This document shows, one piece after another, positions 1 through 64,000 of a stretch of 64,000 nucleotides of DNA (the first letter of the stretch is position 1; every line of letters begins with the position of its first letter). Both the position numbers and the translations under genes were made by a program. A model generated the notes under the pieces. The model did no database searches. It was not told the DNA's origin and saw only the letters and a program-made list of their open reading frames with translations. Location: assembly GCF_965284355.1 (NCBI RefSeq), contig NZ_OZ260078.1:1199111-1263110 (forward strand), written 5' to 3'. Source of the stretch: Phenylobacterium sp. (GTDB taxonomy: Bacteria > Pseudomonadota > Alphaproteobacteria > Caulobacterales > Caulobacteraceae).

Positions 1-36
1 TCTGTTCGATCATGGGATCTGCTCGATCATGGGGGC

Positions 37-849
37 TCAAACCAGCGCGGAGGGCTTGATCCCCAATTCTTGCAGCATCGGCGCGGCGTGGTCGATGCGG
101 CCCGTCATGGTTTTGGGGTCGCCGACAGAGAGCTGGTAGACGGCCTCGGCGATGTACTCGATGGGCGTGACCCGGTCCTTGGTGGCCTCGGTGATCAGGC
201 CGTGGACGGCGACCCCGGGGGTGTCGACCAGCCCGGGCGAGATCACGTTGACGGCGACGTTGTCGTCGTAGACCTCGGAGGCCAGGCCCGTGGAGAAGCG
301 CTCTAGCGCGGCCTTGCACATGCCGTAGATCGTGCCGCCGCCGCGCCGGTTGTAGGGCTGCTGCGGATGGATGGCGGCGCCGGACGAGATGTTGGTGATC
401 CAGCCCTGTTTGCGCTCGCGCATCGACGGCAGGACCAGCTGGGTCAGGTGGAGCGGCGCCCACACCTGGACCTCGAACATCAGGTCGAAGCGCTTCTTGG
501 GGAAGGTCTCCACCGGGATGAAGAAGGTGACCGCGGCGTCGTTGACCAGGATGTCGACGGGTCCGTAGGCGGCGACCGTCTCCTCGACCAGGCGGATGCG
601 GTCGGCCTCGATCGAGAGGTCGGCCTTGACCGCCGTCGCCTCGCCGCCGGCCGCCCGGATTCGCTCGACCGTCGCGGCCAGCGTGCCCGGAAGCTTGCTC
701 TCGCCGGTGTCGGCAGTGCGGGCCGAGGCCACGACCTTGGCGCCCTCCATGGCCAGGCGCACGGCGATGGCCTCGCCGATGCCGCGGCTGGCGCCCGTGA
801 CCAGCGCCACCTTGCCCTTCAGAGTTCCGTTCGGATTCACCCCGGCCAT
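37..849 (-). CDS. SDR-family short-chain dehydrogenase/reductase
   Basis: 270-aa ORF with Rossmann motif VTGASRGIGEAI, NDAA and YxxxK (YGMCK). GGGAGGA Shine-Dalgarno lies just upstream of the ATG at 849. Confidence 0.85.
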   Translation of the reverse strand: MAGVNPNGTLKGKVALVTGASRGIGEAIAVRLAMEGAKVVASARTADTGESKLPGTLAATVERIRAAGGEATAVKADLSIEADRIRLVEETVAAYGPVDILVNDAAVTFFIPVETFPKKRFDLMFEVQVWAPLHLTQLVLPSMRERKQGWITNISSGAAIHPQQPYNRRGGGTIYGMCKAALERFSTGLASEVYDDNVAVNVISPGLVDTPGVAVHGLITEATKDRVTPIEYIAEAVYQLSVGDPKTMTGRIDHAAPMLQELGIKPSALV

Positions 850-925
850 CGTCGTCCTCCCATACCGCGTTTTCTGATTGGCGGCAGGGTCGCGCGGCTG
901 ACGCGCGGGCGCAAGGGGTCGGCGC

Positions 926-1162
926 TCAGTCCTGTTCGCGGACGGTGAGGCGGCCGACCGTCAGTTCATCCACGTCCAGGCGGCGCTGATGGACCCGGCG
1001 CACCGTCAGCCGACCGATCGCGAGGCGACCGATGGCCAGCGCGCCGACGGCGATGGCGCCGAACGCCAGCGCGCCCAGCAGGGCCGAGCCCAGGGCCGCG
1101 GTTCCCACTGCGGTGGCGCCGGTGGCCGAGGCCGGGACGGCTGACGACTTGGGTTCCGACAT
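926..1162 (-). CDS. Small hydrophobic protein of unknown function, coupled to the end of cckA
   Basis: 78-aa ORF with GC-rich third codon positions. Its ATG directly abuts the cckA stop (TAGATG at 1160-1165). It has an Ala/Gly-rich hydrophobic segment and repeated IGRL/VGRLTV motifs. Confidence 0.5.
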   Translation of the reverse strand: MSEPKSSAVPASATGATAVGTAALGSALLGALAFGAIAVGALAIGRLAIGRLTVRRVHQRRLDVDELTVGRLTVREQD

Positions 1163-3280
1163 CTAGGCGGCCTTCTGCAGTTCCAGCTTCACCCGCTCGG
1201 CCAGGGTCTTGATGTCGATGGGCTTGGGCAGGAACGAGACGTTCTTCTCACCCTCCAGCAGGTCGGAGAACTCGCTCTCGGCATAGCCGGAGATGAACAT
1301 CACCGGCGCCGCACCCAGGTACTGGCGGGCCTGCTTCAACAGGTCGGGGCCCTGCATGCCGGGCATGACCACGTCCGAGATCATCAGGTCGATCTCGCCG
1401 GCATGAGTCTCGGCGTATTCCAGGGCCTCTTCTCCGCTGGCCGCCTCGATCACCTCGTAGCCACGAGCGCGCAGCAGCTTGGCGGCGACGCCGCGCACGG
1501 CGTCCTCGTCCTCGACGAACAGGATCCGGCCGGCGCCCGACAGGTCGCGGGCGGCGGGGCGCTTGGGCGTGACCGGCTCGGCCGCCGGAGCCGCGGCCTC
1601 CTGGGCGGGCGCCACGTGGACCGGCAGGAAGATGCGGAAGGCGGCGCCCTGCCCCGGCTTGGAGTCGACGGCGATCCAGCCGTCCGACTGCTTGACGATG
1701 CCGTAGACGGTGGCCAGCCCCAGGCCCGTCCCCTCGCCCACCGCCTTGGTGGTGAAGAAGGGCTCGAAGATCTTTTCCTTCACGTCCGGCGGGATGCCGG
1801 GGCCGTCGTCGCTGACGTCGATCAGCGCGTGGTCGCCCTGGGCCGTCGGATAGCCCAGGCTGCGGGCCTCTTCCTGGGTGACCCGGGCGGTGCGGATGTT
1901 GATCACGCCGCCGCCGTGCGTGCGGATCGCGTCGCGGGCGTTGACCACCAGGTTCATCACAGCGGTGTCCAGCTGCCCGCGGTCGGCGCGGACGTGCGGC
2001 AGGTTGCGGCCATAGTCGGTGACCAGCTTGATGTCCTCGTGCAGCAGGCGGCGGAGCAGCACCTCGGACTCCGAGATCATCTCGCCCACGTCCAGAATCT
2101 CGCGCTGGACCGTCTGCTTGCGCGAGAACGCCAGCAGCTTGCGCACCAGGTCGGCGGCCCGCATCGACGTCTGCTTGATCTCGTTCAGGCCCTCGTAGCT
2201 GGGGTCGCCCACCGGGTGGCGGGTGGACAGCACGTCCAGCTGCATGAGGATGGCGGTCAGCAGGTTGTTGAAGTCGTGGGCGACACCCCCGGCCAGCTGG
2301 CCGATGGCCTGCATCTTCTGGCTCTGGGACAGCTGCAGCTCGACCTGCTTCTGCTCGGAGACATCGACCAGGTAGGCCACCCAGCGGTCGCCGGCCTGGG
2401 TCAGGTAGAGGTGGGCGATGCGGGCCGGGTCATGGGCCAGGCGCACCTCGAGCGGGGCGTGGCCGTCGCGGTGATCGGCCAGCCGCAGGCCGGCGTCGAG
2501 GCGGCTGGCGGGCTCGATAAGCGCGCCGAACACCTGTCCCGCCTCCCCCCCCTTGGCGAGGGCGGCCAGCGCGGGGTTGGCCTCGATGATGCGCGCCTCG
2601 AAGGGGTCGTCGCCCTCCAGCAGCGCCGCGCCGAACGGCGAGGCCGCAGCGAACGCGTCCAGCACCTTGGGCGGCGGGGCCTTGGCGGTGGCCACGGCGT
2701 TCAGCACTTCCAGGGCCGACGAAGGCAAGGCCAGAGGACCGCCGCCGCGGCCGGCCAGCCGCACCAGGAAGCGGCGGGGACCGATGGGCGATACCATGGC
2801 CTCGCGCTCCTGGCCGCCGGCCTTGATGGGCGCGCGGCCCAGTTCGCCGCGGCGGGCGGCGGCCAGCGCGCCGAACAGGCTGGAGGCGGCCGCGCCGCTC
2901 TTGGGTAGGCGCGGGTGCGGGCCCATCGTCTCGCGCCACGCGGCGTTGGTGGTGAGCAGCCGCCCGTCGGGGGCGACCACGGCGGCGGGCTCTTCCAGCG
3001 CGGCCAGGAACGCCTCGGCGCCGGCCTCGGCCTCCTGCGGCGCCTCGGGCGAGCCGCGCAGCACGAACAGGCCGATGCAGGCGACGCCGGCCAGCCCGAT
3101 CAGCAGCAGCGAGCTGCCCAGCGCTTCCAACGGCGCATTCAGCAGCGGCGCGCCCGCAAAAATCACGGCCAACAGGAAAAACAGCACCGCGAACGCGGTG
3201 AAGACGTCGGCCTTACGGGTCTTGGTCGGCGGCTCGGCCATGTGAGGGCTCAGCGCTTCCGGCGATTCGATGCTCTGCAT
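1163..3280 (-). CDS. cckA: Hybrid sensor histidine kinase/response regulator, probable cell-cycle kinase CckA
   Basis: 705 aa with two N-terminal TM segments, a PAS-like region, H-box [14 protein letters not shown], an HATPase region ([13 protein letters not shown]) and a C-terminal receiver (ILFVEDE...[11 protein letters not shown]). It lies directly downstream of fliQ-fliR-flhB, as I recall for C. crescentus cckA. Confidence 0.65.
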
Positions 3281-3304
3281 TCTGTCACAAGGCCAACAAC
3301 TTAG

Positions 3305-3330
3305 TGAAAAATGGCCGCCGGCGACGGCCG
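3305..3330 (-). terminator. Possible intrinsic terminator after flhB
   Basis: On the minus strand a GC-rich stem (GGCCG..CGGCC) is followed by ATTTTTC, between the flhB stop and the cckA start. Confidence 0.35.
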
Positions 3331-3335
3331 ACGAT

Positions 3336-4424
3336 CTAGAGAGGCCTTGCCGCCGGGCGGCGACGCTGGGCCGAATTCAGGATGAAGCCGATGATCTTGG
3401 CGACGGCTTCATAGTGGGCCGCGGGGATCATCTCGTCGATCTCCACCGAAGCGTAGAGCGCCCGCGCCAGCGGCGGATCCTCGATGACGGGCACGCCGGC
3501 CTCCTCGGCTACGCCGCGGATCTTGAGGGCGAGGGAGTCCAGCCCCTTGGCGACGCAGGTGGGCGCAGCGCTCTCGCCCTGCTCGTACTTCAGCGCCACG
3601 GCGTAGTGGGTCGGGTTCATGATCACGACCGTGGCGCCCGGCACGGCCTGCATCATCCGCTGGCGGGCGCGGGTGTAGCGGATCTGCTTCTGGCGCGCCT
3701 TCACGTGAGGGTCGCCTTCGCTGTTCTTGTAGTCTTCCTTGACCTCTTCCTTGGTCATCCGCTGGCGGACCATGAAGCGCTGGCGCTGCCACAGGTAGTC
3801 GCCGGCGGCCACGACCAGGGTGAGCGCCAGGACCGCGATGACCAGCCTGCGGATGATCTCCAGGCACAGCGGCAGGATGGCCGACGGGTCCAGGGCCGCC
3901 AGCGAGGCGAACTGCGGCATGTAGGGCTCGAGCACCCACCAGACGAGCAGGCCGATGACGATGACCTTCACCGTCGACTTGGCGAACTGCATCAGACTGT
4001 CGGGACCGAACAGCCGCTCGAAGCCCTTGCCCAGCGAGACCTTGGAGAAGTCGGGCTTCACCTTGTCGGGTGTGAAATGCAGGCCCGTCTGGATCAGGTT
4101 GGCGCCGGCGCCGGCGATGGCGGCGGCCGCCATCACCGCGACCAGGATCGGCGCGCTGGCCATCATCGCGTAGCGGAAGATCTCGACGCCGCCGTTCCCA
4201 TGCAGCGACATGGCGTCGGGCCGGGCGATGAAGGGGAGCAGCTGGGCGGCCATGTTGCGCGACAGCCAGCCGCCGGCCAGCAGCACCACGCCCGACACCG
4301 CCGCCAGGGTGGCGAAGTGCGCCAGGTCCATGGTCTTGGGGATGTCGCCCTTTTCCCGAGCCTTCTCGAGTTTCTGGGGTGTCGCCTCTTCTGTCTTTGA
4401 GTCTTTTTCTGGAGCTTCGCTCAT
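3336..4424 (-). CDS. flhB: Flagellar type III export protein FlhB
   Basis: 362 aa. N-terminus EEATPQKLEKAREKGDIPKT, the NPTH autocleavage motif (VIMNPTHYAVAL) and four TM segments are present. ATGA overlap with the fliR stop. Confidence 0.92.
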   Translation of the reverse strand: MSEAPEKDSKTEEATPQKLEKAREKGDIPKTMDLAHFATLAAVSGVVLLAGGWLSRNMAAQLLPFIARPDAMSLHGNGGVEIFRYAMMASAPILVAVMAAAAIAGAGANLIQTGLHFTPDKVKPDFSKVSLGKGFERLFGPDSLMQFAKSTVKVIVIGLLVWWVLEPYMPQFASLAALDPSAILPLCLEIIRRLVIAVLALTLVVAAGDYLWQRQRFMVRQRMTKEEVKEDYKNSEGDPHVKARQKQIRYTRARQRMMQAVPGATVVIMNPTHYAVALKYEQGESAAPTCVAKGLDSLALKIRGVAEEAGVPVIEDPPLARALYASVEIDEMIPAAHYEAVAKIIGFILNSAQRRRPAARPL

Positions 4425-5182
4425 GTGCCGAGGAACGTCCCCAGCAGGCCGCGGTACCGGTCGATCCAGATGATGCCGATCGCGCCCAGGCTAAGGGCGA
4501 AGACCGAGAGGCCCAGAAGGACGATCAGCGGGGTGACGGCGAAGAACACCTGAAACTGCGGCATCACGCGGCCGACGAGACCGGCGGCGACGTTGAAGAC
4601 CAGCGAGAAAACGATCACGGGCGCCGAGAGTTGGAGCCCGAGCGCGAACGAGCTTCCGAGGGTCTGGACGGCGAGTTGCCCGGCGTCGGCGACCGGAATG
4701 TCGCGGCCGAACGGGAACAGGTCGAACGACTTGACGATGGCGGCGATGAACAGGTGGTCCAGGTCGGTGGCGAAGATCAGCACGATGCCGATGAGGCCCA
4801 GGAACGTGCCGAGCGTGGTGGACGGCGCGGCCTGCATCGGGTTGGCCGTCTGGGCGAACGACAGGGTGGTCTGAAGCGACACGATCTCGCCCGCGGTGGC
4901 CAGCGAGGTCATGAAGAGGCGCAGGATCGACCCGATCAGCAGACCGATGATGACCTCCCGGATCACCGCCAGCCCGAAGTCGCCGGCGCTGGTCGCCAGC
5001 ACAGGCACCTTGGCCGCCAGCAGGGGGAACAGCAGCAGCGACAGGGCCAGCGCGAACGACAGGCGGATACGCGCCGGAATGAACGTCTCGCCCAGGCCGG
5101 GCATGAGCATGACGATGGCGCCCAGCCGCGCGAAGATGAGGCCGGCGGCGTAGACCTGTTGGGCCGTGGCGTAGGATTCCAC
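4421..5182 (-). CDS. fliR: Flagellar export apparatus protein FliR
   Basis: 253-aa polytopic membrane protein lying between fliQ and flhB. Confidence 0.9.
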   Translation of the reverse strand: MESYATAQQVYAAGLIFARLGAIVMLMPGLGETFIPARIRLSFALALSLLLFPLLAAKVPVLATSAGDFGLAVIREVIIGLLIGSILRLFMTSLATAGEIVSLQTTLSFAQTANPMQAAPSTTLGTFLGLIGIVLIFATDLDHLFIAAIVKSFDLFPFGRDIPVADAGQLAVQTLGSSFALGLQLSAPVIVFSLVFNVAAGLVGRVMPQFQVFFAVTPLIVLLGLSVFALSLGAIGIIWIDRYRGLLGTFLGT

Positions 5183-5196
5183 TGCGCCCTGCCCGC

Positions 5197-5460
5197 CTAC
5201 ATGCCCGCGATGCGGGCCGCGATGTTGCGCATGAAGCCGCTCATCAGGGCGCCCATCAGCGGCAGGAAGACCAGCAGCGAGACGAAGATGGCCACGATCT
5301 TGGGGGCATAGACCAGGGTCTGCTCCTGGATCTGGGTCAGGGCCTGCAGCAGGCCGATGCCAACGCCCACGATCAGGCCCACCAGCAGCACCGGCGCGCA
5401 GAGCTGAATGGTCAGCCAGATGGCGTCTCGCCCGACGTCCAGAACCTCGGCGCCGCTCAT
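5197..5460 (-). CDS. fliQ: Flagellar export apparatus protein FliQ
   Basis: Conserved core LLQALTQIQEQTLVYAPKI. I place the start at the internal MSGAEVLDV (ATG 5460, GAGG Shine-Dalgarno upstream). The longer ORF start at 5526 lies inside a TTAACCAT promoter motif. Confidence 0.88.
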   Translation of the reverse strand: MSGAEVLDVGRDAIWLTIQLCAPVLLVGLIVGVGIGLLQALTQIQEQTLVYAPKIVAIFVSLLVFLPLMGALMSGFMRNIAARIAGM

Positions 5461-5524
5461 CGAAAACCTCATGCGGAAGACAGGGCCCGACGGTCGCCCC
5501 GCCGGCCGCCCAATCTCGCCGGTC

Positions 5525-5557
5525 ATGGTTAACGAAAGGCTAGAGAGGGTTAACCAT
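5525..5557. promoter_or_regulatory. Inverted pair of TTAACCAT (CtrA-type 8-mer) motifs upstream of fliQ
   Basis: ATGGTTAAC-N15-GTTAACCAT, located 65-97 nt upstream of the proposed fliQ ATG. Confidence 0.4.
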
Positions 5558-5696
5558 CCTTCCCCTTCACGAGGAGGGTGGCGCGCGCAGCGAGACGGGG
5601 GGAGAGGCGATCTTCCCCAACGCTCGTGGCCCGACCTCTACGCCCTCACCCGGATCGCCTCCGGCGATCTGTCGCGCCCCATCAAGGGAGGGAAAG
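5558..5696. repeat. REP-like structured intergenic element, family A: inverted pair of roughly 50-bp modules
   Basis: The right module (5643-5696) aligns with the modules at 23677-23727 and 23771-23822 and contains the hairpin GATCGCC-tcc-GGCGATC. The left module (5558-5607) is a diverged copy. The element overlaps the last codons and stop of the ABC permease gene. Confidence 0.6.
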
Positions 5697-7223
5697 CGCC
5701 CGCGCCGCCTCGGCCGGGGTCACCTTCCCCGTGTCGCGGTCGACGCTGTAGTTGGCCGCGCGCATCGCCTCGACGGAGACGGCGCCGACCAAGGGCTGCA
5801 GGGCGTCCAGCAGTCGCCGGTCCTGGGCCCGCTTCGGCGAAACAAGAATGACCGCGTCGTACGGGGGGATGGCGCCTCGGGGATCGCTCAGAACCACCAG
5901 CTTGTCGGCGGCGATGCGGCCGTCGGACGAGAAGGCGCTGATGACGTCAGCCTCGCCCGAGCCCAGGGCCCGGTACATGAAGGTCGGCTGGAACGATCGC
6001 TCGGCCTTGAAGGTCAGGTCGTAGGCCGCATCGACCGCCTTCCACTCCGGCCGCGACAGGAACTCGACGTCCGTCCCCAGGGTGAGGTTGCGCGCCTCGC
6101 GGGCCAGGTCGTCCAGGGAAGTCACGCCCAGAGCCTTGGCGCGGTCGGCGCGCATGGCGAAGGCGTAGGCATTCTCGAAGCCCAGCGAGCCCAGGACGAC
6201 CACGCCGTCACGCTTTTTCAGCTCGGCGGTCAGTCCGGCCAGGATGGCGGCGCGGCCGGGGTTGTCCGTCCGGCCCAGCACGCTGGTCCAAAGTGTGCCG
6301 GTGTAGTCGACGTAGACGTCGATCTCGCCGGCGGACAGGGCGCGGTAGGCGACACTGGAGCCCAGGTTCTCCTTGCGCTCGACCTGGGCGCCGGTGCGTT
6401 CCAGGCGCTCGGCCATCAGGGCCGCCAGGATGTACTGCTCGGAGAAGTTCTTGGCGCCGACCACATAGGCCGCCGGCCGACCGAAGCTGGCCAGCGGAAG
6501 CATGGCCGCCGCCGCGCCGACCAGCAGCGCGGCCAAACCGGCCAGGACGAGGCTGCGGCGCCGGGTGCGCAGGCCCGTCTCGACGAGCCCCAGCAACTGG
6601 TCGGTCGTCATGGCCAGGATCGCCGCCGCGGCGCAACCGAACAGCACCGAGACCCAGTTCTCGGTCTGCAGGCCCGCGAAGATGTAGTTGCCCAGGCTGG
6701 TCTGGCCGACGGGGGTGGAGAGCGTGGCGGCGCCGATGGTCCAGACGGCGGCGGTGCGCACGCCGGCCATGATCACCGGCGCGGCCAGGGGCAGCTCGAC
6801 CTGGATCAGCTTCTGGCGGCCGGTCATGCCCACGCCGTCGGCGGCCTCCGAGATCGCGGGATCGACGCCCGTGATGCCGGTCACTCCGTTCCGCAGGATG
6901 GGCAGGATCGAATAGAGCGTCAGCGCCAGCAGCGACGGCAGGAAGCCCAGGGCCGAGAACCCACGCCCCAGCACCGCCTCCGACACGGCCGAGAGCGCGA
7001 GCAGGAGCGGATAGAACAGCGCCAGCAGGGCCAGGCTGGGGATCGTCTGGATCAGGCTGGCCAGCGCCAGAACGGGCCAGCGCAGGCGCGGACTGCGGCT
7101 GGCCGCCACCGCCAGCGGCAGGCTGATCGCCAGCCCCAGGGCCAGCGCGCTGACGCTGAGCAGGACGTGCCAGCCCAGGTACTCGGGCAGCAGTTCGAAG
7201 GCGGCGGCCAGTTGCGGGCTCAT
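5682..7223 (-). CDS. ABC transporter fused permease/substrate-binding protein (osmoprotectant/glycine-betaine-choline type)
   Basis: 513 aa with an N-terminal polytopic permease half and a C-terminal periplasmic-binding-like half. ATGA overlap with the upstream ATPase gene. Confidence 0.8.
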   Translation of the reverse strand: MSPQLAAAFELLPEYLGWHVLLSVSALALGLAISLPLAVAASRSPRLRWPVLALASLIQTIPSLALLALFYPLLLALSAVSEAVLGRGFSALGFLPSLLALTLYSILPILRNGVTGITGVDPAISEAADGVGMTGRQKLIQVELPLAAPVIMAGVRTAAVWTIGAATLSTPVGQTSLGNYIFAGLQTENWVSVLFGCAAAAILAMTTDQLLGLVETGLRTRRRSLVLAGLAALLVGAAAAMLPLASFGRPAAYVVGAKNFSEQYILAALMAERLERTGAQVERKENLGSSVAYRALSAGEIDVYVDYTGTLWTSVLGRTDNPGRAAILAGLTAELKKRDGVVVLGSLGFENAYAFAMRADRAKALGVTSLDDLAREARNLTLGTDVEFLSRPEWKAVDAAYDLTFKAERSFQPTFMYRALGSGEADVISAFSSDGRIAADKLVVLSDPRGAIPPYDAVILVSPKRAQDRRLLDALQPLVGAVSVEAMRAANYSVDRDTGKVTPAEAARALSLP

Positions 7224-7987
7224 GCGCCCAGCCTCTCGCGCAGCCGCTCGGCCTGGCGCTTGGGCGCTTCCAGCAGGGCCAGCACGTGGGGGTCTTTGGA
7301 TGTCGCCAGCAGCTCGGCCGGCGCGCCGTCGGCCAGGATGCGCCCGCCCGCCAGCACCACGATGCGGTCGGCCAGCAGCACCGCCTCGGCCATGTCATGA
7401 GTGACCATCAGCGTCGTCAGGCCCAGGCGTTCATGCAGGGCGCGGTAGTCGGCGCCCAGGGCGTCGCGGGTGACCGGGTCCAGGGCGCCGAAGGGCTCGT
7501 CCATCAGCATCAGGCGGGGCTCGGCGGCGAGCGCCCGGGCCACGCCCACGCGCTGGCGCTGGCCGCCCGAGAGCGCGGCCGGCGCGCGCCTGGCCACCTC
7601 CGCCGGCAGTGCGACGAGCTCCAGCAGCTCGGCCACGCGGGCGGTCATTCTGGACGCGTCCCAGCCCAACAGCCTGGGCGTGATGGCAATGTTCTCGGCG
7701 ACCGTCAGGTGCGGGAACAGGCCCACCTCCTGAAAGACGTATCCGATGCGCCGGCGCAGCAGATGAGGCTCGGCCGCGGCCACGTCTTCTCCGGCCACGC
7801 TGACCCGCCCCGCGTCGGGGGCGATGAGGCCGTTGACGGTCTTGAGCAGCGTGGTCTTGCCAGAACCCGACCCGCCCACCAGCGCCACGAACTGTCCGGC
7901 CGCGACCGCGAGATCGACGCCATCGAGGGCGGCGTGGGCGCCGTAGCGCTTGGACACGCCTGTGAGTTCGATCAGCGGATCGGTCAT
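7220..7987 (-). CDS. ABC transporter ATP-binding protein
   Basis: Walker A GGSGSGKTT, signature LSGGQRQR and Walker B LMLMDEP. Start chosen at MTDPLIELTGV (ATG 7987). Confidence 0.88.
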   Translation of the reverse strand: MTDPLIELTGVSKRYGAHAALDGVDLAVAAGQFVALVGGSGSGKTTLLKTVNGLIAPDAGRVSVAGEDVAAAEPHLLRRRIGYVFQEVGLFPHLTVAENIAITPRLLGWDASRMTARVAELLELVALPAEVARRAPAALSGGQRQRVGVARALAAEPRLMLMDEPFGALDPVTRDALGADYRALHERLGLTTLMVTHDMAEAVLLADRIVVLAGGRILADGAPAELLATSKDPHVLALLEAPKRQAERLRERLGA

Positions 7988-8065
7988 ACCCACGCGTAGC
8001 ATTCCCTCCGGGCTTGGGGGAGCCATCGCGCGCCGCTACACGTTGCAGATCGGTTCGAAACGGAG

Positions 8066-8569
8066 TTGTCCCCCATGCGCCGCCCCCTCGCCCTCGCCGC
8101 CGTCCTGGCGCTGACCGCTTCCGCCGCCCTGGCTGACCCCGTGACGGTCGAGCTGAAGACGGGCGCGGGCGCCAGCGCCGGCAAGGCCACCCTGACCGAA
8201 GCCCCCAAGGGCGTACTGCTGAAGGTGGAGGCCAAGGGCCTGGCGCCCGGCTGGCACGGCCTGCACTTCCACGAGAAGGCCGACTGCTCGAAGGCCGACT
8301 TCACCTCGGCGGGCGCCCACACCCACGGCAGCGAAAAGGCCGTCCACGGCCTGCTGAACGCCGCGGCCAACGAGACCGGCGACCTGCCGAATATCTATGC
8401 GGGCGCGGATGGCGCCGGGAACGCTGAGGTGTTCACCAGCCTGACCACCCTGAAGGCGTTGAAGGACGCCGACGGCTCGGCCCTGGTCATCCACGCCAAC
8501 CCCGACGATCACATGGCTCAGCCGATCGGCGGCGCGGGTCCTCGAGTGGCCTGCGGCGAGATCAAGTGA
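8066..8569 (+). CDS. sodC: Periplasmic Cu/Zn superoxide dismutase
   Basis: Signal peptide followed by metal-ligand motifs GLHFHEKADC and GGAGPRVACGEI. Confidence 0.9.
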   Translation: MSPMRRPLALAAVLALTASAALADPVTVELKTGAGASAGKATLTEAPKGVLLKVEAKGLAPGWHGLHFHEKADCSKADFTSAGAHTHGSEKAVHGLLNAAANETGDLPNIYAGADGAGNAEVFTSLTTLKALKDADGSALVIHANPDDHMAQPIGGAGPRVACGEIK

Positions 8570-8570
8570 C

Positions 8571-8675
8571 CGCGAAGCGAGTCATCCCGGCAAAGGCCGG
8601 GATCCAGGGGCCGCACGGAATGGAAGCTGGAGCTCGGTCTGGATCCCCGCCTGCGCGGGGATGAGTCGCTTCGCG
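8571..8675. repeat. REP-like structured element, family B: outer stem plus two internal 8-bp hairpins
   Basis: The outer arms are CGCGAAGCGA and TCGCTTCGCG. The internal hairpins are ATCCCGGC-aaag-GCCGGGAT and ATCCCCGC-ctgc-GCGGGGAT. It fills the whole convergent sodC/fliE gap. Confidence 0.65.
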
Positions 8676-8676
8676 C

Positions 8677-9012
8677 TCAGATCGGCATCCGCATGATTTC
8701 CTGGTACGCCGAGATCACCTGATCGCGGACGGCGATGACCGTCTCCAGGCTGGCCTCGGCGGCCGAGATGGCGGTGACCACGTCGACCAGTTCGGTGCGG
8801 CCCGCCACCTGGGCGGCCATCTGGTGTTCGGCGTGCTTGGACGCGGCCATCGCATCGGTCATCGCCGACTTGAGAATGGCCCCGAACCCGCCCGGCGGCC
8901 CGGCGGCCGGCGCCGAGAGCGACGGCATGCCGTCCGCGTCTCCCGGGCCTCCCACGCCGATGCCTTTCTGGGCGGAGGCATATGCCTTGGCGGCGGCGAG
9001 CGGGGTGATCAT
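8677..9012 (-). CDS. fliE: Flagellar hook-basal body complex protein FliE
   Basis: 111 aa with conserved C-terminus [17 protein letters not shown], downstream of flgB-flgC. Confidence 0.88.
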
Positions 9013-9022
9013 CGGCTAGCCC

Positions 9023-9445
9023 CTACTTCTTCAAGAGATCGAGCGTGCGCTGTTCCATGCTGCGCGCCGTCTCGATGACGTTGAGGTTGGCCTCATAAGC
9101 CTTCTGGGCCTGGCGCATGTCCATCGCCTCGACGAGGGAGCTGACGTTCGGCAGCTTCACGTAGCCCTTGGCGTCGGCCGACGGGTGGCCGGGGTCGTAT
9201 TCCTGGCGGAACTCAGTCTGGTCGGCCTCGACCTTCGACATCCTCACGCCGCGCGCGCCCGAGATGCGGGTCGGCTCGAAGACCGGGGCCTGGCGGCGGT
9301 AGGGATCGCCGCCTGGGGTCTTGGACGTGGAGTCGGCGTTGGCCAAGTTCTCGGCGATGATCCGCATGCGCGCCTGCTGGGCGCGGAGCGCGGAGGCCGC
9401 GATCGCCTGGGTGACGCCGCCCACGGGCAGTTTGGAGTCGGCCAT
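9023..9445 (-). CDS. flgC: Flagellar proximal rod protein FlgC
   Basis: 140 aa with ALRAQQARMRIIAENLANADST and a C-terminal rod-family heptad region. Confidence 0.92.
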   Translation of the reverse strand: MADSKLPVGGVTQAIAASALRAQQARMRIIAENLANADSTSKTPGGDPYRRQAPVFEPTRISGARGVRMSKVEADQTEFRQEYDPGHPSADAKGYVKLPNVSSLVEAMDMRQAQKAYEANLNVIETARSMEQRTLDLLKK

Positions 9446-9459
9446 CTAGCTCTCCTGCC

Positions 9460-9882
9460 TCACGCGCCCGGCCGCTTGGTGGCCAGGCGGAGCATGCCCA
9501 TGGACTTCTGATAGAAGCTGATCGCCGCGTCGTAGTTCATCCGAGACTCGGCCATCTTGATCATCTCTTCCTCGAGCACGACCGAGTTGCCGTTCAGCGT
9601 GGTCTCGGAGTCGGGAGACCGCATGGTCTTGAACTGGCCGCCGAGGCGCGACTGGGGGCCCTTGGGCGCGATGTGGCCCGGCTGGGTCACGGACATGGCG
9701 CCCGACTGTCCCGCCCGCTGAGCCTGGACCCGCGCGTCGAAGCTGTAGGGCTTCATGTCCTCGGGCACGTAGCGGGCGGTGTCGGTGTTGGCGACGTTCT
9801 GCGCGATGATCTTCTGGCGCTCGCTGAGATACCCCAGCCGGCTGCGAAGCATCGAGAAGAGAGGGATGTCGGCCAGGTTCAT
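9460..9882 (-). CDS. flgB: Flagellar proximal rod protein FlgB
   Basis: 140 aa with the rod motif RQKIIAQNVANTDT. Confidence 0.9.
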   Translation of the reverse strand: MNLADIPLFSMLRSRLGYLSERQKIIAQNVANTDTARYVPEDMKPYSFDARVQAQRAGQSGAMSVTQPGHIAPKGPQSRLGGQFKTMRSPDSETTLNGNSVVLEEEMIKMAESRMNYDAAISFYQKSMGMLRLATKRPGA

Positions 9883-9908
9883 TGCCGGCCAACTCTGAAC
9901 AAACAGGG

Positions 9909-9923
9909 TTAATCCGCGCTTAA
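9909..9923. promoter_or_regulatory. Canonical CtrA box TTAA-N7-TTAA between divergent flgB and fliO
   Basis: The sequence is TTAATCCGCGCTTAA, with a GANTC site (GATTC, 9926-9930) adjacent. Confidence 0.55.
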
Positions 9924-9938
9924 GGGATTCAGCGGCGA

Positions 9939-10235
9939 ATGGGCCTCCTCAGGGACCCCCGCCGCATGGACCTCGCCACCTTCGCCCGCGCCATATTCGC
10001 CCTCGTGCTCACGCTGGGCCTCATCGGGCTGGCCGCCGTGGCGCTGCGCAAGTACGGCCCCGACGCGATGGCCCGCTTTCAGGGCGTGCGCAAGGATCGC
10101 CGGATGCGTGTGGTCGAGACCCTGGTGCTGGATCCGGCCCGCCGGCTGCTCATCATCGAGTGTGACGGGCAGGAGCGCCTGGTGCTCCTGGGCGAGGGCC
10201 GCGTCGTCGACCTCAAAGCGCGGGACCCCGCCTGA
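9939..10235 (+). CDS. fliO: Flagellar export protein FliO
   Basis: Small single-TM protein immediately upstream of fliP, overlapping it as TGATG. The true start may be the second ATG at 9966. Confidence 0.7.
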   Translation: MGLLRDPRRMDLATFARAIFALVLTLGLIGLAAVALRKYGPDAMARFQGVRKDRRMRVVETLVLDPARRLLIIECDGQERLVLLGEGRVVDLKARDPA

Positions 10236-11032
10236 TGCGCGCCCTTCTCGCCGCGATCCGCACCCTGCCGGCCGAGGATTGGCGCCGCGCGGCGCTGATC
10301 GCGCTGGTGACCACCTTCGCCGCCATGATCGTCCCGGCCTCCGCGGTCGCCCAGACGCTGAACGTCAATCTGGGCACCGGGGCGGGCCTGACCGAGCGCG
10401 TGGTCCAGCTGGTCGGCCTGATGACGGTGCTGTCGCTGGCGCCGTCGATCGTGATCATGACCACCTCGTTCGTCCGCATCGTGGTGGTGCTGTCGCTGCT
10501 GCGCACGGCGCTGGGCCTTCAGCAGAGCCCGCCGAACGCCGTGCTGATCTCGCTCAGCCTGTTCCTGACCGCCATCGTCATGGGTCCCACCTTCGACCGC
10601 GCTTACAACGAGGGCGTCCGTCCCCTGCTGGAGCAGCAGATGGAGCTGCCCGCGGCGTTCGACGCGGCGGGCGGGCCGGTGAAGCAGTTCATGCTCTCTC
10701 AGGTCGACCAGGAGGACCTGGCCCTCTTCGTGCGCCTGTCGAAGGTGCCGCGGCCGGCCAATCTCCAGGACCTGCCGATCCGCGTAGTCACGCCGGCCTT
10801 CATGATCTCGGAGCTGAAGCGGGCGTTCGAGATCGGCTTCCTGCTGTTCGTGCCGTTCCTGGTGATCGACCTGGTGGTCGCCAGCGTGCTGATGAGCATG
10901 GGCATGATGATGCTGCCGCCGGTGGTCATCAGCCTGCCCTTCAAGCTGATCTTCTTCGTCCTGGTGGACGGCTGGCGGCTGGTGGCGGGCAGCCTCGTCG
11001 AGAGCTTCCAGCGCGGCCCGCCCGGCGGGTAG
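10235..11032 (+). CDS. fliP: Flagellar export apparatus protein FliP
   Basis: 265 aa with conserved IVVVLSLLRTALGLQQSPPN and FLLFVPFLVIDLVVASVLMSMGMMMLPP. Confidence 0.92.
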   Translation: MRALLAAIRTLPAEDWRRAALIALVTTFAAMIVPASAVAQTLNVNLGTGAGLTERVVQLVGLMTVLSLAPSIVIMTTSFVRIVVVLSLLRTALGLQQSPPNAVLISLSLFLTAIVMGPTFDRAYNEGVRPLLEQQMELPAAFDAAGGPVKQFMLSQVDQEDLALFVRLSKVPRPANLQDLPIRVVTPAFMISELKRAFEIGFLLFVPFLVIDLVVASVLMSMGMMMLPPVVISLPFKLIFFVLVDGWRLVAGSLVESFQRGPPGG

Positions 11033-11066
11033 CGGCAGCCAAGAAATCCGCGCTCCCGAAAGGGTG

Positions 11067-13985
11067 CTAGCCCTTGGCGGCGAGTTTGGCCGGGGCCACC
11101 TGGGCCTGGCGGGCCGGGGCGGCGGGCTTGGCGGTTCCGACGGGGGCGGCTCTCGTCTTGAAGCGGCCCTTCATCTTCTCGACCCAGCCGGCGAAGACCT
11201 CATTGTCGGCCGAGACACGGCCGAAGTCGCCGACACTCAGGCGGCCGGTCGGCGCGCCCGACAGCGCGATGCGCAGGGCCTCGGGGTTGTTGGCCTTCTC
11301 GTAGAAGCCCTGGTAGCGGCTCTGCAGGCGATCCAGCGAACCCTCGTCGCCGGCCAGGCTGTAGGCGACGCCGGCGCGCAGCAGGCGGCCCTCCTCGTCG
11401 GTGCTCAGGGGAGTCGCGGTCTTCCAGCGGTCGCCCAGACTCTTCTCGAACAGCGGGGCCGCGGCGGCCCAGTTCTTCTGCTTCCACAGGATCTCGGCCC
11501 GCAGGTCCTGGGCCTCCTTGCCTGTGTCGCGTTCGATGATCTCGAGGGCGCTGTCGTGACGGCCCAGGCTGCTCCAGGCGCGGGCCTCGACCAGCCGGCG
11601 CTCCGCGCTGAGGGCCAGCGGCAGCACCGTCGTGCGTGAGGTGTTGATCGCCTCCAGCGCCATCTCGGGCTTGCGATCCATCAGATAGATCACGGCGAGG
11701 TCCGTGGAGACCTGGGCCTTGGGCACGCCGTCGAGGCGGTTCTCCGCCTGATACTTGAGGAGGTCAGCGGCCTGGGGCAGCAGGTCCACGTCGACCAGGC
11801 GGCGCACGATCTTGCGAACCATCAGGTCGCCGTCGGCGCCCAGCGGGGCCAGCTCACGGAAGTCGAAGAACAGCGCCAGCGCCTGGGTGGGCTCCAGGCC
11901 GTCAGCGTGGCCATCCAGGAAGAGGCCGCGGAAGGCGGCGTTCAGGTCCGCCTGCAGCTGCAGCGCCTCGGGCAGGTCGGGCAGGCGCACGCCGGCCGAC
12001 CGCAGGGCCTCCAGCGCCTCGCGGTAGCGGCCCTGCGCCAGGTAGAGCTGACCCAGCGCGCGAATGGTCTCGAGCTCGGTCGCATCGCCGCGCCAGCGGT
12101 AGCGCAGGTTGTCGAAGACGAGCGCCGCCTGGGCCGGCTTGATCTGGCCCAGTTCCAGACGGATCTGGGTCGAGCGCAGCACCGCCGGCGCCGAGAGCGA
12201 CTCCACCGGCGCGGTGGCGATCGCGTTGTAGACCTTCAGCGCGCGGTCCTTGTAGCCCTGCAGCTCGATGATCCGGGCCTGGACCAGCCGGGCGCGCAGC
12301 TGCTCCTCGGGGTCGACCTTTTCCTCCAGCGCCATGCGGATACGGGTGTCGGCGCCGATCAGGTCGCCCTGGGCCAGCGCGGCCTGAGCGTCGGCGCGGG
12401 CGAAGCGCGCCTTCCACAGCGGCGACATCAGGCCGTAGGCCTCGACGCCCTTCACGAACAGAGCGCGCGCCTCGCCGTACTGGGCGAGCTGGGTGGCGAC
12501 GTAGGCGCGCCAAAGGGCGGTCGAAGGGTCGTCCGCGAGCGCCGGCGCCGAGAAGTCGGTGTCGGCCTCGGCGTAGCGGCGCGACAGCGTGCGCGCCACG
12601 CCCCGCAGGCCGCGGAACTCGGGGTCGTCGAGCATCTCGGGATGCTCGCGCGCCAGGGCGTTCAGGAGGCCGATGGCCTCGTAGCTGAGCTCGGAACCCA
12701 CGAGGAAGCGGGCCATGGCCATGCGCGCGGCGACCGGCGCCTCGGGGTCCTTGTTGCCGCTTTCGGCCGCGGCCGCGGAAAACAGGCTCTCGTGGCGGCG
12801 CAGAAACCCGCCTTCGCCGGTCTTGGCCCATTCGGCCGGCACGATGGCCGGCATGATCGCCGGCTGCGGGGCGCCCAGCTTGGCGTCTTCACGCTCGCGC
12901 GTGGCCCAGGCCGGCGAGAGGGTCAGGCCCTTGGCGCGGCTGATGCGGACGATCTCGCCGTCGCGCTGGACGGTCAGGTCTTCGACCAGCGGTTCGACCG
13001 CAAGGCCCTGGATCGACGGCAGCAGCGCGGCGTCGACGAAGTCGCGGCGGGACGGGATGCCCTTGGGCGGGCCCAACGCGGTGACCACGGTCAGGGTGTC
13101 GCCCACGACCGGATCGGGCAGGTTGACGATGCGCGTGGCGCCGGCGACGGGCGCCTTCAGGGTGGCGGGGCCGCCCGCGGCGTCACGGCTGACGCGCACG
13201 ATCGCAGGCTGCGACTGCGGGCCAGGGCCCAGCGAGATGGTCCAGGTGTTTCCCTGGGAGGCCACGAAGACCGGGGCGTCGGGTTCGGCGTCGATGCGCA
13301 GGGCCGCATGGTCGGCGCCCTTGAACGCCTGCACGCCGCGCAGCGGCCGGACCTTGGGCGTGGCCGACACGTCGAGGGTGGCGGGGGCGTCGAACACGAC
13401 CCAGACGGCGTCGCCGCGGCGGAACACCGCGGCGCCTGCGGGATTGGCCCAGGTGAAGGCGAGCTGTGTCTGACCGCCGGCCACCTTGGCGTCCATCCGC
13501 ACCACGCCGCCAGGCGGCAGGGGGTTGGGCCGCGGCGGCTCGGCCTCGGCGACGGCCACGGCCTCGGGTTCAGCGGCAGCGTCGACCGGCGGGGCCTCTG
13601 CCTTCTCGAAGACGTTGACGTAGGTCGCGCCGTCAGCCTGGCCGATGCTGACATCGGCGTTGTCGGCCAGGGTCAGGACGACCTGGACGCCTTTGGCCGT
13701 GCGCTTACGTTCGGCCGACTTGACCCACTTGGGCGGCGCGGTGAGCAACCGGGCCAGGTCGGGATCGCCCGACATGGTGATGGTGACGGTCTGGCCCTGC
13801 CGGCTGGCGAGCGCGCCGCCGCGGACCTCGATGCGCGAGAAGGTCTCCGCCGTAGCCACGCGAACGTCAGGGCCGCCACGCTGAGTGACGGCCTTGACCG
13901 CAGGTGCGGCGGCGCCGGCAGGAACCGCGACGCTGGCGATGCAGGCCGCGGCGACCCCGGAGCGGAGGGCCTTCTTCAGGCTCAT
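11067..13985 (-). CDS. Large secreted TPR-repeat protein, last gene of the fliL-fliM operon
   Basis: 972 aa with a signal peptide, N-terminal beta-rich modules and a long C-terminal TPR-like helical repeat region. Same strand as the MotE-like gene, 3 nt downstream of it. Confidence 0.7.
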   Translation of the reverse strand: MSLKKALRSGVAAACIASVAVPAGAAAPAVKAVTQRGGPDVRVATAETFSRIEVRGGALASRQGQTVTITMSGDPDLARLLTAPPKWVKSAERKRTAKGVQVVLTLADNADVSIGQADGATYVNVFEKAEAPPVDAAAEPEAVAVAEAEPPRPNPLPPGGVVRMDAKVAGGQTQLAFTWANPAGAAVFRRGDAVWVVFDAPATLDVSATPKVRPLRGVQAFKGADHAALRIDAEPDAPVFVASQGNTWTISLGPGPQSQPAIVRVSRDAAGGPATLKAPVAGATRIVNLPDPVVGDTLTVVTALGPPKGIPSRRDFVDAALLPSIQGLAVEPLVEDLTVQRDGEIVRISRAKGLTLSPAWATREREDAKLGAPQPAIMPAIVPAEWAKTGEGGFLRRHESLFSAAAAESGNKDPEAPVAARMAMARFLVGSELSYEAIGLLNALAREHPEMLDDPEFRGLRGVARTLSRRYAEADTDFSAPALADDPSTALWRAYVATQLAQYGEARALFVKGVEAYGLMSPLWKARFARADAQAALAQGDLIGADTRIRMALEEKVDPEEQLRARLVQARIIELQGYKDRALKVYNAIATAPVESLSAPAVLRSTQIRLELGQIKPAQAALVFDNLRYRWRGDATELETIRALGQLYLAQGRYREALEALRSAGVRLPDLPEALQLQADLNAAFRGLFLDGHADGLEPTQALALFFDFRELAPLGADGDLMVRKIVRRLVDVDLLPQAADLLKYQAENRLDGVPKAQVSTDLAVIYLMDRKPEMALEAINTSRTTVLPLALSAERRLVEARAWSSLGRHDSALEIIERDTGKEAQDLRAEILWKQKNWAAAAPLFEKSLGDRWKTATPLSTDEEGRLLRAGVAYSLAGDEGSLDRLQSRYQGFYEKANNPEALRIALSGAPTGRLSVGDFGRVSADNEVFAGWVEKMKGRFKTRAAPVGTAKPAAPARQAQVAPAKLAAKG

Positions 13986-13988
13986 GCT

Positions 13989-14933
13989 CTACCCGGTCTT
14001 GGCCGGCGGCGTGGCGGCCGGAGCCGCGGGCGGCGCAGCGGCCGGGGTCGGTCCGGCGGCCGGCTTGGCGGCCTGCTGTGCGGCCGGGGCCTTCTTGCGC
14101 GGCGGGGCCTTGCGGGCCGGCGCCGGCTTCTTCTCCTCGGCGGTCGGATCGACGGAGGCGGTCTTGGCCGGCGCGGCCTTGTCTTCGGCGGCCGCGGCGG
14201 CCTTGGTGGCGGCGGCCTGGGCGTCGGAGTAGCGGCGGGCCAGCATCTCGGTCAGCTTCTTCGCATCGGCGGCCGACATCTGAGCCATGATCGCCGAGAG
14301 CGCCCGCTCCTTCATCTTGGCGGCGATCTTGATGCGCACGCCGTCGTCCAGGGCGGCCAGACGCGGGGCGGCGTCCTTGGCCTTCATGCCCTCGAACACC
14401 TTCACGAGGCGGTCGATCTCGGCCTGTTCCTTGGCGGTGGACTGGTTCAGCAGGCCGTTCACCTCGGCCTTGAGGCCATTCAGCGCCTTGATCTTGGCGT
14501 CAAGCTTGGCTTCGGCGGCGGCCATCAGCGCCAGCTGGGTGTTGAGGTCGTTCTCGCGGGCGTCCAGGGCGCCGCGGCGCTGACCCAGGCTCTGCAGCAC
14601 CTGGAGTTCGGCCGGCGACAGACCCGCCTGCTTGGCGAGCTCGGCGGCGGTCGGGGCGCACACGGCCTTGGGCGCGATACTGGGCGCAGGCAGGCCGGCC
14701 GCGGCGTCCTTGGGCTCGCCGGTCTCCGCGGTTTCGCCGCTCTTGGCGTCTTTCGTCTCGGACTTGGCGTCAGCCTTGGCCTCAGGTTTGGCGGCTTTCG
14801 TCGCCTCCTCGGCGAAGGCCTGCGCGCCGGTCAGCAGGCCGCTCAGGTCCTGGGCGCCCGACATGGCGTTCACAATCAGGACGCCGCCGATGGCGACGCC
14901 GACCAGCGGCAGGATGCGGGGAACGGACTTCAA
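13989..14933 (-). CDS. MotE-family / MgtE-N-like flagellar accessory protein
   Basis: 314 aa with an N-terminal TM, a coiled-coil region, a conserved block FEGMKAKDAAPRLAALD...AIMAQMSAADAKKLTEML and a Pro/Ala/Lys-rich tail. TTG start overlaps the upstream stop (TTGA). Confidence 0.6.
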   Translation of the reverse strand: MKSVPRILPLVGVAIGGVLIVNAMSGAQDLSGLLTGAQAFAEEATKAAKPEAKADAKSETKDAKSGETAETGEPKDAAAGLPAPSIAPKAVCAPTAAELAKQAGLSPAELQVLQSLGQRRGALDARENDLNTQLALMAAAEAKLDAKIKALNGLKAEVNGLLNQSTAKEQAEIDRLVKVFEGMKAKDAAPRLAALDDGVRIKIAAKMKERALSAIMAQMSAADAKKLTEMLARRYSDAQAAATKAAAAAEDKAAPAKTASVDPTAEEKKPAPARKAPPRKKAPAAQQAAKPAAGPTPAAAPPAAPAATPPAKTG

Positions 14934-15529
14934 CGGCGCGCTCCCCCGACACCGGCTTGCGCGAAGCGATCGAACGCCGTCGGCGCGTCCTCGAACAGGT
15001 CGTCATCCGGCGTGGCGGCGATGCGACGGCCAGGCAGCGGGGCGCGACCGACCAGCGGCTCGCGCTCGACGGCCGGCGCGGCCTCGGGCTGGGCCTGGGC
15101 GGCTTCCTTAGCGGCGAGGCGCGAGCGGGCCATGGCCAGCAGGTTGGACAGCCGCTGCTCGGCGTTGTCCTCGACCCGCGGGGCCGGCGTGACCGACGGC
15201 ATGGATCGCGGCTGCAGGCGCTCGGCCGACATGGCGCGGGGCAGCTCCGGCGCAGCCGAGACCAGCTTCTCCAGCTTGGCGGCCAGCGCGCGGCCCTTCT
15301 CGATGCGGTCCGACAGCATGTCGGTGGCCTCGTCGGTGGCGGCGCGCAGGTCGGCCAGACCCTGTTCCGCGCGGACGGCGGCGACGTTCAGTTCGCGCAC
15401 GGCCGCCTCGAAGCCCTCGTGGCTGTCGCGCAGGGCCTTCAGGCGCTTGTTGAGGCGCAGGCCGACGACCATGGCCGCGACCAGAAGGGCCGCGAGCAAC
15501 AGGTTCATGCCGATGGCGATCAGGCTCAT
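14930..15529 (-). CDS. Bitopic coiled-coil, proline-rich membrane protein; PflI-like/DUF6468-like (tentative)
   Basis: Start taken at MSLIAIGMNLLLAALLV, whose ATG overlaps the fliM stop (ATGA at 15527-15531). The upstream part of the longer ORF is Arg/Pro junk that overlaps fliM. Confidence 0.5.
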   Translation of the reverse strand: MSLIAIGMNLLLAALLVAAMVVGLRLNKRLKALRDSHEGFEAAVRELNVAAVRAEQGLADLRAATDEATDMLSDRIEKGRALAAKLEKLVSAAPELPRAMSAERLQPRSMPSVTPAPRVEDNAEQRLSNLLAMARSRLAAKEAAQAQPEAAPAVEREPLVGRAPLPGRRIAATPDDDLFEDAPTAFDRFAQAGVGGARR

Positions 15530-16611
15530 CACAACCTCTGGACGGCTTGCCGGGCGCTGGGTGAAAGCGGGGCTTCCACGCGCACGGCGATGTGGGCGTT
15601 GCGACGGCCCATGCGGCCGCGCGTGAGGGGAATCGTTCCGGCCCGAAGCTCGATCAGACTGTCGGGACCGGCGTTCAGCATCAGGGTGTCGCCGACCTTC
15701 AGATCCAGCACCCGCCGGAGGCTGATCTGCTGCTCGTCGAGCACGGCGCGGACCTCGGTGTTGGTGGTCCAAAGCTCGGTGGCGAGGTGGCTTTCCCAGA
15801 TGTTGTCGCGACCGAACTTCTCACCCATGAACTGCTGCAGCAGCATCTTGCGGATGGGTTCGAGCGTCGCGTAGGGCAGCAGCAGCTCGATGCGGCCGCC
15901 GCGGTCTTCCATGTCGATGCGCAGCTTCACCAGGATGGCCGCGTTGGCCGGGCGCGCGATGGCGGCGAAGCGCGGGTTCGTCTCCAGTCGGTCCAGGGTG
16001 AACGTCACCGGGGTCAGCGGCTCGAACGCTTCCTTCGCGTCGCCCAGCACCACCTCGACCATCCGCTGCACCAGCACGCGTTCGATCGTCGTGTAGGGCC
16101 GGCCTTCGATCCGCATGGCCGCCGTGCCGCGGCGACCGCCCAGGAGGACGTCCACGATCGAGTAGATCAGGTTCGAGTCGACCGTCAGCAGGCCGTAGTT
16201 GTTCAGTTCCTCGGCCCGGAACACCGACAGGATGGCCGGCAGCGGGATCGAGTTGAGATAGTCGCCGAAGCGGATCGAGCTGATGTTGTCGAGGCTGACT
16301 TCGACGTTGTCGGAGGTGAAATTCCGTAGGGAGGTGGTCATCAATCGCACCAGGCGGTCGAAGACGATCTCCAGCATCGGCAGGCGTTCGTAGCTGACGA
16401 GCGCCGAGTTGATGATCGCGCGGATGCCGGTCCGCTCGGCGATCTCGTCATCGGTGAGATCGAAGCCCAGGAGGCTGTCGATCTCGTCCTGGTTCAGGAT
16501 GCGCTCGGCCGAGTTTGCCTCGGCCGCAGCTGCGGCCGCCCAGTCGGTCTCGCCGGTGGACTCGAGACCGGTCTGAGCGTCGTTGGGAGGGAGTTCGTTC
16601 TCGTCGGCCAT
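15529..16611 (-). CDS. fliM: Flagellar motor switch protein FliM
   Basis: 360 aa with the N-terminal CheY-binding-like ILNQDEIDSLLG, a FliM middle domain and a C-terminal SpoA-like domain. Confidence 0.92.
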   Translation of the reverse strand: MADENELPPNDAQTGLESTGETDWAAAAAAEANSAERILNQDEIDSLLGFDLTDDEIAERTGIRAIINSALVSYERLPMLEIVFDRLVRLMTTSLRNFTSDNVEVSLDNISSIRFGDYLNSIPLPAILSVFRAEELNNYGLLTVDSNLIYSIVDVLLGGRRGTAAMRIEGRPYTTIERVLVQRMVEVVLGDAKEAFEPLTPVTFTLDRLETNPRFAAIARPANAAILVKLRIDMEDRGGRIELLLPYATLEPIRKMLLQQFMGEKFGRDNIWESHLATELWTTNTEVRAVLDEQQISLRRVLDLKVGDTLMLNAGPDSLIELRAGTIPLTRGRMGRRNAHIAVRVEAPLSPSARQAVQRL

Positions 16612-16638
16612 GGTCGTGTGTGATCGTCAGCGCGGGCG

Positions 16639-17256
16639 CTAGTTGATCAGCATCTCCTCGATCAGGACGGCGTTGGCCTTGGACGGGGCGATGACCAGGT
16701 TGACGCGGCGCAGGATCTCCATGCGCAGCTGGTAGCTGCCCTGGCTGCCCGACAGATCCTCGGGACGCAGTTCGCGCAGGAAGGTCTGGAACATGTCCTG
16801 GAGCCGCGGCATGTTCGGATCGAGTTCTTCGACCGCGCCCTCGTCCGGCAGTTCCAGGGTGAGCTTGAGCTTGAGGAAGGTGGGGCGACCGTCGGCGGTC
16901 TGCATGTTCACCACCACGTCGGGCATGGTGTAGAAGACGATGCCGTCAGGGCCTTCGCGGACGACCGCGGCGCCCTTTTCGCCTTCCTTGCCGCCTTTGC
17001 CCTTCTCTTCCTTCTTCTTCTCTTTCTTCTTTTCCTTGCCCTTTTCGCCGGCCTGAGCGGCCTCGTCGGGCTTGGGCTTCAGGAAGATGAACGCGGCCGT
17101 GCCGCCGCCGCCCAACACCACGAGCGCAGCGACGCCGCCGATGATCAGCATCTTCAGCGGGAGCTTTTTCTTCCCGGAGGCCTCGCCCTCCGCGCCCTCG
17201 GCGCCTTCGAGCGCTTCGCCCTCGGCCTCCTTGGGTTTCTTCTCCTTCTTCGCCAC
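16639..17256 (-). CDS. fliL: Flagellar basal-body-associated protein FliL
   Basis: 205 aa with a single TM, a Lys/Glu-rich low-complexity insert and a conserved FliL C-terminal domain (FLKLKLTLEL...LRMEILRRVN). Confidence 0.88.
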   Translation of the reverse strand: MAKKEKKPKEAEGEALEGAEGAEGEASGKKKLPLKMLIIGGVAALVVLGGGGTAAFIFLKPKPDEAAQAGEKGKEKKKEKKKEEKGKGGKEGEKGAAVVREGPDGIVFYTMPDVVVNMQTADGRPTFLKLKLTLELPDEGAVEELDPNMPRLQDMFQTFLRELRPEDLSGSQGSYQLRMEILRRVNLVIAPSKANAVLIEEMLIN

Positions 17257-17317
17257 GTGCGCCCCAGTCCTTCAGACCGTCTGTGAATTCCGGCGCGTCC
17301 TGAATGGCCCGCTTTAG

Positions 17318-17396
17318 TTAAGAAGCGGTTTTTAACACCTCTTAACGCGCCCATTTCCTGCCCGGCAAAATCCGCCGCGGGGCGCGCATTAACCAT
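17318..17396. promoter_or_regulatory. Cluster of TTAA half-sites plus a TTAACCAT 8-mer (candidate CtrA sites) in the fliL/flgF divergent region
   Basis: TTAA occurs at 17318, 17332 and 17342 (spacings 10 and 6, not the canonical 7). TTAACCAT is at 17389-17396. Confidence 0.3.
17361..17382. promoter_or_regulatory. Possible FlbD enhancer (ftr-like) element
   Basis: The imperfect palindrome CCCGGCAAAATCCGCCGCGGGG lies about 75 nt upstream of the sigma54 -24 element. The ftr consensus is recalled from memory only. Confidence 0.25.
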
Positions 17397-17437
17397 CGTG
17401 TTTGTTGATTTTATTAGCGTTTCAGACTGGCCCGGCC

Positions 17438-17453
17438 CTTGCATGCCAGAACG
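17438..17453 (+). promoter_or_regulatory. Sigma54 (-24/-12) promoter of flgF-flgG-flgA-flgH
   Basis: TGGCCCGGCCCTTGCA has exact GG-N10-GC spacing and ends 34 nt upstream of the flgF ATG. An A/T-rich tract just upstream may be an IHF site. Confidence 0.65.
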
Positions 17454-17486
17454 CTAGAAAGTCGCACCACCAGGTTGCCCGGTTAA

Positions 17487-18224
17487 ATGGAAAACGCTCT
17501 CTACGTCGGCCTCTCCCGCCAGATGATCCTCCGCAGGGAGATGGAGATCATCGCGAACAACATCGCCAACATGGACACCAACGGCTTCAAGGTGGAGTCG
17601 ATGATCCAGAAGACCGATCCGTCGGAGCCGGCGGTCACGCTGGGCGGACCGCGTCCGGTCAAGTTCGTCGCCCCCGACGGCGTGGCCCGCGACTTCGGCC
17701 AGGGCGTCCTGACCCGCACCGGCGGGGAGCTGGACATGGCCATCGAGGGCAAGGGCTTCTTCCAGGTCCAGACGCCCCAGGGCCCCCGCTTCACCCGCGA
17801 TGGCCGCTTCACCACCGACACGACCGGCCGACTGGTCACCCAGGGCGGCCACGCCGTGCTGGACGCCAGCGGCGGCGAGATCATCATCAACCCGGAAAAG
17901 GGCCAGGTCGCCGTCGCCGCGGACGGCTCGATGAGCCAGGGCAACGAGGCGGTCGGCAAGGTCGGCGTCTATACGTTCACCAACCCGGGCGCGCTCGAGA
18001 AGGCCGGCGACAATCTCTTCCGCAACGGCTCGAACCTGGCCGCCAACCCGGCCACCGAGTCCAAGCTGCGCCAGGGCTTCCTGGAAGGCTCCAACGTGAG
18101 GCCCGTGCTCGAGATCACCCGAATGGTCGAGGTGAGCCGCGCCTACGAGAGCACCACCAAGATGATGGAATCCGAAGCCGAGCTCTCGCGCCGCTCTGTC
18201 GAGCGCCTGGGCCGGGTTCAGTAA
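17487..18224 (+). CDS. flgF: Flagellar rod protein FlgF
   Basis: 245 aa with rod N-terminal motif EIIANNIANMDTNGFK and a conserved C-terminus. Confidence 0.9.
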   Translation: MENALYVGLSRQMILRREMEIIANNIANMDTNGFKVESMIQKTDPSEPAVTLGGPRPVKFVAPDGVARDFGQGVLTRTGGELDMAIEGKGFFQVQTPQGPRFTRDGRFTTDTTGRLVTQGGHAVLDASGGEIIINPEKGQVAVAADGSMSQGNEAVGKVGVYTFTNPGALEKAGDNLFRNGSNLAANPATESKLRQGFLEGSNVRPVLEITRMVEVSRAYESTTKMMESEAELSRRSVERLGRVQ

Positions 18225-18238
18225 GAGGATAACGACCG

Positions 18239-19027
18239 ATGCAGGCTCTTCGCACCGCGGCCACCGGGATGGCCGCCCAGCAGATGAACGTCGAGGTCAT
18301 CTCGAACAACATCGCCAACATGAACACCGTGGCGTTCAAGCGCCAGCGCGCCGAGTTCCAGGACCTTCTCTACCAGACCTTCCAGGCCGCCGGGACGCAG
18401 TCGTCCGACCAGGGCACGATCGTGCCGACGGGCGTGCAGGTGGGCGCCGGCGTGAAGGCGGGCGCGGTCTACCGGGTGCAGACCCAGGGCTCGCTGACCC
18501 GCACCGACAACCCGTACGACCTGGCCATCGACGGCCGCGGCTACTTCCAGGTGCTGACGCCGTCGGGCGAGACCGCCTACACCCGCGCCGGCAACTTCTC
18601 GACCAACGACCAGGGCCAGCTGGTGACCCAGGACGGCTATACGATCGAGCCGGCGATCACGATCCCGGGCGACGCGGTGCGCGTCTCGGTGTCGAAGTCG
18701 GGCCAGGTCGAGGTGCTCCAGGCCGGCCAGACCGCACCCAGCGTGGTGGGGGTGATCGAACTCTCCACCTTCGTCAACGAAGGCGGCCTCGAGGCCCTCG
18801 GCGGCAATCTCTACAAGGAAACCGCGGCCTCGGGCGCGCCGACGAACGGGACGCCGGGCTCGACCGGCATCGGCGCCCTGACCCAGGGCTACACCGAAGC
18901 CTCGAACGTCGATGCGGTGGCGGAGATCACCGCCCTGATCGTCGCCCAGCGCGCCTACGAGATGAACTCCAAGGTCATCTCCACCGCCGACAACATGCTG
19001 GCCACCGCCAACCAGGTGAAGACCTAA
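18239..19027 (+). CDS. flgG: Flagellar distal rod protein FlgG
   Basis: 262 aa with MQALRTAATGMAAQQMNVEVISNNIANMNTVAFK and C-terminal LIVAQRAYEMNSKVISTADNML. Confidence 0.93.
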   Translation: MQALRTAATGMAAQQMNVEVISNNIANMNTVAFKRQRAEFQDLLYQTFQAAGTQSSDQGTIVPTGVQVGAGVKAGAVYRVQTQGSLTRTDNPYDLAIDGRGYFQVLTPSGETAYTRAGNFSTNDQGQLVTQDGYTIEPAITIPGDAVRVSVSKSGQVEVLQAGQTAPSVVGVIELSTFVNEGGLEALGGNLYKETAASGAPTNGTPGSTGIGALTQGYTEASNVDAVAEITALIVAQRAYEMNSKVISTADNMLATANQVKT

Positions 19028-19031
19028 GCTC

Positions 19032-19772
19032 ATGAAACTGTTCGCGTCTCTCGCTGCTCTCCTGACGATCGCGACGCCCGCCCTGGCCGGCGTCCCGGTC
19101 ACGGTCAAGGCCGACATCGTCGACGCCGACGGCGTCGTCACCCTGGGCGAGATCTTCGCCGGCGCAGGCGCCGCCGGGGCCACCCCGGTGGCCAGCCGCG
19201 CCCAGGCCAGCGTGATGCTGAACGCCCAGGCGGTGCGCATCGCCGCCGCCCGCGCCGGCCTCGACTGGGCCAACGCCGAGGGCCTGCGCACCATCGTGGT
19301 GCGCGGCGGGGCCCCGGCCGCCTCCGGCGCGGTCGCCGCCCGTGGCAACGTCGACGTGCTGACCTGGGCCCGTTCGATCCAGGCCGGCGAGATGATCCAG
19401 CCCGCCGATCTGGTCTGGGGCAAGGCCGCTGCGGCTCCCGCCGACGCGCCCAACGATCCCGAGGCGGTGATCGGGCTGGCCGCCCGCCGCCCCCTGCGCG
19501 CCGGCGCCGCAGTGGCCGGCCGCGATGTTTCGGCCCCGCAGGTGGTGCAGGCCAATGAAGTGGTAACCCTCACCTACGACAACGGTGGGGTCTCGCTCGC
19601 GCTCCAGGCCAAGGCCCTTTCCGGCGGCGCGGTCGGCGAAACGATCAACGTGCAGAACGTCACGTCGAAGAAGACCGTCCAGGCCGTGGTCACCGGACCC
19701 GGACAGGCGGCGGTCGGACCCCAGGCGGAGCAGCTGAAGCTCAACCGCTCGACCCGTTACGCGCTCCGTTGA
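19032..19772 (+). CDS. flgA: Flagellar P-ring assembly chaperone FlgA
   Basis: 246 aa with a signal peptide and a SAF-like C-terminal domain (VVTLTYDNGGVSLALQAKALSGGAVGETINVQN). It lies between flgG and flgH. Confidence 0.8.
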   Translation: MKLFASLAALLTIATPALAGVPVTVKADIVDADGVVTLGEIFAGAGAAGATPVASRAQASVMLNAQAVRIAAARAGLDWANAEGLRTIVVRGGAPAASGAVAARGNVDVLTWARSIQAGEMIQPADLVWGKAAAAPADAPNDPEAVIGLAARRPLRAGAAVAGRDVSAPQVVQANEVVTLTYDNGGVSLALQAKALSGGAVGETINVQNVTSKKTVQAVVTGPGQAAVGPQAEQLKLNRSTRYALR

Positions 19773-19783
19773 AGGAAGCTCAC

Positions 19784-20515
19784 ATGCGCCTGCGCAGCCT
19801 GGCCCTCGCCGCCCTCCTCGCCCCCCTCGCCGCCTGCTCGACCGTGAAGGAAGCCGTGCGCGGCCCCGACCTCGCGCCTGTCGGCTATCCGGCGTCGCTG
19901 GCGCCGATCACCCAGCCGATGGTGTCGGCCCGCGAAGCCGGTCCCCAGCCGGCCAGCGCCAACTCGCTGTGGCGCTCGGGCGCCCGCGCCTTCTTCAACG
20001 ACCAGCGCGCCGGCCGCGTCGGCGACATCCTCACCGTCAACATCGACATCGACGACAGCGCCAAGACCAACAACGCCACCACCAGTTCGCGCACCGCGGG
20101 CATGACGGCCGGCGTGCCGCACCTGCTGGGCCTGGAATCCAGCCTTGGGAAAATCCTGCCGGGCGGCTTCGACCCCGCGAACGCCATCGAGACCAACTCG
20201 GCCAGCAACAACGCCGGCTCCGGCTCGGTGAACCGCCAGGAGAAGATCAACCTGACCATCGCCGCGGTCGTGACCGGCATCCTGCCCAACGGCAACATGG
20301 TGATCCAGGGCACCCAGGAGGTGCGCACCAACGCCGAGGTGCGCCAGCTCACCGTGGCCGGGATCGTGCGCCCCGAGGACATATCGTCGGCCAACACCAT
20401 CCGCCACACCCAGATCGCCGAGGCCCGCATCAGCTACGGCGGCCGGGGCGACATCAGCCGCGTCCAGAAGACCCCGGCCGGTCAGAGCCTGATCGAGAGA
20501 TTCTCGCCGTTCTGA
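19784..20515 (+). CDS. flgH: Flagellar L-ring lipoprotein FlgH
   Basis: Lipobox LAPLAAC and conserved VGDILTVNIDI and GNMVIQGTQEVRTN. ATG at 19784 is preferred over the TTG at 19769 because of the GAAGGAAG Shine-Dalgarno. Confidence 0.9.
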   Translation: MRLRSLALAALLAPLAACSTVKEAVRGPDLAPVGYPASLAPITQPMVSAREAGPQPASANSLWRSGARAFFNDQRAGRVGDILTVNIDIDDSAKTNNATTSSRTAGMTAGVPHLLGLESSLGKILPGGFDPANAIETNSASNNAGSGSVNRQEKINLTIAAVVTGILPNGNMVIQGTQEVRTNAEVRQLTVAGIVRPEDISSANTIRHTQIAEARISYGGRGDISRVQKTPAGQSLIERFSPF

Positions 20516-20537
20516 TCGCCCCGTCTTCCCGCGACCC

Positions 20538-20568
20538 AAAGGGCCTCCGCGCAAGCGGGGGCCCTTTT
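20538..20568. terminator. Bidirectional intrinsic terminator between convergent flgH and dxs
   Basis: AAAGGGCCTCCGC-gcaa-GCGGGGGCCCTTTT is a GC-rich stem flanked by an A-run on one side and a T-run on the other. Confidence 0.7.
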
Positions 20569-20581
20569 CAGTTGGGCCGGG

Positions 20582-22498
20582 TCAGGCCCGCCGCCCCGCG
20601 GTGCTGGCGTTGTCGACGCCGAGGGCGGAGAGCGCCGTCCGCACGATGCCGTCCGCGTCCAGGCCGGCCAGGGCGTACATGGCCTCGGGCTTGTCGTGGT
20701 CCTGGAAGATGTCGGGCAGTGTCAGGGTGCGGACCCGCAGGCCGCGGTCCAGCGCGCCGTGGTCGGCCAGGGCATGCAGCACGAAGCTGCCGAAGCCGCC
20801 GACGGCGCCTTCTTCCACGGTGATCAGCGCCTCGTGCTCGCGGGCCAGCCGCAGCAGCATATCGAGGTCGAGCGGCTTGGCGAAGCGGGCGTCGGCGACG
20901 GTGGCCGAGAGGCCCCGGGCGGCCAGCTGGTCGGCCGCCTTCAGGGCTTCGCCCAGGCGCGTGCCGAACGACAGGATGGCCACGGCCGTCCCCTCGCGCA
21001 CGATCCGGCCCTTGCCCACTTCGAACGGGGCGGCCAGCAGCGGGATCTGCACGCCCGTGCCCTCGCCGCGCGGATAGCGGAAAGCGGACGGGCGGTCGTC
21101 GATGGCGGCGGCGGTGGCGATGGCCTGGGCCAGCTCGGCCTCGTCGGACGGCGCCATCAGCACCATGCCCGGCAGCGCGCCGAGGTAGCCGATGTCGAAC
21201 GAGCCCGCGTGGGTGGCCCCGTCGGCGCCCACCAGGCCCGCTCGGTCGATGGCGAAGCGGACCGGCAGGCCCTGGATCGCCACGTCGTGGACCACCTGGT
21301 CGTAGCCGCGCTGGAGGAACGTCGAATAGAGCGCGCAGAACGGCTTCATGCCGTCGGCGGCCAGGCCCGCGGCGAACGTCACCGCATGCTGCTCGGCGAT
21401 GCCGACGTCGAAGCAGCGGTCGGGGAACTTCTGTTCGAACAGGTCGAGGCCGGTGCCCGAGGGCATGGCCGCGGTGATCGCCACGATCTTGGAGTCGCGC
21501 TCGGCCTGCTTGATCAGCTCGGCGGCGAAGACCTTGGTGTACTGCGGCGGGCCGCCGCCGGCGCCCTTGGCCTGCTGGCCCGTCACCACGTCGAACTTGA
21601 CCACGCCGTGATACTTGTCGGCGGCGTTCTCGGCCGGCGCGTAGCCCTTGCCCTTCTGCGTGACCACGTGGACCAGGACGGGCTTGTCCTCGATCTTGCG
21701 GGCGTTCTGCAGCACGTGGACCAGCGCGTCCATGTCGTGTCCGTCGATCGGCCCGACGTAGTAGAAGCCGAGTTCCTCGAACAGCGTGCCGCCGGTGACC
21801 ATGCCGCGGGCGTATTCCTCGGCCTTGCGGGCCGCCTCACGCATCGGCCGCGGGAAGGCCTTGGCCACCGACTTGCCGAGGTTGCGGATCGACTGGTAGC
21901 CGCCGCCCGAGACGAGGCGGGCGAAATAGGCGCTCATCCCCCCCACCGGCGGGGCGATCGACATGTCGTTGTCGTTGAGGATGACGGTGAGCTGCTTGTT
22001 GCCCCCGGCGTTGTTCATGGCCTCGTAGGCCATGCCGGCGCTCATCGAGCCGTCACCGATCACGGCCACGACCTTGTTGTCCTCGCCCTTGGCGTCACGC
22101 GCCGCGGCGAAGCCCAGGGCCGCCGAGATCGAGGTGGCCGCATGCGCGGCGCCGAACGGGTCGTACTCGCTCTCGCTGCGCTTGGTGAAGCCCGAGAGGC
22201 CACCGCCCTGGCGCAGGGTGCGGATGCGGTCACGCCGTCCGGTCAGGATCTTGTGCGGATAGGCCTGGTGGCCCACGTCCCAGATCAGGATGTCCCTGGG
22301 CGTTTCGTAGACATGGTGCAGGGCGACGGTCAGCTCGACCACCCCCAGGCCCGCGCCCAGGTGGCCGCCGGTCTGCGAGACGGCATCGATGGTCTCGGCG
22401 CGCAGTTCATCCGCCAGCTGGCGAAGTTGCGGAATCGAGAGGCTGCGCGTGTCGGCGGGCGACGAGACCGTGTCGAGCAGAGGTGTGGCGGGTGGCAA
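20582..22498 (-). CDS. dxs: 1-deoxy-D-xylulose-5-phosphate synthase
   Basis: Conserved [18 protein letters not shown] and the TPP-binding [18 protein letters not shown]. Start placed at TTG 22498 ([11 protein letters not shown]). The 867-aa track ORF is an Arg/Pro-rich over-extension. Confidence 0.9.
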
Positions 22499-22515
22499 CG
22501 CGAAAAGTCCTGGTC

Positions 22516-23394
22516 TTACTGGCGGCGCTCTAACACGAAATCGACGCTGGCCCGCAGGAATTCGGCCCGGGGACCGAACGGATCCAGATGGGATTTGGTC
22601 TGGGTTTTGAGCAGACCCAGGCGCTGTTTCGCCGCATCGACGCCCAGCAGCGTCACGAAGGTGGTCTTCCCCGCCTCGGCGTCCTTGCCGACCGCCTTGC
22701 CCATCAGGGCCGCGTCGCCCTCGGCGTCCAGCAGGTCGTCGACGATCTGATAGGCCAGCCCCAGGTCGTGGGCGAAGGCCATCAGGGCGTGGCGTTCGAA
22801 GTCCGGGGCATGGGCGATGACCAGCGGCAGCTCGAACGCACACGCGATCAGGGCGCCGGTCTTCAGACGCTGCATGCGCGCCACCCCGCCCAGGTCCTCG
22901 CGAACGCCCAGCATGTCGATCATCTGGCCGCCCACCATGCCGCGGGCGCCGGCGGCCACCGCCAGCCGCGACACCAGTTCGGCGCGCACGCCGCCGTCGG
23001 GATGGGTGTCGGGATGGGCCAGGATCTCGAAGGCCGCGGACTGCAGCGCATCGCCCGCCAGCACCGCGGTCATCTCGTCGTACTGGATGTGGACGGTGGG
23101 CCGGCCCCGGCGCATGTCGTCGTCGTCCATGCACGGCAGGTCGTCGTGGATCAGGCTGTAGGCGTGGATGCACTCCAGCGCGCACGCGGCCCGCAGCACC
23201 GAGCGCTCGTCCAGGTCGAACATCCGCCCCGTCTCGAGCGCGAAGAACGTCCGCAGGCGCTTGCCCTCGCTCAGCGCGGCATAGCGCATGGCCTCGGTCA
23301 GGCGGCTCTCGGGTCCCTCGGCGCGGGGCAGCAGCTCGTCCAACGCCACGGTGACGAGGTCGGCGGCCTCGGCCACGCGGCGGGCGAGGTCCAT
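22516..23394 (-). CDS. ispA: Farnesyl-diphosphate (polyprenyl) synthase
   Basis: The two Asp-rich motifs are [17 protein letters not shown] and QIVDDLLD. The ATG overlaps the xseB stop (ATGA). Confidence 0.88.
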
Positions 23395-23636
23395 CAGCTG
23401 AACTCGGCGGGCTCGACGCCCGGTGCGCCGCCGGCGCCCATCACGATCTTCTCGACGCGCAGCCGCGCCGCTTCCAGGCGCGTCTCGCAGTGGGCCTTCA
23501 GGGCCGCGCCGCGCTCGTACATCCGGATCGAATCCTCGAGCGGCGCCTGGCCGGACTCCAGCCGCGCGACGATCTGCTCGAGCTCGGACAGGGCCTGCTC
23601 GAAGGTCATGGCGGAGATGTCGGCGGGTTCGGACAT
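23394..23636 (-). CDS. xseB: Exodeoxyribonuclease VII small subunit
   Basis: 80 aa with [32 protein letters not shown], in the classic xseB-ispA-dxs order. Confidence 0.9.
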
Positions 23637-23676
23637 GGCACGTGTTTAGAGGCGAGAAAAGTAAGGGTCCACCAGC

Positions 23677-23822
23677 TTTTCCCTCCCTTGATGGGGAGGG
23701 ACAGACCGCGAAGCGGTCAGGGTGAGGCAGTGGAGGGCGGGACTCCGAGGTCGGTGAGGATCGCGCCTCCCTCACCCTGGCGGCTGCGCCGCCTGTCCCT
23801 CCCCATTAAGGGCGGGAGGGGC
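23677..23822. repeat. REP-like structured intergenic element, family A: inverted pair of roughly 50-bp modules
   Basis: Modules at 23677-23727 and 23771-23822 are inverted copies. Each has a CCCTCCC..GGGAGGG hairpin and a second hairpin (GACCGC-gaa-GCGGTC or GGCGGC-tgc-GCCGCC). The element overlaps the last codons and stop of the phosphatase gene. Confidence 0.65.
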
Positions 23823-24417
23823 GCTCGAACCGCCGCATCGACCAGTATTTGTAGCCCTCGCTCTTGGTGAGCTTCCAGCCGAGCTTCTTCAGGGCGCGGC
23901 CGATCAGGTGATTGAAGAATCCGTGGGCCAGCACGACCACGTTCTGGCCGTCGGCGGCCAGATCGATCAGCATCGCCGCGGCGCGGTCGGCGCGGGCCTC
24001 GGCCTGGGCGCGGCTCTCCTGGCCGTCGTGGTGGTTGAAGAACCACCAGCAGACCCGGGCGACGAACCCCCAGATCCTCGGCGACAGCTTGATCCAGCCG
24101 GGCAGCATCGGCGGCGGCAGGGGCGCCTCGATGAGGATCTCGTACCGCTCGAACGCGCGGGCGCCGGCCACGGTCTGGGCGCTCTCGATGGCGCGCAGGC
24201 GGGTGGACGAGACGAGCGTGCCGCACTCGGCGACAAAGGTCTTCAGCGCCTCGGGCGGCGTCTGGCCCGGCAGCAGGCCCATGATCTCGTAGCGGGCCCA
24301 GAAGTCGACATACTGGGCGGCCGACAGGCGCACCTTGCGCGACAGGGCCGGTTCGCCGTGCCGCGCCAGCACGATCGTACCGGCGCGCGAACGAGATTCC
24401 GCGGTCAAGACGCTCAT
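23806..24417 (-). CDS. Histidine phosphatase (phosphoglycerate-mutase-like) family protein
   Basis: 203 aa with the RHGEP catalytic motif near the N-terminus and a later HG motif (VLAHGFF). Confidence 0.78.
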   Translation of the reverse strand: MSVLTAESRSRAGTIVLARHGEPALSRKVRLSAAQYVDFWARYEIMGLLPGQTPPEALKTFVAECGTLVSSTRLRAIESAQTVAGARAFERYEILIEAPLPPPMLPGWIKLSPRIWGFVARVCWWFFNHHDGQESRAQAEARADRAAAMLIDLAADGQNVVVLAHGFFNHLIGRALKKLGWKLTKSEGYKYWSMRRFERPSRP

Positions 24418-24448
24418 CGATCCTGAGAACGCACCGGCGCCTCGTCCC

Positions 24449-25372
24449 TCACCCTTCGCCGAGCGCCCGCACGTGCGCGAGCGCGGACTGGCCTAGAGCT
24501 TGGAGGTCGTATCCGCCCTCGAGCGACGACACAACCCGGCCCTTGGCGTGCCGATTGGCGACCGAGGCGATGGCGCGCGTGGCCCAGGCGAAGTCGACGG
24601 CCTCAAGGTTCTGGCCGCCGCCGCCGACCGGGTCCCACTTGTGCGCGTCGAAGCCCGCCGAGACGATGATCAGGTCGGGCGCGAAGGCGTCGACCCGGTC
24701 CATCAGGGTCTCGAACGACCGCTTCCAGACCTCGACCGGCGCGCCCTCGGGGGACACTGCGTTGACGATGTTGTCGGGGACCCTCTCGTCCGGATGGCCC
24801 GTGCCCGGCCACATCGGCCAAGACTGGATCGAGGTGAAGAACATGCCCGGCCGCCCGGCCAGCGCCGACTGGGTGCCGTTGCCGTGGTGGATGTCGAAGT
24901 CCACCACCGCGACCTTGGCGAGCCCGGCCGCCTGGGCCGCGTGCGCCGCCACCGCCACGTTGGAGAAGATGCAGAAGCCCATGGACGCGCCCGGCTCGGC
25001 GTGGTGGCCCGGCGGGCGCACAGCGCAGAATGCCCGCTGCGCCTGGCCCGACGCGACGTCCCGCACGGCCTGCACGGCCGCGCCGGCCGCCCGGCGCGCG
25101 GCCGTCAGGCTGCCCGACGACATCGAGGTGTCAGGGTCGAGATGGACGCGGCCCTCGCGCGGCGACAGGCGGACGATCTCGTTCAGGTAGGCGCGGTCGT
25201 GCACGTTGAGCAGGTCGGCCTCGTCCACGAACGGGGCGTCGTGGGGCGCCAGGTCGAGGGTGGCGTCCGCCAGCGCATCCATCACCGAGCGCAGACGCTC
25301 GGGGCGTTCCGGGTGCTGGGCGCCCGGACGGTGGTCGAACATGTCTTGATGGGTGTAGAGCGCGACAGTCAT
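24449..25372 (-). CDS. Histone-deacetylase-family (acetoin-utilisation/acetylpolyamine-type) amidohydrolase
   Basis: Motifs [33 protein letters not shown] and EGGY. Start chosen at [14 protein letters not shown] (ATG 25372). Confidence 0.85.
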
Positions 25373-25937
25373 GAGCCATCCTAACCCAACTTCGCGCGCC
25401 GCCCAGACGCAACCGGTGATCCGCCGGGCCGGGCCGGCCGACGCCGAGACCCTGGCGGCGCTGGGCGTCCGCACCTTCAGCGAAACCTTCGCGCACCTCT
25501 ACGATCCCGAGGACCTGCGAGTGTTCCTGGCCGAGGCCTATAGCCTCGAGCGCACCCGCGCCGACCTGGCCGACCCGGCCAAGGCCTCGTGGCTGGTCGA
25601 GGCCGATGGCGAGGCGATCGGCTATGCGCTGGCGGGCCCCTGCGGACTGCCGCACGACGAGGTCACGCCGACCTGCGGCGAGCTCAAGCGGATCTATTTC
25701 CTGAAGTCGCACCAGGGCGGCGGCCTGGGCGGGGCGCTGTTCGCGCAGACGATGGCGTGGCTGACCCGGAACGGGCCGTGCGACATCTGGATCGGCGTCT
25801 GGTCCGAGAACTACGGGGCCCAGCGGTTCTACGAGCGGGCGGGCTTCAGCAAGGTGGGCGAGTACGGGTTCGAGGTGGGACGCACCGTGGACCGGGAGTT
25901 CATCCTGCGTCGGTCGATGGAGAATTTTTCCTCCTGA
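25371..25937 (+). CDS. GNAT-family N-acetyltransferase
   Basis: Acetyl-CoA pocket [11 protein letters not shown] and FYERAGF. An alternative GTG start lies at 25416. Confidence 0.8.
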
Positions 25938-26098
25938 GCGCCTGATTCGAAGTTCGCCCGACACAATTCGGCCCAAATCACGACCAGTCGCGCCTACTTC
26001 ATTGCCGAGATTTAACCTCCCGCTCTCTTGGCGGGACCGCCGCCATTTGGGACCTTAGCCGCCGTTCGGCGTGTGTTTTTCCAGAACGGCGGGTGGGG

Positions 26099-26596
26099 AT
26101 GTTGAGGATCGGGTACGTTCGGCTGCGGGACCAGACCGCGCACGAGGACACCGCCCTTCTCAAGGCCGCCGGCTGCCAGGTCGTCCGCGCCGAGGAGCCG
26201 CATTCGGGCGGCCACACGCTCGGCTCCATTCTCGATTTCATCGGCGGCGGCGATCAGCTGGTCGTAACGCGCCTCGAGCGCCTGGCGCTCACCAGCCGCG
26301 GACTACTGGACGCCCTCGACCGCCTCGAGGCGCGCGGCGCCAGCCTGTTCGTCCTGGAGCCGGAACTCTCCAGCCAGGGCCCCGAGGGTCGCGCGCTGCG
26401 CGCCGTGCTCGAAGCGGTGGCCGACCTGGAGCCCAACGGCCATCGCCGCCGCCGCCCCGCCGCGGCAGCCCACGAGATCTTCGCCCTGCAACGCGCCGGC
26501 GTCGGCCCGGTCGAGATCGCGCGCCGCCTGGGCGTCTCGCGCATGACGGTCTGGCGCAAGCTGAAGGCCGTGGAGGCCGAAGGTGTCGAAGCCTGA
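26099..26596 (+). CDS. Serine-recombinase (resolvase/invertase)-like protein lacking the catalytic serine
   Basis: The layout is resolvase-like: N-terminal IGYVRLRDQT where active enzymes have Y-x-R-V-S-T-x-x-Q, then LVVTRLERLALTS, and a C-terminal HTH (IARRLGVSRMTVWRKL). The nucleophile position holds Arg/Asp. Confidence 0.65.
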   Translation: MLRIGYVRLRDQTAHEDTALLKAAGCQVVRAEEPHSGGHTLGSILDFIGGGDQLVVTRLERLALTSRGLLDALDRLEARGASLFVLEPELSSQGPEGRALRAVLEAVADLEPNGHRRRRPAAAAHEIFALQRAGVGPVEIARRLGVSRMTVWRKLKAVEAEGVEA

Positions 26597-26687
26597 GGCC
26601 ACGCATGAAAGACCTGCCCCCAAACGGGGGGAGGCGCCGCACGCTGCGTGATGAATCTTTGCCCCTCAATCATTTTGGGGGTGTCAA

Positions 26688-27425
26688 ATGTCTGGAAATT
26701 TCGTTGAGCAGCGCCACCGTCGAAGCGCCGCATGGGCGGGCGCGGCGGTCGTGATCGCGGCCGCGCTGGGGACCGCGGCGCCAGCCGACGCCGCCATCGT
26801 GCACTATCGTTTCGACGCGACCGTTGTCGGAAACAACGGTAGTTTCGCCGCCCCTCGCTTCACCTACTTCAACCTATCGGACCCCGGAGTCTCGCTGGAT
26901 CGGGTGCGGTTGTATGGCGGACCGCCCTGGGATTACGTCATTAACGGTGTCAATGGCGTCGTCCCGATCGACCCGGTCGGCGGCGGGCGGACGCTGCTGG
27001 AGGGCGAGGAGCGGAGCTTCAATCCGAATAACGGCTGCACCCCAGGCATCACGTACGGCTATTCCAGCTTCGACGCCGGCGACAGCGCGAGCTTCGTGGC
27101 CGACCCCGAGACCGCGGGCTGCGGCAACGCCGTGGTGGACGTGCAGCCCTGGCTGGACGGGACCGGAGCCCAGCTGACCCTCGACGCGCACTTCGGCGGC
27201 GGCGTCAGCCTGACCGGCGATGACTGGATCCTGGAAGCGATCAACCCGAACGTCAGCCTCTCGGTCGTCGCCAACCGTCGCTACCGGCTGACGATGACGA
27301 CGACCCGCACGGTCGATGATCCTCCGCCGGTGGGCGGCGTACCCGAACCGGGAACCTGGGCCCTGCTGATCCTCGGCTTCGCCACCATGGGAACGGCCCT
27401 GCGGCGGCGGACGGTCGCAGCCTAG
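26688..27425 (+). CDS. Secreted PEPxxWA-CTERM (PEP-CTERM-type) sorting-domain protein
   Basis: Signal peptide, then a C-terminal VPEPGTWALLILGFATMGTALRRR (PEP motif, TM helix and basic tail). Confidence 0.8.
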   Translation: MSGNFVEQRHRRSAAWAGAAVVIAAALGTAAPADAAIVHYRFDATVVGNNGSFAAPRFTYFNLSDPGVSLDRVRLYGGPPWDYVINGVNGVVPIDPVGGGRTLLEGEERSFNPNNGCTPGITYGYSSFDAGDSASFVADPETAGCGNAVVDVQPWLDGTGAQLTLDAHFGGGVSLTGDDWILEAINPNVSLSVVANRRYRLTMTTTRTVDDPPPVGGVPEPGTWALLILGFATMGTALRRRTVAA

Positions 27426-27528
27426 CCGCGACGCCGCGCCTGCGCGCCCACGCCATACTGGACATCGGGGCGCCCAGACCCCATCCTTCGCGTTCAAACA
27501 ATCGTTCGACGCCAAGGGGCCTCCCCCG

Positions 27529-28710
27529 ATGTTCATGCGCTTCTTCACCGAGCTCCGCGAAGCCAAGGTGCCGGTCACTCTCAAAGAGTACCTGATCCTG
27601 ATGGAGGCGATGGACAAGCAGGTCATCGACCGCACGGTCGACGACTTCTACTACCTGTCGCGCTCGGCGCTGGTGAAGGACGAGAAGAACCTCGACAAGT
27701 TCGACAAGGTCTTTTCCCACGTGTTCCAGGGCCTGGAGAAGCTGGGCGACGACGTGGCCGTCGACATCCCGGCCGAGTGGCTGAAGCGCCTGTCCGACAA
27801 GTTCCTGACCGAGGAAGAGAAGGCGCAGATCGAAGCCATGGGCGGCTTCGAGGCGCTGATGGAGGCGCTGGCCCAGCGCGCCCGCGACGCCAAGGACGGC
27901 AAGGGTGAGGGCGAAGGCGAGCGCGGCGGTCGTCCCGACGGCTCCAACCCCTTCGGCGCCAATGGCTATCACCCCGAGGGCATCCGGGTCGGCCAGGAGA
28001 AGGGGCGCCACGGCCGGGCGATCAAGGTCTGGGACAAGCGCGAGTACAAGAACCTCGACGACTCGGTCGAGCTGGGCACCCGCAACATCAAGGTGGCGCT
28101 GCGTCGCCTGCGCAAATGGGTCCGCGACGGTTCGGTCGAAGAGCTCGACATGGACAAGACCATCAAGGGCACCGCCGAGAAGGGCTACCTCGACATCAAC
28201 ATGCGCCCCGAGCGCCGCAACAAGATCAGCGTGCTGCTGTTCCTGGACGTGGGCGGCTCGATGGATAGTCACATCAAGATCTGCGAGGAGCTGTTCAGCG
28301 CCGCGCGCACCGAGTTCAAGAACATGGAGTTCTTCTACTTCCACAACTGCCTCTACGAGGGCGTGTGGAAGGACAATCGGCGACGTCACACCGAGAAGAT
28401 GAACACCTACGACATCCTCCATAAGTACCCGCACGACTACAAGGTCATCTTCGTCGGCGACGCCACGATGAGCCCCTACGAGATCACCTATCCGGGCGGC
28501 TCGGTGGAGCACTGGAACGAGGAAGCGGGCGCGGTCTGGATGGACCGGGTGAGCCAGATCTACGACTCCGTCGTGTGGCTGAACCCCACCGCCGAGCGTC
28601 ACTGGGACTACACCCCCTCGATCGGCCTGGTGAAGCAGCTGGTCGGCGACCGCATGTATCCGCTCACCATCGACGGGCTGGAAAAGGCGATGAAGGAGCT
28701 GTCGCGCTGA
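27529..28710 (+). CDS. VWA-domain protein of the CoxE-like type
   Basis: 393 aa with a conserved N-terminal helical region (FFTELREAKVPVTLKEYLILMEA) and the C-terminal VWA/MIDAS block LLFLDVGGSMD. Confidence 0.75.
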   Translation: MFMRFFTELREAKVPVTLKEYLILMEAMDKQVIDRTVDDFYYLSRSALVKDEKNLDKFDKVFSHVFQGLEKLGDDVAVDIPAEWLKRLSDKFLTEEEKAQIEAMGGFEALMEALAQRARDAKDGKGEGEGERGGRPDGSNPFGANGYHPEGIRVGQEKGRHGRAIKVWDKREYKNLDDSVELGTRNIKVALRRLRKWVRDGSVEELDMDKTIKGTAEKGYLDINMRPERRNKISVLLFLDVGGSMDSHIKICEELFSAARTEFKNMEFFYFHNCLYEGVWKDNRRRHTEKMNTYDILHKYPHDYKVIFVGDATMSPYEITYPGGSVEHWNEEAGAVWMDRVSQIYDSVVWLNPTAERHWDYTPSIGLVKQLVGDRMYPLTIDGLEKAMKELSR

Positions 28711-28733
28711 GCGCGTTGGCGCTCCGCTCTTTT
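28709..28733 (+). terminator. Possible intrinsic terminator after the VWA gene
   Basis: GAGCGC-gttg-GCGCTC stem followed a few nt later by TCTTTT. Confidence 0.35.
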
Positions 28734-28797
28734 GGCTTGGCGCGCCGTCCGGGCGGCGAACCGGCCTCCACTTCGCCTGACGGCGCGCTAAGCCGTC

Positions 28798-28817
28798 GCG
28801 CATCTGTCACGATGCGC
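28798..28817. promoter_or_regulatory. Candidate TetR operator palindrome
   Basis: GCGCATC-tgtcac-GATGCGC lies 31 nt upstream of the tetR-family start. Confidence 0.3.
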
Positions 28818-28847
28818 CTAAGCTGAGACCGTGCTTTAGGGATTCGC

Positions 28848-29507
28848 ATGACCGATCCCCTTCTTCAGGACCCGTCCGAGACCGACGAGGCGCAGGCCGC
28901 GACCAAGGCCGCGGTGTTCAACGCGGCTGAGCGGCTGTTCGCGCTCCACGGCTTCCAGAACGTCTCGGTGCGCGACATCACCGCCGAGGCCGGGGTCAAC
29001 CTAGCCAGCGTGAACTATCACTTCGGCTCCAAGGACGCCCTGCTGTTCGAGATATTCCGGCGGCGCACGTCCGAGCTGAACCGCGAGCGGGCGCGCATGC
29101 TGCACGAAGCCGCCACGCGAAACGGCGGCAAGCCCACGGTCCGCGACATACTGGAATCCTACTTCGCCCCGCCGATGCGCTGGGCGGCGCCTGACAACGA
29201 TCGTCGCATCTCTATGCAGTTCATCATCCGCGCCCGGTCCGAGGGGACGGCCGACATGCGCGATGTGCTGCGCAACGACGTTTCCCACCTGGAGCGGTTC
29301 GCCGGCGCCCTAATGGCCGCGCGCCCGGACCTGCCGAAGGAAGATGTCTACTGGCGGCTGCACTTCGTGCTGGGCATGGTCCACAACAACCGCTTCGCCG
29401 AGTTCGACCGGCTGCATCACCTCTCGGGCGGCATCACCCGCGAGGGCGACACCGACGCCCTGCTGCGCCGGATGCTCGACTTCGCCGAAGCCGGCTTCTC
29501 GGCCTGA
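28848..29507 (+). CDS. TetR/AcrR-family transcriptional regulator
   Basis: N-terminal HTH FALHGFQNVSVRDITAEAGVNLASVNYHFGSKDAL. Confidence 0.88.
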   Translation: MTDPLLQDPSETDEAQAATKAAVFNAAERLFALHGFQNVSVRDITAEAGVNLASVNYHFGSKDALLFEIFRRRTSELNRERARMLHEAATRNGGKPTVRDILESYFAPPMRWAAPDNDRRISMQFIIRARSEGTADMRDVLRNDVSHLERFAGALMAARPDLPKEDVYWRLHFVLGMVHNNRFAEFDRLHHLSGGITREGDTDALLRRMLDFAEAGFSA

Positions 29508-29516
29508 CGGTCGCCG

Positions 29517-30680
29517 ATGAGCGGCCTGGTCTGGAAGGCCGCGACCTACCGGTTCCTCGACACCTTCGTCCTGATATTCCCGTTCTACACGGTCATGTTC
29601 GCCGAAAACGGCATGGGCCCGGCGCAGATCGGCATAGCGCTGGCCGCATGGTCGTTGACGGGCGTGGCCCTGGAGATCCCGACCGGCGCGCTCGCCGATC
29701 GGGTCTCGCGCCGGTGGCTGCTGTTCGCGGCCCAGGTGTTCCGAGGCGCAGGCTTTCTGGTCTGGGCGCTGTGGCCGGGCTTTTGGGGGTATCTCATCGG
29801 CTTCGTGCTCTGGGGCGTGAAGAGCGCGCTCGTCTCGGGCACGTTCGAGGCGCTGCTGTTCGACGACCTCAAGGCCGAGGGCCGCGAGCAGGATTATGCC
29901 CGGGCCATCGGCCGCGCCCAAACCGGACGGTTCATGGGCCTGATGTCCGCGGCGCTGATCGCCTCGGCCATCGCGGGCGTTGGAAACTATGCGCTCACGT
30001 TGATCAGCTCGGCGTCCAGTCTCGTGGGCGCAGCCTCGGCGCTGCTGTTGCCCAAGGCGCCCCGGGCGGCGCGCGCTCAGCGGGCGGACTATCTGGGCGT
30101 CATGCGGCGCGGCGTCATGGAAGCGGTGCGGCGGCCCGGCGTGTTGTCGATCCTGCTGTTCATCGCGCTGATGCAGGCCCTGCTCGCCGCCTGCGACGAC
30201 TACTGGCAGATCTTTGGCCGTGATGTGGGTTTGGAGCGCTCCCAGATCGCTCTGTTCGTGGCGGCGTTGGGCGCCGGTCAAGCGGGCGCGGCCGCTATCG
30301 CGCACCGGGCTCCCCTGGCCAGGTCTTGGGCCCTGCCCGTCTGGGTCGCGACCGCGGGGCTGGTGTTGACGGCAGCGGCCGGGGTGTTCGAGCCCTGGCT
30401 GTCCGTTCCGCTGGCTGTTCTGTTCACCGCCATGTGCATAGTGGCCCTCGTACAGGCGGATGCGCGGTTCCAGCATGCGCTGTCCGGTGAAGCGCGGGCC
30501 ACGGTGGCTTCCGTGAAAGGCTTCGCGAGTCAGTGCAGCATCACCCTGCTGATCCTGAATTTCGGCTTGGTGGCCCACGTCAGCGACTATCGAACCGCCT
30601 TTCTGGTGCAAGGCGTCGCCCTGACGCTGCTGGGCTCGGCCTACGTTTGGCTCACTCGCCGGCCAGCGGCGGCGGCTTGA
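29517..30680 (+). CDS. MFS transporter
   Basis: 387-aa polytopic protein with an MFS loop motif (GALADRVSRRW), downstream of the TetR gene. Confidence 0.85.
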   Translation: MSGLVWKAATYRFLDTFVLIFPFYTVMFAENGMGPAQIGIALAAWSLTGVALEIPTGALADRVSRRWLLFAAQVFRGAGFLVWALWPGFWGYLIGFVLWGVKSALVSGTFEALLFDDLKAEGREQDYARAIGRAQTGRFMGLMSAALIASAIAGVGNYALTLISSASSLVGAASALLLPKAPRAARAQRADYLGVMRRGVMEAVRRPGVLSILLFIALMQALLAACDDYWQIFGRDVGLERSQIALFVAALGAGQAGAAAIAHRAPLARSWALPVWVATAGLVLTAAAGVFEPWLSVPLAVLFTAMCIVALVQADARFQHALSGEARATVASVKGFASQCSITLLILNFGLVAHVSDYRTAFLVQGVALTLLGSAYVWLTRRPAAAA

Positions 30681-30960
30681 CGCCCGCGGCCATCGCGGCC
30701 GCCTGGCAGTCGGCGGTTTCGCGGGCGCGCCAGGCCGAGGCGCTGGCGGGCTCCCTGGCGTCCTCGTAGGCCAGCGCCACCAGCTTGGCCTTCACGCAGC
30801 GGTCCAGGGGGGCGCTGGACGGAGCCTTCTCGTAATCGTTCAGGGCGTCGCGGACCTTGAGCGCATGCGCCGACCGGGCCTGGGCGTCGAGGGCGTCGGC
30901 GCAGCCGCCGAGCAGAGCAAGAAGGGGCATGAGCATCGCGGCGATGAGCAGGGTTTGCAT
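30652..30960 (-). CDS. Small lipoprotein of unknown function
   Basis: 102 aa with lipobox LLGGC. It lies 18 nt downstream of the UDG-family gene on the same strand, and its 3' end overlaps the convergent MFS gene by 29 nt. Confidence 0.5.
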   Translation of the reverse strand: MQTLLIAAMLMPLLALLGGCADALDAQARSAHALKVRDALNDYEKAPSSAPLDRCVKAKLVALAYEDAREPASASAWRARETADCQAAAMAAGVKPPPLAGE

Positions 30961-30978
30961 GACACCTGAGCATACCCC

Positions 30979-32439
30979 TCACGCCACAAGGTTCCACGCC
31001 AGCTTGAGGTCGTGAACGAAGGCGGCATAGGCGTCGGCCTTGGCGTCCTCGTCGGGCAGCCGCAGCAGGTAGGAAGGATGGTAGGTGACCACCGCCCGGG
31101 CCTGATCAGACAGCTGGAGGGCCTGGCCGCGGACCTTGCTGACCGCGGTGGCCTTGCCGAACACCGCGTGCGCGGCGGTCGCGCCCAGGGCCACAATCAC
31201 GCGCGGCCGCACGATCCGCCGCTCGGCGTCCAGCCACCAGCGGCAGGCGCTGACCTCGCCCGTCGTCGGCGTCTGGTGGATGCGGCGCTTGCCCCGCAGC
31301 ACGTGCTTGAAGTGTTTCACCGCGTTGGTGACGTAGGTTTCGGCGCGCGGCACGCCGGCCTCGGCCATCGCGCGGTCGAACACCTGGCCCGCCGGTCCCA
31401 CGAAGGGGCGGCCCGCCAGGTCCTCCTGGTCGCCGGGCTGCTCGCCCACGAACATCAGCCGCGCCTTGGCGGGCCCCTCGCCCGCCACCCCCTGGGTCGC
31501 ATCCTGCCAGAGGTCGCAGCGGCGGCAGTGGTCGACGCCGGCGGTCACCTCGGCCAGCGTGGTCGCCGACAGGCCCTCCCACGGCGCATCGCGGCTGTTG
31601 CGGATGGCCGCCTTCACGACGCGACGGCTGGGTTCGGTGGCGGGCTTGGCGACCATTTCGGCGGTCCGGCTGCGGGCGTTTGCGACCAGCTCCGGAATGA
31701 GCGCCGCCTCGGGCAGGTTCCGCCAATAGCGCCGCGGCATCTCCTTGGTCATGGCGTCGGTGTTCAGCCGGGCCGGATTGAAGATCGAGGCGTAGTAGGT
31801 CTTCCAGAACTCCTCCAGCTCGTCGGCGCGGGGCGCGTCGGCGGGGTCGGCGCCGGGTGTGAAGGCCAGCTCCACCAGGTTCCAGTGCACGCAGACGTCC
31901 GGGGTCAGGATCGACCAGCGGATGTTGGCGAAGCGAGTGCGGAAGAAGGGCGCCGTCAGCTCGGCCACCCGGTGCGCCGGCTCGAACCAGGCGACGAAGG
32001 CCTCGCCCTGGTCGTCGTGGGCGCCGCGGAAGCGGACGAAGGCCTTCATCTTGTGGGCCGCCTTGTCGACGTCGCGGCTGAGCTGGCGGGCGAGCAGCAC
32101 GTCGGGGTCCGAGGCCACCTGCAGCAGCTGAGGCCGGTCCTGCATTCGCCACAGCAGGCGGTAGAGCAGCGCGAACCGCTCGTCCGAGCGATGCAGCACG
32201 ACGCGCTGGGCCAGATCGACGAAAGCGCGGGGCGCGGTGAAGGACGCGGCCGAAGTTGAGGTTGGCGTCGACTGCCCTTCGGGTCCGTCTTCCGAGAGGT
32301 CGGAGGGCGCGAAGAGGGAGGCCTGGCCGTCTACGGTCCAGAGCGTGTCGGGCGGCCCGACCCCGGCCAGGCGCAGGCGCCGGGCCGCGGCGCGCCAGCC
32401 GTCGAAGTCGGTCTCATGGGCCAGCCGGACCACCTGCAT
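30979..32439 (-). CDS. Fusion of a DUF4130-type 'probable DNA metabolism' domain with a family-4 uracil-DNA-glycosylase-like domain
   Basis: 486 aa. The C-terminal half has UDG family-4 motifs (LMFVGEQPGDQED, GPAG, VVTYHPSYLLR). ATGA overlap with the upstream radical SAM gene. Confidence 0.78.
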   Translation of the reverse strand: MQVVRLAHETDFDGWRAAARRLRLAGVGPPDTLWTVDGQASLFAPSDLSEDGPEGQSTPTSTSAASFTAPRAFVDLAQRVVLHRSDERFALLYRLLWRMQDRPQLLQVASDPDVLLARQLSRDVDKAAHKMKAFVRFRGAHDDQGEAFVAWFEPAHRVAELTAPFFRTRFANIRWSILTPDVCVHWNLVELAFTPGADPADAPRADELEEFWKTYYASIFNPARLNTDAMTKEMPRRYWRNLPEAALIPELVANARSRTAEMVAKPATEPSRRVVKAAIRNSRDAPWEGLSATTLAEVTAGVDHCRRCDLWQDATQGVAGEGPAKARLMFVGEQPGDQEDLAGRPFVGPAGQVFDRAMAEAGVPRAETYVTNAVKHFKHVLRGKRRIHQTPTTGEVSACRWWLDAERRIVRPRVIVALGATAAHAVFGKATAVSKVRGQALQLSDQARAVVTYHPSYLLRLPDEDAKADAYAAFVHDLKLAWNLVA

Positions 32440-33662
32440 CAGAAGAGGTCCAGCTGCCGGGGTTCGAGGCGGGCGCGCAGGTCGGCGCGGTCGGTGAGCG
32501 CGCCGGGCGACCAGTCGGCGCAGATCAGGAACGGCTTCAGCGTGTTCACCCGACGCGACAGGCGGCCGATGTCGGCCAGGGTCAGGCGGGTGTGGCGGCG
32601 CGTGCCGATGATGCGGTCCACCACCTTCACGCCCAGGCCCGGGACGCGCAGCAGGGTCTCGCGCGGCGCGGTGTTCACGTCGACAGGGAAGTCGCCGCGG
32701 TTGCGCAACGCCCAGGCCAGCTTGGGGTCGATGGCGAGGTCCAGGTCGTCGGCCTCGCCCACGATCTCGGCGCGCCCGAAGCCATAGAACCGCATCAGCC
32801 AGTCGGCCTGGTACAGGCGGTGCTCGCGCATCATGGGCGGGCGCGACAGCGGCAGGCGCGAGGTGGCGTCGGGGATGGGCGAGAAAGCCGAGTAGTAGAC
32901 CCGACGCAGGCGGTACGCGCCGTACAGGCTCTCGCTGCGCTTGAGGATCGCGCCGTCGGTGGCGCTGTCGGCGCCCACGATCATCTGGGTCGATTGGCCG
33001 GCGGGCGCGAAGCGGGGCGCCCGGGTCTTGCGGCCCTTGTCCTTCGAGGCGTCCTCCGACACCCGAACCGCGCCCATGGCCTTGCGGATGCCGGCGGCGT
33101 CCTTCTCGGGCGCCAGCGTCGCCAGGCTCTCGTCCTTGGGCAGCTCGATGTTGATGGAGATACGGTCAGCGTAGAGGCCAGCCTCGTTGACCAGCGCCGG
33201 CGAGGCCTCGGGGATCACCTTCAGGTGGATGTAGCCTCGGAAATCGTGGTCCTGGCGCAGGGCGCGCGCCACCCGCACCATCGCCTCCATCGTGTAGTCG
33301 GCGTTCTTGATGATGCCCGACGAGAGGAACAGACCCTCGATGTAGTTTCGCTGGTAGAAACCCAGGGTGAGCTTGACGACCTCGTCCACCGAGAAGCGCG
33401 CCCGCGGGGTGTTCGACGTCACCCGGTTCACGCAGTAGGCGCAATCGTAGACGCAGAAGTTGGTCAGCAGGATCTTCAGCAGGCTGATGCAGCGGCCGTC
33501 TGGCGCGTAGGCGTGGCAGATGCCCATGCCGCCATCGGTCGATCCCATCCCCTTCCCGCCCACCGAGTCGCGCTTCACTGACCCGGACGAGGCGCAGGAG
33601 GCGTCGTATTTCGCCGCGTCGGACAGGATTTCGAGTTTGCGCTTCAGCGTGAGAGTGGCCAC
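32439..33662 (-). CDS. Putative DNA modification/repair radical SAM protein
   Basis: 407 aa with the radical SAM cluster motif CVYDCAYC, a C-terminal helix-hairpin-helix-like region (LLRVPGLGVKVVDRII) and N-terminus LEILSDAAKYDASC. Confidence 0.82.
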   Translation of the reverse strand: MATLTLKRKLEILSDAAKYDASCASSGSVKRDSVGGKGMGSTDGGMGICHAYAPDGRCISLLKILLTNFCVYDCAYCVNRVTSNTPRARFSVDEVVKLTLGFYQRNYIEGLFLSSGIIKNADYTMEAMVRVARALRQDHDFRGYIHLKVIPEASPALVNEAGLYADRISINIELPKDESLATLAPEKDAAGIRKAMGAVRVSEDASKDKGRKTRAPRFAPAGQSTQMIVGADSATDGAILKRSESLYGAYRLRRVYYSAFSPIPDATSRLPLSRPPMMREHRLYQADWLMRFYGFGRAEIVGEADDLDLAIDPKLAWALRNRGDFPVDVNTAPRETLLRVPGLGVKVVDRIIGTRRHTRLTLADIGRLSRRVNTLKPFLICADWSPGALTDRADLRARLEPRQLDLF

Positions 33663-33676
33663 GCGGGGACAGTATT

Positions 33677-33691
33677 GTTCCGTATTTGTTC
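33677..33691. promoter_or_regulatory. Alphaproteobacterial LexA (SOS) box GTTC-N7-GTTC
   Basis: GTTCCGTATTTGTTC lies 15-29 nt upstream of the radical SAM gene ATG. Confidence 0.65.
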
Positions 33692-33814
33692 ACGCAAGCG
33701 GCGCTGTGGCGATTTTGAGCTGAGAGCGCCCCGACCTGTCTGCACCGCAGGTCGGGGCTCGCGTCACCTGGGTGTCGGGGGCCCGGAATGTGACACGATC
33801 TCAAAAGCTTGGCT

Positions 33815-33843
33815 GAAGGCCTCCGGATCGACCGGAGGCCTTC
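33815..33843 (-). terminator. Perfect 12-bp hairpin downstream of tspO (possible terminator)
   Basis: GAAGGCCTCCGG-atcga-CCGGAGGCCTTC. On the minus strand only a weak T-tract (CTTTTG) follows. Confidence 0.4.
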
Positions 33844-33962
33844 GCACACCCGAACCGATCGGCGAGGGACAGGAACGCTCGATCGGCCCACCTGCACAAT
33901 CGCGGTGGCGGCCGATGGTTCCGTAATTCCCGATATTCCGATGCACGCTCCTGCGCGATGCG

Positions 33963-34499
33963 TCAGTTCAGGCGCCAGATCTCGAAGTTGAGCAGCGAGG
34001 CGAAGGCCACCCACGCCGCGTAGGGCACGAACACCAGGCCGGCGGGGCGGTCGATGCGCCAGAACGTGAGCCCGGTGAGAACGACCGCGACGAACAGCAC
34101 GGCGATCTCGGCCAGGGCGAGGCCCGGCTGACGCAGGCCGAAGAAGAGCCACGACCAGCCCAGGTTCAGCACGAGCTGGGCTGCGTAGAGACCGATGGCG
34201 CGGCGGCGGACCGGGCCGGACGAGGCTTGCCAGACCCGCCAGGCCGCGATGGCCATCAGGGCGTAGAGGGTGGTCCAGACCGGGGCGAAGATGCCGTTCG
34301 GCGGGTTGAACGCGGGCTTCTGGAGCGTCGCGTACCAGGTCTCGACGCTGGAGGCCGTGGCCATGCCGCCCAGCGCGGCGACGCCGAACGCGGCCGCCAG
34401 GGACACCAGCGCGGGGATCAACGCGCCTCGCAGAGGGCCGGACTTGTGGACGTCGGTCGACATGGGCATGGCCTCGCCTGGGAATTCTATCATCGCCAA
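33963..34499 (-). CDS. tspO: TspO/MBR family tryptophan-rich sensory protein
   Basis: Five TM segments and conserved WYATLQKPAFNPPNGIFAPVWTTLYALMAIAAW. The start could be one of the internal Met codons (MPMSTD). Confidence 0.85.
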   Translation of the reverse strand: MAMIEFPGEAMPMSTDVHKSGPLRGALIPALVSLAAAFGVAALGGMATASSVETWYATLQKPAFNPPNGIFAPVWTTLYALMAIAAWRVWQASSGPVRRRAIGLYAAQLVLNLGWSWLFFGLRQPGLALAEIAVLFVAVVLTGLTFWRIDRPAGLVFVPYAAWVAFASLLNFEIWRLN

Positions 34500-34532
34500 C
34501 GTCGCGGGCCGCGTTCCGATCCCCGCGCGGGG

Positions 34533-35987
34533 TCAGGCGCGCAGAAGGCGGATCGCAGCCTCGCGCTGCGGGTCCGACTTTAGCGCAAGATCGGCCGCGC
34601 GGGTGGGTACGAGATGATCCGGCGCGATCCCTTCGTCGGGCTGGGGCGTGACGGGGAAGGTGGCCACCAGCGGCAGGTCCAGCGCGAAGCCGCACTGCGG
34701 GAGGCGCAGGAAGAAGAAGGCGCCGCCGTTGATGCCGCGGCGGCTGCCGCCCGTGGGCTCGCCGACCAGCCGGCCCAGGCGGTGGGTCTTCACGGTCTGG
34801 GCGAACTGGAAGGTGGCCGAACTGTTGGTCGCGTCGATGATGGCGATGAGCCGGCCGTCGTAGCGGGCGCCGCGCGGGCGGATCGTGGAACCGCGCGGAT
34901 CATCGTCCCACCGGGTGAGCCGGTAGAAGCCCTTCGCGTCGGCGCCCACCGCCTGGTCGCCCCAGTTGCGGAAGCTGCGGTCCCAGGTGGTCAGGAACGG
35001 GTCGAGCTCGGCGGGGGTGCGACGATAGCGGACGAAGCGCTGGGCGTCGGCGCGGACGAGCTCGCGGTCGACCAGCCGCTCCAGCAGGTGATCGCCGCAC
35101 TCGGTGCCGCCGGCGTTGCCGCGGAGGTCGAGGATGATCCCCGGCGCCCGCTCGGCGATGGCCGCGTCGACCTCCCGGTCGAGCCAGGCGCGCCAGTCCC
35201 AGCGGCTGTTGTAGACGGCCCAGGTGGGCATGGTGATCAGGCGCGAGCGGTCGGGCAGCACCTGCGACGTCCAGACCGGGCCCTCGCGCGGGACGAACTC
35301 GGCCGAGCCGCGCTGGGCCAGGCGCTCGGCGCGGGTCAGGAGGTCGGCCGCGACCTCGCGCAACCGCCCGGCGCCGGTTCGCACGGTCAGGGCGACGCGG
35401 CCCTCGGCGAAGAGCCCGGGCGCGAGGCGCGGCAGGGCGGCGTCGGGCAGCGGCCACAGCTCCCGACGGTCGAGTTCGGCGAGGCGCATGCGCTTGCCGT
35501 CCGCGCCCCCATCGGCCGCGGCCAGGGCCATGAGGGCCGGCAGCAGACCTTTCGTGGCCTGGCCGCCGATCGCCACGACCTCGTCACCCGGATGCAGGCC
35601 GCGCACCGGGCCCGCGTCGCTCACGATCATGCGGCCGCCCAGCCATCGCCAGGTGAACGGCAGGCGGTCGCGGCCGGACTGGAAGAACGCCTCCCCCGCC
35701 CCCTCCTGGTTGTTCGGGTTGACGAAGGTGTGGCCGCAGCGGAGCCCGGCGGTGAAGGTGGTGAGCGCGAGCCACTGGGCGCCCGGATCGCGCGCCGCCG
35801 GCAGGTCGCGGTGCAGGCGGACGAAGCGGGCGGCGAGCTGGCGTTCGCTGTTGTATCGCAGCAGTCCGGGATGCAGCGCGCGGAACGCGGCCTCCACGAT
35901 CTGGGCGTCGGTCAGCGCCGCGGCGCGGGCGGGTTGGGCGGCCAGGGCCGCGAGGGTCGCCAGGACGGCGCGTCGGGAGAACGTCAT
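34533..35987 (-). CDS. S41-family (tail-specific-protease-like) peptidase
   Basis: 484 aa with a Tat-like signal (RRAVLATLAALAA), a PDZ-like segment and the S41 motif ILDLRGNAGGT. Confidence 0.78.
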   Translation of the reverse strand: MTFSRRAVLATLAALAAQPARAAALTDAQIVEAAFRALHPGLLRYNSERQLAARFVRLHRDLPAARDPGAQWLALTTFTAGLRCGHTFVNPNNQEGAGEAFFQSGRDRLPFTWRWLGGRMIVSDAGPVRGLHPGDEVVAIGGQATKGLLPALMALAAADGGADGKRMRLAELDRRELWPLPDAALPRLAPGLFAEGRVALTVRTGAGRLREVAADLLTRAERLAQRGSAEFVPREGPVWTSQVLPDRSRLITMPTWAVYNSRWDWRAWLDREVDAAIAERAPGIILDLRGNAGGTECGDHLLERLVDRELVRADAQRFVRYRRTPAELDPFLTTWDRSFRNWGDQAVGADAKGFYRLTRWDDDPRGSTIRPRGARYDGRLIAIIDATNSSATFQFAQTVKTHRLGRLVGEPTGGSRRGINGGAFFFLRLPQCGFALDLPLVATFPVTPQPDEGIAPDHLVPTRAADLALKSDPQREAAIRLLRA

Positions 35988-36006
35988 AGGGACAAGCTGC
36001 CTGGGC

Positions 36007-37149
36007 TCAGGCCGGATCGCGCCTCACTTCCGGGGTTTCGGACGCAAATTTCGGTTCTGAGCCGCGGCGGCGGGCGGCCGATGGGGCTTCGCCATAGGCG
36101 GCCAGGTAGGCGCGGTTGAAGCTGGCCTTGGAGTTGAAGCCGGCCTCGAACGCGAGATCGAGCAGCGGGCGGCGATCGCCGGCGGCCAGGGCGTCGTGCA
36201 CGGCGCGGGCGCGCAGGCCGTTGATGAAGGCGGCGAAGTTCTGGCCCAGCCCCTCGTTCAGGGCGCGCGAGACATAGTGGGTGTTGGCGCCCAGCCGCGC
36301 GGCCAGGTCGGCCAGGGTGAGGTCGGGCTCGCGCCACCAGCCGGCCGCCTCGATCCGGGCGGCCCAGGCCTGCGCGGTCTCACGCCAGTCGCGGGGCGCG
36401 CGCTGAGCAAGCGGCTCGGCCGGCGAAAGGATCGGCCGGCGCAGGCTCGCATGACGCCAGCCCTCGATCGCCAGGTAGAGCGCCAGGGCGGCGATCACCA
36501 GGTAGAGGCCCAGCCGCTGGAAGTAGCTGAGCCGGCCCAGCCCGATCTCCCACAACTGGAAGCCGGCCCAGGCGGCGAGCGTGATCGTGAGCGCGATAAG
36601 GGCCCGGGTCAGCCAGCCCAGGGTGAAGCGCGCCTCGTCGGTGACCACGTCGCCCAGGCGGGCGCGGTAGCGACGCAGGCTGGCGGCCGACGCCAGCGCG
36701 TAGACCGACAGGCTGACGGGGGCCGCGGCCGCCAGGACGGGGGCGATGACCGTGTCGGGTCCGTCGGCCCAGGCGAACTTCTGCGCCGGCGGAAGCGCGA
36801 AGCAGACGGCGCTGTAGGCGAACTGAGCGGCCGCCGGCGCCAGGTGGATCGCCAGCGAAGGCCGCAGGGGCTGATCGGTCCACGCGCGGACATAGGCGAA
36901 AGCCAGCGGCCCCACCGCCAGCGGCGCCGCGAAGGGCGCGAAGGTGAGCCACGGCCAGGCGTCGTAGAACCCCGCGAAGCCGATCGTATAGGGCGTCAGC
37001 ATGCCGACCAGCACGACGATCAGCGCGGCGAGACAGCGGTTGGCGGGCTGGTTGCGCGGGGTGGACGCCAGCGCGACAGCCAGCAGCAGAACCTGCACGC
37101 TCACCAACGCCAGCACCGCCGTGCGCCATCCGAAAACCAGCATCCCCAC
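36007..37149 (-). CDS. Membrane-anchored AraC-family transcriptional regulator
   Basis: The N-terminal roughly 230 aa are polytopic membrane segments. The C-terminus is an AraC HTH (LADLAARLGANTHYVSRALN...AFEAGFNSKASFNRAY). Confidence 0.8.
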   Translation of the reverse strand: MGMLVFGWRTAVLALVSVQVLLLAVALASTPRNQPANRCLAALIVVLVGMLTPYTIGFAGFYDAWPWLTFAPFAAPLAVGPLAFAYVRAWTDQPLRPSLAIHLAPAAAQFAYSAVCFALPPAQKFAWADGPDTVIAPVLAAAAPVSLSVYALASAASLRRYRARLGDVVTDEARFTLGWLTRALIALTITLAAWAGFQLWEIGLGRLSYFQRLGLYLVIAALALYLAIEGWRHASLRRPILSPAEPLAQRAPRDWRETAQAWAARIEAAGWWREPDLTLADLAARLGANTHYVSRALNEGLGQNFAAFINGLRARAVHDALAAGDRRPLLDLAFEAGFNSKASFNRAYLAAYGEAPSAARRRGSEPKFASETPEVRRDPA

Positions 37150-37252
37150 CGTCCGGCCTGAGTCCCGGCCTTGAGACTAGCGTGTTCGCGGCGTCCAGGG
37201 GTCAGCCAGAGCGCAGGCGAAGTGCGCCACCCCTGATTGTATTGCTTCGCAG

Positions 37253-37777
37253 ATGCCCGCGATCATGATTGACTGGCGTGTGCGGAGCGCCATCCGCGTT
37301 GGGATTCGTCACGGCATGGGTTGGTCGAGTTCAGAGTGGGCGTCGAGCCATGAGCCGCCCGGCGGCCCGGGTCCCGGCGCGAAGGGTTGGCGGGCGCGCG
37401 GCGCGGACCTGCTGGTCAACGCGCGGATCCTGGTGGTCGAGGACGAAATCCTGGTGGCGGCGCTTCTGGAGGATCGGCTCGAGGCGCTGGGGTGCCGGGT
37501 CGTCGGTCCGGCGACGGCGGTGGCCGACGCTCTGGAACTGCTGAAGACCGAGGAGATCGACGCCGCGGTGCTGGACGTCAACATCGGCGGGGAGAAGGTG
37601 TTTCCGGTCGCCGATGTGCTGGCCGCCCGCAACATCCCCTTCCTGTTCGCCACCGCCTATGGATCGGCCGGCGTCGCCGAGCCCCACAACCGCCGCGACG
37701 TTCTGGACAAGCCGTACCAGGCGCGCGCGCTGGAGCACGCCCTGCGCTCGGCCCTGCAGAGCCGACATCGGCATTAG
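37253..37777 (+). CDS. Single-domain response regulator (receiver only)
   Basis: Receiver core ILVVEDE...AAVLDVNIGG...LFATAY...KP. The start is uncertain (ATG at 37253, 37265 or 37316). Confidence 0.72.
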   Translation: MPAIMIDWRVRSAIRVGIRHGMGWSSSEWASSHEPPGGPGPGAKGWRARGADLLVNARILVVEDEILVAALLEDRLEALGCRVVGPATAVADALELLKTEEIDAAVLDVNIGGEKVFPVADVLAARNIPFLFATAYGSAGVAEPHNRRDVLDKPYQARALEHALRSALQSRHRH

Positions 37778-37831
37778 GCAGGGCGGAGGCCATCGATTTC
37801 CGAGACTTGGCCTGACCCCCTCCCGCTCTTG

Positions 37832-37963
37832 GAACGTCATGGCCGGCCTTGTGCCGGCCACCCAGAAGCACCGAGGACTCCAGGTTCGCAGGCGGCGCTG
37901 CCGCGAGCAGCCTTGAAGCGCCTGCGTGTCTGGGTGGCCGGCACAAGGCCGGCCATGACGTTC
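37832..37963. repeat. REP/MITE-like element: perfect 35-bp inverted repeat with a 62-bp spacer
   Basis: GAACGTCATGGCCGGCCTTGTGCCGGCCACCCAGA at 37832-37866 and its exact reverse complement at 37929-37963. Each arm holds an internal 8-bp hairpin TGGCCGGC-cttgt-GCCGGCCA. Confidence 0.8.
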
Positions 37964-38003
37964 AGTATTCTGGAGATTGAGGGGAGCGTGCTCTTACCGC
38001 GCC

Positions 38004-38480
38004 TTACAACCGCAGGGCCAGGAACACTGTCCCCGGCGGGGTGGGCGCGTAGTAGGCGGCGATCTCGGTGAATCCCATGGCGCGGTAAAGCGAGAGGGCG
38101 GCGGTCATGCCGGGCAGCGTGTCGAGGCGCAGCTCGTTGTAGCCGAGGGCGCGGGCGGAGTCGGCGATGGCGGCGGCCAGGGCCCGGCCGAGGCCCGAGC
38201 CGCGGGCCGCCGGGTCTAGGTAGAGCCGCTTCATCTCGCACACGCCGCCCTCCAGCGGCCGCAGCGCGACGCAGCCCAGGGGCGCGCCGTCGGGGCCCCG
38301 GGCCAGCAGGAGGGCACCCGCGGGCGGGGCGTACTTGCCGGGCAGTCCGGCGAGTTCGGACTCGAAGTCCTGGTAGTCGAGATCGACCGGCAGGCTCGCG
38401 GCGTAGGCGCGGAAGAGGTCGGCCACGCCGGCCAGGTCGGCTGGCCCCCGGGCGGGCTGGATGTCGAAGCGGGGCGCCAT
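38004..38480 (-). CDS. GNAT-family N-acetyltransferase
   Basis: Motifs RGSGLGRALAAAI and LYRAMGF. Start chosen at MAPRFDIQP. Confidence 0.8.
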   Translation of the reverse strand: MAPRFDIQPARGPADLAGVADLFRAYAASLPVDLDYQDFESELAGLPGKYAPPAGALLLARGPDGAPLGCVALRPLEGGVCEMKRLYLDPAARGSGLGRALAAAIADSARALGYNELRLDTLPGMTAALSLYRAMGFTEIAAYYAPTPPGTVFLALRL

Positions 38481-38565
38481 CGCAACCACTGAGCCCAGGG
38501 GGTCGCGCACCGCAAGCCCGTTGCGGGCCTTCCGTCGCAACACGCGCCTCCGCTAAGGTCATGCC

Positions 38566-39447
38566 ATGGGTAACGCGTTCCGTGACAAGCTTGAGCTGGC
38601 GCTGAAGGCGCTTTCGATCAGTCGGGGCCAGCTGGCGGCGGAGCTGGCGGTCGACAAGTCGGCCGTCGGGCGCTGGGTGACCGGGGCGGCGGTCCCTACC
38701 GGCCACAACCTGGTGCGGCTGACCGCGGCGGTGGCGCGGCGGGTCGAGGGGTTCACGGCCCTGGACTGGGATCGCGACGTGCACGATCTGGCGCAGCGGC
38801 TCGGGGCGGGCGACGCCGTGGCGCCGGCCCCCGCGGGCCTGCCGCTGGTGGTGCTGGACGAGGCGCGGGCCAACACCGTGGTGCGGGCGGCGGCCTATGA
38901 AGGCTTCTTCCGCTCGACCCGGCCCTATCTGCTGCAGCCGGGGCGGTTCATCCACGACCACGGCATGATCTGGCTGGACGCCGCGACGGGCCTGCTCGCG
39001 CTGCGGATCGGCTCGGGCGGCAGCTTCGCCGAGGGCTGGATGCTGCCGCTGCACAATCAGCTGTTCGCGATCGCCGCCGACGCGTCGGGCGGCGCCGTGC
39101 TGACCGGGCTGTTCAATGGCGTCTCAGCGCCCAAGGTCGACGTGGTGGACGGGCTGGTGCTGGGCCCCGCCCTGGACCCGGGCCGCACGCCCACCGCCTA
39201 TGCGATGGTGTTCGAGCGCATCGGCGAACTGACCGGCGACGCGGCGACCGACCACGCCACCTTCGAGCGCCTGGCGTCGCAGGACCCGCTGGCGCCCGAG
39301 GGGTCGGTGCCCGAGGCCATGGCCAGCCACCTGTTGCGCGACGTCGGGCCGGCGCAGGTCCCGCTGGGCGGCGACCTGCTGCTGCGCCTGCCGATCAGCC
39401 GATCGATGGCGCGGGGCGCGGCCTACCGCGAAGCTTCAAACTCCTGA
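38566..39447 (+). CDS. XRE-type helix-turn-helix protein with an uncharacterised C-terminal domain
   Basis: N-terminal HTH LSISRGQLAAELAVDKSAVGRWVTG. The roughly 220-aa C-terminal region has no motif I recognise. Confidence 0.55.
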   Translation: MGNAFRDKLELALKALSISRGQLAAELAVDKSAVGRWVTGAAVPTGHNLVRLTAAVARRVEGFTALDWDRDVHDLAQRLGAGDAVAPAPAGLPLVVLDEARANTVVRAAAYEGFFRSTRPYLLQPGRFIHDHGMIWLDAATGLLALRIGSGGSFAEGWMLPLHNQLFAIAADASGGAVLTGLFNGVSAPKVDVVDGLVLGPALDPGRTPTAYAMVFERIGELTGDAATDHATFERLASQDPLAPEGSVPEAMASHLLRDVGPAQVPLGGDLLLRLPISRSMARGAAYREASNS

Positions 39448-39684
39448 CGGGCGCCCCCGCGCATCGCGATGCATCGCGGTGCAGTCCGGCGCGCCTTCCC
39501 GCGACGCCGTGAGCGCGGTCTTCTGACGACAAGGTCCTTGGCCTCGGCGGCGTCAGATGCACGTCCGCGGCCATGGCGCCGGATCGCGGTCCCCCCGCGC
39601 CCCGAGCGGGGCGAGGCGCGGCCGCCGCCGAAGGACCCCGCCAGTGCATCCCGGGCCCGGCCGCCCCGGATGCGGGGTTGGGAT

Positions 39685-39714
39685 GGCGCGCCTCCCGGTG
39701 CAGGGAGGCGCGCC
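39685..39714. other. Perfect 12-bp stem hairpin in a long non-coding region
   Basis: GGCGCGCCTCCC-ggtgca-GGGAGGCGCGCC with no T-run following. Confidence 0.5.
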
Positions 39715-39819
39715 ACACCCATGCCCGCGTGGGCGAGCGCGCCGTATCGTCGCAGGCAGAGTTAACACGCCGACAACCGATGATGGCCCAGATACCCCCG
39801 GTCGAATATCGAGGGCCGC

Positions 39820-42636
39820 ATGGCGGGGAGGCTTCAGTCGATTTGGGGCTCTGAGGCGGCGCGTTTGTTCGCGCTCGCGCTGGGCGCCTTTGGACTGGCC
39901 GGCGCCTGTCTGGCCTTCATCGGCCCGGAAGACCATGTGGCCGCGATCTGGCCGGCGAACGCGCTGGCGCTTGCCGTCATCCTCCGATCGCCGCCGCGCC
40001 TCTGGGCTGCGTACGCCGCTGCGGCCGCCGCCGGGCTGATGGTCGCCAACCTGGCGGTCGGCGATTCCGCCGGTCAGGCCGTATTGCTGGCGGCCTGCAA
40101 CGGCGGCGAGATCCTGATCGCCGCAGCGCTGGCGAGCCGCCTCACCGCTCGCGACGTCGACGTGACCGAACCGCGCCAACTGCTGGCGCTGTGTTGCGTG
40201 GCGGCCGCCGCGCCTATCGTGCCGGCCCTGATGGCGACCGCGGTGCTGGGCGAGGCGAGCGTAGCCACCCTGATCCGCTGGTATCTGGCCAGCGCGCTGG
40301 GCCTGGCCGTGGTCACCCCGGCGCTCCTGGCGCTGGTCTCGGACGCAGGCTCACTCAAGGCCACGTTCCGGCGCAGGCGCAACTTCGCACCCCTGGCTAT
40401 GCTGGTCGCGGCCTGGGCGCTGGCCTTCGGTCAGGAGACCTTCCCGCTTTACTTCCTGCTGTTCCCGCCGCTGGTGTGGTGCGCGATGACCCTGCGCAGC
40501 GCCGGCAACGCGCTGGTGCTGCTGCTGACGGGGATCGTGGCCGTGACCGCCACTCTGACCGGCCACGGCATGGCCGGGCTGATCGACGAGGACATGCAGA
40601 CGAAGCTGGCGGTCCTGCAGGGGCTGCTGGCGACCATGACGTTTTCGACCCTGCCGCTGACCGCACTGCTGGCCCGGCAGCGCCGACTGAACGCCTCGCT
40701 GCGCGATGCGCTGGCCCAGGTGGGCAAGAGCGAGGAACGCTATCGCCTCCTGGCCGACAACGCCTCGGACATCGTGATCACGATCGATGACCGGGGCATC
40801 CTGACCTACGTGTCGCCGTCGATCCGGCAGCTGGGCCATGCGCCAGAGGACATGATCGGGCAGTCGCCGCTGCCCTACATCCACCCCGACGACCGCGAGG
40901 CTGTCGGCGCCCGGATGCGCGAGCGCCGGCTCAGCGGCGAGTTCACGGACGCGCCGCACCAGACCTACCGGATCCTGAAGAAGGACGGGGGCTTCACCTG
41001 GGTCGAAGGAAAGCCGTCGGTGATCCGCAACGCCCAGGGCGGGATCTCGGCGGTGATCTCGCAGCTTCGGGACGTCACCGCGCGGATGGAAGCGGAAGCG
41101 GCGCTGGCCGAGAGCGAGGCCCGCTACCGGATGCTGGCGGACCACTCGACCGACATCATCCTGAAGGTCGATGCCGCCGACACCATCCTCTATGTCTCGC
41201 CGTCCGTGAGCCGCTATGGCTACACCCCCGAGCAACTGATCGGCGTCTCCGGCTACTCCCTGGTGCACCCCGACGATCTGCCGACGGCCCAGGCCCGGAT
41301 CGCCGAGCTGTTTGGGGACGGCGTCGTCGACGCCACGCGGGACCGCGCCCACCGCATCCGGACCGCCAGCGGACACTACGTCTGGATGGAGGGCAATCCC
41401 TCGCTCGTCCCCAACGCCCAGGGCGAAGTCGAGGCGGTGATCTCGCAGATGCGCGACGTGAGCGTTCGCAAGGGACTGGAAGCCGAGCTGCTGGCGGCGC
41501 GGGACGAGGCGCAGGCGGTGGCGGCCACCAAGGCCGAGTTCATGGCCAACATGAGCCACGAGGTCCGCACGCCTTTGACCGCCGTGCTGGGGTTCACCGG
41601 CCTGCTGGCCAGTCGCGACGATCTGGCCGCGGACGCGCGTCGCCAAGTGGAGCGGATCGGCGCGGCGGGCCAGGCGATGCTGGCCATCGTCAACGACGTG
41701 CTGGACTTCTCGAAGCTGGAAGCGGGCCTGATGCCCGTGACGCCCCGGCCGACGGCGCCGCTGGAGGTGCTGGAAACGGCGCTGGCCCTATTCGAGCCAC
41801 AGGCCGAGGCCAAAGGGCTGCGGCTGTCGTTCGAAGCGTCGGATCTGCCGGCCCACGTCGGGATCGATCCCGACCGCACCCGTCAGGTGCTGCTCAACCT
41901 GATCGGCAACGCGGTGAAGTTCACCGACGACGGCGAGGTGGCCGTCAGCGCGATCTATGCCGACGGACGGCTGAAGGTGTCGGTTCGCGACAGCGGGGCG
42001 GGCATGACCGAGGCCCAGCAGGCCCGGCTGTTCCAGCGCTTCTCGCAGGTGGACGGCGACGCCGCGCGGGCCGGCGGCGGGACGGGCCTGGGCCTGGCCA
42101 TCTGTCGCGGCCTGGTGGAGGCCATGGGCGGCGAGATCGGATTGACCAGCGCCGTGGGCCAGGGCTCGACCTTCACGTTCGAGATTCCCGCGCCGGTCTG
42201 CGCGGCGGCCGCTGGGCCCGAGGAGGCCTCGCCGCTGGCCGGCGTGGCGGGGCTGCGGGTGCTGGTCGTCGACGACAATCCCACCAATCGCGAGCTGGCG
42301 CATGCGGTGATGGCCCAGTTCGGGGTCGAGGTGACCGACGCGTGCGACGGCGCCGAGGCGGTCGAGCTGGCGGCGCAGTGGCCCTATGACGTGATCCTGC
42401 TGGATATCCGCATGCCGGTGATGGACGGGCCCACGGCGGCGCGGCGCATCCGCGGCGAGCCGGGTCCGAACAGGGACACGCCGATCCTCGCCTTCTCGGC
42501 CGACCACCAGCTGGACGAGACGGTGTCCGGGCTGTTCGACGGCCACGTGCGCAAGCCGATGGAGGTGACGCCGCTGCTCGAGGCATTGGTCGAGGCGACG
42601 GCGTGGGAAGACGCGCTGTACGCGGCCGAGGGGTAG
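39820..42636 (+). CDS. MASE1-PAS-PAS hybrid sensor histidine kinase/response regulator
   Basis: 938 aa with an N-terminal polytopic MASE1-like domain, two PAS modules, H-box FMANMSHEVRTPLTAV, an HATPase region (GTGLGLAICRGLVEAMGG) and a C-terminal receiver (VLVVDDNPTNREL...LLDIRMPVMDG). Confidence 0.85.
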   Translation: MAGRLQSIWGSEAARLFALALGAFGLAGACLAFIGPEDHVAAIWPANALALAVILRSPPRLWAAYAAAAAAGLMVANLAVGDSAGQAVLLAACNGGEILIAAALASRLTARDVDVTEPRQLLALCCVAAAAPIVPALMATAVLGEASVATLIRWYLASALGLAVVTPALLALVSDAGSLKATFRRRRNFAPLAMLVAAWALAFGQETFPLYFLLFPPLVWCAMTLRSAGNALVLLLTGIVAVTATLTGHGMAGLIDEDMQTKLAVLQGLLATMTFSTLPLTALLARQRRLNASLRDALAQVGKSEERYRLLADNASDIVITIDDRGILTYVSPSIRQLGHAPEDMIGQSPLPYIHPDDREAVGARMRERRLSGEFTDAPHQTYRILKKDGGFTWVEGKPSVIRNAQGGISAVISQLRDVTARMEAEAALAESEARYRMLADHSTDIILKVDAADTILYVSPSVSRYGYTPEQLIGVSGYSLVHPDDLPTAQARIAELFGDGVVDATRDRAHRIRTASGHYVWMEGNPSLVPNAQGEVEAVISQMRDVSVRKGLEAELLAARDEAQAVAATKAEFMANMSHEVRTPLTAVLGFTGLLASRDDLAADARRQVERIGAAGQAMLAIVNDVLDFSKLEAGLMPVTPRPTAPLEVLETALALFEPQAEAKGLRLSFEASDLPAHVGIDPDRTRQVLLNLIGNAVKFTDDGEVAVSAIYADGRLKVSVRDSGAGMTEAQQARLFQRFSQVDGDAARAGGGTGLGLAICRGLVEAMGGEIGLTSAVGQGSTFTFEIPAPVCAAAAGPEEASPLAGVAGLRVLVVDDNPTNRELAHAVMAQFGVEVTDACDGAEAVELAAQWPYDVILLDIRMPVMDGPTAARRIRGEPGPNRDTPILAFSADHQLDETVSGLFDGHVRKPMEVTPLLEALVEATAWEDALYAAEG

Positions 42637-42661
42637 TCTCCCTTCCACGCCTGCGGCGCGG

Positions 42662-44257
42662 TCAGAACTTCCGGCGTCGTGCGTCCTTCAGCATTCCGGC
42701 CGCCGCGTTGTGGCCGGGGGCGCCGGTGACGCCGCCGCCGGGATGCGTGCCCGCGCCGCACAGGTAGAGGCCCCGGATGGGGCTGCGGTAGTCGCCGGCG
42801 CCCAGCACCGGGCGGGCCGAGAACAGCTGATCCAGGCTGAGGCGACCGTGCATGATGTCGCCGTTCACGAGGCCGAAGGTGCGTTCGAGGTCCAGGGGCG
42901 ACAGCACCTGGCGGCCCAGGACCGACTTCGCGAAGCCCGGGGCGTGCCTGTCGACCGTGGCGATCATCAGGTCGGCGACCTCGTCGCGATGGTCGTCCCA
43001 GGACCGGCCGCCGGGCAGGTCATGGGCGACGTGCTGGCAGAACAGGCTGGCCACGTGCTGGCCCGTGGGGGCCAGGCTGTCGTCCAGGGTGGACGGGATC
43101 AGCACCTCGACGATGGGGTCCTTCGACCAGCCGTGGACGCGGGCGTCGTCGTAGGCGCGCTCCATGTAGGCGAGCGAGGGGGCGATGATGATGCCGGCGG
43201 TCAGGTGGTCGCCGGGATCCGGCTTCACGGTGAAGCGGGGCAGCTCGCTGAGCGCCACGTTCATGCGGAAGGTGCCTGAGCCCGAGCGGTAGCGGGCGAT
43301 GCGTTCCTGGAAGTCGGCGGGCTGGGCTCCCGGCGCCATCAGCTTCTGGAAGGTGAGCTGGGGGTGCAGGTTGGAGACGACGGCGCGGGCCGGCAGGGTC
43401 TCGCCGGACGTGGTGACCACGCCCGTGGCCCGGCCCTTTTCGGTCAGGATCTCGGCGACGGCGACGTCGGTGCGGAGTTCGACGCCGCGCTCGCGGCAGC
43501 AGGCGGCCATGGCCTGGCTGATCGCGCCCATGCCGCCGATGGCGTGGCCCCAGGCGCCCTTCTTGCCGTTCACCTCGCCGAACACGTGGTGCAGCAGCAC
43601 ATAGGCCGAGCCCGGCGTGTAGGGGCTGGCGAAGTTGCCGACGACGCCGTCGAAGCCGTAGGCCGCCTTGATCGGCGCGCTCTCGAACCAGCCGTCCAGC
43701 CAGTCACCGGCCGACTGCGAGAACAGGGCCAGGAGGTCGCGCTTGGCGGTGAGGTCCAGCTTGGAGAGCTTGCGGCCCAGCACGGCGCTCTTGAGCAGCT
43801 CGGGCAGCGCCTGGGCGAAGCCGCCCTCGACCAGGTTGGGCGGCGTCACGAGGACCAGCTCGCGCAGAACGTCGGCGATGCGGTCCAGGCGGGCCCAGTA
43901 GGCGGGCAGCCGCTCGGCGTCCTTCACCGAGAAGCGGGCGGTCTCGGCCTGGGTGATCCCGTCGCCGACGCTGAAGCTGTCGCCGTCCAGGGGCAGGAAG
44001 TTGGAGACCTTGCGCTCGACCACCTTCAGGCCGTGGCGGTGCAGCTCCAGGTCGGCGATGACCTGCGGGTTCAGCAGCGAGACGGTGTAGCTGGCCACGG
44101 AATTGCGGAAGCCGGGGTGGAATTCCTCGGTCACCGCCGCGCCGCCCAGCACGCCCCGGCGCTCCAGCACCGTCACCTTCAGCCCGGCCTTGGCCAAGTA
44201 GGCCGCGCAGGTGAGGCCGTTGTGGCCCCCGCCGACCACGATCACATCGGTTGTCAT
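42662..44257 (-). CDS. Phytoene-desaturase-family NAD(P)/FAD-dependent oxidoreductase
   Basis: 531 aa with the N-terminal dinucleotide fold DVIVVGGGHNGLTCAAYLAKAG and the C-terminal LYLCGAGTHPGGGVTG. Confidence 0.85.
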   Translation of the reverse strand: MTTDVIVVGGGHNGLTCAAYLAKAGLKVTVLERRGVLGGAAVTEEFHPGFRNSVASYTVSLLNPQVIADLELHRHGLKVVERKVSNFLPLDGDSFSVGDGITQAETARFSVKDAERLPAYWARLDRIADVLRELVLVTPPNLVEGGFAQALPELLKSAVLGRKLSKLDLTAKRDLLALFSQSAGDWLDGWFESAPIKAAYGFDGVVGNFASPYTPGSAYVLLHHVFGEVNGKKGAWGHAIGGMGAISQAMAACCRERGVELRTDVAVAEILTEKGRATGVVTTSGETLPARAVVSNLHPQLTFQKLMAPGAQPADFQERIARYRSGSGTFRMNVALSELPRFTVKPDPGDHLTAGIIIAPSLAYMERAYDDARVHGWSKDPIVEVLIPSTLDDSLAPTGQHVASLFCQHVAHDLPGGRSWDDHRDEVADLMIATVDRHAPGFAKSVLGRQVLSPLDLERTFGLVNGDIMHGRLSLDQLFSARPVLGAGDYRSPIRGLYLCGAGTHPGGGVTGAPGHNAAAGMLKDARRRKF

Positions 44258-44475
44258 GGCCGCCGGATGACACGGCGGCGGGCGGCGGGCAACTGGGGGG
44301 CCGGTTTCGCTTGCCCGCGGGGCGGCTCACGTTATCCTGGCCACAGGTATCGGGTCGCGCATCGCCGCGACCGGGCTGGCGCACCCGCAGCGAATTCAGG
44401 CTGCGAACGCGAACCCAGTCAGGCGTCCGTCGATAACCTGGCGCCACGACCGCTAACCCCAACCGGGAGGCCGCC

Positions 44476-45672
44476 GTGGCGCGCAAACTCACGTTCGAAT
44501 TCCTCCGCACGGAGGCCGCGTCGGCCGGCGTGCTCGCAGCCGCCGCCGTGGCCGCGCTGATCGTGGCGAACTCGCCCCTGGCAGGCGACTACTTCGCCCT
44601 GCTGAAGAGCGAGCACGCCCTCGCCCTCGGACCGTTGTCGTTGACCCTTTCGGTCTCGGACTGGATCAAGGAAGGGCTGATGTCGCTGTTCTTCCTGGTC
44701 GTCGGCCTGGAGATCAAGCACGAGATCCTGCGGGGCGAACTGAGCGATCCGCGCAAGCTGGCCACGCCGGTGATCGCCGCCCTGGGCGGGATGATCGGGC
44801 CGGTCGCGGTCTACCTCACCCTGTCGGGCGTCCTGGGCGCGCCGCATGCCGGCTGGCCGATCCCGGTGGCCACGGACATCGCCTTCGCGCTGGGGGTCCT
44901 GGCGCTGGTGGGTCGAGGGCTGCCCCCGTCCCTGCGGATCTTCCTGCTGACGCTGGCCATCGTCGACGACCTGGGCGCCATCGTGCTGATCGGCGCCCTC
45001 TACAGCGGCGGGACCGATTGGACGATGGCCGGGGCGGCGGCGGGACTGCTGGCCGCCATCGCGCTGGCGGCCCGCCTGGGCAAGATGCCGTCGCCGTTCT
45101 GGATCATCGGATTCGCCGCCATCTGGTGGTGCACCGTCCTTTCGGGACTGAGCACCTCGCTGGCCGCCGTCGCGTTCGCCGTCATCGTGCCGCTGAAACC
45201 CCGGCGCGAGGATCACCAGAGCCCGCTGCAGGAAGCCATGCACGACCTGCACCCCTACAACGCCTTCCTCGTGCTGCCGCTGTTCGCCTTCGCCAAGGCG
45301 GGGGTTTCGATGGCCGGGCTGGGGATGGAGCAGGCGCTGGCCCCGCTGGTCATCGCCATCGCCCTGGGGCTGTTCCTGGGCAAGCAGACCGGGGTGCTGG
45401 GCGCCGTGTGGCTGGTCACAAAGCTGAGGCTGGGCGAGCGGCCTGCGGGCGCCACGTGGTTGCAGCTCTATGGGGTGAGCCTGCTGTGCGGCATCGGCTT
45501 CACCATGAGCCTGTTCATCGGGGCGCTCGCCTTCCCCGGCCAGGCCACCGACCTGCAGACCGAGGTCAAGCTGGGCGTGCTCGGGGGCAGCGTGCTGTCG
45601 GCCATCGCCGCGAGCGTGGTGCTGACCCTGGCGCGGCGCGCCAAGGCGGCGACGCCGGCGGAGGGTGTCTGA
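44476..45672 (+). CDS. nhaA: Na+/H+ antiporter NhaA
   Basis: 398 aa with conserved WIKEGLMSLFFLVVGLEIKHE and VATDIAFALGVLAL. GTG start with a GGGAGG Shine-Dalgarno. Confidence 0.9.
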   Translation: MARKLTFEFLRTEAASAGVLAAAAVAALIVANSPLAGDYFALLKSEHALALGPLSLTLSVSDWIKEGLMSLFFLVVGLEIKHEILRGELSDPRKLATPVIAALGGMIGPVAVYLTLSGVLGAPHAGWPIPVATDIAFALGVLALVGRGLPPSLRIFLLTLAIVDDLGAIVLIGALYSGGTDWTMAGAAAGLLAAIALAARLGKMPSPFWIIGFAAIWWCTVLSGLSTSLAAVAFAVIVPLKPRREDHQSPLQEAMHDLHPYNAFLVLPLFAFAKAGVSMAGLGMEQALAPLVIAIALGLFLGKQTGVLGAVWLVTKLRLGERPAGATWLQLYGVSLLCGIGFTMSLFIGALAFPGQATDLQTEVKLGVLGGSVLSAIAASVVLTLARRAKAATPAEGV

Positions 45673-46067
45673 TGTCCGTCGAGGCCTGGGCGCTGTTCGG
45701 CGCGATGATCCTGGGTCTGGTCCACCTGACGGCGGCCTCGTTCACCTTCAAGGCGCAGGTCGGCAACGCCTACTCGGTCGGCGCCCGGGACGAGGATCTG
45801 CAGCCATCCGGCGTGGCGGGGCGCCTGGCGCGGGCGCAGAGGAATTTCCTGGAGACCTTTCCGATCTTCGCCGCGGCGGTGCTGCTGCTGGAGCATCTGG
45901 AGAGGACCGGGACAACGCTGGGGGTGTGGGGCGCAGCGATGTACCTGACGGGGCGTATGCTGTTCCTGCCCCTCTACGCGGCCGGCCTGCCCTGGATCCG
46001 CACGTTCAGCTGGAACTTCGCCTCCCTGGGCCTGGCGATGGTGCTGGCCGCGGTGGTGTGGCGGTAA
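45672..46067 (+). CDS. MAPEG-family membrane protein
   Basis: 131 aa with about four TM segments and RAQRNFLETFPIFAA. Its start overlaps the nhaA stop (TGATG). Confidence 0.75.
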   Translation: MSVEAWALFGAMILGLVHLTAASFTFKAQVGNAYSVGARDEDLQPSGVAGRLARAQRNFLETFPIFAAAVLLLEHLERTGTTLGVWGAAMYLTGRMLFLPLYAAGLPWIRTFSWNFASLGLAMVLAAVVWR

Positions 46068-46082
46068 GATCGGTCGCAGCGG

Positions 46083-46715
46083 TCAATCCGCGAAGAGCGC
46101 CCGGGCCGTGAACGTCGCTGCGACGGCGCCCGCGAGCTGGGCGGCGATGAAGGCCGGAGCTGACGTCGGGTCGATACCCGCAAACGTATCCGACAGGCTG
46201 CGAGCCACGGTCACCGCCGGATTGGCGAAGGACGTCGAGGCGGTGAACCAGTAGGCGGCGGTGATGTAGAGGCCGACGGCGACGGACGTGAAATCCGGCC
46301 GGAAGCGGATCGTCCCCAGGATCGTCAGGACAAGGCCGAAGGTGGCCAAGGCCTCTGAGAAGGCCTGAGCCGGGCCGTCGCGCAGCTTGGTCGACACCTG
46401 CAGGATCGGCTCAGCGAACATCACGTGGGCCGCGTAGACGCCCGCGATGGCGCCGGCGACCTGGGCGGCGAGATAGGCCGCCGCGAGCCCCCAGCCGATC
46501 TCGCGGCGCAGCGCGGACACGAGGGTGACCGCAGGGTTGAAGTGGGCGCCCGACAGCGACCCGAAGATGGTGATCAGCACCACCAGCGCTGCGCCCGTGG
46601 CGAGGGTGTTGCCCAGCAGCGCGATGGCGACGTTTCCGCCGGCCAGCGTTTCGCCCATGATCCCGGAGCCTACGACCACCGCCAGCAGCAGCGCCGTGCC
46701 CAGCGCTTCGGCCAT
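46083..46715 (-). CDS. MIP/aquaporin-family channel in an arsenic-resistance context (probable arsenite channel)
   Basis: Two NPA boxes (HFNPAVT and FANPAVT). ATG at 46715, with a possible upstream GTG at 46775 that overlaps arsR. The 449-aa track ORF is an over-extension. Confidence 0.85.
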   Translation of the reverse strand: MAEALGTALLLAVVVGSGIMGETLAGGNVAIALLGNTLATGAALVVLITIFGSLSGAHFNPAVTLVSALRREIGWGLAAAYLAAQVAGAIAGVYAAHVMFAEPILQVSTKLRDGPAQAFSEALATFGLVLTILGTIRFRPDFTSVAVGLYITAAYWFTASTSFANPAVTVARSLSDTFAGIDPTSAPAFIAAQLAGAVAATFTARALFAD

Positions 46716-46768
46716 GACGCGGCGGCCGGGACCGACGGGTTCTTGTTGCGGCTCCAGGCTCGCCGCTG

Positions 46769-47122
46769 TCAGCACTTGGCGCCTTCCGCGGCGCATCCGG
46801 CGCCGGCCTGAGCCGCCAGCGGGGCGCAGATCTCGGGCTTGCCGGCGCAGCAGTCCTCCATGAGGAACGCCAGCAGGCCCCGCATCTGTTCGTAGGCGGC
46901 GCGGTAGATGATCGATCGGCCGTCGCGGCGCGAGACGATAAGCCCTGCGTTCGACAGGATCGTCAGGTTGGCCGACAGGCTGCTCTGCGGGCTGCCGGTG
47001 GTCCGCGCGATCTCGCCAGCGGCCATCCCGTCGGGCCCCGCCTGCACCAGCAGACGGAACACGTCGAGACGGCCGGGATGAGCGAGCGCGCCGAGGCCGC
47101 GGATGGCTTCGTCTTTTTCCAT
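46769..47122 (-). CDS. arsR: ArsR/SmtB-family metalloregulator
   Basis: 117 aa with a winged HTH (LAHPGRLDVFRLL...IARTTGSPQSSLSANLTILSNAGLI) and a C-terminal Cys cluster CCAGKPEIC of the C-terminal ArsR As(III)-site type. Confidence 0.85.
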   Translation of the reverse strand: MEKDEAIRGLGALAHPGRLDVFRLLVQAGPDGMAAGEIARTTGSPQSSLSANLTILSNAGLIVSRRDGRSIIYRAAYEQMRGLLAFLMEDCCAGKPEICAPLAAQAGAGCAAEGAKC

Positions 47123-47123
47123 T

Positions 47124-47139
47124 ATTCTGGAATATCAGA
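47124..47139. promoter_or_regulatory. Operator-like inverted repeat TTCTG-GAATAT-CAGAA adjacent to the arsR start
   Basis: 5-bp arms with a GAATAT spacer. A near-identical motif is found upstream of arsI. Confidence 0.4.
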
Positions 47140-47169
47140 ACAATTGAGTCGCAGCCCAGAGCTTTTGTG

Positions 47170-47652
47170 TCAGCAGCAGGCGCCGGCGGAGGTCGGGACC
47201 GGCTCGGCCTTCGGGGCCGGGGCGCCGCAGCAGGCGGTGGCCGGCGTCTGGGCCTCGAGCGCCGCCAGGGCGTCACTCGCGCCGTAGGTGGTCGCCTCGC
47301 CGAACGTATAGAAGGTTTCCCAGCGCAGGCCGGCCGGATCGGCGACCCAGCTCTTGTCGGACTGGGCGTAGCAGCAGGTGGTGGCTTCCTCGTCGAAGGT
47401 CTGGGCGCCGGCGTCCTTGAGGCGGCCCGCAAGCTCGGCGAGTTCGGCGTTCGAATCCACCTGGATGCCCACGTGGTCGAGGCCCGCGGCGCGGTCGCGC
47501 TGCGAGATGGCGAAATTCACCTTGGGGTCGTCGAGCATCCACTTGGCGTAGTCGTCCTTCACCACGCTCGGCTTCGCGCCGAACAGGGTTTCGTAGAACT
47601 GGATGGACTGGTCGAGGTCGGGCACGCTGACGTGCAGGTGGAGGCGCTTCAT
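47170..47652 (-). CDS. arsI: ArsI/CadI-family VOC metalloenzyme (candidate organoarsenical C-As lyase)
   Basis: 160 aa with a glyoxalase/VOC fold (MKRLHLHVSV...GLDHVGIQV), the vicinal Cys pair TCCYA and a Cys-rich tail (ACC...ACC). Confidence 0.75.
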   Translation of the reverse strand: MKRLHLHVSVPDLDQSIQFYETLFGAKPSVVKDDYAKWMLDDPKVNFAISQRDRAAGLDHVGIQVDSNAELAELAGRLKDAGAQTFDEEATTCCYAQSDKSWVADPAGLRWETFYTFGEATTYGASDALAALEAQTPATACCGAPAPKAEPVPTSAGACC

Positions 47653-47691
47653 GAGGTAGGGCTCCGGTTTCGAACTGATGTCTTTCTATAT

Positions 47692-47707
47692 TTCTAGAAT
47701 ATTCGAA
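47692..47707. promoter_or_regulatory. Operator-like motif TTCTA-GAATAT-TCGAA upstream of arsI
   Basis: It shares the TTCTnGAATATnnGAA pattern with 47124-47139 and sits in an A/T-rich gap 40-55 nt upstream of the arsI ATG. Confidence 0.4.
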
Positions 47708-47801
47708 TCGTCAAGCGGCGCCGCTGGGAAAATGCGTGCGCCGCCGCATGGCGAGCCCGAGTTGGAGCGGAACAATAGGGCTCGCGAGCCATTCCGCGTG
47801 C

Positions 47802-48815
47802 ATGGCCCGGCTCGCGATCCGACATGAGACGTTCTACGGCTACGACCGACCGGTTTCGTTCGGCCTGCACCGGCTGCTGGTGCGGCCGCGCGACAGCCAC
47901 GCCATCCGGGTGACCGAGGCCCTGCTGACCGTCTCGCCGCCCGGCGAGACCCGCTGGGTCTACGATGCGCTGGGCAACTCGGTGTGCTGCTTCACGCCTC
48001 AGGGGCAGTCGAGCGGACTGTCGATCGTCAGCGAACTGGTGATCGAGCGCTTCCCGGCCCAGTTGTCGGACGTGCGGATCGAGGATCCGCAGACGGCGAC
48101 CCCCATCGTCTATGCCCCGACCGACCGCGCCGTGCTGGCCCCCTTCCTGGATCCCGTCACGGAGGACGCCAACGGCGACCTGCTGAAGTGGCTCCGCAAC
48201 CTGGTGGGCAGCCCCCACGAGCCCGCGCTGGATTCGCTGATGCGGCTGAACCAGTACATCCACGACACCTTCGATTACGAAGCGAGAGACATGGGCGCGG
48301 CCCAGGACCCGGCGCATACGGTGCGGATGGGATCTGGCACGTGCCGCGACTTCGCCTGGCTGATGGTCGAATCGCTGCGCCGGCTGGGCTACGCGGCGCG
48401 GTTCGTGACCGGCTATCTCTATTGCCCGGCGAACGCGGGGATGCGCGGCGCGGGCGCGACGCATGCGTGGTGCGAGGCTTTCCTGCCCGACCTGGGCTGG
48501 ACCGAGTTCGATCCCACCAACGCGCTGGTCGAGAGCCCCGACCTGATCCCCGTGGCCGTCGCCCGCAGGCCGGCCGAAGCCGCCCCGGTGTCTGGGACAA
48601 TCTTCGGCGACCCGGGCGGCGCCTACCTCAGCGTTCACGTGGATGTGCGCGCCGTCGATTCGCTTCCCGGCGCCGCTTCGGTCATGGATTTCAGCAGCGA
48701 AGACATGTGGAAAGGCGGCCGCCATGACTCACGGCTTCCAACAGCAGGGCAAAATGCTGGGGCTGGCGTTCCCGAAATCGGCCGCCATGCCGCAACACGG
48801 GCAGAAGCCCCCTGA
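47802..48815 (+). CDS. Transglutaminase-like family protein (Bact_transglu_N plus transglutaminase core)
   Basis: N-terminus MARLAIRHETFYGYDRPV and a catalytic Cys context GSGTCRDFAWLMV, followed by THAWCEAF and EFDPTN. Confidence 0.8.
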   Translation: MARLAIRHETFYGYDRPVSFGLHRLLVRPRDSHAIRVTEALLTVSPPGETRWVYDALGNSVCCFTPQGQSSGLSIVSELVIERFPAQLSDVRIEDPQTATPIVYAPTDRAVLAPFLDPVTEDANGDLLKWLRNLVGSPHEPALDSLMRLNQYIHDTFDYEARDMGAAQDPAHTVRMGSGTCRDFAWLMVESLRRLGYAARFVTGYLYCPANAGMRGAGATHAWCEAFLPDLGWTEFDPTNALVESPDLIPVAVARRPAEAAPVSGTIFGDPGGAYLSVHVDVRAVDSLPGAASVMDFSSEDMWKGGRHDSRLPTAGQNAGAGVPEIGRHAATRAEAP

Positions 48816-48921
48816 GAAGCCCCTGCCCGTCCGCGCGCCACGCAGCTATAAGCCGCGTCCGGGACACTGATCCTTCCGTACAGACGGCGAGCCCCAGTTG
48901 GCCGCGAAAGAGGATGACAGC

Positions 48922-49527
48922 ATGAGCCTGGTTTTGGGTCGTCGCGAACTGCTGACCGCGGGCGTGGGCCTGCTGGTCCCCAGTGCAGCTCTGGCGGCGC
49001 CGCCGCCGCGACTGTCCTTCGCGGTGTTTCGCAATGGAACCAAGGTGGGCGAGCACGTCATCAATTTCTCGGGCGACGACGATGCGCGCACGCTGACCAC
49101 CGACGTGAACATGGTGGTCAAGGTCGGGCCGGTGCCGGTCTACAAGTACAAGCACACGGCGGTCGAGAAGTGGGCCGGCGGCAAGTTCGTCAGCGTCGAG
49201 ACGACCACCAACGGCAACGGCAAGATCACGAAGGCCTCGGCGCGGGCCATGGGCGGGTACGTGGCGATCACCGGCCCCACCGGCGCCTCGCGCGGGCCGG
49301 CCGACGCGGCGCCGCTTAGCCACTGGAACCAGGCCAGCTTCGGGCGGCCCCTGTTCAACCAGCAGGAAGGCAAGATGCTGAAGGTGACCTGCACCCGTGT
49401 GAAGCCCGGCCACTGGCAGATCCGCGGCGAAGCCGAGATCGACGACTTCTATGACGCGAACGGCAACTGGCTGGCGCTGCGTGGCAAGCTCGAGGACGGC
49501 TCGAAGCTGGAATACAAGCGCATCTGA
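48922..49527 (+). CDS. Secreted protein of unknown function (DUF6134-like, tentative)
   Basis: Tat-type signal GRRELLTAGVGLLVPSAALA and a beta-rich mature region. Confidence 0.55.
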   Translation: MSLVLGRRELLTAGVGLLVPSAALAAPPPRLSFAVFRNGTKVGEHVINFSGDDDARTLTTDVNMVVKVGPVPVYKYKHTAVEKWAGGKFVSVETTTNGNGKITKASARAMGGYVAITGPTGASRGPADAAPLSHWNQASFGRPLFNQQEGKMLKVTCTRVKPGHWQIRGEAEIDDFYDANGNWLALRGKLEDGSKLEYKRI

Positions 49528-49729
49528 CCGCGCGCGAGGGGTCCTCGCTTCCTTCCCTTCCGGACGGTGAGGCGGGAGCCGTTGCGTGGCCGGCTTGGCC
49601 GTGCCTAACTCCACCCATGTGTCCCGGCTACGAACGCCTCAGGGGTTAAGAGCCCCCGCCGAACCCAAGGCTCCCCGCACGCTGCGGGCGTGAGCCTTTG
49701 CGCGCACCCCTTTCCCGGGCGTTCCTTCG

Positions 49730-50887
49730 ATGAGCTTCTTCTCCAACGCGGCGGTGAACCGCCTCAATCTGCATTCCGGCATCCAGACGCTGGCCCAGGA
49801 GGCCGGCGGCATATTCATCCTGGTCTTCCTGCTGAAGGCGGGCGTTCCGGCCCCGCTGGTGCTGTGTTCGATGGCGGCGATGACCGCCGGCCGCTTTGTG
49901 CTGCGGCCCTTTGTCCTGCCGATCGCGCGGCGTCTCGGCCTGCGCACCACGCTGGTCCTGGGGACCCTGATGGAAGCGGCCGTCTTCCCGATCCTGCCGT
50001 TCGTGAAGGGCGTGGACGGAGCGTTCCTGGCCATGGTGCTCGTGAGCCCGCTGGGCAGCGTGCTCTACTGGACCTGCTATCACGCCTACTTCGCCGCCGT
50101 GGGCGACGACGAGCATCGGGGCGGTCAGGTGGCGGTGCGCACGGCGCTGATGGCGCTGGTCGGCATCGGCGCGCCGCTGCTGGGCGGCTGGGCGCTGTTC
50201 CTGGGCGGGCCATGGCTGGCCTTCCCGGCCGCGGGCGTGCTCCAGATGCTGGCGGCCCTGCCGCTGCTGGGCGCGCCGCAGGTGGCCGTGGCCCCGGCGG
50301 CCCCGGGCGGCTTCCGCGTCGCCTGGATGGGCTCGGCGCTGATGGCGTGCGACGGCATCTTCGCGGGCGGCTACCACTATGTCTGGCAGGTCGCGCTGTT
50401 CATTGCCCTGGGCGAGAGCTTCACCGCCTATGGCGGGGCAATGGCGCTCTCGGCGTTGGCGGGGACCGTCTTCACGCTGTGGATCGGCAGGCACATCGAC
50501 GCCGGCAAGGGCCGATCGGCCATCCTCATCGCCTTTGTCGTGGCGGCCGGCGTGCTGGCGCTGCGCGGCGTCAGCCTGGGCTCACCCTGGCTCGCGGTGA
50601 CCGCCAATGCGCTGGGGGCGCTGGTGGTGGCGGTCTGGGTCCCGGCGCTGATGGCCCCGATCTACAACCTCGCCAAGGCCTCGCCCTGCCCCCTGCGGTT
50701 CAGCGTGGCGACCGAGTGCGGCTGGGACATCGGCTGCGGCGTGTCGTGCCTGGTGGGCGCGGCGATCGTGGCCAGCGGGGCGACCTATGCAGCGCCGATC
50801 CTGATCGGCCTGGTGGGCGTCACCATGGCCTCGGGGCTGCTGTGGAGGCGCTACGGCGCCTCGGGCCCCACGGCGTTGAGCACATAG
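49730..50887 (+). CDS. MFS-like polytopic membrane transporter
   Basis: 385 aa with about 12 hydrophobic segments and no diagnostic motif beyond topology. Confidence 0.65.
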   Translation: MSFFSNAAVNRLNLHSGIQTLAQEAGGIFILVFLLKAGVPAPLVLCSMAAMTAGRFVLRPFVLPIARRLGLRTTLVLGTLMEAAVFPILPFVKGVDGAFLAMVLVSPLGSVLYWTCYHAYFAAVGDDEHRGGQVAVRTALMALVGIGAPLLGGWALFLGGPWLAFPAAGVLQMLAALPLLGAPQVAVAPAAPGGFRVAWMGSALMACDGIFAGGYHYVWQVALFIALGESFTAYGGAMALSALAGTVFTLWIGRHIDAGKGRSAILIAFVVAAGVLALRGVSLGSPWLAVTANALGALVVAVWVPALMAPIYNLAKASPCPLRFSVATECGWDIGCGVSCLVGAAIVASGATYAAPILIGLVGVTMASGLLWRRYGASGPTALST

Positions 50888-51318
50888 GCGTCGAAGGCGG
50901 CCCGGGCGGTGGTGAGGCAGCCGTCGACCTGGGCCACCGTCACGATGCCGTCGAACTTGCTGAGGTCGGCGTCGGGGCAGACCTTGTCCATGCTGGGCGC
51001 GGCGCGGCGCACGCGGGCGGGCGCCACCAGCAGCTTCAGCACCTGGACGCGGCTCTCGTTGACGCTGGCCAGCTGGGTGCGGGGCGCGCGGACGGGCGCC
51101 GCGGCGCCGGCCAGCCGGGTGACCTGGCCCGCGGTGTCGACCAGCACGACGCTGCGGCCCTGGGCGATCTGCAGGCTCTCGCCGCTGGCCACCTCGCGGC
51201 CGCGCACGATCGCGGGATCGGTGGACGACACGACGACAAAGTCGGCGGCGGCGGCGGCGCCGGCAAGGCCGGCGGCCAGCGCCAGGCCGAGGATCAGACT
51301 ACGCAAGGGCGCCTCCAC
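50851..51318 (-). CDS. Secreted hypothetical protein
   Basis: 155 aa with a signal peptide (LILGLALAAGLAGAAAAA) and GC-rich third codon positions. It overlaps the convergent MFS-like gene by 37 nt. Confidence 0.5.
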   Translation of the reverse strand: MEAPLRSLILGLALAAGLAGAAAAADFVVVSSTDPAIVRGREVASGESLQIAQGRSVVLVDTAGQVTRLAGAAAPVRAPRTQLASVNESRVQVLKLLVAPARVRRAAPSMDKVCPDADLSKFDGIVTVAQVDGCLTTARAAFDAYVLNAVGPEAP

Positions 51319-51552
51319 TGGACCGGCGGCGACTCTGGCGACCGTGGGCTGTACGTCAAGCGCTTGCCCCCGTCACGCGACCTGGCGGAAACCGAAAACT
51401 TCGTATGGCGCAGGCCGCTCTGGGCGTTGCGCCGTCGGCAAATCCCCCTAGCATTGGAACAGGGTGCTCCGCGCGCGGACCGCACTTTCGAAATTTCGTT
51501 GCTTTCAGGGAGCCGTGAAGCCGGGCGCCAAGACCCCGGCGGTGCGGGCTAA

Positions 51553-52875
51553 GTGTTGGACAAGCTCGAGGAAACCGAAGACCTCGCCCAGGTGGCGGCC
51601 GACGACGATCTGGCCGTCCGCGAGGCGGCCTACGAGAAGTTCGTCTGGGACAACCTCAAGCGCAACTACATCGGCAACTACCTGCACGGCATGCTGGGGA
51701 TGACCGGCTTCCGGCTGGTCAACGCCCCCACCTTCCTGCCGGCCTATCTGTTCGCGGTCTCGGGTTCGAACACCATCGTCGGCCTGGCGCTGGCCTTGCA
51801 GCAGGTGGGCGGGATCATCTCGCCGATCTTCGGGGCCACCAAGGTCGAGCACCGCACCAAGGTCATGCCGGCCGCCATGTGGATGGGCGGCCTGGGGCGA
51901 CTGGCCATTCTGGGCATGGGCGTGGCGGGCTGGTTCCTGTCGGGCCAGCCGCTGGTCTGGGCCCTGCTCTTCTTCATCCTGATGTTCGGCATCTTCATGG
52001 GCGCCCAACGGGTGGTCTTCAACGTGCTGATGTCGAAGGTGATTCCCATCAGCCGACGGGGGCGGCTGCAGGCGTGGCGCAACGCCACCGGGGGCCTGAT
52101 CGCCGCGATCCTGGCCTGGGTCGCGGGCAAGTACTTCGTCGACGCCAACCTGTTCGGCAACGGCTACGGCACGACCTTCATCTTCGCCTTCCTGCTGACC
52201 AGCGCGGGGCTGTGGGCGCTGCAGCTCCTGCTCAGGGAGCCGGAGCCGCCGACGGTCCGGGCCCAGGGGCGGTTCCGGGACCGCCTGCGCGACTTCCCCG
52301 CCCTGATCGCCCAGGACAAGGCCTACGCCTTCTTCCTGGTCGTGCAGATGCTGGCGACCTCGGCGCGGATCGCGACGCCGTTCTACATCCTCTACGTGGG
52401 CCGGGTGATCGGCGCCGACGGGGCGACCGTCGGACTGCTCTCGTTCGCGTTCCTGGGGGCCGACACGGTCTCGAACCTGGTCTGGGGCTACCTGGGCGAC
52501 AAGACCGGCTTCCGGCTGGTGCTGATCGTGTCGATCCTGGGCTGGATGGCCGCGACGCTGATGCTGCTGAACCTGCACGACGTGACGTCGATCTTCGCCG
52601 CCTTCGCCCTGCTGGGGGCCTCGCTCAGCGGCTACATGATGGCGGCGAACACCATGATCCTGGAGTTCGGCGCCCGCGACGACCTGCCGATGCGCATCGC
52701 GGTGTCGGCCACGGCGGAGAGCATCACCGCCACCGCCGGGCCGCTGGTGGGCGGCGTCGTCGCCGAGATCTATGGCTACGACGTGGTGTTCATGGCCTCG
52801 CTGGGCTTCCTGGTGGCCGCCTTCGTGATCCTGCTGACCGCGGTGCGGGACCCACGCCGTCGCCTCGCGGCCTAG
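51553..52875 (+). CDS. MFS transporter
   Basis: 440-aa polytopic protein with a GTG start. Confidence 0.8.
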   Translation: MLDKLEETEDLAQVAADDDLAVREAAYEKFVWDNLKRNYIGNYLHGMLGMTGFRLVNAPTFLPAYLFAVSGSNTIVGLALALQQVGGIISPIFGATKVEHRTKVMPAAMWMGGLGRLAILGMGVAGWFLSGQPLVWALLFFILMFGIFMGAQRVVFNVLMSKVIPISRRGRLQAWRNATGGLIAAILAWVAGKYFVDANLFGNGYGTTFIFAFLLTSAGLWALQLLLREPEPPTVRAQGRFRDRLRDFPALIAQDKAYAFFLVVQMLATSARIATPFYILYVGRVIGADGATVGLLSFAFLGADTVSNLVWGYLGDKTGFRLVLIVSILGWMAATLMLLNLHDVTSIFAAFALLGASLSGYMMAANTMILEFGARDDLPMRIAVSATAESITATAGPLVGGVVAEIYGYDVVFMASLGFLVAAFVILLTAVRDPRRRLAA

Positions 52876-52961
52876 GCTGAGGCTGCGGAACCGCAGCGCT
52901 TGACCGGCATTTTCGCTCTCGGGGTCGATTGGCCGGACTGGCCGTCACATGCCGAGGAGCA

Positions 52962-54458
52962 ATGGCTATTACTGCGGAAGAACCCGGTGACGCCCGGACA
53001 GGCATCGCCGGGCTCGACGACGTTCTGGGCGGCGGCCTCAAGCGCAACCGCGTGTTCCTCTTCGAGGGCGCGCCCGGCACGGGCAAGACCACGGCGGCCC
53101 TCAGCTACCTGATGGCCGGCGCGGCGGCGGGCGAGAAGGTGCTTTACGTCACCCTGTCCGAGACCGAGGCCGAGCTGCGCGACACCGCCGCCTCGCACGG
53201 CTGGAGCCTGGAGGGCGTCGAGGTCTTCGAGCTGGTTCCGCCCGAGAACCTGCTGGACGAGCACCAGCAGCAGAGCCTGCTCTATTCGTCCGACCTGGAG
53301 CTGGGCGAGACGACCCGGATGATCCTGGACGCCGTCGAGCGATCCGAGCCCAGCCGCGTGGTGATCGACAGTCTGTCGGAAATCCGGCTGCTCGCGCAGG
53401 GGTCGCTGCGGTATCGCCGCCAGGTCCTGGCGCTGAAGCACTACTTCGCCAAGCACGGCGCGACCGTGGTGCTGCTGGACGACCTGACGGCCGAGATTTC
53501 GGACAAGACGGTGCACAGCGTGGCCCACGGCGTCGTGCGTCTCGAGGAGCTGGCGCCCGAATACGGGGCCGAGCGCCGGCGCGTGCGGGTCACGAAGTAC
53601 CGGGGCCGCAAGTTCCGGGGCGGCTATCACGACTTCACGATCAAGACCGGCGGCCTGGAAATCTACCCCCGTCTGGTCTCGTCCGAGCACAAGACCGACT
53701 TCGACCGCACGCCGCTGACCAGTGGCGTCCCGGGCCTGGACGAGCTGCTGGGCGGCGGACTGGATCGCGGGTCGAGCTGCCTGATCCTGGGCCCGGCCGG
53801 CACCGGCAAGTCTCTGATGGCGCTGTACTTCGCAATGTCGGCGATCCAGCGCGGCGAGAAGGCGGCGCTGTTCGTCTTCGACGAAGAGCTGGGTCTGCTG
53901 TTCGAGCGCGCCAAGGGCCTCGGATTCAACCTGAAACCATTGCACGACGAGGGCAGTCTGGTGGTGCAGCAGGTCGACGCCGCCGAGCTGTCGCCCGGCG
54001 AGTTCACCGCCAACGTGCGCCATTGCGTCAGGGAGCGCGGCATACGAACCGTCATCATCGACAGCCTGAACGGCTATCAGGCGGCGATGCCGGAAGAGCA
54101 CTTCCTGCTGCTGCATATGCACGAGCTGCTGCAGTTCCTGAACCGGCAAGGCGCGACCACCTTCCTGACCGTCGCCCAGCACGGGCTGGTGGGCGAGACG
54201 AAGGCGCCGGTGGATGTCACCTACCTGGCCGACACCGTGCTGCTGCTCCGCTACTTCGAGGCCGCGGGCGAGGTGCGTCGGGCGGTGTCGGTGATCAAGA
54301 AGCGTTCGGGACAGCACGAGAAGACGATCCGCGAGTACGAGATCGACCAGAGCGGCCTGAACGTCGGCCCGCCGCTGACCGAGTTCCAGGGCGTGCTGCG
54401 CGGCGTGCCGAACTTCGTGGGCCCGGGCTCCGGCCTGCTGGGCGAACGGTCCGCATGA
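52962..54458 (+). CDS. KaiC-like double-domain RecA-superfamily ATPase
   Basis: Two Walker A motifs (GAPGTGKTT and GPAGTGKSL) in tandem KaiC/RadA-like domains, with N-terminus GIAGLDDVLGGGL. ATG at 52962 has a GAGGAG Shine-Dalgarno. Confidence 0.85.
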   Translation: MAITAEEPGDARTGIAGLDDVLGGGLKRNRVFLFEGAPGTGKTTAALSYLMAGAAAGEKVLYVTLSETEAELRDTAASHGWSLEGVEVFELVPPENLLDEHQQQSLLYSSDLELGETTRMILDAVERSEPSRVVIDSLSEIRLLAQGSLRYRRQVLALKHYFAKHGATVVLLDDLTAEISDKTVHSVAHGVVRLEELAPEYGAERRRVRVTKYRGRKFRGGYHDFTIKTGGLEIYPRLVSSEHKTDFDRTPLTSGVPGLDELLGGGLDRGSSCLILGPAGTGKSLMALYFAMSAIQRGEKAALFVFDEELGLLFERAKGLGFNLKPLHDEGSLVVQQVDAAELSPGEFTANVRHCVRERGIRTVIIDSLNGYQAAMPEEHFLLLHMHELLQFLNRQGATTFLTVAQHGLVGETKAPVDVTYLADTVLLLRYFEAAGEVRRAVSVIKKRSGQHEKTIREYEIDQSGLNVGPPLTEFQGVLRGVPNFVGPGSGLLGERSA

Positions 54459-55624
54459 CCGCCGGTTCGAGCGCGGGCTCCGAACGGACGATCGTCCTGG
54501 CCCCCATGGGGCGCGACGCCCAGATTGCGGCGGCCATCCTGGGCGAGGCGAAGATCGAGACGGCGATCTGCCCCGACATGGCGTCGCTGTTGCCGACGCT
54601 GGAAGCGGGCGCCGGCCTGGCGGTGATCGTGGAAGAGGTGCTGCACGAGCAGGACTACGGCGACTTCGCCCGCTGGGTCGAGGCTCAGCCGGCCTGGTCG
54701 GACTTCCCGGTGATCGTGCTGGCCCAGCGCGGCGGCGGGATCGAGCGCAACCCGGCGGCCGGCCGGTTCATCCAGGCGCTGGGCAACGTCAGCTTCCTGG
54801 AGCGTCCGTTCCATCCCACCACCCTGGTCAGCATCGTCCAGACCGCCTTGCGCGGGCGCAGGCGGCAGTACGAGGCGCGCGAACGCCTGCACACGCTGCG
54901 CGCAGCGGTGCGTCGCCAGCAGCAGGATCAGGCGCACCTGCGGCTGCTGATCAACGAGCTGAACCACCGCGTGAAGAACACGCTGGCCACTGTGCAGTCG
55001 CTGGTCGCCCAGACGCTGCGCAGCGCTGATGTCTCCACCCGCACGCGGGACGCGCTGACCTCGCGGATCGTGGCGCTGTCGAAGGCGCACGATGTGCTGA
55101 CCAACGAGCAGTGGTCGGGCGCCGACCTGGCCGAGATCGCGGGCCAGGCGGCGCAGCCGTTCCGGCTGGGCCTGGGCGAGGCGCGGATCATCATGCGTGG
55201 CCCCCAGGTGCGCGTCCCGCCCAAGACCGCCATCGCCATGGCGCTGGCGGTGCACGAACTGGCCACCAACGCCGTGAAGTACGGTGCGCTGTCGGGGCAG
55301 GACGGACGCGTGGAGTTCACCTGGCGGATCTCGGGCCGGGCCTCAGCGCGCCAGCTGACGGCGGTGTGGCGCGAGATCGACGGGCCGCGCGTGAGCCCGC
55401 CCACGCGCGCCGGCTTCGGCACGCGGCTCATCCAGCGCGGACTGGCGGCTGACCTGAACGGCGAGGTGACCATCCAGTATCCGCCCGAGGGCGTGATCTG
55501 CACGATCCGCGCCATGCTGGACGCCGCCGACCTGGACGCCGCGGAGATCGAGCCGCCCTTGGAGCCCCGCCGCCGCCCCGCCGCGCCCCCCGAGGATCCG
55601 GCCGAAGCGCCGTCGCCCGCCTAG
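54455..55624 (+). CDS. HWE/HisKA_2-type histidine kinase with an N-terminal pseudo-receiver domain
   Basis: Its ATG overlaps the kaiC-like stop (ATGA). The receiver-like N-terminus has Glu at the expected phospho-Asp position (LAVIVEEV). H-box LINELNHRVKNTLATVQSL and an HWE-type ATPase region (ELATNAVKYGAL...GFGTRLI) follow. Confidence 0.85.
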   Translation: MTAGSSAGSERTIVLAPMGRDAQIAAAILGEAKIETAICPDMASLLPTLEAGAGLAVIVEEVLHEQDYGDFARWVEAQPAWSDFPVIVLAQRGGGIERNPAAGRFIQALGNVSFLERPFHPTTLVSIVQTALRGRRRQYEARERLHTLRAAVRRQQQDQAHLRLLINELNHRVKNTLATVQSLVAQTLRSADVSTRTRDALTSRIVALSKAHDVLTNEQWSGADLAEIAGQAAQPFRLGLGEARIIMRGPQVRVPPKTAIAMALAVHELATNAVKYGALSGQDGRVEFTWRISGRASARQLTAVWREIDGPRVSPPTRAGFGTRLIQRGLAADLNGEVTIQYPPEGVICTIRAMLDAADLDAAEIEPPLEPRRRPAAPPEDPAEAPSPA

Positions 55625-55763
55625 CGGCGATTGGGCCGTCGCGCCAGGCCGTGCTATGGCCCGGCGATGGTCCGTCGCAGCGCAAACCCGTCCGGTTGCT
55701 CGAACGCCACCCTCGCGGGGCGTCTGGCCGGTCGTGCGCGTGTGAACGCCTAGCCTTCCAGAC

Positions 55764-55791
55764 AAGCCCCGCCGGACCGGCCGGGGCTTTG
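55764..55791 (+). terminator. Possible intrinsic terminator after the kinase gene
   Basis: AGCCCCG-ccggaccggc-CGGGGCT followed by TTTGG. Confidence 0.4.
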
Positions 55792-55847
55792 GATCACATC
55801 AGGAAGGCGCCTCCCCGGCCTCCGGCTCACTCAGACGAGAGACCGAG

Positions 55848-56420
55848 ATGGACGACCGAAAACCCCTGCCCCCTACGCCCGTGCTGGAGACCGCGCGGCT
55901 GATCCTGCGCCCGCTCGCCGAGACCGACATCCCGACGATCCAGCGGATCTTCCCCCAGTGGGAGCTGGTGAAGCACCTGGGCCCGCAGATTCCCTGGCCC
56001 TACCCGGGCGACGGGGCCGCCACGAACATGGCGATGTGCCTGGATCAGCGCGCCAAGGGCGAGAAGTTCTTCTGGGCGATCACATTGAAGGGGGACGACA
56101 CCCTGCGCGGCCGCATCGACCTCTGGCCGTTCGATGGCCAGCGTCGCGACATGCGCGGCTTCTGGCTCGACCCCGAGCTTTGGGGACAGGGCCTGATGAT
56201 GGAGGCGGCCGAGGCGGTGACGGCCTACGCCTTCGAGGTGCTGGAATGGCCGTTCCTCTACCTGAGCAACTCGGCGAAGAACGTCGGCTCGCACCGGGTG
56301 AAGGAGAAGCAGGGGGCCGTGGAGATCGCCCGCGAACCCTTCGCCTATGTGTCGGGGCCGGCTGACAAGGTGACCTGGATTCTGCGCCGTGAAGCCTGGC
56401 TCGCGAGGCCTGCGACATGA
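55848..56420 (+). CDS. GNAT-family (RimJ/RimL-like) N-acetyltransferase
   Basis: 190 aa with LETARLILRPLAETD and WGQGLMMEAAEAVTAYAF. Confidence 0.85.
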   Translation: MDDRKPLPPTPVLETARLILRPLAETDIPTIQRIFPQWELVKHLGPQIPWPYPGDGAATNMAMCLDQRAKGEKFFWAITLKGDDTLRGRIDLWPFDGQRRDMRGFWLDPELWGQGLMMEAAEAVTAYAFEVLEWPFLYLSNSAKNVGSHRVKEKQGAVEIAREPFAYVSGPADKVTWILRREAWLARPAT

Positions 56421-56611
56421 GCTTCCTGCCCTCTTTTTCGGCATGAATTGCACGAAAAGTCAGCGAATCTGCCGTCGGACGGGCATGCACGCGGGCGCCC
56501 GTCCGATAGGCGGTTGGCCGGCTACATGCTCACTGCCTATGCACGCCTTGCCTCGCGCATAGGCAGATCGGCGGAATACCGCCGGCGGCGCGGGGTCGAG
56601 GGGGAGACGCC

Positions 56612-57910
56612 ATGACCCGGGCGCGCGTGCTGGCCGGACTTTCGACGCTGATTTTCGCGGCATCCGGCGCGGGCTCGGCCCTGGCGCAGGACGCTCCGCC
56701 CACGGCTGATCCGGCCAACACCGCCTGGATCCTGGCGGCGACCGCGTTGGTGCTGTTCATGACCCTGCCGGGATTGGCCCTGTTCTACGCGGGCCTGGTG
56801 CGGGCCAAGAACGCGCTCAGCGTGATGATGCATTGCGTGGCGATCGCCTGCCTGGCCTCGGTGCTGTGGCTGCTGGGCGGCTACAGCCTGGCCTTCTCGG
56901 GCTCGAACCCCTTCATCGGCGATCTCGCCAAGTTCGGCCTGCCCGGCGGCCGCGACGCCGTCAGCGGCACGCTGCCCGAGACGGTGTTCTTCGCCTTCCA
57001 GATGACCTTCGCGATCATCACCCCCGGGCTGATCGTCGGCGCCTACGTCGAGCGGATCAAGTTCGGGGCGGTGCTGATGTTCTCGGGCCTCTGGCTGCTG
57101 CTGGTCTATGCGCCGGTCTGCCACTGGGTATGGGGCGGCGGATGGCTGGCCCAGATGAAGGTCATGGACTACGCGGGCGGCCTGGTGGTCCATGCGACGG
57201 CCGGCGTCTCGTCGCTGGTGGCGGTGGCGATGCTGGGGCCGCGCGATGGCTTCCCGGGCGACCTGCACCCGCCGCACAACCCCGGCATGACGATGATGGG
57301 CGCCGGCATGCTTTGGGTGGGCTGGTACGGCTTCAACGCGGGCAGCGCGCTGGCGGCCGACGCGGCGGCGGGCTCGGCCCTGGTGGCGACCCACCTGTCG
57401 GCGGCGACCGCGGGCCTCGTCTGGGCGCTGATCGAGCGCGTGAAGTTCGGGCGCACCAGCATGATCGGCGTGGTCACCGGCGTCGTGGCCGGCCTCGCCA
57501 CCGTAACCCCGGCCTCGGGCTTCGTGGGTCCGGTCGGCGGCGTCGTCCTGGGCGCGCTGGGCAGCCTGATCTGCTTCCACTGCGTGGGTCCGGTGAAGTC
57601 CAAGCTGAGGCTGGACGACAGCCTGGACGTCTTCGCCGTCCACGGCGTGGGCGGCATCCTGGGCACCCTGGGCGTCGCCGTGCTGGCCTCGGCCCAGCTG
57701 GGCGGCGTGGGCTACGCCGAGGGCATGACCATGGGCAGCCAGGCCGGCGTGCAGGCGCTGGGCGTGCTCACCGTCTGCGCCTGGTCGGCGGCGGCCTCGG
57801 CCGTAATCCTGCTCATCTGCAAGGTCACCGTGGGCCTGCGCGCCACCCCGGAAGCGATCGAAGACGGGCTCGACCTCTCGACCCATGGCGAGCGGGCGTA
57901 TCAGAACTAG
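56612..57910 (+). CDS. amtB: Ammonium transporter
   Basis: 432 aa with a signal peptide and conserved AGLVRAKN, DYAGGLVVH, GWYGFNAGSA and VHGVGGILGTL. Confidence 0.92.
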   Translation: MTRARVLAGLSTLIFAASGAGSALAQDAPPTADPANTAWILAATALVLFMTLPGLALFYAGLVRAKNALSVMMHCVAIACLASVLWLLGGYSLAFSGSNPFIGDLAKFGLPGGRDAVSGTLPETVFFAFQMTFAIITPGLIVGAYVERIKFGAVLMFSGLWLLLVYAPVCHWVWGGGWLAQMKVMDYAGGLVVHATAGVSSLVAVAMLGPRDGFPGDLHPPHNPGMTMMGAGMLWVGWYGFNAGSALAADAAAGSALVATHLSAATAGLVWALIERVKFGRTSMIGVVTGVVAGLATVTPASGFVGPVGGVVLGALGSLICFHCVGPVKSKLRLDDSLDVFAVHGVGGILGTLGVAVLASAQLGGVGYAEGMTMGSQAGVQALGVLTVCAWSAAASAVILLICKVTVGLRATPEAIEDGLDLSTHGERAYQN

Positions 57911-57952
57911 TGGGTTGAGCTGCGGGCGATTCCGCCCGCTTGATCGACGCAG

Positions 57953-58720
57953 ATGATCCAGGTTCCCACGGCGCTCTGGGCGCACACCGCCTTCGATCTT
58001 GCCGCCTGGGGTGCGGGCCTGGGCTTGAGCGTCGTGCTCCACCGCTGGCGGCTGCGGGGGTTGACCGAGGCCGTCGCCGGCAAAGTGGGCGGCGGCTACT
58101 TCGCGGCGTTGGCGGCGGGCGCCATTCCCGGCGCCTGGCTGGCCGGATCGCTGAACTCGCTGCAGAACGCCCAACCCGCCCTGTCGCATAGCGTGGTGGG
58201 CGCTCTTGTCGGCGCGATCGTGGGCGTCGAGGTCTACAAGGCCCTGCGCGGCGTGAAGGGCTCAACCGGTGGGATGTTCGTCGGGCCGTTCGCGCTGGGC
58301 GTTGTGATCGGGCGCTGGGGCTGCCTGTTCGCGGGCAAACCCGACGGGACCTATGGCGCGCCTACCGCCCTGCCCTGGGCCGTCGACCTGGGTGACGGGA
58401 TCGGACGCCATCCCGTGCAGGCCTACGAGAGCCTGGCCATGGCTCTGTTCCTGGCCGTCTACCTCGAGGGACTGGCGCGCAGACGGCCCTGGGCGATGCG
58501 GCGGGGGTTCTACGCGCTGTGCCTCTGGTACGGGGCCACCCGCTTCGGTTGGGAGTTCCTCAAACCCTATCCATCGTTGATTGGACCGCTTAACCTCTTC
58601 CACGTGCTGTGCGGGGGGCTGGTCGCTTATGGATGGGTCTACTATCGAGCCAGCCTCGTCCGCGATCGCGCGGAAGGCCGCGCCCTACCTGTTCCTGGGC
58701 CAGACCACGAGCCTGTGTGA
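57953..58720 (+). CDS. Prolipoprotein-diacylglyceryl-transferase (Lgt)-family membrane protein, paralog-like
   Basis: 255-aa polytopic protein with Lgt-like blocks IGRWGCLFAGKPDGTYGAPTALPWAV and RHPVQAYESLAMALFL. It is shorter than housekeeping Lgt. Confidence 0.7.
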   Translation: MIQVPTALWAHTAFDLAAWGAGLGLSVVLHRWRLRGLTEAVAGKVGGGYFAALAAGAIPGAWLAGSLNSLQNAQPALSHSVVGALVGAIVGVEVYKALRGVKGSTGGMFVGPFALGVVIGRWGCLFAGKPDGTYGAPTALPWAVDLGDGIGRHPVQAYESLAMALFLAVYLEGLARRRPWAMRRGFYALCLWYGATRFGWEFLKPYPSLIGPLNLFHVLCGGLVAYGWVYYRASLVRDRAEGRALPVPGPDHEPV

Positions 58721-60065
58721 GACCTGCCTGGCGCTGGTCCCGGCCAAGGTGATCGGCGAGGACGGCAAGGTCTTCTACCTCAAGCGCTGTCGCGAGCACG
58801 GGGTGCAGAAGACCCTGATCGCCGACGACATCGCCTATTGGAAATCCCAGCGCGACTGGCTGAAGCCCGGCGACCGGCCGCTCTCAGTGGCCACGCGCAC
58901 CGAACACGGATGTCCCTACGACTGCGGTCTCTGCCCCGACCACGAGCAGCACTCGTGCCTGGCGATCGTGGAGATCAACGAGGCCTGCAACCTGTCGTGC
59001 CCCGTCTGCTTCGCCGACTCATCGGTGAAGCGCGAGGCCCATCGGCCGCTGGCCGAGATCGAGCGGATGCTGGACGTGATCGTCGAGGCCGAGGGCGAGC
59101 CTGATCTTGTCCAGCTCTCGGGCGGCGAGCCCACCATCCATCCGCAGTTCTGGGAGATTCTGGACGCGGCCAAGGCGCGGCCGATCCGGCATCTGATGAT
59201 CAACACCAACGGCCTGCGGATCGCGCGCGAGCCGGGCTTCGCCGAGCGGCTGGCCGCCTACATGCCGGGCTTCGAGGTCTATCTGCAGTTCGACAGCCTG
59301 AAACGCGATGCGCTGATCGAATTGCGCGGCGCCGACCTCACCAAGGTGCGGGTCGAGGCGCTGGAGGCGCTGGAGCGGGCCAACATCTCCACAACCCTCG
59401 TGGTGACGCTGAAAAAGGGCGTCAACGACGACGAGATCGCCGACATCGTCCGCTTCGCGCTGAACTGGCGCTGCGTGCGCGGGGTGACATTCCAGCCGAT
59501 CCAGGACGCCGGGCGCAACGACGGATTTGACGCTAAGCAGCATCGGATGGTGTTGACCGAGGTGCGTCGGAAAATCGCCGAGGCCGGCGTCTTCGGCCTG
59601 GACGACCTGATCCCCCTGCCCTGCAACCCGGACCAGATCTGCATCGGCTATGGCCTCAGGAACGGGCGGGAGGTGCAGCCGGTGACGGCGATGCTGCCGC
59701 GCGAGCTGTTCGTGGCCGCGGCGCCCAACACGGTGACCTTCGAGAGCTATCCCGAGCTGCGCGAGAAGGTGTTCGAACTGCTGTCGCTCTCGACCGCGCA
59801 GGGCAATACGTCGGACAAGCTCGCCAACCTGCTCTGCTGCCTGCCGGAGGCGGCGGTGCCGCAGGAGGTGGCCTACGAGAACACCTTCCGGGTGGTGGTG
59901 AGCCAGTTCCTGGACCGCTTCAACTTCGACTTGGGGACCGTCAAGCGCAGCTGCGTGCACTTCGTGCAGCCCGACGGGCGGATCATCCCCTTCGACACTT
60001 ACAACACGTTCTACCGGCCGGGCGCGGCAGGGGCCGAGGCGTTGAAGCGGGGGCAAGGTCTATGA
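58629..60065 (+). CDS. Cys-rich radical SAM enzyme of the MJ0619/tetraether-lipid-synthase-like type (family assignment tentative)
   Basis: It has an N-terminal zinc-ribbon-like CETC...CREH, then GCPYDCGLCPDHEQHSC immediately followed by the radical SAM cluster CNLSCPVC and SGGEPT. Its start lies inside the 3' end of the Lgt-like gene. Confidence 0.78.
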   Translation: MDGSTIEPASSAIARKAAPYLFLGQTTSLCETCLALVPAKVIGEDGKVFYLKRCREHGVQKTLIADDIAYWKSQRDWLKPGDRPLSVATRTEHGCPYDCGLCPDHEQHSCLAIVEINEACNLSCPVCFADSSVKREAHRPLAEIERMLDVIVEAEGEPDLVQLSGGEPTIHPQFWEILDAAKARPIRHLMINTNGLRIAREPGFAERLAAYMPGFEVYLQFDSLKRDALIELRGADLTKVRVEALEALERANISTTLVVTLKKGVNDDEIADIVRFALNWRCVRGVTFQPIQDAGRNDGFDAKQHRMVLTEVRRKIAEAGVFGLDDLIPLPCNPDQICIGYGLRNGREVQPVTAMLPRELFVAAAPNTVTFESYPELREKVFELLSLSTAQGNTSDKLANLLCCLPEAAVPQEVAYENTFRVVVSQFLDRFNFDLGTVKRSCVHFVQPDGRIIPFDTYNTFYRPGAAGAEALKRGQGL

Positions 60066-60376
60066 GCGAGCGGCGGGCGGTCCAACGGTTCTTCGGCGCG
60101 GCGCTGATCGGCGTGGGCGTACTGATGATGCTGCTGTGCGGCGGCTGCGGCGCGCTGTTCTCCATCGGCTTCTTCATCAGTGGCCTGGCCTCGTCGAACC
60201 ACGAGGACATCAGTATGGTCATCATGCCGATCCTGCTGGGCGGCGTGCCGGCCGCCGTCGGACTGGGCCTGTTCATCGTCGGGCGGGATTTGCGGCGACC
60301 GACCAACAGGGCCGCACCACTACCACCATCGGTCGACGACAACGACGGCGGCGACGACGGCGGCGTCCACCCGTAG
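60062..60376 (+). CDS. Small membrane protein with an acidic, Pro-rich tail
   Basis: 104 aa with about three hydrophobic segments. ATGA overlap with the radical SAM stop. Confidence 0.5.
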   Translation: MSERRAVQRFFGAALIGVGVLMMLLCGGCGALFSIGFFISGLASSNHEDISMVIMPILLGGVPAAVGLGLFIVGRDLRRPTNRAAPLPPSVDDNDGGDDGGVHP

Positions 60377-60441
60377 AGTGCCACGCCGCCGTCGCTCGAG
60401 AACCGCGGGTGTTCTGGCCAACTGAGATCGGTATCTAGCTT

Positions 60442-60933
60442 CTACAGAGAGCTCAGGATCTCGGCGACGCAGCTATCGGCGTCGCGTCCGGCAGTGTCGA
60501 TCACTAGGCGTTCGCGCGTCCAGGGGCGATAGTCGCGCGCGGCGACCTCTTCCCAGGTCGGCGGCGTCAGGCCGGGCACGTCAGGCGCACGGGACTCGAC
60601 CCGCCGGCGGTGCTCCGCAGCGTCGCTGCAGATGATCTCGATCTCCACGAACTCGGCCGCCGCTCGTCGCGCGGCGTCGCGCCAGGCGTCGCGGGTCTCC
60701 ATCCAGGGGTTCACGCTGTCGCCGACCACGTCCAGGCCCAGGCGCAGGTTGTCGACGGCCAGGGCGCAGGCGGCGCGGTAGCCTTCGTCGGTGATCGGGG
60801 TCGCCTCGTCGGCGATGGCCGTCTCAATGGTGTCGATGCGCAGCCAGACGGCCCGGAGCTGGCGGGCCAGCTCGCGGGCTATGGTCGATTTCCCGGTTCC
60901 CGGCAGGCCTGCGAAGACGACCAGCAGGGGCAA
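60442..60933 (-). CDS. P-loop kinase-like AAA-family ATPase
   Basis: 163 aa with Walker A GLPGTGKST at the N-terminus. The TTG start is 4 nt after the dehydrogenase stop. Confidence 0.65.
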   Translation of the reverse strand: MPLLVVFAGLPGTGKSTIARELARQLRAVWLRIDTIETAIADEATPITDEGYRAACALAVDNLRLGLDVVGDSVNPWMETRDAWRDAARRAAAEFVEIEIICSDAAEHRRRVESRAPDVPGLTPPTWEEVAARDYRPWTRERLVIDTAGRDADSCVAEILSSL

Positions 60934-60937
60934 GGGG

Positions 60938-62014
60938 TCAGGCCGCCGCCTGCTTGCGCACGGCGCCGACGATGCGGGCCTTGGCGATCTCGTTGGCGAC
61001 TTCGTGGGTGGGGCGGCGTTCGTGCTGGGCCTGGTCGAGGACTTCCTCGAGGGTCAGCATCAGGCGGTCGAGCTTGGCGTCCACCCAGGCCGGGTCGAAG
61101 GCTTCGTCGCGGTCGAGGGCGCGGATCTCGCCGGCGACGTTGATGATGCCGCCCCCGTTGATGACGTAGTCGGGGGCGTAGAGAACGCCGCGGTTGAAGA
61201 GTTCGCGGCCCGCGTCGGCGGAGGCCAGCTGATTGTTCGCGGCGCCGGCGATGATCTTCGCCCGGATGCGCGACAGGGTGTCGAGGCTGATGGCGCCGCC
61301 CAGGGCGCAGGGGGCGAAGACGTCGGCTTCGACGTCGAAGATGGCGGAGGGGGCCACGACCTCGGCGTTCGTCTCGGCGCCCACGCGGCGCAGGGTCTCG
61401 CCGTTGACGTCGGTGAGGATCAGCCGGGCGCCGGCAGCGTGCAGCTTCTTCGCCAGGTATTCGCCGACGTGGCCCACGCCCTGGATGGCGACGCGGACGC
61501 CGCCCAAGTCGCGCTTCAGCGCGCGCTGCACGCAGAGGCGCACGCCGCGGAACACGCCCTCGGCGGTGACCGGGCTGGGGTCGCCCGAGGCGGCGGCGTG
61601 GCCGTCGAGGCCGGCGACGTAGCGGGTCTGGGTGCGGGCGTAGGCCAGGTCGACGGGCGAGACGCCCACGTCCTCGGCGGTCCAGTACTTGCCGCCGACG
61701 TCTTCCACGGCGCGGCCGAAGGCTTCGAACAGCTGAGGCGTCTTCTGGGTGCGGCTGTCGCCGATGATGACCGACTTGCCGCCGCCCAACTCGAGGTCGG
61801 CCATGGCGTTCTTGTAGGACATGGCGCGCGAGAGGCGCAGCGCGTCGACCAGGGCCTCTTCCGAGGACGCGTAGGGCCACATGCGGCAGCCGCCGGCAGC
61901 GGGGCCGCGCGCGGTGGAGTGGACGGCGATGATGCACTTCAGGCCGGATTTTTCATCCGAGAAGGCGTGGACGCCTTCATGTCCCTCGAATGCCGGGGAA
62001 TCGAACAAGGTCAT
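60938..62014 (-). CDS. Glu/Leu/Phe/Val dehydrogenase family (leucine/phenylalanine dehydrogenase-like)
   Basis: 358 aa with the catalytic Lys context LGGGKSVI and the NAD fold VAIQGVGHVGEYLAKKL. Confidence 0.85.
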   Translation of the reverse strand: MTLFDSPAFEGHEGVHAFSDEKSGLKCIIAVHSTARGPAAGGCRMWPYASSEEALVDALRLSRAMSYKNAMADLELGGGKSVIIGDSRTQKTPQLFEAFGRAVEDVGGKYWTAEDVGVSPVDLAYARTQTRYVAGLDGHAAASGDPSPVTAEGVFRGVRLCVQRALKRDLGGVRVAIQGVGHVGEYLAKKLHAAGARLILTDVNGETLRRVGAETNAEVVAPSAIFDVEADVFAPCALGGAISLDTLSRIRAKIIAGAANNQLASADAGRELFNRGVLYAPDYVINGGGIINVAGEIRALDRDEAFDPAWVDAKLDRLMLTLEEVLDQAQHERRPTHEVANEIAKARIVGAVRKQAAA

Positions 62015-62074
62015 GCCGTGAACTCTATATCCTGGGGGAGGAATTTCGCTGCATCTACGCCTCGCCGGGTCATC

Positions 62075-63100
62075 TCACAACCCCGCGGCGCGGCGCGAAG
62101 CGTCGCGGTTGGCGTCCTTGGCGGCGCCGGGGATCGGCGGCGCGTCGGACGGCAGCGGCGCGTCGGGATCGCGGATGAAGCTGAGCATGTCGGCGATCAC
62201 CACCGCGCGCTGCTTGTCGCGGGTGAGCAGATGGTGGCCGGCGGCGTAGTAGGCGCTGCGGTCCGAGGGCTGGAGGCGCTTCACCGCCTTGAAGGCGGCG
62301 TTCTTGGGGATGATCTGGTCGTTGGCGCCGTAGAGGTAGAACGTGGGCACGTGGTCGTCGCCGACCCGGGCGGCCGCCTTGTCCATCAGCTTGACCAGCC
62401 CGTAGAGGGTGTCGGACCGCGCGCCCCAGATCATCAGCCGGTCGCGGCCCATGGCGATCAGCTCGTCGCGGTTGTCGGTGGGGTAGATGCGGTTCGTGAC
62501 CCAGCGGGGCGGCGTGTAGACCTTGCCGGCCGTGAAGTTGGCGGCCAGCCACAGCAGGGTCTTGTTGGGCAGGGGCTGGGACTTGAAGCCCCAGACGCCG
62601 GGGGCCAGCAGCAGCAGGCGGTCGGCCGGCGGCGGGTCGTCGCCCGCGAAGGCGACAGCGGCCACCGAGCCGCCCATGCTCTCGCCCACCACGGCGACGA
62701 CGGCGTTCGGATGCCGGGCGCGCGCCAGGGCGGTCACCGTGCGCAGGTCCTGGCTCATCAGCTCGGCGCCGGCCCACACGCCGCGGCCGGGAGAGCGGCC
62801 GAAGCCGCGCTGGTCGTAGGCGTAGGTCGTCACGCCCTGGGCGGCCCAGGCCTCGGCGGCGAAGTGGAAGGCGTTGGCGTAGTCGTTCATGCCGTGGGCG
62901 GCGACGATGACGGCCCACGGCTCGCCCTCGGCCTGCCACGTCGTGAGCCCCAGCCGCGCGCCGTCGAAGGTGACCACCGCGTCGCTCTCGAAGTGGGGGC
63001 CCTGGAAGCCCGCGGCCGGGGTCAGCGGCTGCTGCCGCAGCATGGGCGAGCAGGCCGATAGCGTCAGCAGCAGGACGGCGAGGACGAGACGCATCATCAC
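62075..63100 (-). CDS. Alpha/beta hydrolase (lysophospholipase-like) lipoprotein
   Basis: Lipobox LTLSAC, an HG oxyanion motif (VAAHGMNDY) and the nucleophile elbow GESMGG. Confidence 0.85.
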   Translation of the reverse strand: MMMRLVLAVLLLTLSACSPMLRQQPLTPAAGFQGPHFESDAVVTFDGARLGLTTWQAEGEPWAVIVAAHGMNDYANAFHFAAEAWAAQGVTTYAYDQRGFGRSPGRGVWAGAELMSQDLRTVTALARARHPNAVVAVVGESMGGSVAAVAFAGDDPPPADRLLLLAPGVWGFKSQPLPNKTLLWLAANFTAGKVYTPPRWVTNRIYPTDNRDELIAMGRDRLMIWGARSDTLYGLVKLMDKAAARVGDDHVPTFYLYGANDQIIPKNAAFKAVKRLQPSDRSAYYAAGHHLLTRDKQRAVVIADMLSFIRDPDAPLPSDAPPIPGAAKDANRDASRRAAGL

Positions 63101-63132
63101 GGGGGACTATAGAGCCCGCCCGTTAACCCTGA

Positions 63133-63157
63133 GAAAAGGGCGACCTTGCGTCGCCCT
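63133..63157 (-). terminator. Intrinsic terminator after the GST gene
   Basis: The minus strand reads GGGCGAC-gcaag-GTCGCCC followed by TTTTCTC. Confidence 0.6.
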
Positions 63158-63161
63158 CCCC

Positions 63162-63800
63162 TTACCCGATGCCGAACATCGCCCGTTCCTGGGTCACGAT
63201 CGGCGCGAACGAGGGCCGCGCCAGGATCGCGTCGACGTACTTCGCCGTGCGCGGATAGGACTGGGCGTCGATGCCGTGGCCGCAGAGCACCAGGTTCTGG
63301 AAGGGGCTGGCCACGGCGAGGTCGGCGAGGGTGATCCGGTCCTCCAACAGGAAGCCCGACTCGGGAATCGTCTTCTCAAGGTAGCTGAAGATGGCCGGAA
63401 GCTGCGCCTTGCCCGTCTCGACGGCGGCGGCATTGGTCTCCTGATTGAGGAAGCGCGGCGCCACGACCAAGTTGAAGAACAACGCCCCGGCGGCGGCCAC
63501 CAGGATGGTGTCGGCGAACTCGTCGTACCAGATGGCCCGCGCCCGGGCCCTGGGCTCGGCGGGGATCAGGTTCGGCTCGGGCTGGATCGCCTCGAGATAG
63601 GTGACGATGGCCGAGGAGTCCGAGATCAGGAAGTCGCCGTCCCGGAAGCCCGGCATCTTGCCGAAGGGGCTGGCGTCCTTGAACTCGGGCGGGCCCGCGC
63701 CCATCCCGGCCTGCTGCAATTCGACGGCGATCCCCTTCTCTGCGGCGAAGGCCAGCGTCTTGCGGACAAAGGGGCTGAGCGTGGAGCCGTAGACGATCAT
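63162..63800 (-). CDS. Glutathione S-transferase family protein
   Basis: 212 aa with an N-terminal thioredoxin-like fold (LSPFVRK...GKMPGF...ISDSSAIVTYLE) and a helical C-terminal domain. Confidence 0.88.
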   Translation of the reverse strand: MIVYGSTLSPFVRKTLAFAAEKGIAVELQQAGMGAGPPEFKDASPFGKMPGFRDGDFLISDSSAIVTYLEAIQPEPNLIPAEPRARARAIWYDEFADTILVAAAGALFFNLVVAPRFLNQETNAAAVETGKAQLPAIFSYLEKTIPESGFLLEDRITLADLAVASPFQNLVLCGHGIDAQSYPRTAKYVDAILARPSFAPIVTQERAMFGIG

Positions 63801-64000
63801 GGGGTTTCCTCCTTCTCCGCGCCCGGCAGGCGCATGCGCCAGACGCCCCGGAACGTGTCGGGGTCGGCCGGCTTGTTGTGGCGCAGGATCACCAGCTTGT
63901 CCTGGCGCGCAAGGCCGATGGCGACGGCCCGCACCTTGCCAAGCTCGCGCTGCCAGCGCTCTTCGCTGAGCGCCCGCGCCACCTGCTCGGGCGAGATCGA
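63797..64000 (-). CDS. 3' part of a CDS truncated by the window edge; function unknown
   Basis: The reading frame stays open to position 64000. Its stop overlaps the GST start (ATGA). GC3-rich. Confidence 0.4.
   Translation of the reverse strand, partial: SISPEQVARALSEERWQRELGKVRAVAIGLARQDKLVILRHNKPADPDTFRGVWRMRLPGAEKEETP

Follow-up and report, generated by a model that had tools for sequence, protein, structure and literature searches.

A bacterial gene module of an Lgt-family paralog, a tetraether synthase-like radical SAM enzyme and small cysteine-motif membrane proteins

Gene arrangement at the locus

Three genes are packed on the same strand in the window (the whole 64-kb stretch of Phenylobacterium DNA that was analysed); they encode an Lgt-family paralog, a radical SAM enzyme and a small membrane protein (Table 1). 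The radical SAM gene begins within the 3' end of the Lgt-like gene, with an overlap of 92 nt, and its stop codon overlaps the ATG of the small ORF as ATGA (60062-60065). This layout is as the original prediction, made from the letters of the DNA, had described it, and the motifs that it picked out are likewise present: the Lgt blocks GRWGCLFAG...LPWAV and RHPVQAYE in the ORF at 57953-58720, and an N-terminal CxxC...CxxH ribbon, the string GCPYDCGLCPDHEQHSC and CNLSCPVC in the radical SAM protein. From the ATG at 58629 to the first conserved cysteine of the latter there is no ATG, GTG or TTG. A database protein of 478 residues (P0001) is 100% identical to the radical SAM enzyme of the window; a lookup of the exact protein gave no record, and the 90%-identical P0012 was used in its place.

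Table 1. Features of the three-gene locus and of its upstream spacer (positions are those of the window)
Feature	Position	Strand	Basis
GC-rich hairpin, GCGGGC-GATTCC-GCCCGC, in the 42-nt spacer between amtB and the Lgt-like gene	57922..57939	+	Sequence and RNA fold
Lgt-family paralog, 255 aa, integral membrane protein	57953..58720	+	Pfam LGT, hhalign, 27-sequence alignment A2
Signature G120-R-W-G-C124 of the Lgt-like protein	58310..58324	+	Alignment A2 and hhalign
Radical SAM enzyme, 478 aa, GDGT-MAS/Tes four-domain architecture	58629..60065	+	HMM, phmmer, alignments, Foldseek
CNLSCPVC, CX3CX2C radical SAM [4Fe-4S] motif	58986..59009	+	Sequence; invariant in alignments A1 and A4
Small hairpin membrane protein, 104 aa, "type 1" Cys-motif family	60062..60376	+	ATGA overlap, family HMM
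G27-G28-C29 (G-x-C) of the small protein	60140..60148	+	Alignment A5, 56 type-1 matches

Upstream, the amtB gene ends at 57910. It had been noted as a neighbour that might be co-transcribed with the trio. The linkage is not conserved: it is confined to certain Phenylobacterium genomes (L170), and a 90%-identical relative (L001) lacks it. The spacer hairpin, at first described as weak, is stronger than that, with the segment that contains it (57905-57960) folding at -24.2 kcal/mol (z = -2.9). It has no U tract and the terminator scan makes no call there; whether it is a partial terminator or an RNA-stability element is uncertain. Promoter and terminator scans of 57700-60700 gave nothing relevant, and an Fnr/FixK box (TTGA-N6-TCAA) was found neither in the window nor in L165. 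A tblastn search with E. coli Lgt detected no canonical lgt in the 64-kb window, a result that holds for the window and not for the rest of the genome.

Linkage of the genes across phyla

Conservation of the gene pair is observed whichever gene is used as the starting point. A genome scan found a same-strand Lgt-like gene, mostly overlapping, at 73 of 81 radical SAM loci, and a contig edge is present in seven of the eight loci that lack one; at a Fischerella locus (L039) the radical SAM and small-protein genes occur without an adjacent Lgt-like gene. In the reverse scan, of metagenomes, all 58 Lgt-like loci carry the radical SAM gene. The two genes are also joined in natural LGT::ribbon::Radical_SAM fusions, which make up at least 57 protein clusters; a model of such a fusion has a pTM of 0.63, its inter-domain geometry being only moderately confident. 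The pairing is near-obligate both ways, and the adjacency proposed from the one locus is kept in both scan directions and in the fusions. Carriers in the genome scan belong to the Alpha-, Beta- and Gammaproteobacteria, Bacillota and Bacteroidota, with further carriers among the Acidobacteriota, Planctomycetota, Gemmatimonadota and others. More than 150 independent loci, drawn from many phyla, show this gene order, usually with the stop of one gene overlapping the start of the next, an arrangement far beyond chance.

All-vs-all BLAST clustering of the neighbours revealed no other genes conserved across the loci. Neighbour clusters 2-5 proved not to be real genes; they are shadow ORFs on other frames of both enzymes. 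Some synteny is clade-local: BipA/TypA lies downstream of the module, a Crp-family regulator precedes it in Bradyrhizobium, and a B12-radical SAM gene does so in Hyphomicrobiales. A search of the literature on TrsS, COG1964, IPR034474/PF23545 and Lgt paralogs gave no description of the pairing, in line with the prediction of an undescribed system.

The Lgt-like and radical SAM proteins

By its profile scores and alignments, the product of the first gene is an Lgt-fold paralog, not the housekeeping Lgt. It matches Pfam LGT (PF01790) over residues 21-230 with 61.3 bits against a gathering threshold of 24.9, and it reaches only 15-21 bits where the lgt equivalog models require 119-428 (20.7 vs 428 for NF000775, 17.4 vs 334 for NF000778 and 15.1 vs 118.9 for TIGR00544). 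No PDB Lgt was found by phmmer at E<=1; hhalign aligned the protein to E. coli Lgt with a probability of 98.5% (E 1.4e-15). The fold was compared on the fusion protein P0280, which over its Lgt domain shares 37% identity with the window protein, and Foldseek matched its AF2 model to 5AZB with E 4.6e-8 and a TMt of 0.55 over 286 columns.

Residues R143, E202, Y235, R239 and E243 of E. coli Lgt form a diacylglycerol-binding catalytic pocket, and the active site faces the periplasm (Mao et al. 2016, PMC4728403). The paralog keeps the diacylglycerol/phosphatidylglycerol-pocket residues as R121 (=R143), E159 (=E202), Y193 (=Y235) and R197 (=R239), with E201 aligned to E243 and K204 at the position of R246; among the 27 paralogs of alignment A2, R121 and R197 are invariant, and conservation of E159 and Y193 is 90% or higher. 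The kept catalytic residues argue that the paralog is probably an enzyme. It does not have the Lgt signature G142-RLGNFINGELWG-154 with N146, nor the H103-GGL motif. At the N146 position lies C124, a cysteine invariant across the paralog family, with the catalytic arginine retained. Since N146 belongs to a conserved polar network of Lgt, transferase activity would not be guaranteed. H103, the proposed site of lipobox-peptide binding in Lgt (Mao et al. 2016, PMC4728403), is replaced by Val or Ile, which would fit a different acceptor, and a segment of the head domain is deleted. The description of a specialised paralog, first offered on the strength of a few blocks, is borne out by these three departures: the invariant cysteine, the lost histidine and the truncated head.

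Compared overall with Lgt (E. coli, PDB 5AZB/5AZC; PF01790, TIGR00544), the paralog has the multi-helix membrane fold, the RHPxQLYE block and the GGL of HGGL in common. It differs in length (255 vs 291 aa, the periplasmic head domain being mostly deleted), in its own invariant E93, K96 and DFGDG, and in being linked or fused to a radical SAM enzyme, as at every locus of the reverse scan. Its presumed acceptor is the G-x-C of a hairpin mini-protein, whereas that of Lgt is [LVI][ASTVI][GAS]C at the end of a signal peptide. These scores also bear on the reading in which the trio are coincidental neighbours, namely a housekeeping lgt, an unrelated cofactor enzyme and a spurious small ORF. JGI does label many homologs of the radical SAM enzyme "7,8-dihydro-6-hydroxymethylpterin dimethyltransferase", but for MJ0619 the structure of GDGT-MAS overturned the pterin label (Lloyd et al. 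2022, PMC9433317). With lgt equivalog scores far below the cut-offs, linkage in both directions and across phyla, natural fusions, and a small ORF that the census described below places in specific conserved families, coincidence is effectively refuted and is given next to no probability.

The second protein, judged by profile and structure matches, is Tes-like, not Tes. It matches the archaeal GDGT-MAS (7TOL) with E 1.7e-63 by phmmer, at 26% identity, and Foldseek aligned the model of the window enzyme to 7TOL over 488 columns (E 1.3e-37, TM 0.79/0.77); the next Foldseek match, SkfB, covers the core only (TM 0.38/0.47). The four-domain architecture of Tes/GDGT-MAS (M. jannaschii MJ0619, PDB 7TOL/7TOM) is thus held in common over the full length, together with its rubredoxin-type site, N-terminal auxiliary cluster motif and RS motif, the metal-ligand motifs of GDGT-MAS being those given by Lloyd et al. 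(2022, PMC9433317). In the window enzyme these are, respectively, C30, C33, C54 and H57 (CX2CX20CX2H), C95, C99 and C102 with H105/H108 (CX3CX2C plus His), and C120, C124 and C127. The C-terminal domain has its own invariant set of cysteines (C332, C403, C404 and C442), several of the C-terminal cysteines of Tes differ, and the "FCTYN" of Tes reads "FDTYN". When phmmer aligns the enzyme to 7TOL (the numbering offset of +20 being set by C9 = chain C29), Met439 is replaced by Ser, Tyr459 by Phe and Cys438 by Val, and the Tyr459 column is variable across the bacterial family. Both Met439 and Tyr459 show strict conservation across 1000 archaeal homologs (Lloyd et al. 2022, PMC9433317). The original assignment to the Tes type therefore stands for the full-length match, and not for Tes identity, given the missed cut-off and the two lost residues.

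The top family matches are the Pfam HMPTM ribbon (Zn_ribbon_HMPTM) and the NCBIfam Tes and TrsS models. Neither NCBIfam cut-off is reached: the Tes model NF045702 gives 272 bits against 450, mainly over residues 25-319, and TrsS (NF045646), the best NCBIfam match and above Tes, gives 306 against 490. Residues 25-460 align end to end with positions 2-431 of the 441 in the TrsS model, so that the C-terminal domain is of the same type; unlike TrsS, a radical SAM (seleno)protein, the window enzyme has no selenocysteine. One of ten distant relatives tested passes as TrsS (P0243, 502 bits, 31% identical to the window enzyme). TrsS is said to have been treated as a radical SAM (seleno)protein family by Haft and Tolstoy in 2025.

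That the enzyme is a true Tes orthologue, making membrane-spanning tetraether (brGDGT) or diabolic-acid lipids in bacteria, is suggested by Tes being both the closest solved structure and one of the top NCBIfam matches, yet it is very unlikely: the Tes score lies well under its cut-off and below the TrsS score, Met439 and Tyr459 are Ser and Phe, the C-terminal cluster ligands differ, and the taxonomic spread does not track the known producers of such lipids. The family is bacterial and often found in aerobes, and we know of no report of coupling to an Lgt paralog for archaeal Tes. Coupling of lipid tails in bacteria has also been proposed for the radical SAM enzyme Mss (Thermotoga/Thermoanaerobacter), whose authors call its relation to Tes only remote (Sahonero-Canavesi 2022); compared by description, Mss comes from anaerobes, and neither an Lgt partner nor a Cys mini-protein has been reported for it.

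Small cysteine-motif proteins and a proposed lipid anchor

The third gene had been described as a small membrane partner, and it does encode a membrane protein, but not a generic subunit; it belongs to substrate-like Cys-motif families, and the small Cys-protein as a third component of the module is new here. The window protein matches its family HMM with E 1.1e-23 and is the sole match in the 64-kb window. No Pfam or NCBIfam family was found for it, with only sub-threshold noise (DUF308, holin-like). A profile search with the family brought in 531 relatives, all annotated as hypothetical, and the four that were looked up all lie directly 3' of the LGT and radical SAM genes. A first scan for small ORFs, which took the first start codon near the radical SAM stop and at least 60 aa, gave partners in only about 39-47 loci, and it overlooked many others whose ORFs are lengthened by in-frame starts further upstream. 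The partner counts are accordingly taken from a census with family HMMs, which replaced it: small proteins follow the radical SAM gene in 99 of 124 loci, without exception on its strand and no more than 3 kb away; in about 20% of loci none was detected, and the HMMs had no matches elsewhere in 1.5 Mb.

Alignment A5 has only three invariant positions, M1, G27 and C29. The cysteine column is kept in 55 of 56 type-1 proteins and in all members of two further families (17/17 and 11/11), with Gly at -2 in 54/56 (type 1) and 17/17, and the lipobox-like contexts across the families include LLPG[LI]C, SLGICG and LLNAACFG. The genes often stand in tandem, in 2-6 copies, and such arrays are typical of substrates, not of enzyme subunits. 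The window protein is predicted to be an N-in/C-in hairpin, and the charge distribution places the cysteine near the outer end of the helix in N-in and N-out families alike, a predicted location that matches the periplasm-facing active site of Lgt. The small proteins are candidate Cys acceptor substrates.

Tandem small ORFs with an invariant cysteine next to a multi-cluster radical SAM enzyme, whose core fold is similar to that of SkfB and SuiB, also recall RiPP systems, in which the small proteins would be precursors, the radical SAM enzyme would form a sacti- or ranthipeptide-type thioether at the cysteine, and the Lgt paralog would serve as scaffold or exporter. This is improbable. The enzyme has no SPASM or twitch domain, peptide-maturase NCBIfam models give 29-50 bits against cut-offs of 265-650, and the likeness to maturases is of the core only, whereas the GDGT-MAS match is full-length; the alternative of a cofactor or peptide maturase, raised with the original prediction, is thus not what phmmer and Foldseek found. 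Only G-x-C is kept in the small proteins, with no second conserved crosslink partner, the cysteine is predicted at the outer membrane side, away from a cytoplasmic radical SAM enzyme, and the conserved residues of the Lgt paralog point to the latter as an enzyme rather than a scaffold. A PADLOC search for anti-phage defence families returned only a generic radical SAM-core similarity to pVip (47 bits), and no match for the other two proteins.

There is about an even chance, in our estimate, that the three genes specify one membrane-bound machine that joins lipidation of small proteins to radical remodelling of lipid. The Lgt paralog would be an integral membrane transferase that, from its conserved residues, may bind glycerophospholipid in the diacylglycerol pocket of Lgt, its acceptor-recognition region having been rebuilt. 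On its cytoplasmic C-terminus would be seated the radical SAM enzyme, in many bacteria fused to it, which by analogy would bring the lipid-tail-modifying architecture of the archaeal tetraether synthase. The hairpin proteins, single at this locus and in tandem sets of up to six at others, would be the most likely substrates, with an acceptor cysteine in a non-canonical lipobox-like L-L-[PSA]-G-[LIG]-C close to where a transmembrane helix ends on the outer side. The paralog would move a diacylglyceryl-type lipid from phospholipid to this cysteine, and the radical SAM enzyme would then take hydrogen from an unactivated carbon of the hydrocarbon tail, to form a C-C bond or, by way of its C-terminal cluster, a C-S bond. 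This would yield a lipid anchor whose tails are crosslinked, or which is remodelled in some other way. We infer the lipidation of the cysteine, the identity of the lipid and the bond made by the radical SAM enzyme. As the cysteine is predicted on the membrane side opposite the cytoplasmic enzyme, the latter could not touch it directly, and it is assumed to act on the lipid tails. The bond may also differ from that made by Tes, because Met439, Tyr459 and several C-terminal cysteines of Tes are not kept. More specifically, though here we are tentative, the paralog may S-link dedicated mini-proteins, through their invariant cysteine, to a glycerolipid, and the Tes-type enzyme may then crosslink the tails of that lipid with one another, with a second lipid from the opposite leaflet or with sulfur; this would be a new protein lipidation, giving a covalent, possibly membrane-spanning, protein-lipid anchor.

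A rather unlikely course is that the pair modifies the tails of bulk phospholipid, by tail-to-tail coupling, macrocyclisation or another modification, with the Lgt paralog extracting and presenting the lipid and the small proteins in a structural, assembly or regulatory role. The whole lipid-binding architecture of GDGT-MAS in the radical SAM enzyme, the retained lipid pocket of the paralog and the fifth or so of loci with no detectable small protein are consistent with it, and bacterial Tes homologs have been speculated to make membrane-spanning lipids (Zeng 2022). An invariant lipobox-like cysteine and arrays of up to six paralogs are, however, hard to explain for a structural subunit, and the Tes hallmarks Met439 and Tyr459 are lost. 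Tes homologs occur in only 3 of 14 iso-diabolic-acid Acidobacteria and in none of the diabolic-acid producers. Many carriers are aerobic soil and marine taxa (Bradyrhizobium, Flavobacteriaceae and Paenibacillus), which to our knowledge are not known to make membrane-spanning lipids.

Hundreds of bacterial Tes homologs occur in organisms without tetraethers, as noted in both of the papers in which tetraether synthase was discovered, and their function was left open there (Zeng 2022; Lloyd et al. 2022, PMC9433317). The locus gives this question a concrete, testable shape, in that one large bacterial branch of the Tes family goes together with a remodelled Lgt and with invariant-cysteine small proteins. 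This radical SAM clade should not be counted as a marker of brGDGT or GDGT producers in environmental genomics. The module suggests that ordinary aerobes of soil and sea may carry out radical lipid chemistry; several of these are cultured strains (Bradyrhizobium, Paenibacillus and Flavobacteriaceae). If lipidation coupled to radical remodelling is borne out, the many bacterial "Tes homologs" would gain their first assigned function, bacteria would for the first time be seen to apply chemistry of the tetraether-synthase type to a lipid bound to protein, and bacterial lipoprotein biology would reach past the canonical Lgt-LspA-Lnt pathway.

Gene order and conservation of the Lgt-like/radical SAM pair

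The coordinates of the three-gene cluster behind amtB (Table) were borne out by ORF listing and by direct reading of the sequence. A spacer of 42 nt separates amtB from the Lgt-like ORF, the end of which overlaps the radical SAM (rSAM) gene by 92 nt in a different frame, and the rSAM stop codon and the start codon of the 104-residue ORF overlap as ATGA. A database protein from a 4.83-Mb contig (P0001) is 100% identical to the rSAM protein of the window. The spacer hairpin, which had been described as weak, is actually stronger (-24.2 kcal/mol, z = -2.9, for the RNA fold of 57905-57960), with a GC stem of 7 bp at its centre. A U tract is absent, and a terminator scan makes no call there; an attenuator, a processing element or a stability element are candidate roles.

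Features of the window and of homologous loci (coordinates of the respective stretch)
Feature	Position	Strand	Length	Remarks
KaiC-like double-domain ATPase	52929-54458	+		Pfam KaiC, 254 bits
ORF overlapping KaiC-like gene	ends 55624	+
amtB	56612-57910			Pfam Ammonium_transp
Lgt-like ORF	57953-58720	+	255 aa
Radical SAM ORF	58629 (ATG)-60065	+	478 aa
Small hydrophobic ORF	60062-60376	+	104 aa
AAA_33/P-loop kinase-like gene	60442-60933	-	163 aa	between trio and Glu/Leu dehydrogenase gene
L039 (Fischerella sp. PCC 9431), rSAM and type-2b mini-protein	5932-7749
L083, membrane protein before fusion gene	4580-6004	+	474 aa	multi-pass; overlaps fusion start
L165-L167 (Bradyrhizobium), Crp/Fnr-family regulator	~2016-2783	+	254 aa	HTH_Crp_2
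L168 (Alphaproteobacteria MAG), B12-binding rSAM protein	846-2474	-		with DUF4070
L169 (Hyphomicrobiales), B12-binding rSAM protein	1041-2735	-		with DUF4070

Co-transcription with amtB, as originally suggested, may still occur by read-through, but the linkage is not conserved: the gene order of the window recurs in another Phenylobacterium (L170), whereas in a relative with 90% identity (L001) the Lgt-like/rSAM pair has KaiC and an HWE histidine kinase ahead of it and GNAT-amtB behind it. The amtB linkage does not belong to the module. The gene that follows KaiC in L001 encodes an HWE_HK histidine-kinase domain, and these two genes immediately precede the Lgt-like/rSAM pair, while in the window GNAT and amtB intervene, which points to a local rearrangement between strains with 90%-identical rSAM proteins. 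For neither of the related Phenylobacterium loci, L001 and L170, do the gene tables show a gene where the window has its AAA_33/P-loop kinase-like gene, so this may be a strain-specific insertion.

When a single genome of each species was scanned, 80 loci shared at least 50% identity with the rSAM of the window; they come from Alpha-, Beta- and Gammaproteobacteria, Bacillota (Paenibacillus, Bacillus, Heyndrickxia, Gottfriedia), Bacteroidota (Flavobacteriaceae, Chitinophagaceae, Lewinella), Acidobacteriota, Planctomycetota, Gemmatimonadota and Cyanobacteria. More than 500 species genomes carry the rSAM, and cultured carriers include Bradyrhizobium with an L165-type locus, Paenibacillus harenae and Olleya sp. 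R77988. A same-strand Lgt-like ORF, which for the most part reaches or overlaps the beginning of the rSAM gene, is present in 73 of 81 rSAM loci, and seven of the eight exceptions have no upstream DNA. The only true absence, and the sole full-flank locus of this kind, is that of Fischerella sp. PCC 9431, where no Lgt-like gene occurs within 6 kb; the paralog may lie elsewhere in that genome or be dispensable in that lineage. In the reverse direction, a metagenome search with the Lgt-like profile found the rSAM gene in all 58 loci that had sufficient DNA downstream of the Lgt-like gene. An exhaustive representative search also turned up LGT::ribbon::Radical_SAM fusion proteins, of which a follow-up search defined at least 57 distinct 90%-identity clusters (named sources are Tepidisphaerales and Verrucomicrobiota). 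P0280 and P0305 are two such proteins. In the model of P0280 (pLDDT 85), the halves match 7TOL, the structure of the archaeal tetraether lipid synthase (TMt 0.75), and 5AZB, that of E. coli Lgt (TMt 0.55, E 4.6e-8). Conserved adjacency of the pair is thus upheld, and linkage in both directions together with the natural fusions makes the Lgt-like and rSAM proteins a single functional unit. The C-terminus of Lgt is cytoplasmic, so the order of the fusions, with Lgt at the N-terminal end and the rSAM at the C-terminal, agrees with a cytoplasmic rSAM carried on the Lgt C-terminus.

All-vs-all clustering of the loci gave no other conserved neighbours. In L168 and L169 the gene of a B12-binding rSAM protein adjoins the Lgt-like gene on its upstream side and diverges from it; the protein could be an accessory enzyme of that clade, or the arrangement could be mere synteny. 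In Bradyrhizobium, the Crp/Fnr-family regulator immediately precedes the module on the same strand, with BipA/TypA downstream; no TTGA-N6-TCAA box is present in L165.

The two enzymes

The Lgt-like protein matches Pfam LGT with 61 bits but reaches just 15-21 bits against the three NCBIfam lgt equivalogs (cut-offs 119-428), in keeping with the predicted specialised paralog, and phmmer matched it to no solved Lgt structure. A profile of 27 paralogs aligns with E. coli Lgt, in a sequence verified against 5AZB, at a probability of 98.5%. With residue roles assigned after Mao et al. 2016 (PMC4728403), the catalytic and diacylglycerol-pocket residues R143, E202, Y235, R239 and E243 are all retained and R246 is replaced by Lys. 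In contrast, N146 of the signature motif has become an invariant Cys (GRxGC), H103 of HGGL, the proposed site of the lipobox peptide, is Val or Ile, and most of the periplasmic head domain is missing. Given the retained pocket and these changes, the protein is an Lgt-fold enzyme, predicted to bind glycerophospholipid, with its acceptor side rebuilt. Housekeeping lgt as the identity of the gene is excluded by the sub-cut-off equivalog scores and the replacement of N146 and H103.

The second protein has Pfam Radical_SAM and HMPTM zinc-ribbon domains, and its best NCBIfam models, TrsS (306 bits, cut-off 490) and Tes (272 bits, cut-off 450), were not passed; among 10 more distant representatives, one was called TrsS and none Tes. 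These scores place it, as judged from sequence, in an uncurated branch of the Tes/TrsS family (IPR034474). The proposed kinship with the archaeal enzyme (GDGT-MAS/Tes) is confirmed over the full length by phmmer against 7TOL (E 1.7e-63) and by comparison of an AF2 model (pLDDT 83, pTM 0.86) with the same structure (E 1.3e-37, TM 0.79/0.77, 488 columns). The runner-up, SkfB, matches in the core alone (TM 0.38), and on the predicted model GDGT-MAS/Tes is the sole full-length structural relative. Every metal-site motif described for GDGT-MAS by Lloyd et al. 2022 (PMC9433317) is also found: a rubredoxin-type site (CX2CX20CX2H; C30, C33, C54, H57), a [4Fe-4S]N site (CX3CX2C plus His; C95, C99, C102, H105/H108) and the RS cluster (CX3CX2C; C120, C124, C127). 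Met439 and Tyr459, strictly conserved in 1000 archaeal Tes homologs in the same study, are however replaced by Ser and Phe, and there are differences at several C-terminal Cys; C332, C403, C404 and C442 are invariant in the alignment and peculiar to this subfamily. The likeness to tetraether synthase therefore holds for architecture and metal motifs but not for the Tes cut-off or these two residues, and a genuine tetraether/brGDGT synthase, which fits the data less well, is very improbable.

Other ribbon-plus-rSAM branches (P0253, P0261, P0269) are fused to dissimilar partners, comprising a class I SAM methyltransferase, a MobA-like nucleotidyltransferase with HD, and DUF5714, which suggests several more uncharacterised systems on a Tes-like scaffold.

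Cysteine-motif mini-proteins

The 104-residue protein belongs to no family in Pfam or NCBIfam. At the majority of loci the rSAM gene has a small hydrophobic ORF behind it, often with the ATGA overlap, and these ORFs fall into several sequence families that BLAST does not link but that have in common one Cys in a small-residue context. Type 1, to which the window protein belongs, is mostly alphaproteobacterial and carries LL[PSA]G[LIG]C[SATG] where the first helix ends (Cys in 55/56, Gly at -2 in 54/56); Met1, G27 and C29 are the only invariants of its alignment. Type 2a (Bacteroidota) has SLG[IV]CG near the C-terminus, with Cys and the -2 Gly each in 17/17, and type 2b (Bacillota, cyanobacteria and others) has LLNAACFG (Cys in 11/11; Gly at -2 not applicable). 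In the type-2 families only 4-15 residues separate the Cys from the C-terminus, so that processing by LspA is not expected. Of 124 loci in which the rSAM gene is complete and followed by 400 nt of DNA or more, 99 are matched by HMMs of the mini-proteins, always on the strand of the rSAM gene and no more than 3 kb away; in the 1.5 Mb searched in six frames, the opposite strand, more distant DNA and the rest of the 64-kb window gave no match. A profile search gave 531 relatives, annotated as hypothetical or weakly as DUF308, and the four examined lie directly downstream of LGT+rSAM in six loci. The originally proposed small membrane partner thus stands as a member of a conserved family, but these are invariant-Cys families rather than a generic partner.

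At L083, a 130-aa ORF downstream of the fusion gene ends ...AFGLCITILKNLH, a type-2-like motif missed by the HMMs, and the 474-aa protein encoded upstream has several Cys-rich stretches and no Pfam match.

Tandem copies are frequent, with four in L001, six in L168 (each with LLLPG[LIA]C) and two in Bradyrhizobium. This multiplicity, together with a lone invariant Cys, reads as the signature of a substrate and not of an enzyme subunit, and makes the mini-proteins candidate substrates. The main alternative, that the pair remodels free membrane lipids with the small proteins as accessories, would draw on the same predicted lipid pocket; set against the substrate signature, it is possible but rather doubtful. 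A RiPP-like direct crosslink of the Cys is a poorer fit to the data, and unlikely.

A candidate lipidation system

The motif resembles the lipobox ([ASTVI][GAS]C) but its residue at -2 is Gly and that at -1 is bulky and aliphatic, which fits the altered HGGL region of the Lgt paralog. From charge distribution, the hairpins are predicted to be N-in/C-in for type 1 and N-out/C-out for type 2a, with the Cys of both near the outer end of a helix, matching the side on which the Lgt active site opens (Mao et al. 2016, PMC4728403). The components in hand are a lipid-pocket-competent Lgt paralog, a physically coupled rSAM of Tes architecture and dedicated Cys-motif mini-proteins. In the preferred reading, the Lgt paralog would transfer a diacylglyceryl-type group onto the mini-protein Cys in the outer leaflet, and the cytoplasmic rSAM would then use radical chemistry to alter the bound lipid in its hydrocarbon tail. 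The bond formed might be a C-C coupling as by Tes or, because the C-terminal cluster site is remodelled, a C-S or other bond. For this picture of mini-protein lipidation and tail remodelling, the chances appear about evenly balanced.

Bacterial Tes homologs with no assigned role have been remarked upon (Zeng 2022, Lloyd 2022, Sahonero-Canavesi 2022 and a 2026 review), and in the searchable literature neither an Lgt paralog nor Cys mini-proteins are connected with them; none of the three components has a curated family model. If the proposed chemistry is true, the module may be categorically new.
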